Assembly (NCBI GenBank): GCA_963739805.1 | Contig: CAVUBJ010000005.1 | Location: 21,163 to 85,162, forward strand | DNA from: an uncultured Trueperaceae bacterium | GTDB lineage: Bacteria > Deinococcota > Deinococci > Deinococcales > Trueperaceae | DNA: 64,000 nt | Direction: 5' to 3' | In this document: positions 1-64,000 of the stretch, piece after piece | Numbering within the stretch: the stretch's first letter is position 1 | Layout of the letters: every line of letters starts with the position of its first letter | Notes under the pieces: generated by a model | Seen by the model: only the letters and a program-made list of their open reading frames with translations | The model's database searches: none | Told to the model about the DNA's origin: nothing | Translations under genes and position numbers: made by a program

Positions 1-110
1 GCCCACGGGGTGCGTCGGCGTGGGTCGCGCGGTGATGCACCGCGCCGCGACCGGTGCGGCCCACGACCGCGTCCGGCGTGGCCCGCGCGCGCGCCGCCTA
101 CAATGACGCC

Positions 111-755
111 ATGCCACAGACGTCCGACGAACACCTCGACGTCCTCGACGAGGCGGGGATGCCGACCGGCGAGGTCAAACCCCGCGACCGGGTGCACGCC
201 GACGGCGACTGGCACCGCGCCTTCCACCTGTGGGTGGTGCGCGAGGGTCGCCTGGTGCTGCTGCAGCGACGCGCGCGGGGTAAGGATCTGGAGGCGGGCA
301 AGCTCGACGTGACCGTGGGCGGCCACCTGAGCACGGGGGAGACCGTGCTCGACGCGGTGCGCGAGGCGGAGGAGGAGATCGGGCTGGCGTTGCGGCCGGG
401 CCAGCTCACCTTCCTTGGCACCGCGCGATCCGTGCGCACCTACCCCGACGCCCTCGACCGCGAGCTCCAGGAGGTCTACGTCGTGCGGGACGAGCGCCCG
501 TTGCAGCACTACGTTCTGGCCTGCGCCGAGGTGGAGGTGCTCTACGAGGCGCCCGTCGAGCGGGTGGTGGAGCTGGTGCGGGACGGACGATACCTGGCCG
601 CGGAGGGGTACGACTGCCAGCGGCGCGTGAGCAACGCGCTGCTCATGGGCGACGAGGTCATCGAGCAGGGACGCGAGCTCACCGCCCGCGCGTTGGAGCG
701 CGTGCGGGACTGGCTGGCGGGCGCCGATCCCGAGCGGATGCCGGACTGGCTGTAG
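111..755 (+). CDS. NUDIX hydrolase
   Basis: Nudix box GGHLSTGETVLDAVREAEEEIG (GX5EX7REUXEEXGU). Start taken at MPQTSDEHL; a TACAAT -10-like hexamer ends 6 nt before the ATG, so it is probably leaderless. The track ORF begins at 54. Confidence 0.8.
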   Translation: MPQTSDEHLDVLDEAGMPTGEVKPRDRVHADGDWHRAFHLWVVREGRLVLLQRRARGKDLEAGKLDVTVGGHLSTGETVLDAVREAEEEIGLALRPGQLTFLGTARSVRTYPDALDRELQEVYVVRDERPLQHYVLACAEVEVLYEAPVERVVELVRDGRYLAAEGYDCQRRVSNALLMGDEVIEQGRELTARALERVRDWLAGADPERMPDWL

Positions 756-834
756 CCGGGCCCTCGCGCGTCGCGCGCCGCGCCCGGCCACATGCCCGGA
801 CGCGGGGCGGCGCACGCCGCGCGTCCGGGGCTCG

Positions 835-2490
<1,656 letters not shown>

Positions 2491-2833
2491 TTCGATCCTC
2501 TCGCGCCGGTCCACGGGGAGCGGCACCGGACGTGGTGCTCCACGTCGGATTCGGCACGCCAGGGTGCGTGATGGTGTTGCCCGGGTCCGGCGGCGTGCCG
2601 CGCCGGTCCCGTATTCGCAAGATAGGGGTGGGGGCGTGCCCCCACGGACCGACCGGCGGCTCGCCCCCGCAAGGGGGTGGGGCCGGCTCGGGTGCTTCTT
2701 GCCCGGCGCCTCCGGACCCGTGCGGTGGATCCGGGCGCCGGGCGGGTGCGGTCCGCGCCGCGATACGCGCGCCGTGGCGCGCTCGGGTGCCGGGGTCGGC
2801 GCGGCGCGGACCGCACCGACCCCCCGTGCCGCC

Positions 2834-5035
2834 CTAGCGGTCGCGCGGGGGGCGGCGGCCGCCGCGATCGCGGTCGCGTCCGCCGCCGCCGCCGCCGCGG
2901 CGGCCGCCACTGCTGCGTGGCGCGATCTTCCCCTCGAGCTCGGGGCGCACCAGGTCGATCTTGCCACGGTCGTCGATGCTGTTGACCTTGACCTTGAGGT
3001 GGTCGCCCTCCTTGAGGTGGTCCTCGACCCGATTGACGCGCTCCTCGGCGATCTGGGAGATGTGCAACAGGCCGTCGGTGCCGGGGAAGAGGGTGATGAA
3101 GGCGCCGAAATCCGTGACCTTGGCGACCACGCCGTCGTACTCCTTGCCGATCTCGGCCGAGGCCGTCATGGCCTCGATCCGGTCGCGCACCGTCTCGGCC
3201 ACCGCGCTATCCTCGCTGTAGACCTTCACGAAGCCGTCCTCGGCCACCTCGATGGTGCAACCGAGGGCCTCGAGCTCGCGGATCTGCTTGCCGCCGGGGC
3301 CGATGACCGTGCCGATCTTGTCCACCGGGATGCGCACGCTGACGATGCGTGGAGCCCGTGGGGAGATCTCCGGTCGCGGCGCCTCGAGCACCTCGGCCAT
3401 CTTGCCGAGGATGTGCAGCCGGCCGCGCCGCGCCTGATCGAGCGCCTCGCGCATGATGGCCGGGGTGATGCCCCTGATCTTGATGTCCATCTGCAGCGCC
3501 GTGACGCCATCACGGGTGCCGGTGACCTTGAAGTCCATGTCCCCGAGGGCGTCCTCGGAGCCGAGGATGTCACTCAGGATGCGGTAGCGGTCCTCGGCCT
3601 TCACCAGGCCCATGGCGATGCCCGCGACGGGCTTGCGCATCGGCACGCCCGCGTCCATCAGCGCCAGGGTGCCGGCACATACGGTGGCCATCGAGCTCGA
3701 GCCGTTGGACTCGAGGGTCTCCGCCACCACGCGCAGCACGTAGGGGAAGCTCTCGGCGTCGGGGATCATGCGCACCAGCGAGCGCCTGGCCAGGTTGCCG
3801 TGCCCGAGCTCGCGGCGTGAGGTGCCGCGGAGCCGCTTGACCTCGCCCGTGGAGAAGGGCGGGAAGTTGTAGTGCAGCATGAACTCTTCGGTGTCCTCGA
3901 TGCCGAGGTCGTCCACCAGCCGGTTGCTGCGGCCCGTCCCGAGGGTCGCGGTGGCGAGCACCTGCGTCTCGCCGCGCGTGAACACCGCCGAGCCGTGCGC
4001 CATCGGGAGCACGCCCGCCTCGATCCAGATGGGGCGGATCTCGTCGGGCTTGCGGCCGTCGGTGCGGAGGTCCTCCTCCAGCACCAGGCGGCGCATCTCC
4101 GCGGCCTCGGCCTTGTCGTACGCGGCCTTGAGCTGCGACAGGCGCTCCTTGGCGCCGTCGGCCTCGGGGTCGGGCACGTGCCGCTCGAGGACGGCGTTGC
4201 GCAGGCTCTTCACGGCGTCGGCGCGCTCGTGCTTCCCCTGGGTCAGCAACGCGTCGCGCAGGCCGCGCTCGCGCGCCTCGCCCAGCACCGTGTCGACGTC
4301 GGCCGGGTCGAGCTCGACGGCCGGCTCGAAGCCGCGCTTGGGAAGCCCGACCTCCTCGCGCATGCGCTGGATCGTCTCGATCACGGGGGCGAGCGATGCC
4401 TGGGCGAACTCGATGCCGCCCACCATGACGTCCTCGGGGAGCTCGGCGGCCGCGGCCTCCACCATCAGCACGGCGTCGGCGCTGGCGGCGACCGTCAGCT
4501 CGAGCTCGCTGGCGCCGTTGTGCAGCGTCTCGATGCTGGGGTTGAGCACGTACTGGCCGTCCTGGTAGCCGACCGTGCAGCACGCGATGGGTCCGTCCCA
4601 GGGGATGTCGCTGATCGACAGCGCGGCGGAGGCGCCGATGGCGGCCAGCGGCGCGGGGTCGTTGACCTGGTCGGCCGACAGCACCGTGACGATGACCTGC
4701 GTCTCGTTGCGAAACTGCTTGGGGAACAGGGGGCGGATCTGGCGGTCGGTGATGCGGGCGTTGAGCGTGGCCTGCAGGCCGGGGCGCCCCTCGCGGCGCA
4801 TGAACGAGCCGGGGATCTTGCCGATGGCGTAGTGCCGCTCCTCGTACTCCACGGTCAGGGGCAGGAACGGCAGCGGGGAGGCGCTGTCGTTCATCTGCGC
4901 GGTGACGAGCACGATGGTGTCGCCGTAGCGCACGGTGACGGCGCCGGCGACCTGTTTGGCGTACTTGCCGGTCTCGAGGATGAGGTCGCGGCCACCGAAG
5001 TCGGTGACGTAACGACGAGCGCTAGGTAGGTTCAC
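2834..5035 (-). CDS. pnp: polynucleotide phosphorylase (PNPase) with a C-terminal Arg/Gly-rich tail
   Basis: Two RNase PH domains, KH and S1 domains ([30 protein letters not shown]). Classic pnp-rpsO synteny. Confidence 0.95.
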
Positions 5036-5146
5036 GCGGTCTCCTTCGTGCTACGGCGTCCGGGCGCCGGTGTGGCGTGCCTCGGACGCTCCGGGCGCGG
5101 TGCCCGGACGATGGTCGCCGCCCCCGTCATACGCGCCCGGCGAGGC

Positions 5147-5168
5147 CCCAAGGCCTCGCCGGTTCCGC
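5147..5168 (-). terminator. perfect 9-bp GC stem-loop between rpsO and pnp (rpsO terminator or pnp leader structure)
   Basis: ggcgaggcc-ccaa-ggcctcgcc in the 216-bp rpsO-pnp intergenic region. No U tract. Confidence 0.35.
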
Positions 5169-5251
5169 GGGTCGTGCCCCTTGCGGTCGCGTTCGGGTCG
5201 CGGTGTGTCGGCACTCGACGGCGGGGTGCGGTCGACGTGGGTTCTCGGCCC

Positions 5252-5521
5252 TCACCGCCGCAGCCCGAGGCTGGCGATGAGTTCCTTGTAGCCTTCGTAG
5301 TCAACCTTCTCGAGGTAGCTCAGCAGGCGCTTGCGGTGCCCCACCATCTTGAGCAGGCCGCGACGGCCGTGGTGGTCCTTCTTGTGGCTCTGCAGGTGCT
5401 GGCTGACGTCCTGGATGCGCGCGGTGAGCAGCGCCACCTGTACGGTCGTGGAACCGGTGTCCTTCTCGTCCCTGCCGTAGGTGCGCACGATCTCGCTCTT
5501 CATCTGAGGGGTGATCGCCAT
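5252..5521 (-). CDS. rpsO: 30S ribosomal protein S15
   Basis: 89 aa. Sequence [36 protein letters not shown]...[16 protein letters not shown]. Confidence 0.97.
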
Positions 5522-5715
5522 GGTAGATAACCAACCTTCCTAGGAGTGGGCTCCGGAGCGGATCCGTGGGATAGAGTCGATGCCGCACCAGACCTCCAAC
5601 CTTCACAATCTAGCACACCGTGCGGCGGCGTCCAAGGCGGCGGGTTACGGCGCGCGCCGCCGCCCGGGCGCCCGCGCCGCGGCGCGGCGGCCGTGCCGGG
5701 CGCTATCCTCGCCAC

Positions 5716-6138
5716 ATGTTCGTGCGCCAATGGACCATCACGCTGCGCCCTCGCCCGCGCGGCATCCACCTCGTCACCGACGAGCTCCTGAGCGAGATCG
5801 ACCTCGCCGGTGCCGCCGCCGGGACGCTGCAGCTCTTCGCCCAGCACACCTCGGCGGCGCTGACCCTCAACGAGAACGCCTCCCCGGAGGTGCGCGCCGA
5901 CCTCGAGCGCTGGCTCTCGCGGGCCGTGCCGGACGGGGCTCCGTACTTCCGCCACCGCCTCGAGGGGGACGACGACATGCCCGCGCACGTCAAGGCGAGC
6001 CTGTTCGGGGCGAGCGTGAGCGTGCCGGTGACCCGCGGGCGATTGGCACTGGGGACCTGGCAGGGGGTCTACCTGTGCGAGTTCCGGGAGTCCGGCGGGC
6101 ACCGCAGGGTGGTGGCGACGCTCCTGGCCGAGGGGTAA
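5716..6138 (+). CDS. YjbQ/UPF0047 family protein (secondary thiamine-phosphate synthase-like)
   Basis: MFVRQWTITLRPRPRGIHLVTDE...HVKASLFGASVSVPV matches the YjbQ fold family. A TATCCT -10-like hexamer sits 6 nt upstream of the ATG. The Arg-rich upstream part of the track ORF was rejected. Confidence 0.8.
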   Translation: MFVRQWTITLRPRPRGIHLVTDELLSEIDLAGAAAGTLQLFAQHTSAALTLNENASPEVRADLERWLSRAVPDGAPYFRHRLEGDDDMPAHVKASLFGASVSVPVTRGRLALGTWQGVYLCEFRESGGHRRVVATLLAEG

Positions 6139-6156
6139 GGGCCGCTCACGCGTGCT

Positions 6157-8112
6157 TCAGGCGTGCTCCTCGAACCACGCCACGATGGCGTCGAGCCGCG
6201 CGATGCGGCGGTCCGGGCGGCCCGAGCGCGACAGCTCGTGCCCCTCGCCGGGCACGCGCAGGAAGGCGGTGTCGGCGCGGCCGAGGCTCTTCAGCGCCAC
6301 GTACCACTGCTCGCCCTGTTCGATGGGGCAGCGATGGTCCTCCTCGGCGTGGATCACCAGCGTGGGGGTGGTGACCTCGGCGGCGTACGCCAGCGGGCTC
6401 TGCCGCCACAGGGCCTCGAGGTCTGCCCAGGGCGGGCCGCCGACCTCGCGCTCGGTGAAGCGGGGCCCGATGTCGGACACGCCGTAGAAGCTCGTCCAGT
6501 TGCAGATGCTGCGCTGCGTCACCGCGCTCCTGAAGCGGTCGGTGTGCCCCACCAGCCAGTTGGTCATGAAGCCGCCGTAGCTCCCCCCCGTGAGGTGCAG
6601 GGGGGCGTCCTGGCGCTCGTGGCGCGCCAGGGCGTCGTCCGCGATCGCCAGGACGTCGCGCGCGTCGCCACCGCCGTAGTCCCCCAGCACCGCCTGGAGG
6701 AAGGGCGTGCCATACGAGGAGCCGCCGCGCGGGTTGCCGTAGACCACGGTGTAGCCGCGCGCCGCGAGGAGTTGGAACTCCAGCACGAAGCCGTAGCCGT
6801 AGTTGGCGTGCGGCCCGCCGTGCACCTGAACGACGAGCGCGCGATCGGCGCGCGCGCGCACGGGCGGCATCGTCCAGTACGTCAGCGCGTCGCCCGCGTC
6901 GTTGCGCAGCGTGATGGCCTCGCGCGGGCGCCGCAGGCGCCGGGCCTCCCGCCAGGCGTCGTTGGCGGCGCTGAGTCGGCGCTCGCTGGCGTCGGGCTCG
7001 CGCAGCCACAGCTCACCGGGGGCGTCGGGAGCTTCCGAGATGAACACGGCGCGCCCCGACCCCGCATCGAAGGCGGTGACCGCCCGGGGGCCGCTCATGA
7101 GGGGGGTCACGCCGCCCTCCAGGTCCACGCGCGCCAGGGCGCTCGAGCCCTCCCTGTTGAGGTTGAAGATCAGGGCGTGGTCGTCGTCCCACACGGGGTG
7201 TTGCGGGTAATCGCCGTAACGGCTGTCGCCCGCGATGGATTGCGCCGCGTCGAGGCCCCCGGTCAACAGCCGCGGCGTGCCCCCCTCCGACGGCACCACC
7301 CACACGCCGGTGGGACTCCCCAGGTCGTCGGCCAGCGACGGGGCCAGGAAGGCGAGGTGGCGTCCGTCGGGGGACGGCACCGGCCCCCCGGGGCTCAGCA
7401 ACCCCTCGACCACAGGACGCACGGCGCGGCTTCGCAGGTCGAGGGCGTAGAGCCCGCCGCGCCAGCGGTCGGCCGCGTCGAGATCGTGCGACCCGACGAA
7501 GAAGAGGGTGCGGCCGTCGGGCGAGAAGGCGGGCGCGGACGCGCCGGCCGGCAGGTCGGTCAGCCGCCGGCTGCGCCCCGAGCGCAGGCTGTGCAGGTGG
7601 AGCTGCGCCGGGTGGGCCGGCCGGAGCCCGGCGCCGTCGTCCTTGTAGCGCAGGCGGGTGATGCGCCGCGGATGCCCCGGCGCCGCCCCCTCCTCGCCGG
7701 CGTCGCCGCGGCTGACGAACGCCAGCCGCCGGCCGTCCGGGTGCCAGCAGAAGTCGCTGACGCCGGTTGGCAGGTCGGTCAGGGCCTCGGACTCGCCGCC
7801 GTCGAGGGGCAACAGGCGCAGCTGGGGCTTGCCCTGCTCGGTGGCGCGGCCCAGGTACGCCAGCCGGTCGCCGCGCGGGGAGAAGCGCGGCGACCGGTCG
7901 CCGTAGGGTGACGCCGTGAACGGGCGGGGGTCGGCGCGCCCGTCGGCGTCGAAGAGCACGACCCGGCCGCGGTAGCGCGGCGGCGCGTCGCCCTCGCCGC
8001 GCAGCACCGTCGTGACGACGGCGGCCGCGCGGCCGCCGTCGGCGCTGAGCCGTGGGTCGGAGACGAACGCCAGGTCCATCAGGTCTTCGCTGGTGACGCG
8101 TTTCGCCATCAT
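6157..8112 (-). CDS. S9 family serine peptidase (prolyl oligopeptidase/acylaminoacyl-peptidase-like)
   Basis: N-terminal beta-propeller-like repeats, then a C-terminal alpha/beta hydrolase with GGSYGG nucleophile elbow and HGGPH. Confidence 0.85.
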   Translation of the reverse strand: MMAKRVTSEDLMDLAFVSDPRLSADGGRAAAVVTTVLRGEGDAPPRYRGRVVLFDADGRADPRPFTASPYGDRSPRFSPRGDRLAYLGRATEQGKPQLRLLPLDGGESEALTDLPTGVSDFCWHPDGRRLAFVSRGDAGEEGAAPGHPRRITRLRYKDDGAGLRPAHPAQLHLHSLRSGRSRRLTDLPAGASAPAFSPDGRTLFFVGSHDLDAADRWRGGLYALDLRSRAVRPVVEGLLSPGGPVPSPDGRHLAFLAPSLADDLGSPTGVWVVPSEGGTPRLLTGGLDAAQSIAGDSRYGDYPQHPVWDDDHALIFNLNREGSSALARVDLEGGVTPLMSGPRAVTAFDAGSGRAVFISEAPDAPGELWLREPDASERRLSAANDAWREARRLRRPREAITLRNDAGDALTYWTMPPVRARADRALVVQVHGGPHANYGYGFVLEFQLLAARGYTVVYGNPRGGSSYGTPFLQAVLGDYGGGDARDVLAIADDALARHERQDAPLHLTGGSYGGFMTNWLVGHTDRFRSAVTQRSICNWTSFYGVSDIGPRFTEREVGGPPWADLEALWRQSPLAYAAEVTTPTLVIHAEEDHRCPIEQGEQWYVALKSLGRADTAFLRVPGEGHELSRSGRPDRRIARLDAIVAWFEEHA

Positions 8113-8867
8113 TCCTCCTGGGTCTCGGGGCCCGGCTCGCGGCCGCCCCCACGGCCGCGGACGATGCTGTGGATGAGGATGCCGGCGGCCACGGAGGCAT
8201 TGAGCGACGCCACCTTGCCGCGCATCGGGATGCCGACGGTGTCGTCGCAGCGCTCCCGCACCAGGCGGCGCAGGCCGCCACCCTCCGAGCCGATGACGAG
8301 GGCGGCGTCGCGGTCCCAGTCGACCGCCTCGGGCGATTGGGCGGCGTCGCCGGCGGCCCCGTAGACCCAGACGTTGCGGTCCTTGAGCTCCTGCATGGTG
8401 CGCGGCAGGTTGGTGACGGTGACGATCGGGAGGTGGCTGGTGGCGCCCGCGGCCGTCTTCACCACCACGGGCGACAGCGGGGCGCTGCGGCGCTGTTCCA
8501 TCACCACGCCGTGCGCGCCGAGCACCTCCGCGCTGCGGATGATGGCACCCACGTTGTGGGGGTCGGTGAGCTGGTCGAGCAGGACCAGCAGCAGGCGCTC
8601 GCCGCGCTCGGCGGCAAGGCGGAAGCAGGCCTCCAGCTCGCTGGTCGGCACCTCCGGCAGCTCCGCGGCGACGCCCTGGTGGGACGTGGTGCGCAGCGCC
8701 TGGTCGAGGGCGATGCGCGGCACCTCCTCGAGCGGCACGCCGGCGCTGTCGGCCAGGCTGCGCAGCTCCTCGAGCGTGCCGCTGCGCACCCCGCGCGCCA
8801 CCAGCACGCGTTCGACGTCGCCCCCGCGGAGTGCCTCGAGGACTGCGTTGCGGCCGTAGATCAGCAT
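8109..8867 (-). CDS. rlmB: TrmH/SpoU family 23S rRNA 2'-O-methyltransferase (RlmB-like)
   Basis: MLIYGRNAVLEAL start. SpoU motifs LLVLLDQLTDPHNVGAIIRSAEVLG and LVIGSEGGGLR...SLNASVAAGILI. An alternative GTG start at 8891 would overlap the ribF stop (GTGA). Confidence 0.85.
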   Translation of the reverse strand: MLIYGRNAVLEALRGGDVERVLVARGVRSGTLEELRSLADSAGVPLEEVPRIALDQALRTTSHQGVAAELPEVPTSELEACFRLAAERGERLLLVLLDQLTDPHNVGAIIRSAEVLGAHGVVMEQRRSAPLSPVVVKTAAGATSHLPIVTVTNLPRTMQELKDRNVWVYGAAGDAAQSPEAVDWDRDAALVIGSEGGGLRRLVRERCDDTVGIPMRGKVASLNASVAAGILIHSIVRGRGGGREPGPETQEE

Positions 8868-8887
8868 GCCGTGAGTATACGCGCGCC

Positions 8888-9793
8888 TCACTCGCCCGCG
8901 GCGGGCGCCGCCAACGCGAGGCGCGCGGCGCGGGCGTCCAGGGCGAGCTGGCTGCGCAACGCGTCCACGCCGTCGAAGCGACGTTGCGGCCGCAGGTGGG
9001 CGTGGACGAAGGTGGTGATGTCGTGGCCGTAGAGGTCGCCCTCGAAGCCGAACAGGTGCGCCTCGAGCGACGGCGGTTCGTCCGGGAAACTGGGGCGCGG
9101 CCCCACGTTGGCCATGCCGTCGAAGCGCCCCAGCGGGGTGTCGACGCGTACCGCGAAGACGCCGACCGGTAGTGCCTTGCGGGGGTCGGTGGCCACGTTG
9201 GCGGTGGGAAAGCCGATCGTACGCCCGCGGCGCTGCCCCTCGACGACGGGCCCCTGCACGCGGTACGGGCCGCCCAGCAGGGCGTTGGCTCGAGCCACGT
9301 CGCCGCTCGAGAGGTGCTCGCGGATGTGCGACGACTTCACCACCTCGCCGTGAAGCGTCCTCAGGCCGAAGGCCTCCAGGCGCTCGGGGATGGGGGAGAG
9401 GTCGTTGAGGCCCCCGGCGCGCCCGTGGCCGAAGCGGAAGTCCTCCCCGACGATGATGGTGTGCGGCGCCAGGCGCCGGAGCTGATCGACGAACACCGCC
9501 TTGTCGGTGCGGGCGTAATCGCGGGAGAACGGGATCATCACCACGGCGTCCGGCGCGAAGGGCTCGAGCAGGGCGAGCTTCTCCTCGGCGCTACTGAGGA
9601 ACGTCGCGCGCCCGAACACCACCTTGGCGGGCGGGAAGAAGGTGAGCACCACGGCCGGGCGCGCGCCCTCGTCCGCCACCTCGCGCATGCGCTCGAGCAG
9701 CATGCGGTGGCCGAGGTGGACCCCGTCGAAGTTGCCGATCGACAGCACGCCGCCCTTGAGGTCGAGGTCCTCGGGCCCGTGGACGATCCTCAC
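8888..9793 (-). CDS. ribF: bifunctional riboflavin kinase / FMN adenylyltransferase
   Basis: SIGNFDGVHLGH (FAD synthetase HxGH) plus a C-terminal riboflavin kinase domain (YGHDITTFVHAHLRPQRRF). GTG start at 9793 overlapping the upstream Nudix stop (GTGA) is inferred. Confidence 0.8.
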   Translation of the reverse strand: MRIVHGPEDLDLKGGVLSIGNFDGVHLGHRMLLERMREVADEGARPAVVLTFFPPAKVVFGRATFLSSAEEKLALLEPFAPDAVVMIPFSRDYARTDKAVFVDQLRRLAPHTIIVGEDFRFGHGRAGGLNDLSPIPERLEAFGLRTLHGEVVKSSHIREHLSSGDVARANALLGGPYRVQGPVVEGQRRGRTIGFPTANVATDPRKALPVGVFAVRVDTPLGRFDGMANVGPRPSFPDEPPSLEAHLFGFEGDLYGHDITTFVHAHLRPQRRFDGVDALRSQLALDARAARLALAAPAAGE

Positions 9794-10344
9794 GGTGCCA
9801 CGCCGAGCCGGGCCAGCGCGTGGCGCAGCCCCACCAGCGTGGCGCCGCTGGTGGCCAGGCGGCCGGCGGCGACCTCGTGCCACAGCTCCTCGGCGTCGCG
9901 CCACTCGATCGCCAGCTCCTCCCCCTCGTCCGGCGTGCCCTCGGCCTCGACCACGTCGTGGGCGAGGTAGAGCCAGATCTGCTCGTCGCAGAATCCGGGG
10001 GAGGCGTAGAGGCGGGTGAGGAACTCGAGGCGCCCGCCGAGCTGGACCTCCTCGGCGAGCTCGCGGTGGGCGGCCTGCTCCGGGGTCTCGCCGGGATCGA
10101 TGAGCCCCGCGGGCAGCTCCCAGGTCGCGCCGCCGATGGCGGGGCGGCGCTGGCGTACGCCCAGAACGCTGCGGCCGCGTTGTACCAGCACGGCCACGGC
10201 GTCCGCGTGCTCGACGACCTCCCAGCGCCCGTCCAGCACCGCGAGCGTGAGGATGTGTCCCTGGTAGATCTCGCGCCTGGCGCGAGGGGTGTCGTCCTGC
10301 ACGAGAGTCAGCCTACCAGACGCGGTCGGGCGCGGGGCCCTCAC
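9790..10344 (-). CDS. NUDIX hydrolase (ADP-ribose pyrophosphatase-like)
   Basis: Nudix box GLIDPGETPEQAAHRELAEEVQL (Gly to Gln at the last box position). Confidence 0.75.
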   Translation of the reverse strand: MRAPRPTASGRLTLVQDDTPRARREIYQGHILTLAVLDGRWEVVEHADAVAVLVQRGRSVLGVRQRRPAIGGATWELPAGLIDPGETPEQAAHRELAEEVQLGGRLEFLTRLYASPGFCDEQIWLYLAHDVVEAEGTPDEGEELAIEWRDAEELWHEVAAGRLATSGATLVGLRHALARLGVAP

Positions 10345-10408
10345 GGGGGCGGGGCCGGGACCATTTGGGTCCCGGCCCCGCCCCGGAGCCGATGGCTGGC
10401 GTGCGCCC

Positions 10409-11479
10409 TCAGTTCTCGCCGGCGTCCGGGTTGTAGCGCAGGAAGGCCGGGATGTCGTAGTTGCTGGGGTCGTAGCTGCGACCGCCCGCGGCCGCCCGCA
10501 GGTGCGTCGGGCGCAGCACCTTCATCTGCGGCGACTGATCGAAGCCCGCGGCGATGACCGTCACGCGCACCTCGTCGGCGGCGTCCTCGTCGTAGGTGAC
10601 GCCGAACAGGACGTTGACGTCCTCCACCTCGGTGGCCTCGCTGATCTTCTCGACGATCTCGTGCGCGTCGAACAGCGTGAGGTCCTCGGAGCCGGTGATG
10701 TTGATGAGCAGGTGCCGGGCGCCCTCCACCCCGCGCGCGAGCAGGGGGCTATGGGTGGCGCTGTTGGCCGCCTCGTCGGCGAGCTTCTCGCCGCGCCCCG
10801 CGCCGATGCCCATGAGCACGGTACCCGCGCCCTGAAGCAGCGCCTTGACGTCGGCGAAGTCGACGTTGATCAGCCCCGGCATGTTGATGACGTCGCTGAT
10901 GCCGCGCACCCCGTGGTAGAGCACGCGGTCGGCGACACGGAAGGCGTCGGTCAGCTTCACCTTGCGGTCGAGGGCGGACAGCAGCCGCTGGTTCTCGACC
11001 ACGATCAGGGCGTCGACCTTGTCCTCGAGCTTGCGCAGGCCGTCCTCGGCCTGACGCATGCGCTTGGGGCCCTCGAAGACGAAGGGCGTGGTGACGACCG
11101 CGATGGCGAGCGCGCCGAGCTCGCGGGCGACCTCCGCCACCACCGGCGCGCTGCCGGTGCCGGTGCCGCCACCCATGCCGGCGGTGATGAACACCAGGTC
11201 GCAGCCGCGCATCGCCTCGGCGATGCGGTCGCGGTCCTCGACGGCGGCCCGCTCGCCGATCTCCGGGTCCGCCCCGGCGCCCAGCCCCTTGGTGATATGG
11301 TCCCCCATCTGGATGCGGGTGTCGGCCAGGCTGGTGGCCAGCACCTGTGCGTCGGTGTTGGCGGCGACGAACTCCACGCCCCGCAAGCCCGTCTCGATCA
11401 TGCGGTTCACGGCGTTGTTGCCGCCGCCGCCAAGACCGATAACCCGGATCACGGCGTTCTCGCTATGGTTCATGGTCAC
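10409..11479 (-). CDS. ftsZ: cell division GTPase FtsZ
   Basis: VIGLGGGGNNAVNRM, tubulin signature GGGTGTGSAPVVAE. Confidence 0.97.
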   Translation of the reverse strand: MTMNHSENAVIRVIGLGGGGNNAVNRMIETGLRGVEFVAANTDAQVLATSLADTRIQMGDHITKGLGAGADPEIGERAAVEDRDRIAEAMRGCDLVFITAGMGGGTGTGSAPVVAEVARELGALAIAVVTTPFVFEGPKRMRQAEDGLRKLEDKVDALIVVENQRLLSALDRKVKLTDAFRVADRVLYHGVRGISDVINMPGLINVDFADVKALLQGAGTVLMGIGAGRGEKLADEAANSATHSPLLARGVEGARHLLINITGSEDLTLFDAHEIVEKISEATEVEDVNVLFGVTYDEDAADEVRVTVIAAGFDQSPQMKVLRPTHLRAAAGGRSYDPSNYDIPAFLRYNPDAGEN

Positions 11480-11500
11480 GTCCTCACGCTCCCCATCGGC

Positions 11501-12742
11501 TCAGAAGAAGTCCTTCAGAATGTTGCGGATGCTACCCAGGATCCCGCCCAGACTGCCGGCCTCCTCCTTCTTCTGACGTGGCAGGGCGGCGGCCTGCGTC
11601 ACGCTCTGCGTCATCCCGAAGCGGACCAGCCCGACCGCCGTGGCGTGGGCGGGGCTGGCGACGACATCGGCCAGCCCCGAGACCCCCTCCGGCTTGCCGA
11701 TGCGGACCGGCAGCCGGAATCGGTCGGTGGCGACCTGCTCGATGCCCGGCATGAGCGACGCCCCGCCGGTGATGACCACATTGCCGGCGAGCAGCTCGAG
11801 GGCGCCCATGCGTTGTTCGATGTTGCGCTTGACCAGGTCCAGGATCTCGACGGCGCGCGGCTTGATCACCTGGGCGAGCTCGAAGGTACTGATCGAGGCG
11901 GTGTAGCTGGGGTTGGCGACCTCGAGCTCGACGTCGCGGTCGGCCAGCTCCGGTAGCGCCACGCCGTAGCGGCGCTTGACGCGCTCGGCCTCGTCCGGCG
12001 GGATGCGCAGCAGTTGGCTGATGTCCTGCGTGATGTGGTCGCCTCCCAGGGGGATGACGGCCGAGTGCGCCAGCGTGCCGCGCCGGAACACGCCGACGTC
12101 GGTGGTGCCGCCGCCGATGTCGATGAGCAGGGTCGTCAGCTCCTGCTCGCTGTCGTTGAGCACCGACATGCCCGAGGCGAGGGCCTGCACCACGAGGCCG
12201 TCGACCGAGACCGACGCGTCCCCGGCGCAGCGCTTGAGGTTCTGCAGCGGCCCCTGGGCACCGGCCACGATGTGGACGTCGACCTCGAGGCGGACACCGG
12301 ACATCCCGACCGGGTCCTTGATGCCGTCGTTGCCGTCCACCACGTATTCCTGAGGGATGACGTGGATGATGTCCATGTTCGCCTCGAGCGGCACCGCCCG
12401 GGCGTTCTCGATGCAGCGCTCGATGTCCGAGCGGGTGATCTGCTGGCCGCGCCGGATGGCGGCCATCCCGTGGCTGGTCAACGCCTTGAGGTGGCTCCCC
12501 GCCACCCCCACCCAGGCGGACTCGACGGTGACGCCCGCCACGCGCTGCGCGGCGGCGATGGACTGGCGCACGGAGGCGATGGTGCGCTCGAGGTTGACGA
12601 CGACGCCCTTGCGCAGGCCGTCGCTCGGGACCGTACCCTCGCCGATGATGTCGAGCACGCCGTCGGAGGCGACCTCGCCGATCACGGTGCAGATCTTGGT
12701 GGTCCCGATATCGAGGCCCACGATGATGCGTTCGTCACTCAT
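11501..12742 (-). CDS. ftsA: cell division protein FtsA
   Basis: Actin-like ATPase, IVGLDIGTTKICTVIGE, DIGGGTTDVGVF. Confidence 0.95.
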   Translation of the reverse strand: MSDERIIVGLDIGTTKICTVIGEVASDGVLDIIGEGTVPSDGLRKGVVVNLERTIASVRQSIAAAQRVAGVTVESAWVGVAGSHLKALTSHGMAAIRRGQQITRSDIERCIENARAVPLEANMDIIHVIPQEYVVDGNDGIKDPVGMSGVRLEVDVHIVAGAQGPLQNLKRCAGDASVSVDGLVVQALASGMSVLNDSEQELTTLLIDIGGGTTDVGVFRRGTLAHSAVIPLGGDHITQDISQLLRIPPDEAERVKRRYGVALPELADRDVELEVANPSYTASISTFELAQVIKPRAVEILDLVKRNIEQRMGALELLAGNVVITGGASLMPGIEQVATDRFRLPVRIGKPEGVSGLADVVASPAHATAVGLVRFGMTQSVTQAAALPRQKKEEAGSLGGILGSIRNILKDFF

Positions 12743-13334
12743 GCGCCTTGCTCACTCCCCAGGGGTACACCGCGACCCGACCCCCACGGTGGCTCTCGAA
12801 GGCGGCCCACTGTTGCTTCAAAGCCTCCGCACTTGGTGTGAAAAGCGACGTCCCCGTCAATTGAATCTCGAATCCTTCTGGCGTGTAGCTTATCACCTCG
12901 GGCCCGTAGGGGGTCAGGAGCCGGAGCAGCACCAGCGCCTCCGCCAGACGGGGCTCGCCCCACCCCGTCAGATGTGGCAACGCGGCCCGCGCGTCGGGGC
13001 CCACATCGGGTAAGACTGTACCATCGAGAGCCCAGGTGGTGGCCCCGTCGGTCAGGGCCGGCTGCCGCTCCCACAGCGCGATGGAGATGGTGTCTGGCCA
13101 GTGGCGCAGCACCCGCAGGCGCAGCACCCAGGGGTCGTGGATCAGGCGCCGCATGCGGAAGCTGGTCACCCACAGGAAAGGGTCGCCCGGCGCCACATCG
13201 GCCAGGCGAAGGACCTGCTCGCGCGCCAGGTGCGCGTTGCCGCTCACCGCGACGCGCTCCACGCGCGGCACGAAACGGCTGGTGATCAACGCGGCGCCGG
13301 ACAGCAGCAGCAACACCACCAGCCACGCCCTCAT
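12735..13334 (-). CDS. ftsQ: cell division protein FtsQ/DivIB (POTRA domain)
   Basis: 199-aa product with an N-terminal TM helix (MRAWLVVLLLLSGAALI), then a POTRA-like region. Sits between murB and ftsA. Its ATG overlaps the murB TGA (ATGA). The upstream 250 aa of the track ORF was rejected. Confidence 0.75.
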   Translation of the reverse strand: MRAWLVVLLLLSGAALITSRFVPRVERVAVSGNAHLAREQVLRLADVAPGDPFLWVTSFRMRRLIHDPWVLRLRVLRHWPDTISIALWERQPALTDGATTWALDGTVLPDVGPDARAALPHLTGWGEPRLAEALVLLRLLTPYGPEVISYTPEGFEIQLTGTSLFTPSAEALKQQWAAFESHRGGRVAVYPWGVSKAHE

Positions 13335-14167
13335 CGCTCGAACCCCCACAACCGCCACTCCAGCGCCAGGGGTACCTCCAGGCGCTCGCGGATGCGGTCC
13401 AGCAGGGCGCACACGTCGCGGGCCGTGGCGCGACCGAGGTTGACGATGAAGTTGCCGTGCTCCAGCGATACCATGGCGTCCCCCACGCGTAGGCCCTTGA
13501 GGCCCGCGGCGTCGATGAGGCGCCCGGCGCTGTCGCCCGGCGGATTGGCGAAGGCGCAACCCGCCGACTTCACCTTGGGCTGCCCCTCGCGTGCTTCGTC
13601 GACCGCGCGCATGCGCCGGGCCACGGCCTCGGGCGAGGACGGCGTGAGGCGTAGGCGGGCGCGGGTGACCACGGCGCCCTCGGGCAGCTCGGTGTGCCGG
13701 TAGCCCAGGTGCAGCGCCGCCGCCGGCACGCGCGTGAGCTCCCCGCCGACCACCAGCTCGACCTCCTGCAGGGTGTCGGCCAGCTCGCCGAAGCGCGTGC
13801 CCGCGTTCATGGCGACCGCGCCGCCCAGCACCGCCGGGATGCCCAGCAGCCCCTCGAGGCCGGAGAGCCCGAGGCGCTGGGCCCGACGCACCAGCCCCGG
13901 CAGCGGCGTGGCCGCGCCGAGCCACACGTCGGCGCTCCCGTCCATGGCATCGAGGTCGCGGAAGCCCGTGCCGAGCCGCAGTACGCGCTCGGGCACGCCC
14001 GCGTCCGCGACCAGCAGGTTGGAGCCGGCGCCGAGCACCCGGAACGGGGCGCGCGTCGCCTCCATCACGCCCTCGAGGTCGTGGGCCAGCCACAGCTCGG
14101 CCGGCCCGCCGACCTTCAGGGTGGTGAGCGTGCTCAGCCGTGTGGGGCGCACCTCAACGTGTGGCAT
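13331..14167 (-). CDS. murB: UDP-N-acetylenolpyruvoylglucosamine reductase
   Basis: TTLKVGGPAELW...GAGSNLL FAD-binding domain; C-terminal MurB domain. Start MPHVEVRP. Confidence 0.9.
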   Translation of the reverse strand: MPHVEVRPTRLSTLTTLKVGGPAELWLAHDLEGVMEATRAPFRVLGAGSNLLVADAGVPERVLRLGTGFRDLDAMDGSADVWLGAATPLPGLVRRAQRLGLSGLEGLLGIPAVLGGAVAMNAGTRFGELADTLQEVELVVGGELTRVPAAALHLGYRHTELPEGAVVTRARLRLTPSSPEAVARRMRAVDEAREGQPKVKSAGCAFANPPGDSAGRLIDAAGLKGLRVGDAMVSLEHGNFIVNLGRATARDVCALLDRIRERLEVPLALEWRLWGFER

Positions 14168-15578
14168 GTGCCTCCCCGCGGCCGGAGAGAGCCGCGGCCA
14201 CCGTCCACACGTCGCCGGCGCCCAGGGTGATGATGAGATCGTTGGGCTGCAGCGTTTCGGCCAGGTAGCGTGCGGCGCTCGAGAGGTCGTGGCGCTCCGC
14301 GCGCACGCCGAGCTCGCGCAGGCGCTCCACGATGCGCTCCGGGGAGATGCCCGGGATGGGGGTCTCGCCCGCGCTGTACACGTCGAGCACCAGCACCTCG
14401 TCGGCTCGCGCGGCGGCCTCGGCCAGCGCACGCCAGTGGCGCGCCGTGCGCACCCAGCGGTGGGGCTGCAACACGGCGCGCACGCGCCGGCCGGTGGCGC
14501 GCGCGGTTTCGAGGGTGGCGGCCACCTCGGTGGGGTGGTGGGCGTAGTCGTCGATGATGAGAGCGCCGCCGATGTCCGCCCAGCGCTCCCAGCGCCGGCC
14601 CACGCCGCCGAACGCGGCCAGGGCGTCGAGCGCGCCGGCGGTGTCGAGGCCGGCGAGCTCGACCGCCGCGAGCGCGGCCGCGGCGTTGAGGGCGTTGTGC
14701 CGTCCGGGCACCGCGAGCCGGACCTCCAGCGCGGGTCGCTCGGGGCGCGAGAGGCGGAAGCGGCTGCCCTCGGGCTCGAGCACGAGCCGGGTGAGCCGGT
14801 AGGCGGCATCCGGGTGCTCACCGTAGGACAGGGCGTGCGGGTGGTCGCCCAGCAGCGCGCCCAGGCCGGGCCAGTCGGCGCAGTACAGCAGCACCTCGGC
14901 GTTGGCGGCGTAGCGCCGCGCCGCGGCCTCCAGGTCGGCGAGGCTGGCGTGGTAGTTGCGGCGCTCGTCGAACTCGCCGGCGATGTGATCGTCCTCGAGG
15001 TTGGTGAGCACGGCCACGGCCGGTCGGAGCTCGGCGAAGCCGGGATCGGACTCGTCGACCTCGGCCACCATCCAGGGACCGTCGCCGAAGCGGACGTTGC
15101 CGCGGATGGACGTGAGACGGGCGCCGATCTGGATCGACGGGTCGGTGTGGAGTGCCAGCAGCACGGTGGCGGCCATGCCGGTGGTGGTGCTCTTGCCGTG
15201 GGTGCCGGTGATGCCGATGGTTCGGCGCGCGCCGAACAACGCGCCGAGGAGCTCGATGCGCTTGAGCACCTTGGCGCCCCTGGCGTGGGCGTGGGCCAGC
15301 TCGGGGTGGTCGGGCGGGACCGCCATGCTGTGCACCACCACGTCCGCGTCCTCCACGTGCGACGGGTCGTGCCCGAGGTGCACGTCGATGCCGCGACGCC
15401 GCAGCACCTCGAGCACCTCGCCGTCGTGGGTGTCGCAACCGCTCACGCGGTACCCCTCCTGCGCCGACCACAGCGCCAGGCCGTGCATGCTGACGCCGCC
15501 GATGCCGAGGAAGTGCAGGTGTGTCGGGCGGTCGGAGGGAGCGTCGAGGAGGTGGGGTCGGTCGGGCATGGTGCTCAT
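14154..15578 (-). CDS. murC: UDP-N-acetylmuramate--L-alanine ligase
   Basis: HLHFLGIGGVSMHGLA, GITGTHGKSTTTGM P-loop. Confidence 0.95.
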   Translation of the reverse strand: MSTMPDRPHLLDAPSDRPTHLHFLGIGGVSMHGLALWSAQEGYRVSGCDTHDGEVLEVLRRRGIDVHLGHDPSHVEDADVVVHSMAVPPDHPELAHAHARGAKVLKRIELLGALFGARRTIGITGTHGKSTTTGMAATVLLALHTDPSIQIGARLTSIRGNVRFGDGPWMVAEVDESDPGFAELRPAVAVLTNLEDDHIAGEFDERRNYHASLADLEAAARRYAANAEVLLYCADWPGLGALLGDHPHALSYGEHPDAAYRLTRLVLEPEGSRFRLSRPERPALEVRLAVPGRHNALNAAAALAAVELAGLDTAGALDALAAFGGVGRRWERWADIGGALIIDDYAHHPTEVAATLETARATGRRVRAVLQPHRWVRTARHWRALAEAAARADEVLVLDVYSAGETPIPGISPERIVERLRELGVRAERHDLSSAARYLAETLQPNDLIITLGAGDVWTVAAALSGRGEAHATR

Positions 15579-16714
15579 TCCAGGCTCCCGCGGGCGGCCG
15601 CGACGGGGCGCGTGGGGCGTAGGTGGGGCAGCAGCAGGTCGACGATGCGCTCGGCGGCTCCGGCCGGGGTCCGGGCGGCCGCCGCGGCCGCGGCGCGGGA
15701 CCGGCGGGCGGGGTCGAGCAGCTCCGACCAGGCCCGAGGCAGGGCGGCGAGGTCGCTCTCGTCGACGAGCAGGCCGGCGCCGGCGGCCTCGACGGCGCGC
15801 GCGTTGTGGGTCTGGTGGTCCTCCGCGGCGGTGGGCAGCGGCACCATGATGAGCGGGACGCCATGGAAGGCGGCCTCGCTGAGCGTGCCGACGCCGGCGC
15901 GGGTGATCGCGAGGTCGGCGGCCGCGAAGGCCCCGGCCGCGTCGAGGTAGGGGTGCGGATGGTAGGTCGGATGGTCGGCCACGCGCGCGACCAGGGAGTC
16001 GAACCCGCGAGGGCCGCTGGAGTGGAGCACGTGCAGGCCCGCCGCCGCCGGGCCGAGCGCCTCGAAGGCTTCGGGGACGGCCCGGTTGAGCGCCGCGGAG
16101 CCCTGCGAGCCGCCCATCACGAGGGTGAGCGTAGCGTCGGCCGGGATGCCGAGGGCGGCGCGCGCGTCGGCGCGCGCCACGCGCCGCTCGCGTACCGGGA
16201 AGGGCTGCAGCGCCAGCGGTGCGCGGGCCGGGAGATGGGCGCCCGCCTCGCCCTGGGCCAGCACCACGACCCGGGCGCGGCCCGCGAACCAGCGCGTGAC
16301 GCGGCTCGGGAAGGCGTTACCCTCGTGCAGCGCCAGCGGCGTGCGCGTCACGGTGGCGGCCAGGCAACCGGGGAAGGAGGCGAAGCCACCGAACCCCACC
16401 ACCAGCCGCGGGCGCGCCCGCCGCACCGCGGCGACGGCGCCGGCGAGCCCGGCGAGGGCGGCCAGCGCCTGGCGCGGGTCGGGCCGTTGCCGGTCCCACT
16501 TGCCGGCCGCGACGCCGCAGAACGGCAGGCCGGCCTCGGCGACCAGGCTGGCCTCCATCCCCGAACGCTGGCCCAGGACGGCCACCTTCAGGCCGCGCCG
16601 GCCGGCGGCGCGGGCCACCGCCAGCGCCGGGTAGATGTGCCCGCCGGTGCCGCCCGTGGCGAGCAGCAGGTCGAGATCGCGCGGCAGGGGCGCGGCGCGC
16701 TCGGCGGCGCTCAT
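15575..16714 (-). CDS. murG: UDP-GlcNAc:undecaprenyl-PP-MurNAc-pentapeptide GlcNAc transferase
   Basis: LLLATGGTGGHIYPALAVA, a GT28 family signature. True start MSAAERAAP (ATG 16712-16714). The 150-aa Arg/His-rich upstream part of the track ORF was rejected. Confidence 0.9.
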   Translation of the reverse strand: MSAAERAAPLPRDLDLLLATGGTGGHIYPALAVARAAGRRGLKVAVLGQRSGMEASLVAEAGLPFCGVAAGKWDRQRPDPRQALAALAGLAGAVAAVRRARPRLVVGFGGFASFPGCLAATVTRTPLALHEGNAFPSRVTRWFAGRARVVVLAQGEAGAHLPARAPLALQPFPVRERRVARADARAALGIPADATLTLVMGGSQGSAALNRAVPEAFEALGPAAAGLHVLHSSGPRGFDSLVARVADHPTYHPHPYLDAAGAFAAADLAITRAGVGTLSEAAFHGVPLIMVPLPTAAEDHQTHNARAVEAAGAGLLVDESDLAALPRAWSELLDPARRSRAAAAAAARTPAGAAERIVDLLLPHLRPTRPVAAARGSLE

Positions 16715-17763
16715 GGAGCCACCCCCTCGCCACGCGCCTGACGGTGGGCGGAGTGGATGAAGCCCATGGCGATGGAGACCGACAGCAGGCTGTTGAGGCC
16801 GTAGCTGACGAACGGCAGAGGGATGCCCGTGATGGGGAAGAGGCCGGAGGCGACCAGCAGGTTCACGGCCGCCTGCCCGCCGATGTAGGCGCTTGCACCG
16901 GCCGCCAGCAGGCTGCCGGGCCCGCGGATGCTGGCGGCGATGCGCAGGCCCCGGCCTGCGAGCAGCACGAACAGCACCACCAGCGTGAGCACGCCGATGA
17001 AGCCCAGCGACTGCCCCACGGCGATGGCGACCATGTCGGTGTCGGCCTCCGGCACGCGCACCGGGCGCCCGGGTCCGATGCCGGTGACGCCGGCCTGCGC
17101 CAGCGCGCGGCGCGCGGCATAGGCCTGGTAGCTCGCCCCGGAGGTCTGCTGCTGGCCGCCCCACAGATCGGCGAATCCCGTGATGCGCTGCTGCAGGTAG
17201 TGGAACTGGCTGAGGTAGGGGCCGGCGACCAGCAGCGCGATCAGCGCCGCCGCGGTGCTGATCGACAGCAGCCGCGTCAGCGTGGTGCCGGCGGCGAGCA
17301 TGATGGCGAAGGCCAGGGCGAAGAGGAACAGCGCCGTGCTGACGTCGGGCTCGGCCACGATGAGTCCCGCCGCCAGGCCGATGACCACCATCGGGCGCCA
17401 GATCTGCCAGTTCCCCAGGTGGTTGTGGAAGAAGGCGGTGAGGTACGCGATGACGGTGACCTTCATGAACTCCGAGGGCTGGAGCGAGACCGGTCCGATC
17501 AGGATCCAGCGTTTGCTCTCGCTCCCGGCCGGGGAGACGCCGACGACCAGGACCGCGAGCAGCATCAGCAGCAGCGTGGCGTAGGCCCAGGGGCTGGCGC
17601 GCACGATGCGGCGGGGCGACACCCGGGCCACCAGCACGGTGAGTGCGAAGCCGGCCAGGAAACGCAGGCCGTGGGCCACCGCCGTGTCGGGGGAGGCGGC
17701 GGTGACGCCCACCACGCCGAGGGCGCCGAGAAGGAGTTGCAGGGTGATCAGGAAGGGGTCCAC
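16711..17763 (-). CDS. ftsW: peptidoglycan glycosyltransferase FtsW (SEDS family)
   Basis: Ten predicted TM segments; the SEDS family C-terminal part is conserved. GTG start (VDPFLITLQLL) is inferred. The track ORF runs 384 aa further upstream in junk. Confidence 0.8.
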   Translation of the reverse strand: MDPFLITLQLLLGALGVVGVTAASPDTAVAHGLRFLAGFALTVLVARVSPRRIVRASPWAYATLLLMLLAVLVVGVSPAGSESKRWILIGPVSLQPSEFMKVTVIAYLTAFFHNHLGNWQIWRPMVVIGLAAGLIVAEPDVSTALFLFALAFAIMLAAGTTLTRLLSISTAAALIALLVAGPYLSQFHYLQQRITGFADLWGGQQQTSGASYQAYAARRALAQAGVTGIGPGRPVRVPEADTDMVAIAVGQSLGFIGVLTLVVLFVLLAGRGLRIAASIRGPGSLLAAGASAYIGGQAAVNLLVASGLFPITGIPLPFVSYGLNSLLSVSIAMGFIHSAHRQARGEGVAP

Positions 17764-19091
17764 GGCGCCCCCTCGAGCTCGCGCACGGCGGCGCGGAAGA
17801 TCTCGGCGCGCTCGCGGTAGTCGCGGAACTGGTCGAACGAGGCCGCCAGCGGAGCCAACAGCACCCAGCCGCTGCCGTGGTGGTGGTCCCGGAGGTGCTG
17901 CAGTGCCTCGCGGGCCGCCCAGCGCATGGCCGCGGCGCCGTCGGTATCGGGGCAGACGCGCGCCCGCGCGTCGCTCGCGAAGGCCCGCGCGAAGTACGGG
18001 CCGGCCTCGCCCACGCCCAGCAGCAGCGACACGCGCTCGCGCACGAGCGGGCGCAGCTCCTCCAGCGAGGCGCGCTTGTCCTGGCCGCCGGCGATCCACA
18101 CCAGCGGCGTGGGGGTCGAGCGCAGGGCGGCCGCGACGGCCAGCGGGCGGGTGGCGATGGAGTCCTCGATGAAGCGTACGTCGCCGATGCGGCCCGCCGG
18201 CGCGTAGCGTCCCGGCAGCCCGCGGAACACCCGCAGCCCCGCCGCGATGGCGTCGCGCTCGAGCCCCACGGCGCGGCACGCCAGGGCCACCGCCAGCGCG
18301 TTGGCGACCTGGTGACGTCCGGTCACGGCCAGCTCCGCCGCGCCCAGCAGCGGGGCGCCGTCGAGGTGCAGCGCCTGCGTGGTGGGCTCGAGCCAGGCGT
18401 CGCTGGGCGAGCGCAGCGAGAAGCCGCGCGCGCGCGCCGGCCCCTCTTCCGCCCAGGCGGCCAGGCGGGGATCGTCGGCGTTGAACACGAAGCTGTCGCG
18501 CGCCTCGAGGTTGTCCAGCAGCCGTCGCTTGGCCGCGTGGTAGGCCTCGACGCTGCCGTGGCGGTCGATGTGATCCTCGCCGAGGTTGAGCACCACGGCG
18601 ACCTCCGGATGGAAGTCGGCGCAGCGCTCGAGTTGGAACGAGGACATCTCCACGACGTGCGTGCGCCCGGGCGCGGCGACGGCCGCCAGGGCCGGATCGA
18701 TGTTGCCGCCGGCGACGGCGTCTACGCCGGCGGCCTCCAGCGTGTCGGCGATCCAGCGGGTGGTGGTGCCCTTGCCGGCCGTGCCGGTCACGCCCAGGTA
18801 GCGCCCGGGCACCGTGCGTGCGACCCACTCCACCTCCCCGATGACCGGCGTGCCGCCCGCCCGCAGGCGCGCGAGGTCCGGGTGGTCGATGGGCACGCCG
18901 GGCGCGGCGATGCACAGATCCGCGCCGGCCTCGGCGGCGTCGAGCACGCGACGCGCGCCCGCCTCGGCCGCCGCGTCGAGATCGGGGCCGGCCTCGCGGG
19001 CGTCGAAGTACACCACGGCATGCCCCTGGCGGCGGGCCAGGCGCAACACCGCCAGGCCGCTGCGGCCCAGGCCGTAGATCAACAGCCTCAC
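17748..19091 (-). CDS. murD: UDP-N-acetylmuramoylalanine--D-glutamate ligase
   Basis: LIYGLGRSG, GVTGTAGKGTTT P-loop. GTG start overlaps the mraY stop (GTGA). Confidence 0.9.
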   Translation of the reverse strand: MRLLIYGLGRSGLAVLRLARRQGHAVVYFDAREAGPDLDAAAEAGARRVLDAAEAGADLCIAAPGVPIDHPDLARLRAGGTPVIGEVEWVARTVPGRYLGVTGTAGKGTTTRWIADTLEAAGVDAVAGGNIDPALAAVAAPGRTHVVEMSSFQLERCADFHPEVAVVLNLGEDHIDRHGSVEAYHAAKRRLLDNLEARDSFVFNADDPRLAAWAEEGPARARGFSLRSPSDAWLEPTTQALHLDGAPLLGAAELAVTGRHQVANALAVALACRAVGLERDAIAAGLRVFRGLPGRYAPAGRIGDVRFIEDSIATRPLAVAAALRSTPTPLVWIAGGQDKRASLEELRPLVRERVSLLLGVGEAGPYFARAFASDARARVCPDTDGAAAMRWAAREALQHLRDHHHGSGWVLLAPLAASFDQFRDYRERAEIFRAAVRELEGAPWTPS

Positions 19092-19999
19092 GGCCACCCC
19101 ACCCACAGGTAGTACGTCAGTGCCACCGCGACGGCGGTCACCGACAAGAAGCGCCACACCACGCGTGTCTCGCTCCAGCCGGAGAGCTCGAAGTGGTGGT
19201 GGAGCGGGCTCATGCGCAGCAGCCGGCGCCCGCCGGTGGCGCGGAAGTACGCCACCTGCGCCACCACGGAGAGCACCTCGAGTACCGGCACGATGGCGAT
19301 GAGCGGCAGGTACCACACGACCCCCTGCTGGATCGCCAGCCCGGCCAACGCGGCGCCGAGCGCCTCCGAGCCGACGCCACCGAGGAACACGCGGGCGGGG
19401 TGGGCGTTGTACCAGAGGAAGCCGAGCAGCGCGCCGAGCAGCGCGGCCGCCAGCGGGGAGCCGAGGAACAACAGCAGCATGATGGCCATCATCCCGCCGG
19501 CCAGGCCGTCGAGCCCGTCCGAGAAGTTCAGGGCGTTGACGGCGCCGACCACGATGAAGGCCAGACCGAACAGGTCGAGCCATGGCACCCCGAACAGCGC
19601 CGCGCCGGCCCGCACCGCCCAGGCGGCGTAGGCCAGCGCCAGGGCACCCTGGCCGAGCAGGCGGTAGCGCGCCAGCAGGCCGGTGGCGGCGTCCGCGCCC
19701 CGCGCCGCGCGGCGCTTGCGGGCCAGCGACGTCAGGTCGTCGTAGAGCCCGAGGACCCCGCTTCCCAGGATCAGCAGCACGGTGGGCAGCTCCTGAGCGG
19801 GCGCCGGGGAGCGCAGCCACCACACCGCCACCGCGGCGACCAGCACGGCGGTGCCGCCCATGGTCGGGGTGCCCGCCTTGGCCAGATGACTGCCGGGACC
19901 GTCGCTGCGCACCACCTTGCCCCAGCCCAGGCGCCTGGCCAGCTGGATGAAGGTGCCGCTCAGCAGCAGGCCGAGCAGGGCCGCGACCAGGATGGTCAT
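19088..19999 (-). CDS. mraY: phospho-N-acetylmuramoyl-pentapeptide transferase
   Basis: NALNFSDGLDGLAGG, HHHFE motif, multiple TM helices. ATG overlaps the murF stop. Confidence 0.95.
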   Translation of the reverse strand: MTILVAALLGLLLSGTFIQLARRLGWGKVVRSDGPGSHLAKAGTPTMGGTAVLVAAVAVWWLRSPAPAQELPTVLLILGSGVLGLYDDLTSLARKRRAARGADAATGLLARYRLLGQGALALAYAAWAVRAGAALFGVPWLDLFGLAFIVVGAVNALNFSDGLDGLAGGMMAIMLLLFLGSPLAAALLGALLGFLWYNAHPARVFLGGVGSEALGAALAGLAIQQGVVWYLPLIAIVPVLEVLSVVAQVAYFRATGGRRLLRMSPLHHHFELSGWSETRVVWRFLSVTAVAVALTYYLWVGWP

Positions 20000-21351
20000 G
20001 GCGCCTCCCCGCCGTGCGCCGGTGCGGCGGCGGGCTCCAGGCGCCGTACGAAGGCCTCGACCAGGCGCTCGAGTCGGGCCCCGCGCGAGGCCTTGAACAG
20101 CACCGTGCCACGGCGCGGCAGCCGGTCGAGCAGGGCCTCGGCGGCCGCCGGGTCCGCGGCGTGCAGCGCCTCGGGGTTGCCCTCCTGGATCCGGGCCGCC
20201 TCGGGGCCCACGGCCAGCACCAGGTCGAGGCCGCGCGTGGCCTCGCCCAGCGCGCGGTGGTAGGCGGCGCTCTTCGGGCCCAGCTCGAGCATGTCCCCCA
20301 GCACCGCCGCGCGCGGCGCCGGCGCGCCCCGCAGTACCTCGAGGGCCGCGGCGGCGGAGGCGGGGTTGCTGTTGTAGCTGTCGTCCAGGACGGTCAGGGC
20401 GCCGTAGCGGCGGGGTTGCAGGCGGCCCGGCTCGAGGCGGACCGCGCGCAGGCGCCCCGCGGCCTGCCCGAGGTCCAGGCCGAGCCGTTGCGCCAGCGCC
20501 AGCGCGGCGAGGGCGTTGTGAGCCATGGCCCGGCCCGGCCACGGCAATTCGACTTCCAGCGCCCCGAAGGCGAGGCGCTGGGAGAAGCCCGCGCCCGGGT
20601 GGCGGGTGGCGAGCAGCGGCACGTCGCGGGGCTCGCGTTCGCCGGGCTCGAGCACGCGGTACGCCTCCACCCCGGCGCGCAGCTCACGTGGCAGGTGGGG
20701 CCGCGCGTCCCAGGCCGCCAGCCGCACGCCGGGTGCGGCCGCCAGCAGCGCGCCCTTCTCGCGCGCCACGGTGGCGACGTCGCCCAGCGCGTCGAGGTGG
20801 CTGGCCGCCACGGAGGTGAGCACGGCGTGGTCCGGTGCCGTGAGCTCGATCAGGCGGGCCATCTCGCCGACGTGGTCGATGCCGAGCTCCAGCACCAGCG
20901 GGCGCGCCTCGTCGGCGCGCATCGCGGCGTCGAGCAGCGTGACGGCGAGGGCCAGCGGCGTGTTGAGGTTTCCCGGCGTGGCGAGGGCCGCCAGGGTCCC
21001 GGCCATCATGGCCTTGGTGCTCGTCTTTCCCGCGGAGCCGGTGACCGCCACCACGGGGGTCGCCAGGTCGGCGCGCGCCGCCCGCCCGAGGGCGAGCAGC
21101 AGGCCGGCCGGGTCCTCGGTCACCGCCCCGCGCTCGTGCGGGAGGTCCGAGACCACGAAGGCGGCGCCGCGCGCGAGCGCCTCCTCCGCGAACGCCATGC
21201 CGTGTCCGTGGGCGCCGGGGAGGGCGAAGAACACGTCGCCCGGGCGCACCGAGGCGCTGTGGAAGGAGGCGCCCCTGCCGGCCGGCAGCGGCGCCTCCGG
21301 GGCGCTCAGCTTCGCCAGGCTGCGCAGCAAGGCCAGGTCAAGCTGCCTCAT
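19996..21351 (-). CDS. murF: UDP-MurNAc-tripeptide--D-Ala-D-Ala ligase
   Basis: VVAVTGSAGKTSTK P-loop, Mur ligase middle and C-terminal domains. GGAGGGGA RBS upstream. Confidence 0.92.
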   Translation of the reverse strand: MRQLDLALLRSLAKLSAPEAPLPAGRGASFHSASVRPGDVFFALPGAHGHGMAFAEEALARGAAFVVSDLPHERGAVTEDPAGLLLALGRAARADLATPVVAVTGSAGKTSTKAMMAGTLAALATPGNLNTPLALAVTLLDAAMRADEARPLVLELGIDHVGEMARLIELTAPDHAVLTSVAASHLDALGDVATVAREKGALLAAAPGVRLAAWDARPHLPRELRAGVEAYRVLEPGEREPRDVPLLATRHPGAGFSQRLAFGALEVELPWPGRAMAHNALAALALAQRLGLDLGQAAGRLRAVRLEPGRLQPRRYGALTVLDDSYNSNPASAAAALEVLRGAPAPRAAVLGDMLELGPKSAAYHRALGEATRGLDLVLAVGPEAARIQEGNPEALHAADPAAAEALLDRLPRRGTVLFKASRGARLERLVEAFVRRLEPAAAPAHGGEAP

Positions 21352-21420
21352 GGGGCCATCCCCTCCATATCATGCCCACTGTACACAACATGCACATGGT
21401 GTGCGCGGTGTGCGTCGCCC

Positions 21421-22812
21421 TCACTGGCTGTCGGCGTACGCCACGTTCCCGGGAGCCACACCCCAGTGCGCCACCACCTCGCTGCCGATGGCCCGGAACA
21501 GGGGCGCCGCCACATAGGTGCTGGTCTTGTTGACCTGCGGCTTCTGGAGGGTCACGACCATCACGACGCGGGGGCGCTCGGCCGGGAACATGCCGGCGAA
21601 GGTCAGGGAGTACTCGCCGTCGGGGTAGGTGCCGAGCGCGGGGTCGTAGATGTCCGCGGTGCCCGACTTGCCGGCGACGGAGACGCCGGGGATCTTCGAG
21701 CGCCTCAGGCCGCTGGCCTCCACCACGTGGATCAGCATGCTCCGCACCCCCTGCGCCACCTCGGGCGACAGCACCCGGTGGGGCGCGGGAACGCTCTCCC
21801 CGTCGACCAGGCTGGGTGGCACGTAGACGCCGTCGTAGGCGAGGATGCTGTAGGCCGCGGCGAGCTGCAGCGGGGTGGTGGCCACCGACTGCCCGATGGT
21901 GTTGGAGGCCTGGTCCTGCGGCACCCACCCCTGCCACGGGTTCAGCAGCCCGGCCCGGGTGTAGGTACTCTCCAGGTCGAGATCCTGGCCGAAGCCGTAG
22001 CGCGCCAGCCAGTCGTGGAGCTCCTGGGGCGTGAAGCGCCAGGTAAGGTTGATCATCCCCGAGTTGCTCGAGTAGCGCAGGACGTCGGGCACGGCGAGCT
22101 GCGGATCGTGCCAGGCGACGTCGTGGAAGGTCTTGTCCCCCACCCGGATGCTGTGCGGGGCGTCGATCACCTCGTCGGGCGCGAGGCGCCCGGTCTGCAG
22201 CAGCGCGGCGACCACGAACGGTTTCATGACCGAGCCCGGTTCGTACTCCTGCAGGAAGGCGCGATTGACCATCTCCGCGCGGCCGGCGTCGCGCCAGCGG
22301 TTGGGGTCGAAGCTGGGGTAGCTGGCGGCCGCCAGGATGCGGCCGGTGCCGACCTCGAGGATCACGGCGGCGCCGTCCGCCGCCCGGTTCTCCGTGACCA
22401 CCCGCGCGAGGTTGGTCTCCGCCGCGGCCTGCAGCGTCGGATCGAGCGTGAGTCGTACGTCCTGCCCCGCCTGCAGGCGCGCGTCGAGGGTGTACTCCAG
22501 CCCCTCGAGCCCGAAGCGCCCGTCGGGTTGCAGCGAGCCCGTGAATCCCAACATGTTCGCGGCCAGTCTGCCCTGTGGGTAGCGCCGCTGGCCCACCGCC
22601 CCGTCGGCCAGGATGGTCCCGTCCGCGGCGACGATGCGACCTCGAAGGGGCGCCTCGACCGGCGGGGCCGGGAACTCGGGGACGCCGTGCTGCTGGCTGG
22701 CGAAGCCGAACAGGGCGGCGACGAGGGGCAGCGTGATGAGCACGACCATGAGGCCGCGGCGGGTCAGGTGGAGCTCCTCGGGGTCGCGTTGGGTGTGGGT
22801 GGTCAGCGCCAT
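21421..22812 (-). CDS. ftsI: penicillin-binding protein 2/3 family transpeptidase (FtsI-like)
   Basis: N-terminal TM helix; SVMKP (SxxK), SSN (SxN) and KSGT (KTG) motifs. Confidence 0.92.
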   Translation of the reverse strand: MALTTHTQRDPEELHLTRRGLMVVLITLPLVAALFGFASQQHGVPEFPAPPVEAPLRGRIVAADGTILADGAVGQRRYPQGRLAANMLGFTGSLQPDGRFGLEGLEYTLDARLQAGQDVRLTLDPTLQAAAETNLARVVTENRAADGAAVILEVGTGRILAAASYPSFDPNRWRDAGRAEMVNRAFLQEYEPGSVMKPFVVAALLQTGRLAPDEVIDAPHSIRVGDKTFHDVAWHDPQLAVPDVLRYSSNSGMINLTWRFTPQELHDWLARYGFGQDLDLESTYTRAGLLNPWQGWVPQDQASNTIGQSVATTPLQLAAAYSILAYDGVYVPPSLVDGESVPAPHRVLSPEVAQGVRSMLIHVVEASGLRRSKIPGVSVAGKSGTADIYDPALGTYPDGEYSLTFAGMFPAERPRVVMVVTLQKPQVNKTSTYVAAPLFRAIGSEVVAHWGVAPGNVAYADSQ

Positions 22813-23123
22813 AGCGTGCGGATCTCCAGGCCGGTCTGGGGCAGGGCAGGGGAGGGGGCCGGGGCGGGGGCCACGGGGATCAGCGTCTGTGCCTCCGGGG
22901 CGGGGACCATGCCGTGGGCCCCGGCCCAGGCGGCCACCGCCAGCGGGCCGCGAACGGCCTCGGCGCGGCTGCGCAACTCGGCGAGCTGGGTCTGCAGGCT
23001 GGCCTTGCGGTCCATCAGCCGGAGCTGCTGACGGTACAGCGCCTGGTTGACGCCGCCGACGGCGGCGAGGCCCAGCAGCAGCGCGAGGTACGCGGGGATG
23101 ACGGCGCGCCAGCGGCGACTCAT
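22803..23123 (-). CDS. ftsL: cell division protein FtsL-like (septum formation initiator)
   Basis: 106 aa with a TM helix, then a coiled-coil (LRLMDRKASLQTQLAELRS). Position between rsmH and ftsI. ATG overlaps the rsmH TGA. Confidence 0.7.
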   Translation of the reverse strand: MSRRWRAVIPAYLALLLGLAAVGGVNQALYRQQLRLMDRKASLQTQLAELRSRAEAVRGPLAVAAWAGAHGMVPAPEAQTLIPVAPAPAPSPALPQTGLEIRTLWR

Positions 23124-23989
23124 GGCTCCACCCGCTCGCCGGCCCGCAGCTTGGCGCTGCGCGCCCGCGGATTGGCCGCGACCTCGGCCTCGTCGGCCTC
23201 CACCGGGCGCTTGGTCAGGGGCTGCATGCGCGGCGAGTCCTTGAGGAAGCGCTTGACGATGCGGTCCTCGAGTGAGTGGTAGCTCAGCACCACCAGGCGG
23301 CCGCCCGGCTCGAGCAAGCGGCCGGCGGCCTCGAGCCCCTCCTGCAGGGCACCGAGCTCGTCGTTGACGTGGATCCGCAGGGCCTGGAAGGTGCGTCGGG
23401 CGGGGTGCGCCCGGCGCGGTCCGGGCGGGTAGGCCGACGCCACCACCTCGGCCAGGCGCGCCGTGGTGGTGATGGGCGCCTGTTCGCGGGCCTCCACGAT
23501 GCGGCGGGCGATGCGGCGGCTGTGCCGCTCCTCGCCGTAGCGCCACAGCAGGGCCGCCAGGGCCTCCATGGTGGCCCCGTTGATCACGTCGGCGGCGCTC
23601 TCCCCGAGCGGGTTCATGCGCATGTCCAGGGGCCCGTCCTGCCGGAAGGCGAAGCCCCGCTCTCCCTCGTCGAGCTGCATCGATGAGACCCCCAGGTCGA
23701 GCAGCACCCCGGCGAACGGCCCGCGTTGGTGGTCACGGGCGAGGCGTTCCATGTCCCGGAAGTTGCCCGGGGCGAAGGCGAAACAGGCACCCTCCGGGAT
23801 GCCGTGGGCGTGTTCGAGGGCCCGGGGGTCCTGATCGATGCCGAGTACGCAGGCGCCCGCCTGGAGCAGGGCGCGGCTGTGGCCGCCGGCTCCGAAGGTG
23901 CCGTCGACGTACCAGGCGCCCTCGCGGGGCGCCAGGTGGTGCAGGCAGAGCTCGAGCATGACGGGCAGGTGCGGGGTCGCGGTGGTCAT
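23120..23989 (-). CDS. rsmH: 16S rRNA (cytosine1402-N4)-methyltransferase
   Basis: HLPVMLELCLHHL, SAM-binding VDGTFGAGGHS, DLGVSSMQLD. Start MTTATPHLPV is an ATG overlapping the mraZ stop. Confidence 0.92.
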   Translation of the reverse strand: MTTATPHLPVMLELCLHHLAPREGAWYVDGTFGAGGHSRALLQAGACVLGIDQDPRALEHAHGIPEGACFAFAPGNFRDMERLARDHQRGPFAGVLLDLGVSSMQLDEGERGFAFRQDGPLDMRMNPLGESAADVINGATMEALAALLWRYGEERHSRRIARRIVEAREQAPITTTARLAEVVASAYPPGPRRAHPARRTFQALRIHVNDELGALQEGLEAAGRLLEPGGRLVVLSYHSLEDRIVKRFLKDSPRMQPLTKRPVEADEAEVAANPRARSAKLRAGERVEP

Positions 23990-24414
23990 CCGACGAGCTC
24001 CCGGAGGAGGTCCGGCGCGGGCGGTTGCGACTGCACCGCGGCCAGGTTGTCGAGCCAGCGCGACGCGTTCCACACCTCGAGGCGGTTGGGCGCGCCGGCC
24101 ACCACCACGTTGCCCTCCACCTGGGCGAAACCGCGCAGCGTTCCGGGGATGGTGATGCGGCCGGCCGCATCGAGGCGGGCCTTGGAGGCGCCCGAGTAGA
24201 AGAAGCGAACGAAGTTGCGCGCCTCCGGATCGGTCAACGGCAGCTCGGTGAGGCGCGTCTCGATGCGCTGCCAGGCGCCCATTGGGAAGACGTAGAGGCA
24301 GCCCTCCATGCCCCGCGTGATCACCATGCCGTCCTCCACGAACTCACGGAACGCCGGGGGCACGATCATGCGCCCCTTGTCGTCCACTGAGTACTGGAAT
24401 TCCCCGAACGGCAT
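23986..24414 (-). CDS. mraZ: division/cell wall cluster transcriptional regulator MraZ
   Basis: MPFGEFQYSVDDKGRMIVP, two MraZ/SpoVT repeats. GAGGGAG RBS. Confidence 0.95.
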   Translation of the reverse strand: MPFGEFQYSVDDKGRMIVPPAFREFVEDGMVITRGMEGCLYVFPMGAWQRIETRLTELPLTDPEARNFVRFFYSGASKARLDAAGRITIPGTLRGFAQVEGNVVVAGAPNRLEVWNASRWLDNLAAVQSQPPAPDLLRELVG

Positions 24415-24483
24415 CGCCTCGTGCGCTCCCTCGTCGGCCCTGGGGCCACGACCCCCAACGGCATGGGTGGGTCAGGAAAAGTC

Positions 24484-24516
24484 TACCACAATTTCCCACA
24501 ATCCCCCACCCCTGTG
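24484..24516 (-). promoter_or_regulatory. candidate MraZ operator: three direct TGTGG(G) repeats at 10-bp spacing, overlapping an extended -10 (TGGTAGACT)
   Basis: Minus-strand sequence GGTGGGGGAT/TGTGGGAAAT/TGTGGTAGAC located 60-95 nt upstream of the mraZ ATG. Confidence 0.55.
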
Positions 24517-24865
24517 GTCGATGTCTCCACCGCCTGCCGGGCGCCGGCCCACAGTGCCCGTGTTGCGATAGGAACGCCGTCCAGGACAGATCTCTCGTCG
24601 CGGGAACGGGCACCGGCCCGGGCGCTCGGGAGCCGCTCGGTCCGACCGGTGTGCGGCCTCGGCCGGGGCGCGCCGGCGCGCGGCGAATCGACCGGCGTGC
24701 CCTCTTGCGCGTGCAGGACGGCGGCGCGGCCGATGGGCCGCCGCGCGCCGGGGGTGGGAGCGCGGTGGGGGCTCGTGGGGAGAGGGACACGAGGCGCGCG
24801 GAGGGGGCGGGGGTCCCCGCGGGGGTCCGGGCGCAAAGGGGAAGGGCGGCCCCGAAGGGCCGCCC

Positions 24866-25258
<393 letters not shown>

Positions 25259-25369
25259 CGTTGATGCTAGCACGCCGGGCGGGGCGAGCGCCGAGGCGCG
25301 GCGGGGGGCGGGGCCACGACACGGGGCGGCCCGTGAGGACCGCCCCGATGGCGTCGGTGTCGCGGGGAG

Positions 25370-26485
25370 CTACTGCTGGCGGTAGTCCGTAACGCTGATG
25401 TCGCCGTCGACGATCTGCTGCTTGATGGCGTCGACCTCGTCGAGGACGGCCTGCGGGATGAGTGCGCGGTTGTAGTCGTCGAGCGCATAGTCGACGCCCT
25501 GCTCGGCCAGGCCGAGGTTCAGCGTGCCGCCGGTGAACGTGCCGTTGACGACGTCCATGGCGGCGTCGTAGGCGGCCACGTCGACGCGCTTGAGCATGCT
25601 GGTGAGGCCGTGGTTGAGCGTGGTGGGGTCGTTGTCGGTGTCGCCACGGAAGTCCTGGTTGCTATCCACGCCGATGAAGAACAGCGGCTGGTCACCGGCG
25701 GCGCACTTCGACTGGTCGTTGGCGCCGAGGGGCACGTTCTTGAGCTGGTCCGCCATCGGCGAGGGCCGCAGGGGACCGCTCGGGGTGTAGCAGGCCTTCT
25801 CGTTGACGAAGTCGATGACACCGTTACCCGAGGCACCGGCGGCGGCGAAGATGATGTCCGCGCCCTGCGCCTGCTGGGCGGTGGCGAGCTCCTTGGCGCG
25901 CGCCGGGTCGTTCCATGCTGCCGGTGTGACGCCCACGTAGTTGCTGATGACGGTGCACTCCGGGCAGGCCCTGGCCACGCCTTCCTGGTAGCCCAGATCG
26001 AACGCGTGGATGAGCGGGATGTCCATGCCGCCCACGAAGCCGACCGTGCCGGTCTGGGTGAGCTTGCCGGCGATGAAGCCGACCAGGTAGCTGCCCTCGT
26101 GTTCCTTGAAGAGCACGCTGCGCACGTTGGGACCGTCGGCCACGGCGTCGATGATGACGAAGTCGGTGTCCGGGAACTCCTTGGACGCGGCGGTGATGGA
26201 ATCCGCCTGGGAGAAGCCCGGGGCGACGATCAGCTCGGCGCCCTGCTGGGCGATCTGGCGCTGGCCTTGAGCGGCGGTGTCGGGCGAGCCCTCGAACTCC
26301 AGCAGGTCGATCTCGTACCCCTGCCCCTTGAGATCGTCGACGGCGCGCTGCACGCCTTCGAAGGTGCCCTGGTTGAACGAGCCGTCGAACTTGCCGCCTG
26401 CATCGTAGACGATGCCGAAGACGAAGTCCTGGGCGACGGCGCCCGTGACGAGTAGCGCGGCGAGTAGTACAAGAAGCTTTCGCAT
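25370..26485 (-). CDS. BMP family (Med/PnrA-like) ABC transporter substrate-binding lipoprotein
   Basis: Signal peptide MRKLLVLLAALLVTGAVA; BMP family fold (purine nucleoside/basic membrane protein). GGGAGG RBS. The 39 aa upstream in the track ORF was rejected. Confidence 0.85.
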   Translation of the reverse strand: MRKLLVLLAALLVTGAVAQDFVFGIVYDAGGKFDGSFNQGTFEGVQRAVDDLKGQGYEIDLLEFEGSPDTAAQGQRQIAQQGAELIVAPGFSQADSITAASKEFPDTDFVIIDAVADGPNVRSVLFKEHEGSYLVGFIAGKLTQTGTVGFVGGMDIPLIHAFDLGYQEGVARACPECTVISNYVGVTPAAWNDPARAKELATAQQAQGADIIFAAAGASGNGVIDFVNEKACYTPSGPLRPSPMADQLKNVPLGANDQSKCAAGDQPLFFIGVDSNQDFRGDTDNDPTTLNHGLTSMLKRVDVAAYDAAMDVVNGTFTGGTLNLGLAEQGVDYALDDYNRALIPQAVLDEVDAIKQQIVDGDISVTDYRQQ

Positions 26486-26724
26486 GCGACGTGATGCCTC
26501 CCTAAAGGTGTGGCCGGGGCTCTCGCCCCCCGGACCCTGTCGGAGTGAGTGTACCACGCGTTCCCACGGCCCTTCCCGGCACCTTGCGCGGGCTTCCTTC
26601 ACCGGCCCCTCATCGGCGAGGGGGCGGCCACCGGGCGGTGCGGCGAGCCGCGCGAGGGCGAGGGTCGGTCGGTATACTCCGGCATGAACCGATCGCCACC
26701 CCGCTGCGCTGCGGCGGGCCCCGG

Positions 26725-27873
26725 ATGAGCGCGCTGTGGGCGTTCCTCGCGACCGTATGGGACGAGTTGCGCCGCAGTGTGGGGGAGGCGCTCGGGCTGT
26801 TCGGCGAGCGTGGATTCGCGGGGGGCGGCGCCCTCACGACGCTGGTGACGCGCCTGCTGGTGTCGCTGCTGCTGCTGGCCTCCTTCGGCGTGGCCCTGTG
26901 GCTGGCGCGCCGCGCCGTGCGCGTGGTGGGGCGCCGCTTGCACTTGCCCGAGGACCTGCTGCGGACGCTGCGGCGCGCGCTCGGGTACGCCGTGGGCCTG
27001 CTCGCCGCCCTGGCGGTGCTGGCGCAGTTCGGTGCCGATCGCGCGATGCTCGGGCGGGTGGCCGCCGCGGCGCTGTTCGCGCTGCTGTACTACGCCGTGT
27101 GGATCATGGGGATGCGCATCCTGGCCAACGCCACCCAGCGTCGGGGCATCGATCGTTCGCTCGAGCAGCTGTTGCGCAACGTGCTCGGGGTGCTCGTCGG
27201 GGCCTTCGGCGTCATCACGGTGCTCGATCAGTTCGGCGTGGACGTCCTGGGCGTGGTGACCGCGCTCGGTGTGGTGGGCATCGCGGTCGGCTTCGCGGCG
27301 CAGGACACCTTGTCGAACTTCATCTCCGGCATCACGCTGCTGATCGAGCGCCCCTTCCGCATCGGCGACTGGGTGGAGCTCGCGGGCAAGGTCGGGCGCG
27401 TCGAGCGCATCTCGTTGCGGACCACCCGGCTGGTCACGCGCGACAATGTCCACACCTCGATCCCGAATGCCAGTGTGGCCTCCGCGGAGATCGTCAACCT
27501 GTCCGCTGGCGGACCGCTGCGCCTGCACATCCCCGTCGGCATCGCCTACAAGGAGTCGGCGCGGGCGGCGCGTGAGGCGTTGATGCCCGTGCTTCGGGAG
27601 CATCCGCTGGTCCTGCAGGAGCCGGCGCGCAGCCCCCGCGTGCTCGTCGACGAGCTCGGCGACTCCTCGGTCAACCTGGTGTTGCACGCCTGGATCGGTA
27701 CCGAGACCATCGCCACGCAGCCCGCGGTCAGCGCGGAGCTGCTCGAGAGCGCCAAGGAGGCGCTCGACGCCGCGGGCATCGAGATCCCGTTCCCGCATCT
27801 GCAGCTCTTCCTGGAGCAGACCGAGGCGCTCGCGCCCCTGGTGCGGCTGGCGGGCGGCGGCGCCGCGGACTGA
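26725..27873 (+). CDS. small-conductance mechanosensitive channel (MscS family)
   Basis: Three N-terminal TM helices. Conserved MscS pore/beta-domain region AVGFAAQDTLSNFISGITLLIERPFRIGDWVEL. Confidence 0.88.
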   Translation: MSALWAFLATVWDELRRSVGEALGLFGERGFAGGGALTTLVTRLLVSLLLLASFGVALWLARRAVRVVGRRLHLPEDLLRTLRRALGYAVGLLAALAVLAQFGADRAMLGRVAAAALFALLYYAVWIMGMRILANATQRRGIDRSLEQLLRNVLGVLVGAFGVITVLDQFGVDVLGVVTALGVVGIAVGFAAQDTLSNFISGITLLIERPFRIGDWVELAGKVGRVERISLRTTRLVTRDNVHTSIPNASVASAEIVNLSAGGPLRLHIPVGIAYKESARAAREALMPVLREHPLVLQEPARSPRVLVDELGDSSVNLVLHAWIGTETIATQPAVSAELLESAKEALDAAGIEIPFPHLQLFLEQTEALAPLVRLAGGGAAD

Positions 27874-27959
27874 GCCGTCGGGCCGCCCCATGCCCGCCCG
27901 GTGCCCGCCGGGGGGAGCGCCGCGGGCGCGCCCAGGACGCTCACGACATTGCGGAACGC

Positions 27960-28481
27960 TCAGAACAGGATGCGGGACCAGTCCAGCTCGTCGAGCGGCT
28001 GGAAGATGTCGACGTACTCCAGCAGGATGCCGGCGGACTGGTTCTTGAACATGGCGCACTCGACGTGCTTGCCGGTACGTTTGATGGACTCCACCAGCTC
28101 CACGTAGTCGCCGTCGCCGGACACCAGCAACGCCGCATCGTAGGCGTCCTGGTAGGCCAGCGACAGGGCCTCGACCGCCAGCGCCACGTCGATCCCCTTC
28201 TCGACCAGCGAGCCGTCGCTGCGCCGGTGCAGCCTCCCCAGCCGCACCGTCACGTAGGGGATGCGCCGCAGGGACTCGAAGAATCGGTGCTGGCCGTCGC
28301 GGAGCTCCTCGTCGTAGTCGTCCGTGAGTGAGGCGTTGTAGTAGTAGGTGCGGAACAGCGGCCGATCCCGGCGCAGCTGCTGGATGAGCTCGGCCAGGTT
28401 GACGCGGGTGTTCTGCAGGTTCTCCCGCATGCCGTTGTAGAGATTGCTTCCGTCGATGAAGATGGCTACGCGTTCGCTCAC
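27960..28481 (-). CDS. NYN domain (LabA-like) protein
   Basis: VAIFIDGSNLY...LLVSGDGDYVELVE, typical of NYN/PIN-like RNase domain proteins. GTG start is inferred. The track ORF extends 204 aa upstream in junk. Confidence 0.75.
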   Translation of the reverse strand: MSERVAIFIDGSNLYNGMRENLQNTRVNLAELIQQLRRDRPLFRTYYYNASLTDDYDEELRDGQHRFFESLRRIPYVTVRLGRLHRRSDGSLVEKGIDVALAVEALSLAYQDAYDAALLVSGDGDYVELVESIKRTGKHVECAMFKNQSAGILLEYVDIFQPLDELDWSRILF

Positions 28482-28697
28482 GGGGTACCCCCGGGGACGC
28501 GTCGGCGGGCGGCGCCCGGTGTCGTCAGAACCGCGCCCTCCCTTGGATTGTCCCCTCGGAAATCGTGCACTCATAGGATCTCGGCCGATGGTGTCGCTTG
28601 GCGGGCCGTCCACTAGTGTACCCGGGACCCGCCCGCTTGCAAAGGGTGCGCGCGGGGACGCCGGCCGCGTCCAGGGCGCGGCGCGTATACTCACGCC

Positions 28698-29183
28698 ATG
28701 CCTGCCAAGACCCGCGTCGCCAGCTTCGACCTCGACCACAGTCGCGTCCGTGCGCCCTACGTGCGCCTGGCCGGCCGCTACGCCGGCCGGAGCGGCGACG
28801 TCGTCAGCAAGTACGACCTGCGCCTGGTGCAGCCCAACCGGGCCGAGATCCCGACCGCCGCGCTGCACACCATGGAGCACCTGCTGGCCGGCTACCTGCG
28901 CGACCGGCTCGAGGCCGTCATCGTCGACGCGAGCCCGATGGGGTGCCGCACCGGCTTCTACCTGACGGTGCTGGGTGAGCCGCGCGAGGAAGCCGTGCGT
29001 GCCGCCCTCGAGGGCGCCTTGGGCGACGTCGCGCGGCACGAGGGGGAGATCCCCGGCTGCAGCCCGCTGCGCTGCGGCAACTGGCGCGATCACTCGCTGC
29101 CCGGCGCCCGCGCCTGGGCGAGCGCGGTCCTCGAGCAGCCCATCGTCGTGCAGGACACCATCGCGCTACCCGAAGGCGCCTGA
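28698..29183 (+). CDS. luxS: S-ribosylhomocysteine lyase
   Basis: HTMEHLLAG metal-binding motif and conserved C-terminal Cys. Size 161 aa. A TATACT -10 lies 6 nt upstream of the ATG (leaderless). Confidence 0.9.
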
Positions 29184-29280
29184 GTCGGGTCGGCGGCGCG
29201 GGCCCTCAGGAGCCCCCCGTGAGCGGGATCGTCATGGGCTCATCAAGACTCTCATGAGAGCACGCGGCATAATGCCGCTC

Positions 29281-29958
29281 ATGGAGCGCAAACCCCTCAT
29301 CCTGATCGTGGAAGACGAGAAGGAGATCGCCAAGTTCATCGACCTGGAGCTCCAGGCCGAGAGCTACGACACGGTGGTCACCTTCGACGGCGTCACGGGC
29401 CTCTCGAAGTTCCGGGAGCTCAACCCCGACCTGGTCGTCCTGGACCTGATGCTACCTGTGCTGGACGGATTGGAGGTCGCGCGGCGCATCCGCAAGACCA
29501 GCAATACGCCCATCATCATCCTGACCGCCAAGGACTCGGTGGACGACAAGGTGACCGGACTCGATTCGGGCGCCGACGACTACCTGGTCAAGCCCTTCAG
29601 CATCGAGGAGCTGCTGGCCCGCGTGCGCGCCCATCTGCGCCGCGTCAACCCTGCCGTGACCGGCGAGGTCCGTGTGGCCGACCTGGTGATGAACCTCGAC
29701 GGCCGCGAGGTGTTCCGCGACGGCCGCCGCATCGAGCTGTCGGCGAAGGAGTTCGAGCTGCTCGAACTCTTCGCGCGCAACCCCGGCAAGGTGTTCAACC
29801 GCTTCGAGATCGAGGAGAAGGTGTGGCCCGAGTACACCGGCGGGAGCAACGTGGTGGACGTCTACGTCGGCTACCTTCGGCGCAAGCTCGAGCAGGACGG
29901 CGAGCGCCGGCTGATCCATACCGTGCGCGGCGTGGGGTACGTCCTGCGCGAGGAGTAA
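29281..29958 (+). CDS. OmpR-family response regulator
   Basis: LILIVEDE...D receiver domain; C-terminal winged helix [12 protein letters not shown]...[12 protein letters not shown]. An alternative start lies at 29272. Confidence 0.9.
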
Positions 29959-29968
29959 GCGGCGTCGG

Positions 29969-31465
29969 ATGTCCCTGCGCCTGAGGCTCACGCTCTTCTT
30001 CAGCGCCTTCATCGCCGTCATCCTCTCGGCGGTGGCCGTATCGGTCTACATCCTGACCGAGACCTCGCTCAACAGCACGCTGGAGGAGCGGGCCACGCAG
30101 GCTCTGTCCGACCTGACGCGCGGCGTCGTGCCCGTCCCCGAGGGGCTGCAGAAGCTGCCCGGGGATGCGTATTATCAAATCATGGTGTTGGGCGTCGCCG
30201 GGCGCGTGCCCGACACGCCGGCCGACGTGCGCAACGCGATCCCCTATACCTCGTCGGTCAATCCGCGCACCAACCCGACGGGGGACTCGATGGTCTCGCT
30301 GCTGCCCGACAGCGCCCTGCTGCAGCTGCTCGAATCCGGCTCGGTGTCCTCGTCGGTGACGCTCTCCAACGGCGAGAAGCTACGCGTGCTGGGAGAGCTC
30401 GGCAAGCTCGACCGCCCGGCGCTGCAGCAGAGCTTCGAGGTCGCCATGTTCATCGGCATCCCGGCGAGCACGGTGGCCCGCACCCTGGACCAGCTCGCGC
30501 GCGACCTGGCGCTGACCGTGATCTTGGCCTTCCTGGCGTTCGCCCTGGGCGTGTGGGTCTTGTCGTTGCGGGTCCTGGCGCCGCTGCAGCGCGTGACCGA
30601 GGCCGCCGGCCGCGTGTCTGGGCGTGAACTGTCCATGCGCGTGCCGACGCCGCCGAGCCGCGACGAGATCCGCGAGCTGGCCGTCACCATCAACCACATG
30701 CTCGACAGGTTGCAGGAGTCGTTCGAGACGCAGCGGCGCTTCACGGCCGACGCCAGCCACGAGCTGCGCACGCCGGTCACCGCCATCGTGGGGCACGCCA
30801 ACTACCTGTTGCGGCGCACCCAGCCCACCCCGGAGCAGGTGGACTCGCTCACCGTCATCCGTCGCGAGGCGGAGCGCATGGCCAAGCTGGTCAACGACCT
30901 GCTGGAGCTCGCCCGGGCCGACGCCGGGTTCTCCATCCAGCTCGAGCCCATGAACCTGCTGGAGGTGGTGGAGGCGGTGCACATGGAGATCGCGCCGGTC
31001 GCCGGCGAGACGGTCATCGAGGTGAGCGCGGGCGCGCCCGTGGTGGAGGTGTCGGGGGACGCCGCGCGCCTCAAGCAGGTGGTGTTGAACCTGGTACAGA
31101 ACGCTCTCAACGCGGGCGCGCGTCACGTGTTGGTGAGCGTCAGCGCAGAGCGCCAGAACGTGCGCCTGGAGATCCTCGACGACGGTCCCGGCGTGCCGCC
31201 CGAGGCCATCCCGCACCTCTTCGATCGCTTCTACCGCGTGGACGGCGCGCGCTCCGGGCGCGGCAACGGCTCGGGGCTGGGCCTGGCCATCGTGCGCTGG
31301 ATCGTTCAGCAACACGGCGGCAGCGTGTCGGTCGAGTCGCGCCTCGGGGAGGGGTCGGTGTTCACGGTGCTGCTGCCGGCGCTCGACCCCAAGCTCAGCG
31401 AGACGGGGGCGGCGAGGGCCGCGCCGGCCGACGGCCGCGGTCGGCTCGCCAGGAGGGGCGGCTAG
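29969..31465 (+). CDS. sensor histidine kinase (2 TM helices, HAMP, HisKA, HATPase_c)
   Basis: H-box [14 protein letters not shown]; N, G1 and G2 boxes ([26 protein letters not shown]). Confidence 0.9.
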
Positions 31466-31523
31466 CGCCCCGCACGACCTCCGCCTCCCGGGCCGCTACA
31501 CTGGCCTCGGAGGTAGACGTGTC

Positions 31524-32477
31524 ATGACATTGTTGATCGTTGGCCTGGTCGTCGTCGTCGTCGGCCTGGCCGTGCTCGTTCAGGGGATCCAGGGGCAGCA
31601 GGGGAGCCTGCGCTCCCTCGGTGGTTTCGTCCTCGTGGCCGGGGTGCTGGTGGCGTTCGCGTCGCAGGCGTTCGTGGTGGTGCCGGCCGGCAACGTCGGG
31701 GTGGTGTTCAACACCTTCGGCGGCGTGCAGGATCGCGAGCTGGGGGAGGGGTTCCACGTCGTGCTCCCCTTCCTGCAGCAGGTCACGCTCTACGACGTCC
31801 GCCAGCAGGAGATCACGCTGGCGCGCGAGACCGGTGACCAGGTCACGGCGCGCTCCAGCGAGGGGCTGGAGATCACGGTCGACGTCACCATCCTCTACCA
31901 GGTCCGGCCGGAGGAGGCGGCCACCCTCCACCAGGACATCGGGCCGTCCTACGTCGAGGTGCGGCTCCGTCCGCAGGTCCGCAGCCAGGTGCGCGACGTC
32001 ATCTCCGGCTTCGCGGCGGCCGACCTCATCGCGACCCAGCGCGCCGAGGTGGCGGCGCAGATCGAGCAGCGGCTGTCGAGCGCGCTCACCAGCGACAACA
32101 TCAACGTCCTCACCGTGTTGCTGCGCGACGTCCGCATCCCCGAGGCGATCACCCAGGCGATCGAGGAGAAGCAGGCCGCCGAGCAGCAGGTACAGGTCGA
32201 GGAGAACCGCCGGCGTCAGGCCGAGATCGCCGCCCAGCGCAAGGTGATCGAGGCCGAGGGAGACCGCGACGCCGCCATCGCCCGCGCGGAGGGGGAATCG
32301 CAGGCGCTGAAGCTGCGCGGCGAGGCCCTGCGCGACAACCCCGCGGTCATCCAGCTCGAGGTGGCCCAGAAGCTCGCGCCCGGCGTGCAGACCGTGCTGC
32401 TGCCGAGCGACGGGAACTTCCTCATCGATATGCGCGGCTTCATGGGCGCTCCGGGCACGTCCGGCCCCACGCCCTGA
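31524..32477 (+). CDS. SPFH/Band 7 (prohibitin/HflC-like) membrane protein
   Basis: N-terminal TM helix, then SPFH domain (VVPAGNVGVVFNTFGGV...) and a C-terminal coiled coil. GGAGGT RBS. Confidence 0.85.
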   Translation: MTLLIVGLVVVVVGLAVLVQGIQGQQGSLRSLGGFVLVAGVLVAFASQAFVVVPAGNVGVVFNTFGGVQDRELGEGFHVVLPFLQQVTLYDVRQQEITLARETGDQVTARSSEGLEITVDVTILYQVRPEEAATLHQDIGPSYVEVRLRPQVRSQVRDVISGFAAADLIATQRAEVAAQIEQRLSSALTSDNINVLTVLLRDVRIPEAITQAIEEKQAAEQQVQVEENRRRQAEIAAQRKVIEAEGDRDAAIARAEGESQALKLRGEALRDNPAVIQLEVAQKLAPGVQTVLLPSDGNFLIDMRGFMGAPGTSGPTP

Positions 32478-32541
32478 GTGCGCCGCCCGTCCCCGGGTCG
32501 CGCGCCGGCGCGCGACCCGGGGACGGGCGGCCTCGCGGCTC

Positions 32542-33549
32542 TCACTCGAAACGCACGCCGCCGCCCGCCACCACCTCGCCGATCCGGTAGAGGGGCTCCC
32601 GCACCGCTCGGTGCGCGCGCTCCACGGCCCCGGGCGGGACCATCACCACGAAGCCGACGCCGAGGTTGAACACCCTGCGCATCTCCTCGGCCGCGATGCC
32701 GCCCGCCTCGGCCAGCAGGTCGAAGATGGGGGGCACCGGCCAGCTGCCGCCGTCCACCCGCACGCCCAGGCCCTCGGGCATCACGCGCGGGACGTTGCCC
32801 GGCAGGCCACCGCCCGTGACGTGCGCCATGCCGTGCACCACGCCCAGCTCCAGCAGCGCCCGCACGGGGTCCTGGAAGCTTCGGTGGGGCGCCAGGAGCG
32901 CCTCGCCGATGGTGGTGTCGCCGAACGGCTCGTGGTAGCGGCCGCCCAGGACCCGGCGCGCGAGGCTGAACCCGTTGGTCTGCAGCCCCCCCGAGGCGAG
33001 GGCCAGCACGGCGTCACCCTCGCGCACGGCGGAGCCGTCGATGATGTCCGCCTTGTCCACCAGCCCGACGACGCTCCCCACCACGTCGAGCTCGCCCGCC
33101 TGGTACACGCCGGGCATCTCGGCGGTCTCTCCGCCCAGTAGGGCCGTGCCGTTGGCGCGGCACGCCTCCGCGACGCCGGCGACCACCTCCGCGACGGCGC
33201 CTGGGTCGAGGCGGGCGCTGGCCACGTAGTCGAGGAAGAACAGCGGGCGGGCGCCCTGGACGAGGATGTCGTTGACGCAGTGGTTGACGAGATCGCGGCC
33301 GATGCCCTGCAGCCGACCCAGCGCCGTCGCCACCATGGTCTTGGTGCCGACGCCGTCGGTGGACGCCACCAGGACCGGCTCGCCCGGACCGCGCGGCAGC
33401 TCGAACAGGCCGCCGAAGGCACCCATGCCGCGCAGCACGCCCGGGGTGTAGGTGCTCGACACCAGCTCGCCGATGCGCCGCATGGTGTCGTCGGCGGCCC
33501 GCAGGTCGACACCCGCGCGCTCGTAGCCGTTGGAACGGTCGTCGCTCAT
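32542..33549 (-). CDS. purM: phosphoribosylformylglycinamidine cyclo-ligase (AIR synthetase)
   Basis: YERAGVDL, GGLFEL, VASTDGVGTK, LVNHCVNDILVQGARPLFFLDY. Confidence 0.95.
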   Translation of the reverse strand: MSDDRSNGYERAGVDLRAADDTMRRIGELVSSTYTPGVLRGMGAFGGLFELPRGPGEPVLVASTDGVGTKTMVATALGRLQGIGRDLVNHCVNDILVQGARPLFFLDYVASARLDPGAVAEVVAGVAEACRANGTALLGGETAEMPGVYQAGELDVVGSVVGLVDKADIIDGSAVREGDAVLALASGGLQTNGFSLARRVLGGRYHEPFGDTTIGEALLAPHRSFQDPVRALLELGVVHGMAHVTGGGLPGNVPRVMPEGLGVRVDGGSWPVPPIFDLLAEAGGIAAEEMRRVFNLGVGFVVMVPPGAVERAHRAVREPLYRIGEVVAGGGVRFE

Positions 33550-33613
33550 GGGGGCGATTCTACCGGCCCGGACCGATGCCGTCCGGGAGCCGGGCCGCCG
33601 ACCCCTCCGGTCG

Positions 33614-34411
33614 TCAGCCCGAGCCGCCGGCGCGCGTGCCGGCCGCCGCCGGAGCGCGACCCAGGGCGAGGGTCGCGTTCGCCACCAGGCCCGTGCCGGC
33701 GTCGAGCCGGGGCGCCGGCGCCCCGATACCGAAGCCCTGGACGTGACTGATGCCCAGCGTGGCGAGTGCGTCCAGGGCCACCGGATCCTCGATGCCCTCG
33801 GCGACGATCACGCCGAAGCGCTCCCGCGCGCGCTCGAGCAGCGCGAGGGCCGCGTCGTGTCGCTCCCTGCCGAGCAGCGCAGGGAGCAGATCGCGGTCGA
33901 GCTTCACGCCGTCGACGGGGGCTCCCGGGCGATACCGACTCGCCATGTCGTCGAAGGAAACGTCGTCCAGCACGATCATGCCGCACACCTCGCGGATCGC
34001 TTCGAGGGCGCGCCAGTAGCCACGGATGTCCGCGATGCGCTGCTCGGTGAGCTCGATCACCAGCCGCTCGCGCACCTGGGGCCGCAGGGCCGCGAGGGCC
34101 TGGACGGTGCCCGGGTGCACCAGCTGATCCGGACTGAGGTTGATGCTCAGGCGCGCGTTGGCGTGCCGCGACAGCGTCAGCGCGGCTTGCTGCACGGTGA
34201 AGGTGGTGAAGGCATGGCGCCTCGTGGGCCCCAACCAGTACGGCAGCACGGCCAGCGGGCCCAGGATGGTGCCGTCCGTAAGGTTCCAGCGCACCAACGC
34301 CTCGAACCACGTCCCCCCGGGCGCCGTCTCGTCGAGGGCCACGACGGGCTGGTATTGGAACCGCAGCTCCTGGAGCCGCGGCGCGCGCTTGTGGGGGGCA
34401 TCGATGGGCAT
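33614..34411 (-). CDS. stand-alone EAL domain protein (putative c-di-GMP phosphodiesterase)
   Basis: Sequence EALVRW (EAL), SINLSP (N), ELTE, LDDVSFDD, VKLD, AEGIED, HVQGFG. Catalytic residues appear intact. Start MPIDAPHKR. The 81-aa Pro-rich N-terminal extension of the track ORF was rejected. Confidence 0.75.
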   Translation of the reverse strand: MPIDAPHKRAPRLQELRFQYQPVVALDETAPGGTWFEALVRWNLTDGTILGPLAVLPYWLGPTRRHAFTTFTVQQAALTLSRHANARLSINLSPDQLVHPGTVQALAALRPQVRERLVIELTEQRIADIRGYWRALEAIREVCGMIVLDDVSFDDMASRYRPGAPVDGVKLDRDLLPALLGRERHDAALALLERARERFGVIVAEGIEDPVALDALATLGISHVQGFGIGAPAPRLDAGTGLVANATLALGRAPAAAGTRAGGSG

Positions 34412-34526
34412 GGGGACCGGGTGGAGGAGAGATCGAGAGTGATGCGCGGCCCCGACCGGTTGTGGCCGGGGCCCGCACGGTCCTAGGAGGGAGGCCGCGG
34501 CAACGCGGCGGAAGGATCGGTGCGGT

Positions 34527-34673
34527 TCAGCCGGGGTCGATGGTGTCGCCGGAGTGGGAGCCGCCGGCCAGGGCGGGTCCGGGCTGGGCGCTGAGGGCCA
34601 GCGGGGCGGCAACGGCACCGAACAGGGCGAGGGTGACGAGGGCGGTGCGGGCAATTCTCTTGAGCGTAGACAT
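34527..34673 (-). CDS. small secreted peptide precursor (48 aa; Sec signal peptide plus ~19-aa Gly/Pro-rich mature part)
   Basis: Not in the track (<60 aa). Sequence MSTLKRIARTALVTLALFGAVAAPLALSA|QPGPALAGGSHSGDTIDPG. A GAGGAGG RBS lies 6 nt upstream of the ATG. GC3-rich codons. It is immediately upstream of and co-directional with the EAL gene. Confidence 0.5.
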   Translation of the reverse strand: MSTLKRIARTALVTLALFGAVAAPLALSAQPGPALAGGSHSGDTIDPG

Positions 34674-34747
34674 GGTCAACCTCCTCGAGATGTCCGGAGC
34701 CTACCGGGGGGTATCTGCAATGGCTCTGTAACCGGTGGCGTCCGGCC

Positions 34748-34765
34748 GTTGCAGGCCGGTTGCAG
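34748..34765 (+). promoter_or_regulatory. two GTTGCAG heptamer direct repeats at 11-bp spacing, 11 nt upstream of a TAGGAT -10 box
   Basis: Sequence ccGTTGCAGgccgGTTGCAGcc in the divergent intergenic region; the architecture is typical of SARP/OmpR-type winged-helix binding sites. Confidence 0.45.
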
Positions 34766-34799
34766 CCCGCCTGCCCTAGGATTTGCCGGTAGGAGGACG

Positions 34800-34994
34800 A
34801 TGCCCATGACCAGACACGAAGCGCTCCGGCGCCTGGAGGGGACGTGGGCGTTCGAGGCGGTGCCGGGTGGCGTGCGCGTGGCAGACCCCGAACTGCTCGC
34901 GCTCATCGAGGACATCGAACGCGAACGTCACACTGCGACGCTGGTCGCGAGCCTCTCGGGCCGGCCCCTCGCGAGGGATCGCGCGAGCCCCTGA
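34800..34994 (+). CDS. small hypothetical protein (64 aa) upstream of the SARP-like regulator
   Basis: A GGAGGA RBS lies 4-5 nt upstream of the ATG. Sequence MPMTRHEALRRLEGTWAFEAVPGGVRVADPELLALIEDIERERHT... No family recognised. Confidence 0.45.
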   Translation: MPMTRHEALRRLEGTWAFEAVPGGVRVADPELLALIEDIERERHTATLVASLSGRPLARDRASP

Positions 34995-35078
34995 GCCCCA
35001 CCACCCACGGCCTGGCCGACGCCGGCGCCGAGCCGCTCGACGCCGGCGTTCAGGTGTGGCTCGTGGCGACGCCGGCAC

Positions 35079-37640
35079 GTGCCTTCGCGGCATCGGTCCG
35101 CCGCGCACCGCCTCGCCCGAGCGCCGTCGCCGGTATGCTGTGCCGTGTGGCTTGACCGGGTCGTCGACGCCGTCACCACGGACCCGGGGGCCGTGGCGCT
35201 GGTGGGCGGGGAGGCGTACGGAGCCCCCTTCGTCATCGATGCGTTGCGCCGGGGCCGCAGGGTCGCCTGGATGCACCTTCCCGAGCGCGTGCGCGACGAC
35301 CCGGTCGGTCAGGGAAACCTGCTCGCCGAGGCCGTCAACCGCGTCGCCACGGCGCCCCTGCTGAGTGAGGCGCTGCCCTACCGCTCCCATATCCAAACGC
35401 TGCGCCACTACCGGCACGAGCTCCAGCCCCTGTGGCTGGTGGTCTCCGGAGCGGCCCGCGCGCCGGCGCTGGCGCGTGACCTGCTCCCCCTGGCGGAGAT
35501 CGGCTACTCGGTGCTGCTCGACGTCGACGCGGACGACGGCCAGCTACCGCAGGCGCACGGCCGCCTCCGCGTGCTCGGCCCCGCGGTGCTGCGGCTGACC
35601 GCGGCGGAGGCCGGCGCCCTGGCGCCCGCCGGGCTCGACGCGGCGGCGCGCGACGCCCTCTACGCCGCCACCGGCGCGCGCTTCACCGACTTCGTGCGTG
35701 GCGCGCATCGTCGCCTGGGGCTCCCCGCCGTCTACCTGCCGTCGCCGGACGGCCCCCGCCTGGCGCGCGCCGATCAGGCCGTGGCCGACCCGCGATCCAC
35801 CGTCGAGGCGTTGCGGCGCCAGCAGCGCTGGGTCGAGGCGCTCGACCTGGCCGTGATGGAGGCGGCCGACCTCGTCGAGGGGCTGCTGCCGCGCGCCGGC
35901 CCGGCCCACCAGGAGGCGGGCATGCTGCCGCGGCTGCACCTACTGTTGAGCAGCCTGCCCGCCGCCTTCCTGTCGCAGGAGGCAACGCTGGAGTGGCGCC
36001 TGATGGCGGCCATCTCGGCCGACGACCTGGGGAGCGTCGCGCGCGACGTCGACGCCTACCTGGCGACCTATCGGGCGCCGGGCCTGCGGGCGCGCCGCGC
36101 CGGCACCCTCACGCAGCAGCAGGGCTTCCCGCTGGCGTGCGAGGCGGTCGAGGAGCAGCGCAGCCCGCTGACCCTATGGCAGTACGGGCGCCTGCATCCG
36201 GATCCCGATCGAGGCATCGCCCTGCTGCGCGAGAGCGTCGCGCTGGCCGAGGAGATGGGCTCGCGCTACGAGCTGGCCCGCAACGCCGGGGCGCTGGCCG
36301 CGCGGCTGCTGTACGTGGGCGATTTCAAGCAGGCCCGGGCCTGGGCGGAATGGGCGCTCCAGGTGTTCGACGCCGAGGGGCTGCGCGACGGTCGGCGGCG
36401 CCTCACCTTGTTCAACGATCTGGCCGCCAGCCGGATCCTCACGGGAGACCTCGCCGGTCTGCGCACGGCCCTCGAGGCCGCCGAGGCGTCGGTGGAGGGC
36501 GTCCTGCCGCCCATCGCCGGCTTCTTTCGCGCGACCCTGTCATGGCTCGAGCTCGTCAGCGGCCGGGCGGAGGCGGCCGAGCGCCTCGCGCGCTCGGCGT
36601 ACGAGGTGGCCCCGAGGGCGAGCAAGGCCTGGTTCGCCGTCGCCATGGTCCGTGCGCTGAACGAGCGCGGCCGTTCGGAGGAGGCGCTCCGGGTCGCGGA
36701 GGGCGCGGCCGCGCTCAGCGGCGAGGACCTGAGCTACCGCCGTCTGCCGGGCCTCCTCGCGCGCGGCATGGCGCGGGCGGTCGCCGGCCTCGATGGCGCC
36801 GAGGACGACCTGCTGGAGGTGATGACGGAACGCCGCGCGGCGGCGGCGGAGCAGCGCCTGGCGGCGGCGCTGCACTACCTGCTCGCCAGCGGCGGGGCCG
36901 CGCATCGCGTGCCGGAGGACCTGGCCGACATGATGGCCGACCTGCATCCGGCGGCCCTGAGGGTCCTGAGCGGCCCCGAGCGCGCATTCGCGGGGGTGTG
37001 GGCGACGCTCGGTGGAGCCCAGGCGCCCGTGCGCCTGCGCTTTCTCGGCGGTGCGCAGGCGTGGCTGCGTGGCGAGTCGGTGCCCCTGCCCCGTCGCCTG
37101 GCGGAGATCACGCTGGCCCTGGTACTCCACCCCGACGGCATCACGATGGAGGCGCTCCACGCCTTCCTGGTCGGTGACCTCGACGACGGACCCGTGGTGG
37201 CGACCCTCTACGCCCACATCAGGCGCCTGCGTGCCCTGCTACCGGTGAGCGGCCCACCGTATCGCTTGAGCGAGGCGTTCGACGCGGACCTGTTGCGCCT
37301 CTGGAGCCATCTCGAACGCAGCCAGGTGCGCGATGCCGTGGCGCTGTACCAGGGCGCGCTCCTGCCCGGCAGTGGCGCGCCCGGTGTACGCGAGCACGGG
37401 GCGCTGCTCGAGGAGCAACTGCGACAGGCCGCCATGGCGGCGGGCGACCCCGACGCGCTGTTCCAGCTCGCGGACGGCGCGGCCGACGACCTCGAGCTGT
37501 GGGAGGCCACCGAGGCCGCGCTGGCGCCCGGTGACCCGCGCCTGGCGCTGGCGCGAGCGCGCATCCGTCGGCTGGGCGAGGAGTACGGCGCCACGACCCC
37601 GGCCCGCGATAGTGGACCCGGCACGTGGTCTCCCCGGTAG
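35079..37640 (+). CDS. large transcriptional regulator with reversed SARP architecture: degenerate NTPase-like N-domain, helical-repeat middle, C-terminal OmpR-type winged helix plus BTAD
   Basis: C-terminus VRLRFLGGAQAWLRGESVPLPRRLAEITLALVLHPDG-ITMEALHAFLVGD...YAHIRRLRALL...PYRLSEAFDADLLRLW...ALYQGALLPG matches the SARP (AfsR/DnrI) DNA-binding plus BTAD pattern. The N-terminal VALVGGEAYGAP resembles a P-loop without the Lys. Start is uncertain (ATG 35079 or GTG 35145). Confidence 0.6.
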   Translation: MPSRHRSAAHRLARAPSPVCCAVWLDRVVDAVTTDPGAVALVGGEAYGAPFVIDALRRGRRVAWMHLPERVRDDPVGQGNLLAEAVNRVATAPLLSEALPYRSHIQTLRHYRHELQPLWLVVSGAARAPALARDLLPLAEIGYSVLLDVDADDGQLPQAHGRLRVLGPAVLRLTAAEAGALAPAGLDAAARDALYAATGARFTDFVRGAHRRLGLPAVYLPSPDGPRLARADQAVADPRSTVEALRRQQRWVEALDLAVMEAADLVEGLLPRAGPAHQEAGMLPRLHLLLSSLPAAFLSQEATLEWRLMAAISADDLGSVARDVDAYLATYRAPGLRARRAGTLTQQQGFPLACEAVEEQRSPLTLWQYGRLHPDPDRGIALLRESVALAEEMGSRYELARNAGALAARLLYVGDFKQARAWAEWALQVFDAEGLRDGRRRLTLFNDLAASRILTGDLAGLRTALEAAEASVEGVLPPIAGFFRATLSWLELVSGRAEAAERLARSAYEVAPRASKAWFAVAMVRALNERGRSEEALRVAEGAAALSGEDLSYRRLPGLLARGMARAVAGLDGAEDDLLEVMTERRAAAAEQRLAAALHYLLASGGAAHRVPEDLADMMADLHPAALRVLSGPERAFAGVWATLGGAQAPVRLRFLGGAQAWLRGESVPLPRRLAEITLALVLHPDGITMEALHAFLVGDLDDGPVVATLYAHIRRLRALLPVSGPPYRLSEAFDADLLRLWSHLERSQVRDAVALYQGALLPGSGAPGVREHGALLEEQLRQAAMAAGDPDALFQLADGAADDLELWEATEAALAPGDPRLALARARIRRLGEEYGATTPARDSGPGTWSPR

Positions 37641-37723
37641 CGCGCGGGCGCCGTCCCTCGTCCCGGCAGCGGGGCGCGCGCCACCCGACCCGCCCGGTTC
37701 GGGGGCCGCCTGTAGACTGACGT

Positions 37724-39979
37724 GTGCCCGTCGCGCTCGAGGTGCTCGTTCCCCTCCCGATCGAACCGCTGAGCTACCTGCCGCCGCTCGATCGTCCGCG
37801 GGGTCCGGTCGGCGCCCGGGTGGTGGTGCCTTGGCAGGGCGGCGTCCGCGTCGGCCTGGTGGTCGGCACGCGAGATGTTCCGGCGGGGCGTGGCCTCGAG
37901 CTGAAGGAGGCCGTCGACTGGCTCGATGCCGTTCCCTTCCTGACCCCCGACGCGGTCGCGGCCCTCAGGGGCATCGCGCGCCAGGCGGCCGCCCCGGCCG
38001 GCGTCGTTCTGGCGGGATTCGTGCCCGCCGGCTTCCAGCTGGAACTCCGCCACGAGATCCGTGCGCTGGACGCGGCCGGCGCGCTGGCGGCCGGCATCGC
38101 CGCCGACGCCTGGGTCGATGCGTCCGAGGTGGCCCTCGAGCGGCTCGAATGGCTGCGCACTCAGGGGTTGATCCACGAGCGCGTGGTGCGGCCGGTGCGC
38201 ACCGTCCGCGTGTTGGTGCCGCTGGCCCACGCCGACGGAGCGCTCGCGGGAGCGCGGCGGGCCAACCAACGCGATGCCCTGGAGCTGTTGTGGCGTGACG
38301 AGCGGGCCGACAGCGCGGCCGCGCTGTCGCGCGATGCCGACGTGCCCGACAGCGCCGTGCGGGCGCTGGTCGCCAAGGGCTACGCCGGCTACGCCGAGGT
38401 CGAGGCCCCGCCGCCGCCACTGCCGCGGCTGGCGGTGGCCGCGGAGCCCCCGCCCGCCGGCCTCCCGGCCGAGCCGCCCCCGGAGGGATCGGGCGCCGTG
38501 GTGGGGGGGTTGCGCCGCGATCGGCTGCGGAGCCTGCGCCCCCGCCTCGAGGCGGACCTGGAGGCCGGCCACGGCGTGCTCGTGCTGGTCCCCGAGCAGG
38601 GGTTGTTGGAGGAGACCTGCGCGGCCCTGGCGGGTCTGCCCCTCCAGCTGCTCTCGGGCGACAGCACCGACGAGCAGCGCGTGCGCCTGTACGAGGAGTT
38701 GCGCGATGGCGGGCCCGTGATCCTGGTGGGTTCCTACCTGGCGCTGCTGGCCCCGGTCCCGGCGCTGGGGCGCGTGGTGGTGCTGGAGGCAGGGAGCGGC
38801 AGCTACAAGCTCCTATCCGGAAGCCGTGCCTTCGTGCCCAACGCCGCCGCTATCCGAGCTCAGACGGCCGGCGCGGCGCTGACCCTGGCCGACGTCGTCG
38901 CGGGCCCCGAGCTGCTCGCGCGCGTGCCCGCGGACAGCCGCCTGTCGCTGCCCCTGCCGCGTCTGCGGCTCCACGTGGCCGACATGAACGGCAGCGCCAA
39001 TTGGCCGCTGCACCCGGACCTGGTGCGGGTGCTGCGGCAGGTGGAGGAGCGCGGGCGCCAGGCCGTGGTGCTCGCCCCGCGCCGCGGCTTCTCGGCGGCG
39101 CTGGGATGCCTCGACTGCGGCTGGCTGGCGCAGTGCCCCAACTGCGACCTGACGCTGCGCTACCACCAACAGGACGGCCGGTTGCGCTGCCACCAGTGCG
39201 GCTACGAGCAGGTCCCGCCCCAGGCCTGCCCGGCCTGCGGCGGGACCGACGTGGCCCCGTTGCGCGGCGCGGGCACGCAGTGGGTGGCGTCGCAGCTCGC
39301 GGGCATGGTGCCCGCGTTGCCGGTGCTGCGCGTCGACCGCGACCGCCGCGACGATCTGTCGGCGCTGATGGACGGCGCACCGGGGGTGGTCGTCGGGACC
39401 ACCGCCGCGTTGCGCCTGCCGCCGCTGCCGAACGTGTCGCTGCTCGCGCTCACCCTGTTCGACACCCACCTCGGCCTGGCGGACTTCCGTGCCGAGGAGG
39501 AGGCCCTGCGGTTGCTGCTCCAGCTCGCCGAGCTCGCGCCCGAGCGGCGGCCGCTCGTGGTGGTGCAGACCTACCAGGCGAGGCACAGCGTGCTGGAGGC
39601 GTTGCGTTCCGCCGACCCCGAGGTGGCCGTGGAGCTGTTGATCGGTCGCTGGTTGGAGCGCCGCCGCCGCTTCGCCTACCCGCCGTTCGCCGCGCTCGCC
39701 AAGCTCCAGCTCACCGCCAAGGATCGGGCCACCGCCTCGGCGGCCGCGGACGCCCTCGCAGGCGAGCTCCGGCGCCGCGGCGCGGCCGCGGAGGACGTGC
39801 TGGGGCCGGCGCCCGCACCGGTGGCGCGGGTGCGCGGCCGCTACGCCTATCAGGTGTTGCTGCGCGCCGAGGCCCTGGACGCCCTCGAGGAGCAGCTCGG
39901 TGGGCTCCCCACGCGCCTCGGCGGCGCGCGCCTGCGCGTCGACGTCGACCCGCGCGACGTGGGCGAGTTGCTGGAGTGA
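37724..39979 (+). CDS. priA: primosomal protein N' (PriA) lacking Walker A/B helicase motifs
   Basis: N-terminal 3' DNA-binding domain. Cys-rich zinc region CLDCGWLAQCPNCDLTLRYH...CHQCGYEQ...CPACGG. C-terminal domain ARVRGRYAYQVLLRAE. Where E. coli has GVTGSGKT and DEEH, this protein has RRDRLRSLRP and LEAG. GTG start 5 nt after a TGTAGACT extended -10. Confidence 0.85.
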   Translation: MPVALEVLVPLPIEPLSYLPPLDRPRGPVGARVVVPWQGGVRVGLVVGTRDVPAGRGLELKEAVDWLDAVPFLTPDAVAALRGIARQAAAPAGVVLAGFVPAGFQLELRHEIRALDAAGALAAGIAADAWVDASEVALERLEWLRTQGLIHERVVRPVRTVRVLVPLAHADGALAGARRANQRDALELLWRDERADSAAALSRDADVPDSAVRALVAKGYAGYAEVEAPPPPLPRLAVAAEPPPAGLPAEPPPEGSGAVVGGLRRDRLRSLRPRLEADLEAGHGVLVLVPEQGLLEETCAALAGLPLQLLSGDSTDEQRVRLYEELRDGGPVILVGSYLALLAPVPALGRVVVLEAGSGSYKLLSGSRAFVPNAAAIRAQTAGAALTLADVVAGPELLARVPADSRLSLPLPRLRLHVADMNGSANWPLHPDLVRVLRQVEERGRQAVVLAPRRGFSAALGCLDCGWLAQCPNCDLTLRYHQQDGRLRCHQCGYEQVPPQACPACGGTDVAPLRGAGTQWVASQLAGMVPALPVLRVDRDRRDDLSALMDGAPGVVVGTTAALRLPPLPNVSLLALTLFDTHLGLADFRAEEEALRLLLQLAELAPERRPLVVVQTYQARHSVLEALRSADPEVAVELLIGRWLERRRRFAYPPFAALAKLQLTAKDRATASAAADALAGELRRRGAAAEDVLGPAPAPVARVRGRYAYQVLLRAEALDALEEQLGGLPTRLGGARLRVDVDPRDVGELLE

Positions 39980-40126
39980 GGGGGCGCTCGCGCGCTCGAT
40001 CGCGCACGCCCGCCACGTGAGCGAGGGGGCCGCGGGGCATGCCGACGGAGGCGCCCCGCCGGGCCCGCGGCCGGCCGGCGGTTTTGCCTTTCTCACGGCC
40101 CGTGGCTATCATGGTGCGCGGACCCC

Positions 40127-40576
40127 ATGGCGACTCTCAGGAATCGACGCGCAACTTTCGACTACGAACTGCTCGAACGCTTCGAGGCGGGCCTCCAGCT
40201 CCGGGGCAGCGAGGTGAAGTCGCTGCGGCAGGGGGGCGGCTCGTTGGCCGAGGCGTACGCCCGCGTCGAGGGCGGTGAGGTGTACCTCGAGGGGATGACC
40301 ATCCCCGCCTACACCGAGGCGAGCTACAACAATCACGAGCCCCTGCGCCGCCGCAAGCTGCTCCTCAACCGCCGCGAGATCGAGACCATCCAACGCGGCC
40401 TCGAGCGCAAGGGGCTGACGCTGGTGCCGCTGGCGCTGTACTTCAAGGGGGGCTGGGCCAAGGTGGAGATCGCCCTCGCGCGCGGCAAGAAGCTGCACGA
40501 CAAGCGCCGGGACGAGGCCAAGAAGGACGCCCGGCGCGAGATCGAACGCGCGCTCTCCCGGCGCGGCGACGCGTGA
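40127..40576 (+). CDS. smpB: SsrA-binding protein
   Basis: NRRATFDYELLERFEAG...GSEVKSLR...KLLLNRREI. A TTGCCT-N17-TATCAT promoter lies 14 nt upstream of the ATG; no SD. Confidence 0.95.
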   Translation: MATLRNRRATFDYELLERFEAGLQLRGSEVKSLRQGGGSLAEAYARVEGGEVYLEGMTIPAYTEASYNNHEPLRRRKLLLNRREIETIQRGLERKGLTLVPLALYFKGGWAKVEIALARGKKLHDKRRDEAKKDARREIERALSRRGDA

Positions 40577-41961
40577 GCGCGCGCCTGCGCCTCGCCCTCG
40601 TGCCGGCGCTGCTGGCGTGCCTGGCCGCCGTGGCGCCGGCTGCCGCGCAGCCCGCGCTGGTCGTCAACGGCGTGCCGGTCCCGGGCAACACCACCGAGCT
40701 CGTCGCGGGTACCAGCTACGCGCCCGCCGCCGCCCTCGCGCACGCCCTCGGGGCGGAGTCGTTCGCCGACGCTCAGCGCACGGTGCTCACGCTCAAGCTG
40801 GGCGGTCATGTGCTGCAGGCCACCATCCGCGGGGACGCCGGAGCGGCGTCCCAGGGCGGCCTGCAACTCGACGGCCGCCCGTTGTCCGGACCGGGCGCGC
40901 TCCAGAACGGCCCGGAGATCTTCCTGCCGGTGAAGCCCGTGGCGGAGGCCTTGGGCGGGCGGGTGGCGTACCTCGCCGAGCGCCAGACCGTGGTGGTGGT
41001 GCAGCCGCGGGCACGGCTGACGGGCATGCAGTACCAGCGGGCGCCGGGGGAGGAGCGGCTGGTGCTCCGCCTGAGCGCCCCGGTGCGCACCTCCACCTAC
41101 CTCAACGAGCCCGTCAACACGTTGGAGATCCACCTCGAGCGCAGCGACCTGTCCGCCGCCGTGTTGCCCGTGGAGGGCACGGACTTCGTCCGCGCCTCCG
41201 CCGCCGGCGTCGGAGGGGCCGTCAACGTCAAGGTGCAGCTCCAGCCCGGCGTCGGCTACCGCAGCTACGCCCTGCCCGATGGCACGGGCTTCGAGCTGGT
41301 GGTGAGCTTCTCGCGCACGCCTAGCGACGCGACCTCGAACGCCTCGGGGACGATCGTGCTCGACCCCGGGCACGGCGGTGAGGATCCGGGCCTGCGCTTC
41401 CCCGGCTACGCCAGCGAGGCGTCGCTCACGCTGGCGTTCAGCCAACAGCTCCAGGCGGCGCTCCAGGCGCGCGGCTTCGACGTGCGGCTCACGCGGGACG
41501 CCGACGTGAACGTGCCGCCCGAGCGCCGCTCGGCCGACGGCATCGGCGCCGACCTGTACCTCTCCATCCACGGCGCCGCCCTCCCGCCCGGCCAGTACCA
41601 TGCCTACTACCTGGCGGACGCCGACGGCCTCGACTCCCTGCAGATGGCCATCCGGGCGAACGCCCAGGGCGCCGTGCAGAGACAGACCACCGACAGCCTG
41701 CGGCGCCGGATCCTGCTCGATCTGGTGCCGGATCTCGACGTCGGACGCCGCTTCGCCGACGCCCTGGGTGCCCAGCTCTTCCAGGCCGCGGGCTTCCGCA
41801 CCAGCGACACGGCGGGCGCCCCCCTCTACGTCCTGGGTGGGGCCGCCGGTCGCGGCGTCCTGCTGGAGTTCAGTCCGGAGGATCTCGCCTCCCGGGACCT
41901 TCCCGCTACGCTGGCCGCCGCCCTCGCCGCCGTGCTCAGCGCCGGTGGCGCGGCACCGTGA
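40573..41961 (+). CDS. N-acetylmuramoyl-L-alanine amidase (AMIN/N-terminal domain plus Amidase_3)
   Basis: Signal peptide; IVLDPGHGGEDPG and LYLSIHGAA Amidase_3 motifs. GTG start overlaps the smpB stop. Confidence 0.85.
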   Translation: MSARLRLALVPALLACLAAVAPAAAQPALVVNGVPVPGNTTELVAGTSYAPAAALAHALGAESFADAQRTVLTLKLGGHVLQATIRGDAGAASQGGLQLDGRPLSGPGALQNGPEIFLPVKPVAEALGGRVAYLAERQTVVVVQPRARLTGMQYQRAPGEERLVLRLSAPVRTSTYLNEPVNTLEIHLERSDLSAAVLPVEGTDFVRASAAGVGGAVNVKVQLQPGVGYRSYALPDGTGFELVVSFSRTPSDATSNASGTIVLDPGHGGEDPGLRFPGYASEASLTLAFSQQLQAALQARGFDVRLTRDADVNVPPERRSADGIGADLYLSIHGAALPPGQYHAYYLADADGLDSLQMAIRANAQGAVQRQTTDSLRRRILLDLVPDLDVGRRFADALGAQLFQAAGFRTSDTAGAPLYVLGGAAGRGVLLEFSPEDLASRDLPATLAAALAAVLSAGGAAP

Positions 41962-42521
41962 GCCGTCCCGGTCCCGAAGGCGAGCGTCGCTGGCTGCGCC
42001 TGTTGGCCGCCCCACAGGTGCTCATCGCCGGCCTGCTCGCGCTGGCCGGCATCGCCTTCCTCGTGGCGGGCGGCGCGGCGCGCGTGGCGCCGGCGGCCCG
42101 CGTCAGCATCGCCCCGCCGGACGATAGCGCCAAGCGCACCGACGAGGTGCGGCTGATCCTGGTCGACGCCGACGGCCTCGAACGCCCGCGTTTCGTGAGC
42201 GTCTCCCTACCCGGGGCGCGCGACGCGCGCCTGCACGCCATCCTCGACGCGCTGCGCTCGGCCATGATCGGGGACGGCGGCTGGCCGCAGAATCTGCCTA
42301 CGCCCGGCGTGTTCGTCGAGGACGTCAACCGGCGGGCCGTGGCGGTGCTGGACATCCGCAGCGATGCGCCGGTGGCGGTCAGCGTGGGGCAGGAGCTTCA
42401 GCTCCTGCGGTCGCTGCGCGAGACCGTCCTCGCCAACGACGTCGACGAGGTCCGGTTCCTGCGAGACGGGCGCCCCGCTCGGACGCTGCTCGGCCACGTG
42501 GCGGTGGACTCCGGCCTGTGA
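41958..42521 (+). CDS. GerMN domain protein
   Basis: TM anchor, then a GerMN-like domain (VRLILVDADGLERPRFVSVSLPG...). Position immediately after the amidase, as in Deinococcus-Thermus genomes. GTGA overlap. Confidence 0.65.
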   Translation: MSRPGPEGERRWLRLLAAPQVLIAGLLALAGIAFLVAGGAARVAPAARVSIAPPDDSAKRTDEVRLILVDADGLERPRFVSVSLPGARDARLHAILDALRSAMIGDGGWPQNLPTPGVFVEDVNRRAVAVLDIRSDAPVAVSVGQELQLLRSLRETVLANDVDEVRFLRDGRPARTLLGHVAVDSGL

Positions 42522-42557
42522 CCGTCCACCGAGCCGACGGCGCGGCCGGGGCTCGTC

Positions 42558-43856
42558 TCAGGGATAGAGGCGCGTGAGCATGCGCGGGAAGGGCACGACC
42601 TCGCGGAGGTGGCGCGCCCCCGTGATCCACGCCAGGGTCCGTTCGAGGCCGATCCCGAAGCCGGAGTGCGGCACGCTGCCGTAGCGGCGGAGGTCCAGGT
42701 ACCAGGCGAAGGCCTCCTCGGGCAACCCGTGCTCGCGGATGCGGCTGCGCAGCAGCGCCTCGTCGTGGATGCGCTGGGAGCCCCCGATGAGCTCGCCGTA
42801 GCCCTCCGGGGCGAGCATGTCGTCGCACAGCACGCGGGTCGGGTCCCCAGCCAGCGGCTGCATGTAGAACGCCTTGGTCTTGGTGGGCCACTTCTCCACC
42901 AGCACGGGGCGGTCGAAGCGCTCACCCAGGATGGTCTCGTGAGGCGCGCCGAAGTCCTCGCCCCAGGCGAGCGGCTCCCCGTGCTCGGCCAGGATCTCGA
43001 GGGCGCGGTCGTAGCTCAGCCGGGGGAAGTCACCGTTGGCCGTCGGCTCGAGCCTCGCCACATCGCGCTCGAGCATGTCGAGCTCGGGCCGCCGCCGCTC
43101 GAGCACGCGTTCGACGAGGTACTGCAGCAAAGCCTCCTGCAGCGCCATGTTGCCCTCGTGCTCGAGGAAGGCGACCTCCGGCTCCACCATCCAGAACTCC
43201 AGCAGGTGGCGGCGGGTCTTGCTCTTTTCGGCGCGGAAGGCGGGCCCGAAGGTGTAGACCTTGCCGAAGGCGAGCGCGCCCGCCTCGGCGTAGAGCTGGC
43301 CCGACTGCGACAGGTAGGCGTTGTCCTGCTCGAAGAGGTTGATCTCGAACAGATTGGTGGTGCCCTCGACCGCCGTGGACATGAAGAACGGAGCGTCGAA
43401 GCGCACGAAGCCGCGCTCCCCGAAGAAGTCGTGGATGGCCCGCTCGAGCTCGTCCCGGATGCGCAGGATCGCCCACGGTGTGCGGTGCCGCAGGTACAGG
43501 TGGCGGTGCTCGAAGAGGAAGTCGACGCCGTGCTCCTTGGGCGTGATGGGGTAGTCGACCGTGGCGGACACCACGCGCACGTCCCGGAGCCCGAGTTCGA
43601 CGCCGCTGGGCGCCCGGGCATCGGCGCGCACCTCCCCCGTCACGACCACGCTGGTCTCCTGGGTGAGCCCCTTGGCGAGCTCGAAGCGCTCGTCGCCCAC
43701 CTCGCTGCGTACGACGACGCCCTGCACGAACCCGCTCCCGTCGCGGAGCTGGAGGAAGGCGATCTTGCCGCTCGAGCGGACGTTGGTGACCCAGCCGGCC
43801 ACCTCCACGGTGTCGCCTTGGTGGCGCGGCAGCAGGTCGATCGGGATCGGAGCCAT
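42558..43856 (-). CDS. asnS: asparagine--tRNA ligase
   Basis: Class II aaRS motifs [21 protein letters not shown] and [13 protein letters not shown]-terminal OB fold. Start [10 protein letters not shown]; the 43 aa upstream in the track ORF was rejected. Confidence 0.9.
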
Positions 43857-43923
43857 GGCGCCGAGTCTACCAGGGGCGCTGGGGCTGCCCGGCGCGGCGC
43901 GCGGAGGCGCCGAGGGGCGCGGT

Positions 43924-44739
43924 TCAGGCGGCGTGGGGCTGCAGCTGCAGGGCACGCTCGAGCGCCTCGACGACGCCGCACTCATCGACGTCCCCCACCA
44001 CCTCCGAGAAGCGTTCGATGAGCTCGGGCGCGCTGTTGGCCATGATGACCGGGTGCCCGACGACGTCGAGCATGGCCACGTCCCCGAGGCTGTCGCCCAC
44101 CGCCATCACGTCGCGTAGGTCGACCTTGAGGACCTCGACCAGGGCGCGCACCGCGCTGGCCTTGGAAACGCCCTCGCGCGTGACGCTCACGAAGGCCGTG
44201 TCCCCGAGCGCGGGGCTGGTGGCGGTGGACACCTGCACGCCCGGGACGGGGATGTCGGCCACCTCGCTCGCGAGCGCGATCGGCACCACCCACTGGGCGC
44301 GCACCACCGGCTCGTTCTCCGCCACGTCCTCGAGGTCGCGCTTGATGGCCGTGACGCCGATCATCCTGGCGTGGGCCTCGCTCATCGAGGTCTTGCGCTC
44401 CACGAACAGGTTGCTGGGGGTGTACAGCTCCAGCACGTAGCCGCGCTTGCGGGCGTGCTCGATGAGCGTGCGGGCCGCCGCCTCCTTGAGGGCCGATGCC
44501 TTGAGCGTGTCGCCGGCAGGGTAGGCGACGTGCGCGCCGCTCTGGAAGATGTGCGGCGAGTTCGGCCCGAGGCGCTGCGCCACGCGCATGGCGACCCCGA
44601 AGCCGGGTCGGCCGGTGCACACCACCAGCTTCACGCCCGCCTCGCGGGCTCGTTCGGCGGCGTCCCACACGCAGGTACGTACCTGCCCGTCGGACCCGAT
44701 GATGGTGCCGTCGAGGTCGAGGATGATCAAGGGGATCAT
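43924..44739 (-). CDS. HAD-IIB (Cof-like) family hydrolase
   Basis: [10 protein letters not shown] (DxDGT), VCTGRP, a C-terminal GDSLGD motif. ATG overlaps the aspS stop. The 570-aa upstream part of the track ORF is junk. Confidence 0.8.
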
Positions 44740-46517
44740 GCCGGCTCCGCCTCCCGCAGGCGCAGCCCGAGCTCCTCGAGCTGTGCGTCGTCGAGCGGTG
44801 AGGGCGCCCCCGTCAGGGGATCGGCGCCGCGTTGGTTCTTCGGGAAGGCGATCACGTCGCGCAGGCTCGAGCTCTTGCTGAGCAGCATCACCAGCCGGTC
44901 GAGGCCCCAGGCGATGCCCCCGTGTGGCGGTGCCCCGTGCGCCAACGCCTCCAGGAAGAAGCCGAAGCGTTGCTGCGCCTCGGCCTCGCTGAAGCCGAGC
45001 GCACGGAACATCCGCCGCTGCACGTCCAGGCGGTGGATACGCAGGCTGCCGCCGCCGATCTCGTTGCCGTTGAGCACCAGGTCGTAGGCGTGCGCTCGGA
45101 CGCTTCCCGGGTCGCGCTCGAGGGCGTCGAGGTCCTCGTCGCGCGGAAGCGTGAAGGGGTGGTGCATGTAGGTCCACCCTCCGCCCTCGGCCTCCTGCTC
45201 GAGCAGCGGGAAGTCCACCACCCAGAGGAAGGCGAGGGCATCGGGGTCCAGCGCCAACCCGAGGATCTCGGGGAGACGGGTGCGCACGGCACCGAGCGCG
45301 GTGCAGGCGAGCGCCCAGGCGTCGGCCACGAGCAACAGCACGTCGCCGGGCTGCTGCGCCACGGCGGCGAGGCCCGCGCGCTCGCCGTCCCCCAGGAACT
45401 TCGCCACCGGGCCCGAGAAGCCGGCCTCGGTACGCCGCAACCACGCCAGCCCCCGGGCGCCGTAGCGCTTGGCGTGGGCCTCGAGCTCCGCGAGCACCTT
45501 GCGGCTGAGCGCCTCGGCCTGCTCCGCGGGCACCCGCAGCGCCTTGACCACCCCGCCGGCGTCGAGCGCCCCCGCGAACCCGCGGAACTCCGTGCCGTGC
45601 AGGGCGGCGGAGACGTCGGCGAGCTCGAGGCCGAAGCGTATGTCGGGCTTGTCGCTGCCGAAGCGGTCCATCGCCTCGCGGTACCCCAGCCGGGGGAACG
45701 GCGTGGCGATGTCGCGCCCCACCGCGGCCTCGACCACCGCCCGCATCAACCCCTCGTTGAGCTCGAGCACGTCGCCCTCCTCGACGAACGCCATCTCGAT
45801 GTCGAGCTGGGTGAAGTCGGGCTGACGGTCGGCGCGCAGGTCCTCGTCCCGGAAGCAGCGCGCCACCTGGAAGTAGCGGTCGACGCCCGCCATCATCAGC
45901 ATCTGCTTGAACAGCTGCGGCGACTGGGGCAAGGCGTAGAAGGCACCGGGTGCGCTGCGGGCCGGCACCACGAAATCGCGCGCCCCCTCCGGGGTCGATC
46001 GCGTGAGCAGCGGGGTCTCCACCTGCACGAAGCCACGCGCGTCGAGGTAGTCCCAGATCGCCTTGGTGACGCGGTGCCGGAGCAGCAACGGCTGCAACGC
46101 CGATGGGCGACGCAGGTCGAGGTATCGGTGCCGGAGGCGGAGCTCCTCGCTCACTTCGCGGGCGTCGATGCTGCCGTCGACCAGGAACGGGGGCGTGGCG
46201 GCGGGGGAGAGCACCTCGAGCCGGCCGGCGACGACCTCGATCTCGCCCGTCGGGCTGCGGTCGCTCCGCTGCCCCTGCGGGCGCACGCGCACCTCGCCCG
46301 CTACCTCCACCACGAACTCGGCCCGCAGCCCCTCGGCGGCGCGGAAGGCGTCTTCGTTGTCGGGCTCGACGACGATCTGGGTGAGTCCCTCGCGGTCGCG
46401 CAGGTCGAAGAAGATCAGGCCGCCGAGATCGCGACGCCGATTCACCCACCCCTGGAGCAGCACCGTGCGGGAGGCATGCGAGGCGCGGAGCGCCCCGCAG
46501 GTATGGGTCCGTCTCAT
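44736..46517 (-). CDS. aspS: aspartate--tRNA ligase
   Basis: RTHTCGALR, class II motifs FRDEDLRADRQPDFTQLD and GLDRLVMLL; GAD insertion domain. Confidence 0.95.
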   Translation of the reverse strand: MRRTHTCGALRASHASRTVLLQGWVNRRRDLGGLIFFDLRDREGLTQIVVEPDNEDAFRAAEGLRAEFVVEVAGEVRVRPQGQRSDRSPTGEIEVVAGRLEVLSPAATPPFLVDGSIDAREVSEELRLRHRYLDLRRPSALQPLLLRHRVTKAIWDYLDARGFVQVETPLLTRSTPEGARDFVVPARSAPGAFYALPQSPQLFKQMLMMAGVDRYFQVARCFRDEDLRADRQPDFTQLDIEMAFVEEGDVLELNEGLMRAVVEAAVGRDIATPFPRLGYREAMDRFGSDKPDIRFGLELADVSAALHGTEFRGFAGALDAGGVVKALRVPAEQAEALSRKVLAELEAHAKRYGARGLAWLRRTEAGFSGPVAKFLGDGERAGLAAVAQQPGDVLLLVADAWALACTALGAVRTRLPEILGLALDPDALAFLWVVDFPLLEQEAEGGGWTYMHHPFTLPRDEDLDALERDPGSVRAHAYDLVLNGNEIGGGSLRIHRLDVQRRMFRALGFSEAEAQQRFGFFLEALAHGAPPHGGIAWGLDRLVMLLSKSSSLRDVIAFPKNQRGADPLTGAPSPLDDAQLEELGLRLREAEPA

Positions 46518-46574
46518 GCGGTCGAGCTTATCAGACCCCCGAGGACCCGCGGGCCGCCGCGCGGACGGCGGGCG

Positions 46575-47837
46575 TCAGCCGAGCGCCGCGCGCAGGGTGG
46601 ACTCCAGCTCGCCCTCGGGCACCTCGCGCTGATCGCCGCTGTCGAGCTGCTTGAGCTGGATGGTGCCGTGCGCACGCTCCCGCTCCCCGCGCAGGCCGGC
46701 GAAACGGGCGCCGCTGCGGTCGGCGTCGCGCAACCCCTTGCCGGGATTGCGGCGCACGTAGGCGTACTCGACGTGCCACCGGCGGCGCAGGCGCGCGGCC
46801 AGGGCGGCCACCTCCGGCACCGCCGCGTCGTCCATCGGAACCAGGAACACCGCCGGACGCGGCGCCTCGTCGGCCCTCACGCCCTCCTCCGCCATGGCGT
46901 CGAGGACCCGCTCGATGCCCAGGGCCCAGCCCACGCCGGGAAGGGCGGGACCGCCGAGGCTCTCGATGAGCCCGTCGTAGCGGCCCCCGCCGCCCAGGGC
47001 CGACTGGGCGCCGATCCCGCCGTAGTGGGACTCGAAGGCCGTCCTGCGGTAGTAGTCGAGCCCCCGCACGATGGCGGGGTCGATCTCGTAGGGGATCCCC
47101 CAGTCGTCCAGGTAGACCTGGACCTGCTCGAGGTGGGCGCGCGCCGCGGCGCCCACCATGTCCAACGGCCGCTTGAGGCCGTCCAGGAGCGCCTGGTCGC
47201 CGGCGTCCTTGCTGTCCAACACCCGCATCGGGTTGAGGCGCAGGCGTTCCTGGCTCGTGGGCGTGAGCTCCGCGCTCCGCGGCGCCAGCGCCTGCCGCAG
47301 GTAGGCGTTGTAGGCCGCGCGGTCCTCGGGATCCCCGACCGAACCGAGCCGCACGTGGTGAGACTTCAGCCCGCAGGCCTCCAGCACGCCGTACAGCAGC
47401 GCGATGGACTCGGCGTCGGCCAGCGCCTGGGGCAGCCCGATGATCTCCAGGTTCACCTGGTGGAACTGGCGGAACCGGCCGCGCTGCACGTTCTCCGCGC
47501 GGAACAGTGGGCCGGAGCTCCACAGCTTGACCGGGCTCGGCAGCGTGTGCATGCCGTGCTCGATGAAGGCGCGCAGCACGCCGGCGGTGAACTCCGGCCG
47601 CAGCGTGAGACTGCGCCCGCCGCGGTCCTCGAAGGTGTACATCTCCTTCTGGACCACCAGGTCGGCGCTCTCGCCGACGGTCTTGGCGAAGACCTCGCTG
47701 TACTCGAACACTGGCGTGCTCAGCCTGCGGGCGCCGCCGCGGCCGAGGACCGACGCCACGGCGCGCTCGAGGTGCGCCCAGGCGGCTTGCTGGTCCGGCA
47801 GGATGTCGTGGGTGCCCTTGACGGCCTGAAGCTTCAT
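46575..47837 (-). CDS. hisS: histidine--tRNA ligase
   Basis: KGTHDILPD, RPEFTAGVLRAF, GGGGRYDGL. Start MKLQAVKG. Confidence 0.93.
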   Translation of the reverse strand: MKLQAVKGTHDILPDQQAAWAHLERAVASVLGRGGARRLSTPVFEYSEVFAKTVGESADLVVQKEMYTFEDRGGRSLTLRPEFTAGVLRAFIEHGMHTLPSPVKLWSSGPLFRAENVQRGRFRQFHQVNLEIIGLPQALADAESIALLYGVLEACGLKSHHVRLGSVGDPEDRAAYNAYLRQALAPRSAELTPTSQERLRLNPMRVLDSKDAGDQALLDGLKRPLDMVGAAARAHLEQVQVYLDDWGIPYEIDPAIVRGLDYYRRTAFESHYGGIGAQSALGGGGRYDGLIESLGGPALPGVGWALGIERVLDAMAEEGVRADEAPRPAVFLVPMDDAAVPEVAALAARLRRRWHVEYAYVRRNPGKGLRDADRSGARFAGLRGERERAHGTIQLKQLDSGDQREVPEGELESTLRAALG

Positions 47838-47914
47838 GGTGGGTGAGTCTACCGCGTGGTGGCCGCGCCGCCGCGCTGGTCCGGGGCCCGGCGGGCGCCG
47901 CGGCGGCACATGGC

Positions 47915-47942
47915 AACGGGGCCGCCCGCCGGCGGCCCCGTT
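47915..47942. terminator. perfect 12-bp GC stem-loop between the convergent-side lipoprotein gene end and the hisS start
   Basis: Sequence aacggggccgcc-cgcc-ggcggccccgtt; no U tract (GC-rich genome). Confidence 0.4.
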
Positions 47943-47962
47943 GCGCCATCTTCAGGAGGCCC

Positions 47963-48325
47963 TCAGGGGAGGTTGGCGGGGACCCCGTTGCTCTTGATAC
48001 CCGCCACGACCACGAAGATGAAGCCCGAGCCGGCCCCCTCCGGGACCGAGAACTCGATGCGCGTGGGCGTCCAGGCGTTGGGGGTGATCTTCATGCCGCC
48101 GTCACCGTTCATGTTGGCGCCGGCGATGACGTAGCTGTCGCTGGCGTTGCCGTTCTGGCCGTCACCGAAGTAGCGGCCCTGCAACACCACCGAGCCGTTG
48201 CCCGCCTGCGGAACCGTCACGGAGACGAGGGTGGGGACCACATTGGTCTCCACCGAAGGGGTGGGGGCGCAGGCGGCCAGCACGACGGCCAGCAACCCGA
48301 GTGGAATCCAGGCAAGACGCTTCAC
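47963..48325 (-). CDS. small lipoprotein (120 aa)
   Basis: GTG start with a GAGGAGG RBS. Lipobox LAAC. Beta-rich IPT/TIG-like body. Confidence 0.6.
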   Translation of the reverse strand: MKRLAWIPLGLLAVVLAACAPTPSVETNVVPTLVSVTVPQAGNGSVVLQGRYFGDGQNGNASDSYVIAGANMNGDGGMKITPNAWTPTRIEFSVPEGAGSGFIFVVVAGIKSNGVPANLP

Positions 48326-48465
48326 GGTGTCCTCCTCGCTGTCCAGAGCGTACGGGCCGTCGCCCTGCGGCGTCAATGGGACTTTTCATAACGATCCGGG
48401 CGCTCCGGCACGGCCCTCCCGCGGCGCCCCGCGGCCCACGCGCGGCCCACGGTACGATACCTCCC

Positions 48466-49047
48466 GTGACCAGCCACTACTTCGCCTACCTCGCCCGCAT
48501 GAAGTTCATCATGCGCTGGGGCCTGATGCGCAACACCCGTGCCGAGAACACCCAGGAGCACAGCATGCAGGTGGCCGTCGTCGCCCACGCGCTGGCGATC
48601 ATCGCCAACCGTCTCTACGGCGGCGACGTCGATCCCGAGAGGACCGCGCTGCTCGCCGTCTACCACGACGCGGAGGAGGTCATCACCGGCGACGTGCCGA
48701 CCCCCATCAAGTACTTCAACCCCCAGATCGCCGAGGCCATGGACGGTATCGAGATGGTCGCCAGGCGGCGCCTGCTGGCGATGCTGCCCGAGGCCCTGCG
48801 CGAGGATTTCGAGGCCCTGTACTTCCACCAGGAAGAGGACGCCGCCGCCTGGCGCCTGGTGAAGGCTGCCGACAAGCTCACGGCGTACCTGAAGTGCGTC
48901 GAGGAGGCCAAGGCGGGCAACGAGGAGTTCAGCCGCGCCGAGCAGGCCATCGCCGCGGATCTGCAGGCCTCCGAGGAGCCGGCCGTGCGCTACTTCCTGG
49001 AGACCTTCGTGCCCAGCTTCCGGCTGACATTGGACGAGCTGAACTGA
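48466..49047 (+). CDS. yfbR: HD-domain 5'-deoxynucleotidase (YfbR-like)
   Basis: VTSHYFAYLARMKFIMRWGLMRN...EHSMQVAVVAHALA...YHDAEEVITGDVPTP, collinear with E. coli YfbR. GTG start 7 nt after a TACGAT -10-like hexamer. Confidence 0.85.
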   Translation: MTSHYFAYLARMKFIMRWGLMRNTRAENTQEHSMQVAVVAHALAIIANRLYGGDVDPERTALLAVYHDAEEVITGDVPTPIKYFNPQIAEAMDGIEMVARRRLLAMLPEALREDFEALYFHQEEDAAAWRLVKAADKLTAYLKCVEEAKAGNEEFSRAEQAIAADLQASEEPAVRYFLETFVPSFRLTLDELN

Positions 49048-49347
49048 GGCGTGCGTCCGCACGAGGGCATGAGCGACGGCCTCGAGGGTCCCGCGCATCG
49101 CGGGTGCCCGCCGGAGCCCCTGGAGACGGTCACGCTGCGCTAGCATGGGCGCGTGCCCGACGGTCGCGCGCGACGAGCTTGCGGCCCCGCGTCCGGTGCC
49201 GGCGCCGCGGTACGCGCCGCGCACGCGCTCGATGTTCGGCCCGGCGCCGACGCCGTGCCTGAGCCCGCCGCGTCGAGCGCGTCCGTCACTGCTTCGCGCG
49301 CAGCGCGGCCGACGCGGGCGGGCCGCGGCCGCCATCCGCAGGCGGAT

Positions 49348-49980
49348 ATGGACGCCGAGCGCCTGCTCGCGCTGCTCGCGCTGCTCGGTGGCCGGGGCAT
49401 CCCAACCTGGATCGACGGTGGATGGTGCGTCGACGCCTTGCTCGGGCGCCAGACGCGCGCCCACGACGACCTCGACCTGGCCGTGGCGCGCGAGGACGTG
49501 GAGCGCCTGTGCGCGGCCCTGGCGGAGGCGGGCTACGCGCCGTGGGATGACGGCACGGCCGGTTCGCGCTGCCCAGACGGCCTGGAGTACCTGGTGGACG
49601 AGCGTGGGCACCAGGTCGACGTGCACCGGGTCAGGTTCACGCCGGACGGGGACGGCGTGCACCGCATGGCGAACGGGGAGGACTGGATCTACCCCGCGCG
49701 CGCGTTCGCCGGCCGCGGCCGCGTACTGGGCCGCGAGGTCGCGTGCCTCGCGGCCGACGTCATGCTGGTGTGCCACACCACCGGCTACGCGCTGGACGCG
49801 GCCCACCGGGCGGACGCGGCGGCGCTGGCCGATGCCTTCGCGCTGCCGCTACCGTCCTTCCGTTGGGCCGAGGACGAGCCTGGCGAGCGCGCGGGGCCCG
49901 GGAACCAGCCGTCCGAGGGCGAGGCAATTGGCGGCGAAGCTGCCGGGGACGGGTCGCCCGGCCGAACAGACGAGGGCTGA
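49348..49980 (+). CDS. ANT(2'')-Ia family nucleotidyltransferase (PF10706-like; possible aminoglycoside nucleotidyltransferase)
   Basis: IPTWIDGGWCVDALLGRQTRAHDDLDL aligns almost residue for residue with ANT(2'')-Ia LPLWIGGGWAIDARLGRVTRKHDDIDL. Acidic Gly-rich C-terminal tail. Start could be as early as GTG 49153. Confidence 0.75.
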   Translation: MDAERLLALLALLGGRGIPTWIDGGWCVDALLGRQTRAHDDLDLAVAREDVERLCAALAEAGYAPWDDGTAGSRCPDGLEYLVDERGHQVDVHRVRFTPDGDGVHRMANGEDWIYPARAFAGRGRVLGREVACLAADVMLVCHTTGYALDAAHRADAAALADAFALPLPSFRWAEDEPGERAGPGNQPSEGEAIGGEAAGDGSPGRTDEG

Positions 49981-50126
49981 GCACCAAGGCCGCCTCGGTC
50001 TGTCACGCGGGCCCCCACGGCCAACATATGAGGCCGCGGCGGCCGGGGGAACCGCGGCCCTCCGGAGTCGCGGCGGCGGCCCCGCTGCGACGCGCGCGCT
50101 CTGATGTGCGCCCACGGGCCGGGGCC

Positions 50127-50372
50127 TTGCGCGGGGAGTACGATGCCCTGTTGTTCCACGGCGAGGACGACGGTCCGGCGTGGCGTTCGGTGAATGCCGC
50201 GGACGCGATCGCCGCCAACCTTACGTGCGCGGAGGAAACCAATGCGGGCAACGAGGAGCTCAGCCCCGCCGAGCAGGCCTTCGCGGCTGATCTCACCGCC
50301 TCCGAGGAGCCGGCCCCCCGCTGCTTCCTGGAGTCCTTCGTGCTCCGCTTCGGGTCGAGGTTGGACGAGTTC
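50127..50372 (+). pseudogene. decayed duplicate of the yfbR 3' end (about 82 codons, no start, stop lost)
   Basis: LRGEYDALLFHGEDDGPAWRSVNAADAIAANLTCAEETNAGNEELSPAEQAFAADLTASEEPAPRCFLESFVLRFGSRLDEF aligns with the yfbR C-terminus (about 60% identity). Embedded in a junk track ORF. Confidence 0.6.
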
Positions 50373-50385
50373 AAGGGACGACGTG

Positions 50386-50420
50386 CACATGTTCACGAGC
50401 GTTGTGCTCGTGAACATGTG
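50386..50420. repeat. perfect palindrome A (15-bp arms, 5-nt spacer)
   Basis: CACATGTTCACGAGC-gttgt-GCTCGTGAACATGTG, immediately after the yfbR remnant and 210 bp upstream of mgtE. Confidence 0.8.
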
Positions 50421-50477
50421 AAAGTTGGCGCCCGGCGGGCCGCATGGGCCTGCGCGTGGCGCGCCCGCCCGCCGGCG

Positions 50478-50507
50478 CTTGACGGCGCGCAGCATCGCGG
50501 CCTAGTG
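50478..50507 (+). promoter_or_regulatory. candidate sigma70-type promoter of mgtE (TTGACG-N18-TAGTGT), about 115-nt leader
   Basis: Hexamer match only; no M-box-like riboswitch recognised in the leader. Confidence 0.3.
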
Positions 50508-50629
50508 TCGCTGGGGTCGTGCCCGGGGCGGGGGAGACCGGCGACGCGCACGACCGGCCGGGTGGGGCACGCCGCGCCCCGCCGGCGAACACTCGCAAGC
50601 GATTCACGCCCTCGGGCGGAGGTGACACG

Positions 50630-52021
50630 ATGGTCCAGGCCCCGGATCTGGAGACGCTGCGCGAGGAGCTCCAGGCGCTGGTGGCGCAGCGCCGCTTCGA
50701 CGTCCTGCGCGAGACGCTGGCGGACATGGAGCCGCCGGACCTTGGCGACGTCATGGACGGCCTGCCGCACGAGGCCGAGGCCGTCGTGTTCCGGGTCCTG
50801 CCCAAGGACCTCGCCGCCCAGACCTTCGAGTACCTGCCGTTCGACGCCCAGGAGCGCCTGCTGAAGGCGATGGGTGACCGCGAGGTGGGGGCGATCCTCA
50901 ACGACATGTCGCCGGACGACCGCACGGCGTTGCTCGAGGAGCTCCCGGGTAAAGTCACCAAGCGCCTGCTCAACCTGCTCACGCCCGAGGAGCGCCACGT
51001 CGCCACGCGCCTGCTGGGCTACCCCGAGGACTCCATCGGCCGTTTGATGACGCCCGATTACGTCGCCATCAAGCCCCACTGGACCGTGGCGGAGGCGCTG
51101 GCGCACGTGCGCGAGTTCGGCCGCGACTCCGAGACGCTCAACGTCGTCTACGTCACCGCCAAGGGGGGCCGACTCGTCGACGACATCCGCATGCGGGAGC
51201 TGCTGCTGGTGGAACCCGAGACGCGGGTCGAGGCCCTGATGGACGAGCAGTTCGTCGCCCTGCTGGCCACCGACGACCAGGAGGAGGCGGTGGCCGTATT
51301 CCGGAGGCTGGACCGTACCGCCCTGCCGGTGACCGACACGGGCGGCATCCTGGTGGGAATCGTGACGGTCGACGACGTCCTGGACGTCGCCGAGGAGGAA
51401 GCCACCGAGGACTTCCAGATGCTCGGCGGCACCGAGGCGCTCGAGGAGCCCTACCTCGACATCGGCATCCCCATGATGGTGCGCAAGCGTGCGGTGTGGC
51501 TCGTGGTCCTGCTGATCGGCGAGATGCTGACCGCCACCGCCCTCGGCTTCTTCGAGCACGAGATCGCCAGCGCCGTTGTGCTGGCGCTGTTCATCCCCCT
51601 GATCATCTCCAGCGGCGGCAACACCGGCTCCCAGGCGGCCACGCTGGTCACACGGGCCATGGCGCTGGGCGAGGTGGGCTTGCGCGACTGGTGGCGGGTG
51701 ATGCGGCGCGAGTTGGTGGCCGGCCTATCCCTGGGCGTGATCCTCGGCACCGTGGGCTACCTGCGCATCGCCGTGTGGGCGCTCGTGTTCGACAGCTACG
51801 GTCCGCACTGGTCGCTCATCGGCCTGACGGTGGCGGTGTCGTTGGTGGGCGTGGTGCTGTGGGGTTCGCTCACGGGGTCGCTGCTCCCCATCCTCCTCAA
51901 GCGACTCGGCGCGGACCCCGCGGCCTCCTCCGCGCCTTTCGTGGCCACCATCGTGGACGTCACCGGCATCGTGATCTTCTTCTCCGTGGCGGCCACGCTG
52001 CTGCGCGGCACCCTCCTGTAG
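50630..52021 (+). CDS. mgtE: magnesium transporter MgtE
   Basis: N-domain, tandem CBS and C-terminal 5-TM domain. GGAGGTG RBS. The 37 aa upstream in the track ORF was rejected. Confidence 0.92.
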   Translation: MVQAPDLETLREELQALVAQRRFDVLRETLADMEPPDLGDVMDGLPHEAEAVVFRVLPKDLAAQTFEYLPFDAQERLLKAMGDREVGAILNDMSPDDRTALLEELPGKVTKRLLNLLTPEERHVATRLLGYPEDSIGRLMTPDYVAIKPHWTVAEALAHVREFGRDSETLNVVYVTAKGGRLVDDIRMRELLLVEPETRVEALMDEQFVALLATDDQEEAVAVFRRLDRTALPVTDTGGILVGIVTVDDVLDVAEEEATEDFQMLGGTEALEEPYLDIGIPMMVRKRAVWLVVLLIGEMLTATALGFFEHEIASAVVLALFIPLIISSGGNTGSQAATLVTRAMALGEVGLRDWWRVMRRELVAGLSLGVILGTVGYLRIAVWALVFDSYGPHWSLIGLTVAVSLVGVVLWGSLTGSLLPILLKRLGADPAASSAPFVATIVDVTGIVIFFSVAATLLRGTLL

Positions 52022-52490
52022 CGCGGCCGCCCACGTAGGGGCGCCCGTGCCGTGGCGCGGCCGTGGTGTGTGCCGGCGTGTCGGTCGGCCGCGCTGTGGC
52101 TGCGCCGCGTGGCGGCGGCTCGCGGCGGCGCGTCGTGTCGGCGCGCGCGTCTGGGTCGATGCGGGTGTCGCCCCGCGCACCCCGGGCCGGGTCCCCCCGG
52201 CAGGCGTCGGCGGTGCTAGACGGAGTGTTATCAAATCTCGCTCGCGCCCCGCAGGTGTCGTCGGGCCGAATACTGCCCGCACCGCCCCCAGCCAGGACGG
52301 GGGAGACGCCCCCTCGCCGGTCGGCGGTGGCGTGCCGCTTCTTGCTCTGGCATGACGCCATGGATCGCGCTGGGGGCGGCGATCCTGCCCATAGCTCGAC
52401 CGTTCGGTATCGTCGGGGTGAACGTTGGCCGGAGCCGTCTGTACGGACGCGCCGTGCGCCCCAGTGCGCCCGAGCGCGCCCGAGCGCGGC

Positions 52491-53474
52491 TCAGTCCGCC
52501 AGGGCGCCGCGCAGGGCGCGCCAGGAGACCTCGGCGTCGGCAGAACGTGCCTCCGCCCGGCGCAGCGTCGCCACCGCGGTCGCGACGTCGGTGAGGCGCC
52601 AGCGGGTGCGGTAGAGGTCCAGCGCGGCGCGCTCCATCGTCGCCGCGGCGCCGGCGGTCCGTCGGTAGGCCCGCCAAGCGGCGAGCCGCCTGCCGAGCAG
52701 CAGGTGCAGGTCGCGCTCCGCCGGTGCCAGGGCCACGGTGTCCCAATCCACCAACGCGAGGCGTGCATTCGGGCCAGCGATCACGTTTCCCGGGTGGGGC
52801 TCGCCGTGGGTCACGACCCAGGGGGAGCCTCGCCGCCGCAACCGGGCGACGCCGGCGTCGTACGCCTGCAGCTCGCGGACCAGGTGACGCGCGCGGGCCT
52901 CGAGGCGGCGGCGGGTGGGCTCGGCGTACGGGCCGGTGGTCCACGGCCTCGCGAGGTCTTCGAGGGCGCGCTCGAGCACGTCGCGCGCCTGCAGCGCGAA
53001 GTCCTCGCGCGGCGCCAGATCGGTCGGGAGGCGTGTGGTGGCCGCGTGCAGGCGTCCGATCGCCGAGGCCAAGCGGCGGCGCTCCCGGGCCGTGCGCGCG
53101 GCACCGAAGCCGCGCGTCGTACCGTACACGAAGGGCGCCAGATGGACGGCGTAGTGGTGACAGAGGCGGCGCAAGGGGACGCCACGGCCGTCGGGTAGCG
53201 GTGCGATCACGAAGCCCAGGTCGGCGCTCTCCCGCAGGGCCATGGCCGTGCGGAGCGCGCGCATCAAGTGGTCGAAGGCGGTGTCGGGGCCGGCGGCGTG
53301 CTTGATCTCGGCAACGCTCACGAAGCCGACCCGACCCGCTGCGTCCATCGCCCGCCAGTGGTACCCACCGAAGCCGACCGGCAGGTGGCGCAGGGTCACC
53401 GGCCGCAGGCCCCACCCCGCGACGAGCTCCTCGGCGAGCCGGGCGGGGTCCAGGTCCGGCGGTGGATCGTGCAC
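52491..53474 (-). CDS. APH/phosphotransferase enzyme family protein (aminoglycoside phosphotransferase-like kinase)
   Basis: Catalytic loop THGEPHPGNVI (HGDxxxxN-like) and LVDWDTVALAPAERD (DWD is the DFG equivalent). Size 327 aa. Substrate unknown. Confidence 0.7.
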   Translation of the reverse strand: MHDPPPDLDPARLAEELVAGWGLRPVTLRHLPVGFGGYHWRAMDAAGRVGFVSVAEIKHAAGPDTAFDHLMRALRTAMALRESADLGFVIAPLPDGRGVPLRRLCHHYAVHLAPFVYGTTRGFGAARTARERRRLASAIGRLHAATTRLPTDLAPREDFALQARDVLERALEDLARPWTTGPYAEPTRRRLEARARHLVRELQAYDAGVARLRRRGSPWVVTHGEPHPGNVIAGPNARLALVDWDTVALAPAERDLHLLLGRRLAAWRAYRRTAGAAATMERAALDLYRTRWRLTDVATAVATLRRAEARSADAEVSWRALRGALAD

Positions 53475-53526
53475 GATCCAGCGTAGCGGACGCGGCGCGA
53501 GCCCGCCGGCGGTGCGGCCGAGCCCC

Positions 53527-53574
53527 TATGTCACGAGCGCACGAGCCGTTCTCTCGTGCGCTCGTGAAACATGT
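53527..53574. repeat. palindrome B, related to palindrome A with a nested inner palindrome
   Basis: ATGTCACGAGCGCACGAG-ccgttctc-TCGTGCGCTCGTGAAACATGTG, about 50 bp upstream of the APH start. Confidence 0.75.
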
Positions 53575-53861
53575 GTTCCGTGGCTCCCCGAGCACGGCTC
53601 CGCGCGCCATCAGGGCCGCCGCTGCGGCCAGGGCCCGTCGCGCTGCGCGGGCGTGTTGCATGCCGCAGCCGGCGCCGAGGGGTCCGCCGGCCGTGGGAGC
53701 GCCCGTGTCGCTGTGCGCCGGAGCCGCCCCGACGGTGCTCATGGGGCCGGTGAGGGTGCGCGGTACGCGGCGCCCCGGCGGCGCCCCGACCCGCGGCGCC
53801 GATCCGGGCGCGCGTGCGGTGCGGGCGTTGCGACGTCGGCCTGGGGCGCTCGGGGTGCGGG

Positions 53862-53903
53862 CGTCGACGACGACCGCCGTCGACGACCGCCGTCGACGCG
53901 ACG
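53862..53903. repeat. 13-bp tandem repeat (cgaccgccgtcga, about 2.5 copies)
   Basis: Direct reading of the non-coding GC-rich stretch. Confidence 0.6.
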
Positions 53904-54075
53904 CTGTGCGGGCCCGTGCACGGGAGCGCGCGGCCGCCGGTGGCGCGCCCGGACGGGCGACCGCCGCCCCGGCACGAGGATCCGCCCGCGATCCGGGGCC
54001 CGGGACCGCGGGGCCCGCGACCCGACCGGCGTACGCGGGGCCGGTGGCAACCCGGCCGGCCACGGCGCGATGCGG

Positions 54076-54120
54076 GGCCGAAGGGTCGGCGAAGGGTCGG
54101 CGAAGGGTCGGCGACGGGTG
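54076..54120. repeat. 11-bp tandem repeat (ggcgaagggtc, about 4 copies, outer copies degenerate)
   Basis: Sequence ggccgaagggtc ggcgaagggtc ggcgaagggtc ggcgacgggtg. Confidence 0.65.
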
Positions 54121-54229
54121 CACTCGAGCGGAGGCACGGCGCCGGGATTCGGAAGCTCGGCGGCGGCGGTCGGCCCGGTAGCGACCCGCGCCGTCCGGAC
54201 GCGCGCGGGTCGAGCCCGAAGGGGTGAAA

Positions 54230-54255
54230 AACCTGATAACTCGTCTTATCAGGTT
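54230..54255. promoter_or_regulatory. AT-rich dif-like recombination site candidate: 10-bp perfect inverted arms around a 6-bp spacer
   Basis: AACCTGATAA-ctcgtc-TTATCAGGTT. The inner ATAA-N6-TTAT geometry matches dif. Lies 170 bp upstream of the Xer-family recombinase in about 75% GC DNA. Confidence 0.4.
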
Positions 54256-54271
54256 CCGCTATCCTGAACGC

Positions 54272-54427
54272 ATGAAGCGCTCCGACGACTCCCCACGCCG
54301 CCGCGGCCGGTCCTCGCGGCCGGCCCGTGCCCACACCGCGGAGTGCCCGCTCCGTCGCTCGGTGCCGCCCTCGCGCCGCCCCATGCCCCGATGCTACGAC
54401 GGCCGGGCCGACGGAGGCGACGCGTGA
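54272..54427 (+). CDS. small Arg-rich hypothetical ORF whose TGA overlaps the recombinase GTG
   Basis: 51 aa from ATG 54272 (67 aa if GTG 54224, which would include the inverted repeat). GC3-rich; no SD; no homology recognised. Confidence 0.2.
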   Translation: MKRSDDSPRRRGRSSRPARAHTAECPLRRSVPPSRRPMPRCYDGRADGGDA

Positions 54428-55413
54428 GCACGCTCGAGCGCTACCAGGGGGACGCACTGAACCGTGCCGAGGCGTGGGCCAACCTCTCGCCGGAGGCGCT
54501 GCGGCGCCGCGCCATGGTCGCCGCCAATCAGCGCGATCCCGAGGCGCTGTGGGGGCTCACCGAGGCGTACCTGTTCCTGCACGGCTCGAAGGGTGCGCGC
54601 GTGAGCCGGCACACGCTGCGCACCTACCGGCGCGGCCTGCTGGATCTGCTCCGGGGCTGGCCGCACGAGAACCTGTTGCGTCCCAGCCGTGACGCGGGCG
54701 TGCTCTACATCCGCCGCTTGGAGACGACACCGGTCGACTCGGACGGTGCCCTGCCGCAGCCCGCCACGCTCCAGGTCAAGCTGGCCGCTGCACGGACCGT
54801 GTACCACGCGCTGCGCTGGGCCGGGGCCACCGAGGCGCGCCCCTTCGAGGACGTGCGCGTCGCCAAGGACGCCACGCCTCCCTGGGAGAAGCGCCGCCCC
54901 TACGGCGACGGCGAGGTCGACGCGCTGCTCGAGCTGGCCAGCGTGGCCGAACGCGTGGTCGTGCTGCTCGGCGCCCACGCCGGCCTGCGCGTGAGCGAGA
55001 TGACGGCGCTGCGCTGGGAGGACGTGGACCTGCGCGGCACAAGCCTCCACGTGCGCTCGGGCAAGGGCGGCAAGAGCGCCCACGTGCGCATGACCCGCCG
55101 CCTGCGCCAGTCGCTGGGCGCGCTCCGCGCCGAGGGCAGCACGCCGGGCCGTCAACGCGAGGCCGCCCTGGTGCTGCCCTGGGGCACCGATCACACCCGC
55201 AAGCGCTTCCGCAGGTTGTGTGCCCGCGCCGGCGTCGAGTACGCCTCGGCCGGCGTGCACGGCCTTCGACACGGCGCTGGCACCCGCTACTACCGGCAGA
55301 CGCACGACCTCGGCCGGGTCGCGGCGCACCTGCGCCACGCCGACATCCAGACCACGCGCATCTACGCGAAGATCGACCGGGCCACTATCCAGGACGACAT
55401 CGAGGACTGGTGA
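54424..55413 (+). CDS. XerC/XerD-family tyrosine recombinase
   Basis: Box I GLRVSEMTALRWEDVDL. Box II HGLRHGAGTRYY...HLRHADIQTTRIYAKI with catalytic R..HxxR..Y. GTG start with a GGAGG RBS 9 nt upstream. Confidence 0.85.
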   Translation: MSTLERYQGDALNRAEAWANLSPEALRRRAMVAANQRDPEALWGLTEAYLFLHGSKGARVSRHTLRTYRRGLLDLLRGWPHENLLRPSRDAGVLYIRRLETTPVDSDGALPQPATLQVKLAAARTVYHALRWAGATEARPFEDVRVAKDATPPWEKRRPYGDGEVDALLELASVAERVVVLLGAHAGLRVSEMTALRWEDVDLRGTSLHVRSGKGGKSAHVRMTRRLRQSLGALRAEGSTPGRQREAALVLPWGTDHTRKRFRRLCARAGVEYASAGVHGLRHGAGTRYYRQTHDLGRVAAHLRHADIQTTRIYAKIDRATIQDDIEDW

Positions 55414-55438
55414 GGTGCCCCGGGTGGCCGCCCCGGGA

Positions 55439-55960
55439 TCAGTCGGTCGGCTCCAGCTGCCCCCGCAACGCCCCGCCCATGCGGCCCACGGTGTGGATCT
55501 GTAGGTAGAGCTCCCCGGCCTCTAGCGCCTCGATCTGTGCGTCGTCGAGGATGAGGCGGGCGTCCACCAAACCGGAGGTCGAAGCCGGCGCGGCGATATC
55601 CGCCAGGATGGGTCCGTTCTCGCCCGCGGGTCCGCGGTGCAGGTGCATGCCGCCGCGCATGTCGCTGGCCACGGGGCTCTCCAAGCCGCTGAAGCTCACG
55701 GTGATGTCGAGCAGGTACCCCTGCAGGACGGCCACGACAAAACCCGTGCCGGTCCCGTCGGCCGCCGGCACCACGGCGCCAGCCGAGAGGTCGGCGCTGA
55801 AGGTGCGGCTGGGGACCTGTGCCCACGCCGCCGGGGCGGCGAGGAGCGCGAACGCCAGGAACAGGCGCAATGCCCCCGGTCGGAGACGACCTGGACCCGC
55901 TCCCTGGTGCGATGGTTCCCGGCGTGCGGCTGGCCACATGGTGGCACCTCCTGGCGTCAT
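55439..55960 (-). CDS. secreted CHRD domain protein
   Basis: Signal peptide LRLFLAFALLAAPAAWA, then a CHRD-like domain. An alternative start lies at 55939. Confidence 0.6.
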   Translation of the reverse strand: MTPGGATMWPAARREPSHQGAGPGRLRPGALRLFLAFALLAAPAAWAQVPSRTFSADLSAGAVVPAADGTGTGFVVAVLQGYLLDITVSFSGLESPVASDMRGGMHLHRGPAGENGPILADIAAPASTSGLVDARLILDDAQIEALEAGELYLQIHTVGRMGGALRGQLEPTD

Positions 55961-56137
55961 GCTAGGCCGTACCCGGGCCCTTGCCTAGGGGGCCCGACGG
56001 CCAGCACCGTGCCGCGGCACACCGGGGTGGCGCGCCGGCCGATGCGCCGGCGCGCGGCCCGCACCCCCGGTGGGCTTCGTGGCTCCGCGGCGCATGCGCT
56101 CCCGCGCCATCGCGCTCTTCAGAGCCGCGGGGCGTGA

Positions 56138-56848
56138 TCAGGAACTGGGCGGTGCCGGCATGCGGCGAACGCTGCCCGAACAGACGCTCACCCGACCTTC
56201 CGCCGTGGCGAGCAGCAGGCAACCGCGCGGGTCGACGCCAAGCGCTTCCCCCGTCACGACGGTTTGGCCTGACTCCACGCTCACGGTGCGGCCAAGCAGC
56301 GCATCGTAGCGGGCGAATCGTTCGGGCAGGCCGGATTCGTCGTCGCCCCAGGCATCGAGGCCACGCTGTATGCCCGCCAGCACCGCGCCGTGAACCCCCT
56401 CGGGATCCCAGCCGCGCAGGGCGACGGCGCCAGGCGGAGGCTCGTTGCCGACGTTGATGCCGACCCCGACCAGTAGGTGCCCCCGAAGGTACTCCGTGAG
56501 GACGCCGCCGAGCTTGCGCTCCCGGTAGTAGAGGTCGTTCGGCCACTTGACGGCGGCACGCACGCCGTAACCGGCGAATGTCTCCGCCAGCCCGACCGCT
56601 ACGGCGACGGCGGCGCCGCCGCGGCCCAGGCTTGGCGGCGCCGGGTCTCGCACCACCAGCGTCTGGTAGCTTCCGCCGGGTGCGCTCTCCCAGCGTCGAT
56701 CGCGGCGTCCTCTCCCCTGCGTCTGGCGCGCGGCGCGCACCACCAGGCCGGCGACGTCCTCGCCGCGCTCCAGCCGCGAGCGCGCCTCGCTCTGGGTGGA
56801 CGGCAGCGTCTCGAAGGTCTCGATGCGGAATGCGATCGCGAGTGGCAT
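56138..56848 (-). CDS. birA: biotin--[acetyl-CoA-carboxylase] ligase
   Basis: QTQGRGRRDRRWESAPG and KWPNDLYY motifs. Size 236 aa. Starts 5 nt after the smc stop; the 371-aa upstream part of the track ORF is junk. Confidence 0.85.
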   Translation of the reverse strand: MPLAIAFRIETFETLPSTQSEARSRLERGEDVAGLVVRAARQTQGRGRRDRRWESAPGGSYQTLVVRDPAPPSLGRGGAAVAVAVGLAETFAGYGVRAAVKWPNDLYYRERKLGGVLTEYLRGHLLVGVGINVGNEPPPGAVALRGWDPEGVHGAVLAGIQRGLDAWGDDESGLPERFARYDALLGRTVSVESGQTVVTGEALGVDPRGCLLLATAEGRVSVCSGSVRRMPAPPSS

Positions 56849-56853
56849 GCGCT

Positions 56854-59800
56854 TCAGCCGGCGGCGGCCGCGTCCTCGCGTCGGATGCTGAACACGCGGC
56901 TCACCCCCGCCTCGGTCGTCACACCCCACAGCACGTCGGCGACCTCGAAGGTGGCCTTCTGGTGGGTGATCAGCACGAACTGGGTGCCGGACTCGGCCAG
57001 CCGCGTCAGGAAGCCGCAGTAGCGCCGGATGTTGGCCTCGTCGAGGGGCGCGTCGACCTCGTCCAGTACGGCGATGGGGAGGCCGCCGCCGGTGCTGGGG
57101 TCCGCCATCAGCGCGAACAGGAAGGCCAGGGCGCCCATCGTCCGCTCGCCCACCGACAGCAGGTGCAGCGACTGTGTCTGTTTGCCCGGCGGTTGCAGCT
57201 TGATGCGCACCCCCACGGGTCGGCCGTCCTCCTCGTCCACCTCGATGTCCCCGCGGCCGTCGCCGCCGAAGAGCTGCCGGACGTGCGCCGCGAAGCTGTC
57301 GCGCAGGCGCCCGAGCGCCTCGCCCAGGCGGGCCGTTGTCTCGCGATCGATGCGCTGCAGCGTCCCCTCCAGCTCGGTCACCGCCAGGGCCGCCTGCACC
57401 GCCTCGACCTCCAGCCCCTCCTTGCGCGCGCGCGTCTCCCGCAGGTCCCGCCCAGCGCGATGGTTCACGGGACCCAGCGCCTCCAGCGCCTCGCCCACCT
57501 CCCGCAGGCGGGCCCGCGCGGCCCGCTCGCTGATCGCCAGGAGCTCCACGCCCTCGGGGAACTGCGCCAGCTCCTCGCCGGCGAGCTCCAGGGCGGTCTC
57601 GCGTCGGGCGAGCTGGACCTTGCACTCCTCCAGGCCCTGGGAGCGCTCGGCCTGACGCTCGGTCTCGGCCGTCAGCCGGTCCTCGAGCTCGTCGCTGGCC
57701 CGGCGCGCGCTGCGGAGCGCCTCGGCCTGCGCCTCGAGGCCCGTCGGCAAGGCGGCACGCGCCGCCTCGAGCTCCCGGCGAGCGGTCGCCTCCTCCCCGG
57801 CCAGGGCCTCCTGCGCGTGCTCCAGCCGGCCCGCCTCGGTCCGCAGCTCGGCCGCCCGCGCCCGTTCCTGCTCGAAGCGCTCGCGCGCGGCCGCATACGA
57901 GCGCCAGCGCTCCTCGAGCACCAATCGCTGCTGCCGGGCATCCGCCAGGGCGCGTTCCCATGCGCCCTCTCGCGTGCGCAGGTCCTCGAGCTCCTCGGTG
58001 GCCGCCCGCCGCTCCTCCTCCGCCCGCTGTGGGCCATGCTCGTCGATCGGCGCCGCGGGAGGGTGAAGCTCCGCGCCCTCCCGCTCGGCACCCTCGAGGC
58101 GCTGCCGCAGGTCCGCGAGGAGCTGCCGCCTGCCGGAGGCCTGCTCGCGCTCCTGCGCCAGCCCGCGGTCGGCGTCGGCGCGTTCGGCCGCCGCGGTGGC
58201 CTGCCGCTCCTGGGCCTGTCGCAGGGCCGCCTGGGCCTCCTGCAGCGACCCCAGTGCGGCGGCCGCCTCGCCCCGCGCTTCCTCCGCGGCCGCTTCGGCC
58301 TCCTCGAGTTCGGCCGCCGCGCCCAGCACGCCGGCCTGGTGTGAGCGTCGCCCTCCGCTCATCGCCCCCGAGGCCTCCAGGATGTCCCCCTCCAGCGTCA
58401 CCATCCGCGGGCGGAAGCCGGAGGCGCGCGCCATCGCGGTGGCGTCCTCCATCGCCTCCATCAGGACCGTGCCGCCCAGGAGCTGCTCCACCATGGTCGC
58501 GAAGGTCTCCTCCGCCTCGACCAGGTCCGTCACGCGGCCGATCACGCCGCGGCGCCCCAGGACCTCGTGGGGCACCGTGCCCCGCCCGCCCTGGAGCAGA
58601 TCGAGCGGCAGCACCGTCACGAAGCCGCCCTCGCGCCGCACGTGCTGCAGGACCCGCTGGCCGGTCTCAGCCGTGTCCACCACCACGTACTCCGCGCGGC
58701 GCCCCAGCGCAGCGGAGACCGCCGTCTGGTAGCGCTGGGGTACGCGCAGCAAGTCCGCCACCGAGCCGATCACGCCGTCGATGCCGGAGCCCAGCGCGTT
58801 GCGGGGGCCCTGCGCGTAGCCGCGTCGGGCCTCGAAGGCGGCGCGCTGGCGGACCGCCGCGCGCTCCCGCGCCATGGCCTCGGCCTCCGCGCGGGCGTGG
58901 CGCCGGTGAAGTTCGGCCACCGCGTCGCGCGCCCGCTCCAGCGCCGCCTCAGCGGCCGCGGCCGCCGCCGAGGCGCGTTCCGCGCCCTCTTCCAGCGCCT
59001 CGAGGTCGGCGGCGGGCTCCGCCCCAAGCTCCTCGAGGCGCGAGGCCGCGTCGGCCCGCTGCCGCTCCAGCTCACCGCTGCGCGCCTCGAAGCGCGCCCA
59101 CTCCTGCTCCTGCGCCGCGCGGCGCCGTTGCTGCTCCGCCAGGGCGTCGGTGGCCGCGGCCAGGCGGTCTCGGGCGGCGGCGAGCTCCCCCGCCAGCGTC
59201 TCCAGGGCCGCGCTCGCCTCGGCCTCCTCCCGCCGGTGCGGCTCCGCGTCGCCTTCGGGAGCGCCGGGCGGCTCCGCCGCCTCGAGGCGCCGAGCCTCGC
59301 TACGCGCGGACTCCAGGCTGCGCGCCACGCCCTCGCGTCGCTCGGCGGCCGTTGCGGCGCGCTCCTCCGCCACCCGCAGGTCTCCGCGGCGGGCTTCCGC
59401 CTCGGCCGTGGCGCTGCGATAGCGTTCCTCGCAGGCGTCGCGCTCGCGGCGAGCCGCATCGAGGGCGCTGCGCAGCTCGGCGAGCGCCGCGCGCCCCTCC
59501 AGGATCCCCGCCTCGAGGCCCCCCTGGCGCGACCGCAACCCGCCGATATCGGCCTCGAGCCCGTCGACGCGCGCGCGCGCCACCGTCGTGCGCAGCCGCA
59601 GGGACTCGGCCGAAAGGGCGGCGTGGCGTTCGGCGTCCGCCGCCTCGGCGGCAAGGGCGTCGCAGCGCGCTCCGAGCTCGGCCAGCACGTCCTCGAGCCG
59701 ATCGAGGTGGCCGCGGGCGGTGTCCAGCCGGTCCTGCGTCTGCTCCCGCCGCGCGCTCATGCGGGCGACGCCCGCGGCCTCCGCGACATAGGCCAGCAGC

Positions 59801-60246
59801 TTGGGTGGGTCCGCCATCAGCACCTGGCTGACCTCCCCTTGCCCGATGATGGCGAGCCCGGAGCGGCCCAGTCCACTGCCCGCGAGCGCCTCCTCCAGGT
59901 CGAGGAAGCGCGCGTTCTTGCCGTTGAGCCGCAGCCTAGTGGTGCCTTCGCGGTCCAGGCTGCGGTACAGCTTGAGCGTCCGCGGGCCCTGACTGAGCTC
60001 CACCTCCACCTCCGCCAGCCCGAGACTGCGCTTCCCCGCGGCTCCGTGGAAGATGAGGTCGGTCTTGTCCGACGCCCGGAACTCACGCGCCCGGCCGCCC
60101 CCCGAGGTCCACTTGAGGGCGTCGATGAGGTTGGACTTGCCCGAGCCGTTGGGCCCGATGATGGCGGTGACGCCGGCAGCGAACTCGACGGTGGTGCGGT
60201 TGCCGAAGCTCTTGAAGCCCTGTAGCGTCAGCGAGGCGAGCCGCAC
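56854..60246 (-). CDS. smc: chromosome segregation protein SMC
   Basis: N-terminal Walker A GPNGSGKSN; long coiled coils; hinge; C-terminal signature and Walker B LDEVDAPLD. Confidence 0.95.
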   Translation of the reverse strand: MRLASLTLQGFKSFGNRTTVEFAAGVTAIIGPNGSGKSNLIDALKWTSGGGRAREFRASDKTDLIFHGAAGKRSLGLAEVEVELSQGPRTLKLYRSLDREGTTRLRLNGKNARFLDLEEALAGSGLGRSGLAIIGQGEVSQVLMADPPKLLAYVAEAAGVARMSARREQTQDRLDTARGHLDRLEDVLAELGARCDALAAEAADAERHAALSAESLRLRTTVARARVDGLEADIGGLRSRQGGLEAGILEGRAALAELRSALDAARRERDACEERYRSATAEAEARRGDLRVAEERAATAAERREGVARSLESARSEARRLEAAEPPGAPEGDAEPHRREEAEASAALETLAGELAAARDRLAAATDALAEQQRRRAAQEQEWARFEARSGELERQRADAASRLEELGAEPAADLEALEEGAERASAAAAAAEAALERARDAVAELHRRHARAEAEAMARERAAVRQRAAFEARRGYAQGPRNALGSGIDGVIGSVADLLRVPQRYQTAVSAALGRRAEYVVVDTAETGQRVLQHVRREGGFVTVLPLDLLQGGRGTVPHEVLGRRGVIGRVTDLVEAEETFATMVEQLLGGTVLMEAMEDATAMARASGFRPRMVTLEGDILEASGAMSGGRRSHQAGVLGAAAELEEAEAAAEEARGEAAAALGSLQEAQAALRQAQERQATAAAERADADRGLAQEREQASGRRQLLADLRQRLEGAEREGAELHPPAAPIDEHGPQRAEEERRAATEELEDLRTREGAWERALADARQQRLVLEERWRSYAAARERFEQERARAAELRTEAGRLEHAQEALAGEEATARRELEAARAALPTGLEAQAEALRSARRASDELEDRLTAETERQAERSQGLEECKVQLARRETALELAGEELAQFPEGVELLAISERAARARLREVGEALEALGPVNHRAGRDLRETRARKEGLEVEAVQAALAVTELEGTLQRIDRETTARLGEALGRLRDSFAAHVRQLFGGDGRGDIEVDEEDGRPVGVRIKLQPPGKQTQSLHLLSVGERTMGALAFLFALMADPSTGGGLPIAVLDEVDAPLDEANIRRYCGFLTRLAESGTQFVLITHQKATFEVADVLWGVTTEAGVSRVFSIRREDAAAAG

Positions 60247-60270
60247 CTCACGACCGCCCGGACCGCGGCC

Positions 60271-61632
60271 TCACGCGCCTCCCAGCGCCCGCAACAGGTG
60301 GGCGCTGGTGCGGATGCCGCGCAGGTAGTTCGCAACGCCGAAGCGCTCGTTGGGTGCGTGCGCCAGGTCGCTCTCGAGCCCCATGCCGACCAGCACCACG
60401 TCCGCGCCGAGGAGCTCCTGGAAGTCCGAGACCACCGGGATGGTGCCGCCCGTGCGGGCGTACACGGGTTCGCGGCCGTAGGCGGCGGCGAGGGCTTTCG
60501 CCGCGGCCCGCACGGCGGCCCCGTCGATGGGCGTGGCCGCGGGCCGCCCGCCGTGGAGCGCTACCACCTCCACCTCGGCGCCCTCGGGCGCGAGCGCCGC
60601 CAGGTGCGCGGCGAGGCGCTCGCTGATGACGTCGGGATCCTGACGGGGAACCAGCCGACACGACAGCTTGGCGCCCGCCACGGCCGGGATGACGGTCTTG
60701 GCGCCCTCGCCCTGGAAGCCGCCCCAGATGCCGTTGACGTCCAGCGTCGGGCGCGCCCACAGGCGTTCGAGCAGGCTGTATCCGTGCTCGCCGGGGGTGG
60801 CGGTCACGCCGGCCTCGGCCCGGAAGGCGGCCTCCTCGAAGGGCGCCCGCGACATGCGCCGACGCTCGTCGTCCGAGAGGGCCTCGACCTCGTCGTAGAA
60901 GCCGGGCACCGTCACGCGGCCGTCGCCGTCCTTGAGGGCGTCGAGCATGCCCGCCAGAACCTGGATGGGGTTGGGCACGCCGCCGCCGTAGGCGCCCGAG
61001 TGCAGGTCGTGGGCGGCGGTGCGGACGCGCACCTCGAGGTAGCTCAGCCCCCTGAGACCGTAGGTGATGGTGGGGGTGTCCGGCGCCACCATGGCGCCGT
61101 CCGAGATGACCACCACGTCGGCCGCGAGCGCCTCATTATGGGCCTCCAGGAAGGCGCGTAGGTTGGGGCTGCCGATCTCCTCCTCGCCCTCCGCCACCAC
61201 GATCAGGTTCACGGGGAGGGCGCCGTCCACCGCCCTCAGCGCCGCCGCCCCGGCGATGTGGGCGTAGAGCTGCCCCTTGTCGTCGGTTGCGCCGCGGGCG
61301 CGGATCTCGCCGTCGATCACGGTGGGCTCGAAGGGGGGCGTGTCCCACAGGTCCAGGGGGTCCGCCGGCTGCACGTCGTAGTGGCCGTAGACCAACACGG
61401 TCGGGGCGCCCTCCCGCCGCGGGGAGCGGGCCACGACCACCGGGTGGCGCGCGGTGTCGTGGACCGTGGGCTCGAGCCCCGCCCGCCGCAGGGCGTCCGC
61501 CACGAACGAGGCCGCCCTGCGAACGTCCCCCGCGCGTTCGGGGTCCGTGGACACCGAAGGGATGCGCAGGAACGCGAAGAGCTCGTTCAGGTGGGCGTCA
61601 CGGTGGTCGTCTAGGTAGGCGTCGAGCGACAT
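60271..61632 (-). CDS. M20 family dipeptidase (Sapep/PepV-like)
   Basis: [21 protein letters not shown] metal-binding motifs. Confidence 0.85.
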
Positions 61633-62168
61633 GCCAGGGAGTATACCGCCGCGCCCGGGCCGGGCCGGGGGCCGGCCTCAGCCGCGCTCGTCGCCGGCGT
61701 CGGAGTCGTCCTCCTCGCCCCCCGCTCCCCCCCGCCGTCGCCCCGCGACGGCGGCAGGGCCTGGTGCCGCATGAGTTTCATGTGGTCCGCGAGTCGCACC
61801 TGGAGCGTCGAGATACGTTCCTCCATGTTCGATTGCAGGTGGTCGAGCCGCCGGCGCAGTCGGATGATCTCCTCCACTCCCGCCAGATTCACGCCGAGCT
61901 CCTGCGTCAGGCGCCGGATGTCGCGCAACTGCTCGATGTTGCGCTGGGAGTACAGCCGCGTCTTCCCCGCGCTGCGGCTGGGCTCGATGAGCCCCTTGCG
62001 CTCGTACAGCCGCAGCGTCTGCGGGTGCATGTCGACGAGCTCCGCGGCCACGCTGATGACGTATAGCGGCTTGTCCTTGTCGATGCCGTCGCGCTCGTCG
62101 CCGTCCTCGGCGCGGTCCTCGACCCCAGCGTGGCGGCGCGCCGCGTCCGTCTCGTCGTCGAAGCTCAT
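61611..62168 (-). CDS. hspR: MerR-family heat-shock regulator HspR
   Basis: [34 protein letters not shown]. Located downstream of the J-domain gene, with its ATG overlapping that gene's TGA. Confidence 0.8.
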
Positions 62169-63127
62169 GAGTCCGTCCTTCCCTCCGTGAGGCGCCGGAA
62201 CCAGTCGCCCGCGCCGCGTAGGAGCCCTCTCCAGACGTCGTGATGCAGGGTCACCACCAGGTCGCCGCGGCCCAGTCCTCCGCCGGCCACGCGCACGGTG
62301 CGCCCCTCGGGGAGGCCGCCCGGCACACGCACGTCGACCCCCTCGAAGAGCGTCTCGAGGCCGCGCGCGGCCTCGAGCGGCGTGAGGTAGAGATCGGCGT
62401 GCACCTCGTCGCCGACCATGCGCGCCGAGTCCGGGAGCTGCACCTCCAGCCGAACGAACAGGTCACCGGGGGGGTTGCCGGGGCCGCCCATGCCGCGCAG
62501 GCGCAGGCGCGTGCCGTTTCGGACCCCGGTCGGGACGCGCACGTCCACCTCGGCGCGGCCGCCCCGGATGCCGCTGCCGCCGCAGTCCGGGCAGCGCTCG
62601 CCGTCGACGATGCGCTGCCCACGGCAGCGCGGGCACACGCTGGGGCCGGGAACGCGCACGCGTCGGCTGCCGCCCTCCCGAGCGAGGGCGAGCGGCACGC
62701 GCACCGTGACCTCCCGGGTCTCCCCCGGGAGCAGGCCGGCATTGCGGAACATGCCGGTCATGGCGCCGAACAGCGCGTCGAAAACGGCGTTCCCGGTGCG
62801 AGGGGCCGCGCCGTGGGCGTCCCAGTTCATGGGGATGTCGGCCTCGCGGAAGATCGTCTGCCAGTCCATGGTGCTGAAGTCCGGGGCGTACCCGCCGCGC
62901 GCCTCGTCCGGCCCGTAACGGTCGAAGCGCGCGCGAGCGTCCGGGTCGCGCAGGGTGGCGTAGGCCTCGGAGATGCGTTTGAACTGCTCCTCGGCCTGCG
63001 TGTCCCCCGGGTTGCGGTCCGGGTGGTAGCGCAGCGCCAGCTTGCGGTACGCCGCCTTGATATCGTCGCCACTGGCGTCCTGGGGGACGCCCAGCACGTC
63101 GTAGGGGTTGGCCGGTGCGCGAGTCAC
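62165..63127 (-). CDS. J-domain co-chaperone (DnaJ/CbpA-like)
   Basis: N-terminal J domain [31 protein letters not shown] with HPD. Only two CxxC pairs. C-terminal DnaJ_C-like domains. Confidence 0.85.
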
Positions 63128-63254
63128 TACAGCAGATAATACAAAATCTGAGTCTGGGATTGTTAACCCGGGCCCGCCGGGGCGGCGCGTCCCACGCGCC
63201 CGGTGCTATCCTGGGTGCGACCCCGCCCACCGGTGGGGCGCGGAGGTAACGAGC

Positions 63255-63605
63255 GTGAAGAGGAACGTGCTTCTGGTGCTGGCGCTGCTCCTGTTGATCG
63301 GGGGGCTGGCCGGGTGCCGCAACGAGACGCAGAACCGCATCCGCCGCAGCATCCAGGATTTCACCAACCAGCGCATGTACATCACGATCTACTCGTACGA
63401 CGGCAAGGTCGTTTTCGACGGCGTGGTGGACGGCAAGGTCACGCGCTCCAGCGCGACCTCCGAGGGCACGGGGGACGTCTCGCAGGGCCAGTACATCTAC
63501 TGGTACGACGATCGTGGGCGCTACCACCAGAGCGACCTCCCCTACATGCTCACCACATACGACCGCAACAAGGACGGGGCTACGCCGTCCAGCACGGCCC
63601 CCTGA
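63255..63605 (+). CDS. small lipoprotein
   Basis: GTG start with a GGAGGT RBS. Lipobox LAGC. Size 116 aa. Confidence 0.6.
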   Translation: MKRNVLLVLALLLLIGGLAGCRNETQNRIRRSIQDFTNQRMYITIYSYDGKVVFDGVVDGKVTRSSATSEGTGDVSQGQYIYWYDDRGRYHQSDLPYMLTTYDRNKDGATPSSTAP

Positions 63606-63709
63606 CGGAGGAGCACGGGGCCGCGTTGCTGACGTTTTGATGAATGCCCCGCTCGCCGGGCGCGCGCGCGTCGCTGCTAGCCTGAGAGCTGCAAGGGAGA
63701 CATGTGCCT

Positions 63710-64000
63710 ATGCCCAAGATCACCATCCGCCCACCCCTCCTCGTCGTCTCGCTGCTCCTGACCCTGGCGCTTTCGGCCTGCACGATCTACATCCGCCCGG
63801 GCGGGCCGGTGGACGTTGGTGTCAGCCTCAACGACGTCATCGCCGAATTCCAGCCCACGCGCGGTGACGGCGCCACCTACTACGTCGGAGACGAGATCGA
63901 GTTCCGCGTGCGCACGCGAGAGAGCGGCTACCTGACGCTGTCGGCCATCGACCCGGACGGACGCGTGTACGTCTTCGCCCGGAACATCCGCGTGAGCGCG
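63710..64000 (+). CDS. lipoprotein (partial, runs off the window)
   Basis: ATG with an AAGGGAGA RBS. Lipobox LSAC. Confidence 0.5.
   Translation, partial: MPKITIRPPLLVVSLLLTLALSACTIYIRPGGPVDVGVSLNDVIAEFQPTRGDGATYYVGDEIEFRVRTRESGYLTLSAIDPDGRVYVFARNIRVSA

Follow-up and report, generated by a model that had tools for sequence, protein, structure and literature searches.

What is the function of a perfect palindrome that precedes a tyrosine recombinase gene on the chromosome of a Trueperaceae bacterium? Chromosome dimer resolution is nearly universal in bacteria with circular chromosomes. The Deinococcus lineage, with its multipartite and polyploid genomes, is a model for extreme DNA repair. To our knowledge, the dimer resolution system of this lineage has yet to be defined. 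A survey from 2026 failed to detect a canonical dif in D. radiodurans (PMC13342612), and six putative recombinases listed in 2022 are still uncharacterised (PMC9764985).

On balance, we favour a self-contained, autoregulated, single-recombinase dimer-resolution module, in which the palindrome would be the core site of the adjacent recombinase.

The palindrome and its conservation

We analysed a 64-kb stretch of DNA (the window). The following features make up the site:

54225 to 54252, plus strand: conserved 28-bp block TG-x-AAAAA-CCTGATAA-CTCGTC-TTATCAG, defined by upstream alignments
54227 to 54231, plus strand: invariant A5 tract flanking/overlapping the left arm, at roughly -45 to -41 relative to the predicted transcription start
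54230 to 54239, no strand assigned: left arm AACCTGATAA, perfect inverted repeat of 54246 to 54255
54240 to 54245, plus strand: asymmetric 6-bp spacer CTCGTC, where strands are putatively exchanged, with a single deviating lineage
54246 to 54255, no strand assigned: right arm TTATCAGGTT, with TTATCA invariant and variable outer bases (GGTT in the window)

A first-pass annotation had described AACCTGATAA-CTCGTC-TTATCAGGTT as an AT-rich sequence with ATAA-N6-TTAT inner geometry, about 170 bp upstream of the recombinase. Both statements hold. At 54230-54255, AACCTGATAACTCGTCTTATCAGGTT forms a perfect 10-6-10 inverted repeat with a G+C content of 38%, compared to about 76% around it, and the palindrome lies 168 bp upstream of the recombinase start codon, GTG 54424. 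The annotation also suggested a search for further copies. Within the 64-kb window there is a single one: AACCTGATAACTCGTCTTATCAGGTT has no second match even when three mismatches are tolerated, and the pattern matches none of 100 shuffled controls.

An alignment of 11 orthologous upstream regions contains 27 consecutive invariant or near-invariant columns between unalignable flanks. The conserved unit across lineages is TG-x-AAAAA-CCTGATAA-CTCGTC-TTATCAG, not the full 10-6-10 repeat: conservation extends into the left flank and its A-tract, while the three outermost bp of the right arm differ among lineages. The A-tract may extend the recombinase arm or serve as a UP-like promoter element. 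Among lineages, CCTGATAA is invariant except for one C-to-G change (L052), and the only deviating spacer is CTCGTG (L004/L029).

In a bacterial family that tolerates heat and radiation, the 28-bp block hardly changes; it occurs in 25 distinct lineages. Loci retrieved by protein similarity are a selection that is unbiased as to the site, and in these loci the core 22-mer has zero or one mismatch. All 10 species-level genomes retrieved in this way carry the near-invariant block, including the non-palindromic spacer, and further lineages retain it down to 65% identity of the recombinase protein. A metagenome scan for the exact pattern returned 29 contigs with one copy on each. In all 25 informative contigs, the recombinase follows 50-160 bp downstream in the same orientation. 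Overall the site is single on each contig in 42 loci, where the evidence for a single copy spans the 64-kb window and loci of 12-21 kb. Two contigs carry the site without a full recombinase gene (L042/L043). They are likely chimeric assemblies: both are short, have low coverage and break inside the gene at differing positions.

The palindrome did not arise by chance: the 28-bp block including its spacer is almost invariant upstream of all orthologues retrieved, while the flanks are unalignable. It is also very unlikely that the palindrome serves some unrelated transcription factor as its operator, or is a structural element that precedes the gene by accident. Plasmids of Burkholderia gladioli do carry a near-identical palindrome that has no recombinase gene within 12 kb, and the sequence could fold into a hairpin (predicted at -7.3 kcal/mol, z=-3.8). 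However, the shuffled sequences give a chance expectation of zero, the site is linked to the recombinase family in 25 of 25 cases, and its arms co-vary with the recombinase lineage over four genera. Even the look-alike site, in two other Burkholderiaceae contexts, is again found shortly before a tyrosine recombinase gene. The Deinococcus RDRM/DdrO operator, whose half-sites we take to be oriented opposite to those of the palindrome, was rejected as a candidate. The palindrome is very probably the cognate binding site of the adjacent recombinase.

The recombinase and its predicted promoter

The gene and the elements that precede it are arranged as follows:

54260 to 54265, plus strand: predicted -10 box TATCCT (TAnnnT class), with T, A and final T invariant in the alignment
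54272 to 54427, plus strand: leaderless upstream ORF (uORF) of 51 codons from ATG to TGA, its ATG invariant and 6 nt past the -10 box
54424 to 54427, plus strand: GTGA stop/start overlap between uORF end and recombinase start, putative translational coupling
54424 to 55413, plus strand: tyrosine recombinase of 329 aa with core-binding and catalytic domains and an extra three-helix N-terminal extension (Pfam, AlphaFold)

The feature was originally placed at 54224-55413. Its end matches the recombinase ORF, but 54224 is merely the first GTG of the reading frame. Orthologues favour GTG 54424 as the start codon: they are mostly 329 aa long and begin with M/V-S-x-L-Q-R-Y-Q-G-D.

The protein contains the Pfam domains Phage_integrase and Phage_int_SAM_1. 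Across the family R189, K217, H279, R282 and Y314 are invariant, and H305 is nearly so. Residues 11-53 are helical in the AlphaFold model (pLDDT 85-95), which shows no arm-binding domain; the N-terminal extension is not the beta-rich arm-binding fold. The closest solved structures are XerA (5HXY, E=1.7e-13, among the top Foldseek hits), followed by IntI4, Brujita Int, XerD and XerH. SroF is also among the fold matches.

Is this protein a Xer recombinase? The motifs GLRVSE, HGLRH and TTRIYA, which had been read as Xer boxes, are present, but they are generic to tyrosine recombinases and not Xer-specific. By curated NCBIfam models, the protein is not a member of XerC, XerD, XerS or XerA: it reaches 72.3 bits for XerC (cut-off 335), 54.4 bits for XerD (cut-off 330) and 48.2 bits for XerS (cut-off 267). 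XerA (NF040815) is the best-scoring sequence model with 72.9 bits, against a cut-off of 220. Deeper orthologues likewise fall below the XerC, XerD, XerS and XerA cut-offs, and the other tyrosine recombinases of one Truepera MAG are also below those of XerC and XerD. The best reading is that the recombinase belongs to a distinct family, predicted to be Xer/dif-like in function.

A scan with the sigma-70 consensus finds no -35/-10 promoter and no -35 hexamer upstream of the gene. Our promoter prediction is based on the conserved TAnnnT motif together with a leaderless ATG. TAnnnT is the -10 consensus for leaderless mRNAs in Deinococcus (PMC4007540). The site ends 4-5 nt 5' of this box. Measured from the 26-bp unit at 54229-54254, the box starts 5-6 nt further on in 25 lineages. 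The site is built into a predicted leaderless promoter, which the first-pass annotation overlooked. The ATAA-N6-TTAT candidate in lineage L021 is ambiguous; it overlaps a textbook TTGACA-N17-TATAAT promoter.

The ATG after the -10 box opens either a non-conserved uORF or, alternatively, the recombinase itself. The small Arg-rich ORF that was reported to overlap the recombinase start by GTGA is real (ATG 54272 to TGA 54427, 51 codons). In 14 lineages that belong to a clade with at least 75% identity, uORFs of 18-51 codons have unrelated sequences, and the peptide is not conserved among lineages. All of these uORFs end in GTGA or ATGA, which overlaps the start of the recombinase gene. Read by eye, the deep lineage L055 has the same overlap. 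The small ORF appears to be a conserved device for translational coupling, a role that had been overlooked as well. A putative recombination site fused to a leaderless promoter and to a uORF stop/start overlap is an unusual regulatory design. The combination of site and promoter is kept from Thermales to Deinococcales.

Such a fixed position in the promoter could make regulation the main or only role of the site. The palindrome would then be a pure autoregulatory operator, through which the recombinase, or a protein of recombinase fold, represses its own leaderless promoter, with its substrates elsewhere or recombination lost. In many lineages the site is fixed 3-7 nt 5' of the -10 box, even in L054, where an HNH-like gene is inserted between site and recombinase. 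Repressors with a recombinase fold exist, such as MrpR/YopR (PMC10516654), and SroF is one of the fold matches named above. However, these repressors have degenerate active sites, whereas the recombinase here keeps all catalytic residues, invariant over deep divergence. A recombinase must also have something to act on, and the palindrome is the only conserved candidate found. The 6-bp spacer, which is asymmetric, is conserved as strongly as the arms; an operator that only requires spacing would not need this. Finally, on pDAETH-5 the only such site is 2.8 kb away from the gene, and in L053 it lies about 45 nt from the promoter. A purely regulatory role is thus unlikely, and the palindrome is probably an actual recombination site.

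Relatives, chromosomal context and the replication terminus

Relatives of the recombinase (31-46% identity) are found on many Deinococcus plasmids and megaplasmids, including pMP1 of D. radiodurans, and often show the same site-promoter design. Homologues occur in 72 plasmid records, 69 of them from Deinococcus, and relatives from Meiothermus and Oceanithermus are located on plasmids and megaplasmids as well. Strains with several replicons can have many carriers: seven replicons in QL22, four in D. aetherius and four in D. gobiensis. On Deinococcus plasmids the homologues, one or more on each, are often near toxin-antitoxin stability genes. This replicon-by-replicon spread is the pattern expected of multimer-resolution systems. 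Like plasmid multimer-resolution tyrosine recombinases, the homologues are carried by individual replicons, in many cases with an adjacent site; the copy in the window is chromosomal.

The candidate sites of these deeper relatives are:

L055: ATTTTGGATAA-CCATCC-TTATCCAAAAT, 6-bp spacer, co-varied arms
L054: ATTTCCCAGAA-GTCACC-TTCTGGGAAAT, 6-bp spacer, co-varied arms
D. aetherius pDAETH-1: CCCATAGATAA-GGTGTG-TTATCTATGGG, 6-bp spacer, co-varied arms
Oceanithermus: ATGTCCACTAA-TACTTG-TTAGTGAACAT, 6-bp spacer, co-varied arms
Meiothermus: ATTTCCCATAA-GTAAAA-TTATGCGAAAT, 6-bp spacer, co-varied arms
D. radiodurans pMP1: GCCGTGATAA-TTCAAG-TTATACCGCTG, upstream of the homologue

Across the family an 11-6-11 geometry is maintained with co-varying arms, and an unbiased scan for 11-6-11 dyads that leaves out close relatives gives a combined p=0.008. 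The 6-bp spacers of the deeper relatives are mostly C-rich (CCATCC, GTCACC, GTAGCC). Most of the first five sites listed are followed by TAnnnT and then ATG. The pMP1 site is the only ATAA-N6-TTAT on the complete 177-kb replicon. The family members of D. radiodurans chromosome II, D. proteolyticus, D. deserti P2, Thermus phages and L022 have no recognisable site, and there is no convincing one in L056, L062, L065 and L067-L069.

In Trueperaceae (Deinococcales) the module is chromosomal and vertically inherited. The gene order around the site is AspRS-HisRS-MgtE-site-Rec-CHRD-SMC-M20-DnaJ, with one orthologue locus per genome. The module is not a mobile element because it resides on a Trueperaceae chromosome with conserved housekeeping synteny. 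The alternative raised in the first-pass annotation, that the palindrome is the att core of an integrative remnant, is not supported: besides this synteny, 17 loci contain no second or degenerate copy within 6-10 kb, the protein has no arm-binding domain, there is no tRNA at the locus, and no viral contig carries the site.

A related possibility is that the site is a chromosomal landing pad, an attB-like sequence at which a domesticated integrase captures and excises islands in an IMEX- or integron-like manner. The neighbourhood is indeed variable. The interval between MgtE and the site ranges from 0.7 to 5 kb with gene content that differs by lineage, and in L019 the site is directly bordered by a 10-kb defence island (type I R-M, TIR, reverse transcriptase, AbiEi, Fic). 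The region 3' of the recombinase varies too, and small inversions break around the block. Yet no second or degenerate site (up to 7/22 mismatches) flanks the variable segments within 6-10 kb in any of the 17 loci. The site is absent from viral contigs in the metagenome scan, from phage genomes and from Deinococcota plasmids. Together with the missing arm-binding domain and no Xis-like partner seen, this makes a landing pad improbable.

The inversions could also indicate a programmed switch, in which the site recombines with a second, inverted partner. Blocks beside the module differ in orientation from lineage to lineage, with DnaE and the SMC/response-regulator block on exchanged sides. But these inversions are fixed differences between distant lineages and not polymorphisms, no locus has a partner site within 6-10 kb, and the window contains one copy. 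We regard such a switch as extremely improbable.

If the module resolves chromosome dimers, does it lie at the replication terminus? The GC-skew analysis suggested in the first-pass annotation gives a divided answer. In the window, cumulative GC skew peaks at 54-55 kb, at the site, and gene-corrected GC3 skew shows a G-rich plus strand for the 54 kb upstream of it (p=0.0005). The relation between GC3 skew and gene strand inverts downstream, but the downstream flank of the window comprises only eight genes. Other lineages, however, are mixed. In eight other loci, right-side genes that point at the site have a higher GC3 skew (p=0.037), and the left-side effect does not replicate (p=0.7). Raw GC skew also changes sign in orthologous loci, but the SMC block, which is syntenic and on the minus strand, confounds this change. 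Upstream of the site, 22 genes point away from it versus 15 toward it.

Around the site, neither GGGNAGGG nor GAGAAGGG, the polar motifs of E. coli and B. subtilis, has any polarity, and E. coli-type KOPS are uninformative. In an unbiased 7/8-mer scan for strand skew, the most skewed k-mers follow gene orientation and do not replicate. Two G-rich candidates were fixed before validation on new loci. CGGGGGA failed there (1:1 upstream, 1:2 downstream). For GGGCGGGG the direction was preserved, in very small counts (4:0 upstream, 1:4 downstream; p=0.048), and we rely on neither motif. On pMP1 the skew of the whole replicon turns 23 kb before the site, which ranks 19th of 177 positions. A location at the replication terminus is therefore possible but somewhat doubtful.

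Proposed dimer resolution and comparison with known systems

How could the module work? Two recombinase monomers would bind the inverted arms (CCTGATAA and TTATCAGG). Two copies of the site, present only in head-to-tail dimers of sister replicons, would synapse. Strand exchange over the 6-bp spacer CTCGTC would then resolve the dimer to monomers, as in XerS/difSL, XerH/difH, archaeal XerA/dif and plasmid Cre/loxP. For dimer resolution as the function of the module, we consider the case evenly balanced.

The same site would cover approximately positions -42 to -17 of a promoter that has only a -10 element, with the transcript beginning at the ATG. Since the site is within the promoter, the recombinase, once bound, should also repress its own expression. 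In the clade of the window, the recombinase would be translated only through re-initiation after the short leaderless uORF, at the GTGA overlap, which would keep its level low. The first-pass idea of a single-recombinase Xer arrangement thus stands in part: the module is conserved, chromosomal and, within the window and the loci covered, single-copy, with a gene-adjacent site of dif-like geometry, but its enzyme is not XerC, XerD, XerS or XerA.

Tentatively, the whole family with its promoter-embedded 11-6-11 sites may be the 'missing' Xer/dif of Deinococcota, in which each replicon has its own recombinase. The module would serve the chromosome in Trueperaceae, where it would be a domesticated plasmid cassette, and in Deinococcus the plasmids and megaplasmids, pMP1 of D. 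radiodurans among them. If true, this would explain why D. radiodurans shows no canonical dif or KOPS pattern (PMC13342612). The module could then be the 'dif' system that the Deinococcus group has long seemed to lack. Concrete candidates are the 28-bp site and its enzyme in Trueperaceae and, in D. radiodurans R1, GCCGTGATAA-TTCAAG-TTATACCGCTG, which precedes the recombinase gene of pMP1. If confirmed, the module would be a fourth kind of single-recombinase Xer-like system and an example of a plasmid resolution cassette domesticated by a chromosome.

XerS/difSL of streptococci and lactococci and XerH/difH of Helicobacter and Campylobacter resolve chromosome dimers with a single recombinase and a gene-adjacent site (PMC3025954, PMC8138268). 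The module resembles them in having one recombinase with an adjoining site, inverted arms, a 6-bp centre and AT-rich inner positions, probably with one module per replicon. It differs in its protein, which scores 48 bits against the XerS cut-off of 267 and matches XerH only in the catalytic C-terminus (E=1.8e-6). Furthermore, the site here is within a leaderless promoter, coupled to a uORF in one clade, and the recombinase family is otherwise plasmid-borne in Deinococcota.

With XerC/XerD-dif the module shares a site of the 28-bp class, the 11-6-11 layout, inner ATAA/TTAT and the proposed role in dimer resolution. In contrast, there is one recombinase and not two (72 and 54 bits against 335 and 330), the arms are nearly palindromic, and the site is gene-adjacent and overlaps the promoter. 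Archaeal XerA/dif also uses a single recombinase, XerA is the closest solved structure, and the dif of P. abyssi has the ATAA-N6-TTAT inner geometry. However, the protein here scores well under the 220-bit cut-off, carries the extra three-helix N-terminal extension, and is bacterial and specific to Deinococcota.

DUF3701-type recombinases of Burkholderiaceae plasmids have been described as a 'TnpR subgroup' (PMC8138268). Plasmids of Caballeronia and B. glumae carry a core that is almost the same, CCTGATAA-CTCGTA-TTATCAGG, 86-240 bp 5' of the gene for such a recombinase. The proteins, from another phylum, have 517-606 aa and an N-terminal DUF3701 domain, and they are unrelated to ours outside the catalytic domain (BLASTP E=0.01; hhalign 90%, catalytic domain only).

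In Tn4430 TnpI/IRS, P1 Cre/loxP and F ResD/rfsF, the site lies upstream of the recombinase gene and adjoins or overlaps its own promoter. The module differs from these systems in that no accessory direct repeats are seen, and the Trueperaceae copy is chromosomal and syntenic. What they have in common is fold and layout: a self-contained cassette of recombinase plus site for each replicon, with scope for autoregulation.

Putative core site and chromosomal neighbourhood

The recombinase module includes the following features.

Features of the module
54230-54255, core site AACCTGATAA-CTCGTC-TTATCAGGTT, inverted arms around a 6-bp spacer
54272-54427, leaderless upstream ORF (uORF) of 51 codons, GTGA overlap with the recombinase start
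54424-55413, tyrosine recombinase of 329 aa, Pfam Phage_integrase plus SAM-like core-binding domain

The core site has a G+C content of 38%, compared with ~76% in the surrounding region. It is the sole match in the 64-kb window, even with three mismatches permitted, and it matches in 0 of 100 dinucleotide-preserving shuffles. The first-pass annotation had described an AT-rich palindrome in GC-rich surroundings, a downstream recombinase and a small ORF with a GTGA overlap. Coordinates, G+C content and ORF calls agree with this description. The search for further copies that it proposed yielded none in the window, and no second or degenerate copy (≤7/22 mismatches) was found within 6-10 kb at the 17 loci searched. 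An inversion switch was among the rival readings considered.

A protein-similarity search retrieved 10 species-level genomes (75-79% identity), and each of them carries the block (T)G-x-AAAAA-CCTGATAA-CTCGTC-TTATCAG upstream of the recombinase. In the alignment, 27 consecutive columns are invariant or near-invariant and the flanking DNA is unalignable. The block is still present at 65-67% protein identity (loci L019 and L052). Arms and asymmetric spacer are equally conserved, except for the three outermost positions of the right arm, which vary among lineages. The exact pattern occurs in 29 metagenome contigs, once in each. The recombinase starts 50-160 bp 3' of the site, in the same orientation, in all 25 informative contigs, and three contigs terminate at the site. 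Viral contigs and phage genomes gave no match. This conservation and linkage point to strong selection on the site and to a tie with the recombinase gene. An unrelated factor using the site was weighed as well.

Two short metagenome contigs (L042, OFHI01007227.1; L043, OFHF01005094.1) agree from the site through the uORF and into the first 35-45 codons of the recombinase, then break at different points inside the gene and continue into unrelated sequence. They are probably assembly chimeras, with real rearrangements as the alternative.

The module's neighbours are housekeeping genes (AspRS, HisRS, MgtE, APH-like kinase, CHRD protein, SMC, M20 peptidase, DnaJ). The order AspRS-HisRS-(2 genes)-MgtE-[variable]-site-recombinase-CHRD-[variable]-SMC-M20-DnaJ is repeated in independent genomes. 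This recurring order speaks against an att core of an integrative remnant, the alternative raised initially. As judged from gene order, the recombinase gene is chromosomal, vertically inherited and outside any mobile element. An attB landing pad was also considered; repeats of the site flanking the variable MgtE-site segment were not found. The window contains no tRNA, and its sole Rfam gathering-level match is RNase P RNA (bacterial class A, 24867-25253, -, 258 bits).

The segment from MgtE (or HisRS) to the site measures 0.7-10 kb and varies in content (window 52022-54224; L019 1-9862; L001, L003, L007, L010). In the window this segment encodes an APH(9)-like kinase; in L019 it contains a defence island with type I R-M, TIR, reverse transcriptase, AbiEi and Fic. 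Two homologues of aminoglycoside-modifying enzymes lie near the module, an ANT(2'')-like nucleotidyltransferase (49153-49980, +) and the APH(9)-like phosphotransferase (52491-53474, -), both scoring far under curated resistance-gene cut-offs. The 750-bp non-coding stretch 5' of the site bears short GC-rich tandem repeats at 54079-54119 (11-nt CGAAGGGTCGG x3.7), 53868-53898 (13-nt x2.4) and 53984-54022 (15-nt x2.7); it is not conserved in other lineages. Further away, no ORF at 15579-19995 (~4.4 kb) passes a GC3-based coding filter. The same stretch has an unusually positive AT skew, reaching +0.20, and gave no rRNA or other Rfam match.

Position relative to the replication terminus

Cumulative GC skew of the window peaks at 54-55 kb, and upstream of the site gene-corrected (GC3) skew differs between + strand genes (-0.067) and - strand genes (-0.171, p=0.0005). 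Downstream the relation is reversed, for 8 genes only. The skew check suggested by the first-pass annotation gave a signal in the window, but it was only partly reproduced elsewhere. Among right-side genes of 8 deeper loci, GC3 skew is higher in those directed toward the site (p=0.037); the left-side signal was not replicated (p=0.7). Raw skew in new lineages is +0.014 upstream and -0.021 downstream, with the syntenic SMC block as a confounder. On complete pMP1 of D. radiodurans, the site of the homologous module sits at a local skew maximum, 23 kb beyond the global skew turn. Gene orientation shows no bias toward the site. KOPS-type motifs around it were uninformative, and one of two pre-selected polar motifs failed validation. 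A terminus location is possible but unproven.

GGGCGGGG is strand-polar in the direction of the site, both upstream (14:2 in the window, 4:0 in validation loci) and downstream (0:4 in the window, 1:4 in validation loci), in counts too small for a KOPS-like call. In every lineage (window, L019, L021, L022, L052-L055) the smc gene (window 56854-60246, -) and the recombinase are no more than ~1-8 kb apart. Inversions in some lineages place smc on the opposite side of the AspRS-HisRS-site-recombinase block and keep this distance; DnaE and AsnRS also change sides. The proximity could be a functional linkage or merely reflect small local inversions.

The recombinase and its relatives

Orthologues of ~329 aa are numerous in Trueperaceae (Deinococcales) MAGs and metagenomes. 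With R189, K217, H279, R282 and Y314 fully conserved and H305 almost so, an inactive repressor with a recombinase fold is unlikely. None of the curated XerC, XerD, XerS and XerA models accepts the protein as a member. The closest solved structures are archaeal XerA, then IntI4, Brujita Int, XerD and XerH. The AlphaFold model (mean pLDDT 77, weak C-terminus) confidently predicts an additional three-helix N-terminal extension. It has no beta-rich arm-binding domain, which, under the classification of PMC8138268, argues against a phage- or ICE-type integrase. A sister group of ~430-467 aa (P0107, P0109, P0111, P0114, P0116-P0118) has an N-terminal Sigma70_r4 helix-turn-helix fused to the recombinase. 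One member (L056 10001-11404) lies in a different context, alongside a ParA-like gene and a second integrase, and lacks a recognisable site.

By tblastn, 72 plasmid records of PLSDB contain a full-length homologue (31-46% identity); 69 are from Deinococcus and the others from Oceanithermus, Meiothermus and Ammonifex. A homologue is also present in three Thermus phages. In multi-replicon strains, many of the individual replicons have a copy (strain QL22 has 7, D. aetherius 4 and D. gobiensis 4); D. radiodurans has one on pMP1 and one on the 412-kb chromosome II. In a neighbour-joining tree without support values, the chromosomal Trueperaceae clade is nested in an otherwise extrachromosomal family. 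Many plasmid-borne homologues have the same site-promoter module, and deeper Trueperaceae relatives keep the design with changed arms.

Candidate sites in deeper Trueperaceae and on plasmids
L055 (55% identity, 49% G+C): ATTTTGGATAA-CCATCC-TTATCCAAAAT, perfect arms; then TAATAG, leaderless 25-codon uORF, ATGA overlap
L054: ATTTCCCAGAA-GTCACC-TTCTGGGAAAT; then TATAGT and ATG of an inserted HNH-like gene preceding the recombinase
L053: AAAGATAA-GTAGCC-TTATCCTG; 5' of an inserted gene similar to that of L054
L011 (Truepera plasmid): CCCTATCATAA-TGGGTG-TTATAACAAGG; then TACTAT, 6 nt, ATG
D. radiodurans pMP1: GCCGTGATAA-TTCAAG-TTATACCGCTG; 52 nt 5' of a gene annotated 'site-specific integrase', then TATCCT
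D. aetherius pDAETH-1: CCCATAGATAA-GGTGTG-TTATCTATGGG; adjoins ATG
QL22 unnamed5 and D7000 p_4: CCCAGAGTTAA-TGTATG (or TTCATG)-TTATCTATGGG; adjoins ATG
AJ005 p17k: CCCCCGCTAA-GTTTTG-TTATCGTGGGG; adjoins ATG
D. grandis pDEGR-3: ACCCCGGACAA-GTCTTG-TTATCCGGGGG; then TATTCT, 6 nt, ATG
Oceanithermus pOCEPR01: ATGTCCACTAA-TACTTG-TTAGTGAACAT; then TATCCT, 6 nt, ATG
Meiothermus pMtWR-220: ATTTCCCATAA-GTAAAA-TTATGCGAAAT; then TAAGCT, 6 nt, ATG

In an unbiased 11-6-11 dyad scan, the family sites are the best upstream dyad in 12 of 21 loci (combined p = 0.008, close relatives left out). On the complete 177-kb pMP1, ATAA-N6-TTAT occurs only at the candidate site (L057 2865-2891, equal to NZ_CP068793.1 124207-124233, strain R1). 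The gene next to it probably corresponds to DR_B0104, which PMC9764985 lists as the megaplasmid recombinase. No site was recognised for D. radiodurans chromosome II, D. proteolyticus, D. deserti P2 and the Thermus phages, nor upstream in L022; the candidate in L021 is ambiguous. The L011 contig is a concatemer of a ~13-kb circle. Some lower-GC Trueperaceae have a small HNH/HTH-type gene or remnant between site-promoter and recombinase (L053 9479-9988, L054 9466-10008, L022 9282-9584). There the site stays with the promoter and does not adjoin the recombinase gene.

Promoter context and proposed function

In 25 distinct lineages the site is followed by 5-6 nt, TAnnnT, 6 nt and ATG, where the gap is measured from the 26-bp unit 54229-54254 and the palindrome proper stops 4 nt before the TAnnnT box. 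No -35 hexamer was found at this promoter. In Deinococcus, ~60% of mRNAs are leaderless, with a TAnnnT -10 box (PMC4007540). In the clade that includes the window (≥75% identity), this ATG is the first codon of a uORF 18-51 codons long. The uORF peptide is not conserved, and its stop overlaps the recombinase start as GTGA or ATGA in 14 of 14 lineages. In the clade at 65-73% identity the leaderless ATG is the start of the recombinase itself. By its placement, the site belongs to a leaderless promoter. It spans ~-42 to -17 (ATG as +1), and therefore a bound protein should block RNA polymerase. The recombinase would thus autoregulate its own promoter.

We also considered a pure operator. A Burkholderiaceae parallel supports reading the palindrome as a recombinase core site. 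About 77 Burkholderiaceae plasmids carry CCTGATAA-CTCGTA-TTATCAGG, with the arms of the Trueperaceae site and 5 of 6 spacer bases alike. They include B. glumae, B. gladioli and Caballeronia plasmids (L074 2501-2525, bglu_1p NC_012723; L073 2501-2528, NZ_CP023524; L076 6001-6025, NZ_CP084269). In 2 of these 3 contexts the look-alike lies 86-240 bp 5' of a DUF3701-type tyrosine recombinase of 517-606 aa, which has only the catalytic domain in common with the Trueperaceae enzyme and is otherwise unrelated. The B. gladioli context has no recombinase within 12 kb; a DarT/DarG-like pair is among the neighbours there. Unrelated recombinases of two phyla share this palindrome.

The best-supported reading is a self-contained, putatively autoregulated tyrosine recombinase with its core site. 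Its most likely job would be the resolution of replicon dimers, by recombination at that site. In D. radiodurans, a canonical dif or KOPS pattern could not be identified (PMC13342612) and the putative recombinases are uncharacterised (PMC9764985, PMC7671480). The pMP1 sequence GCCGTGATAA-TTCAAG-TTATACCGCTG is a concrete candidate resolution site in this model organism. In its proposed mode of working the module resembles XerS/difSL, XerH/difH, XerA/dif and plasmid resolution cassettes. It differs from all of these as a separate, Deinococcota-specific family whose site is fused to a leaderless promoter.
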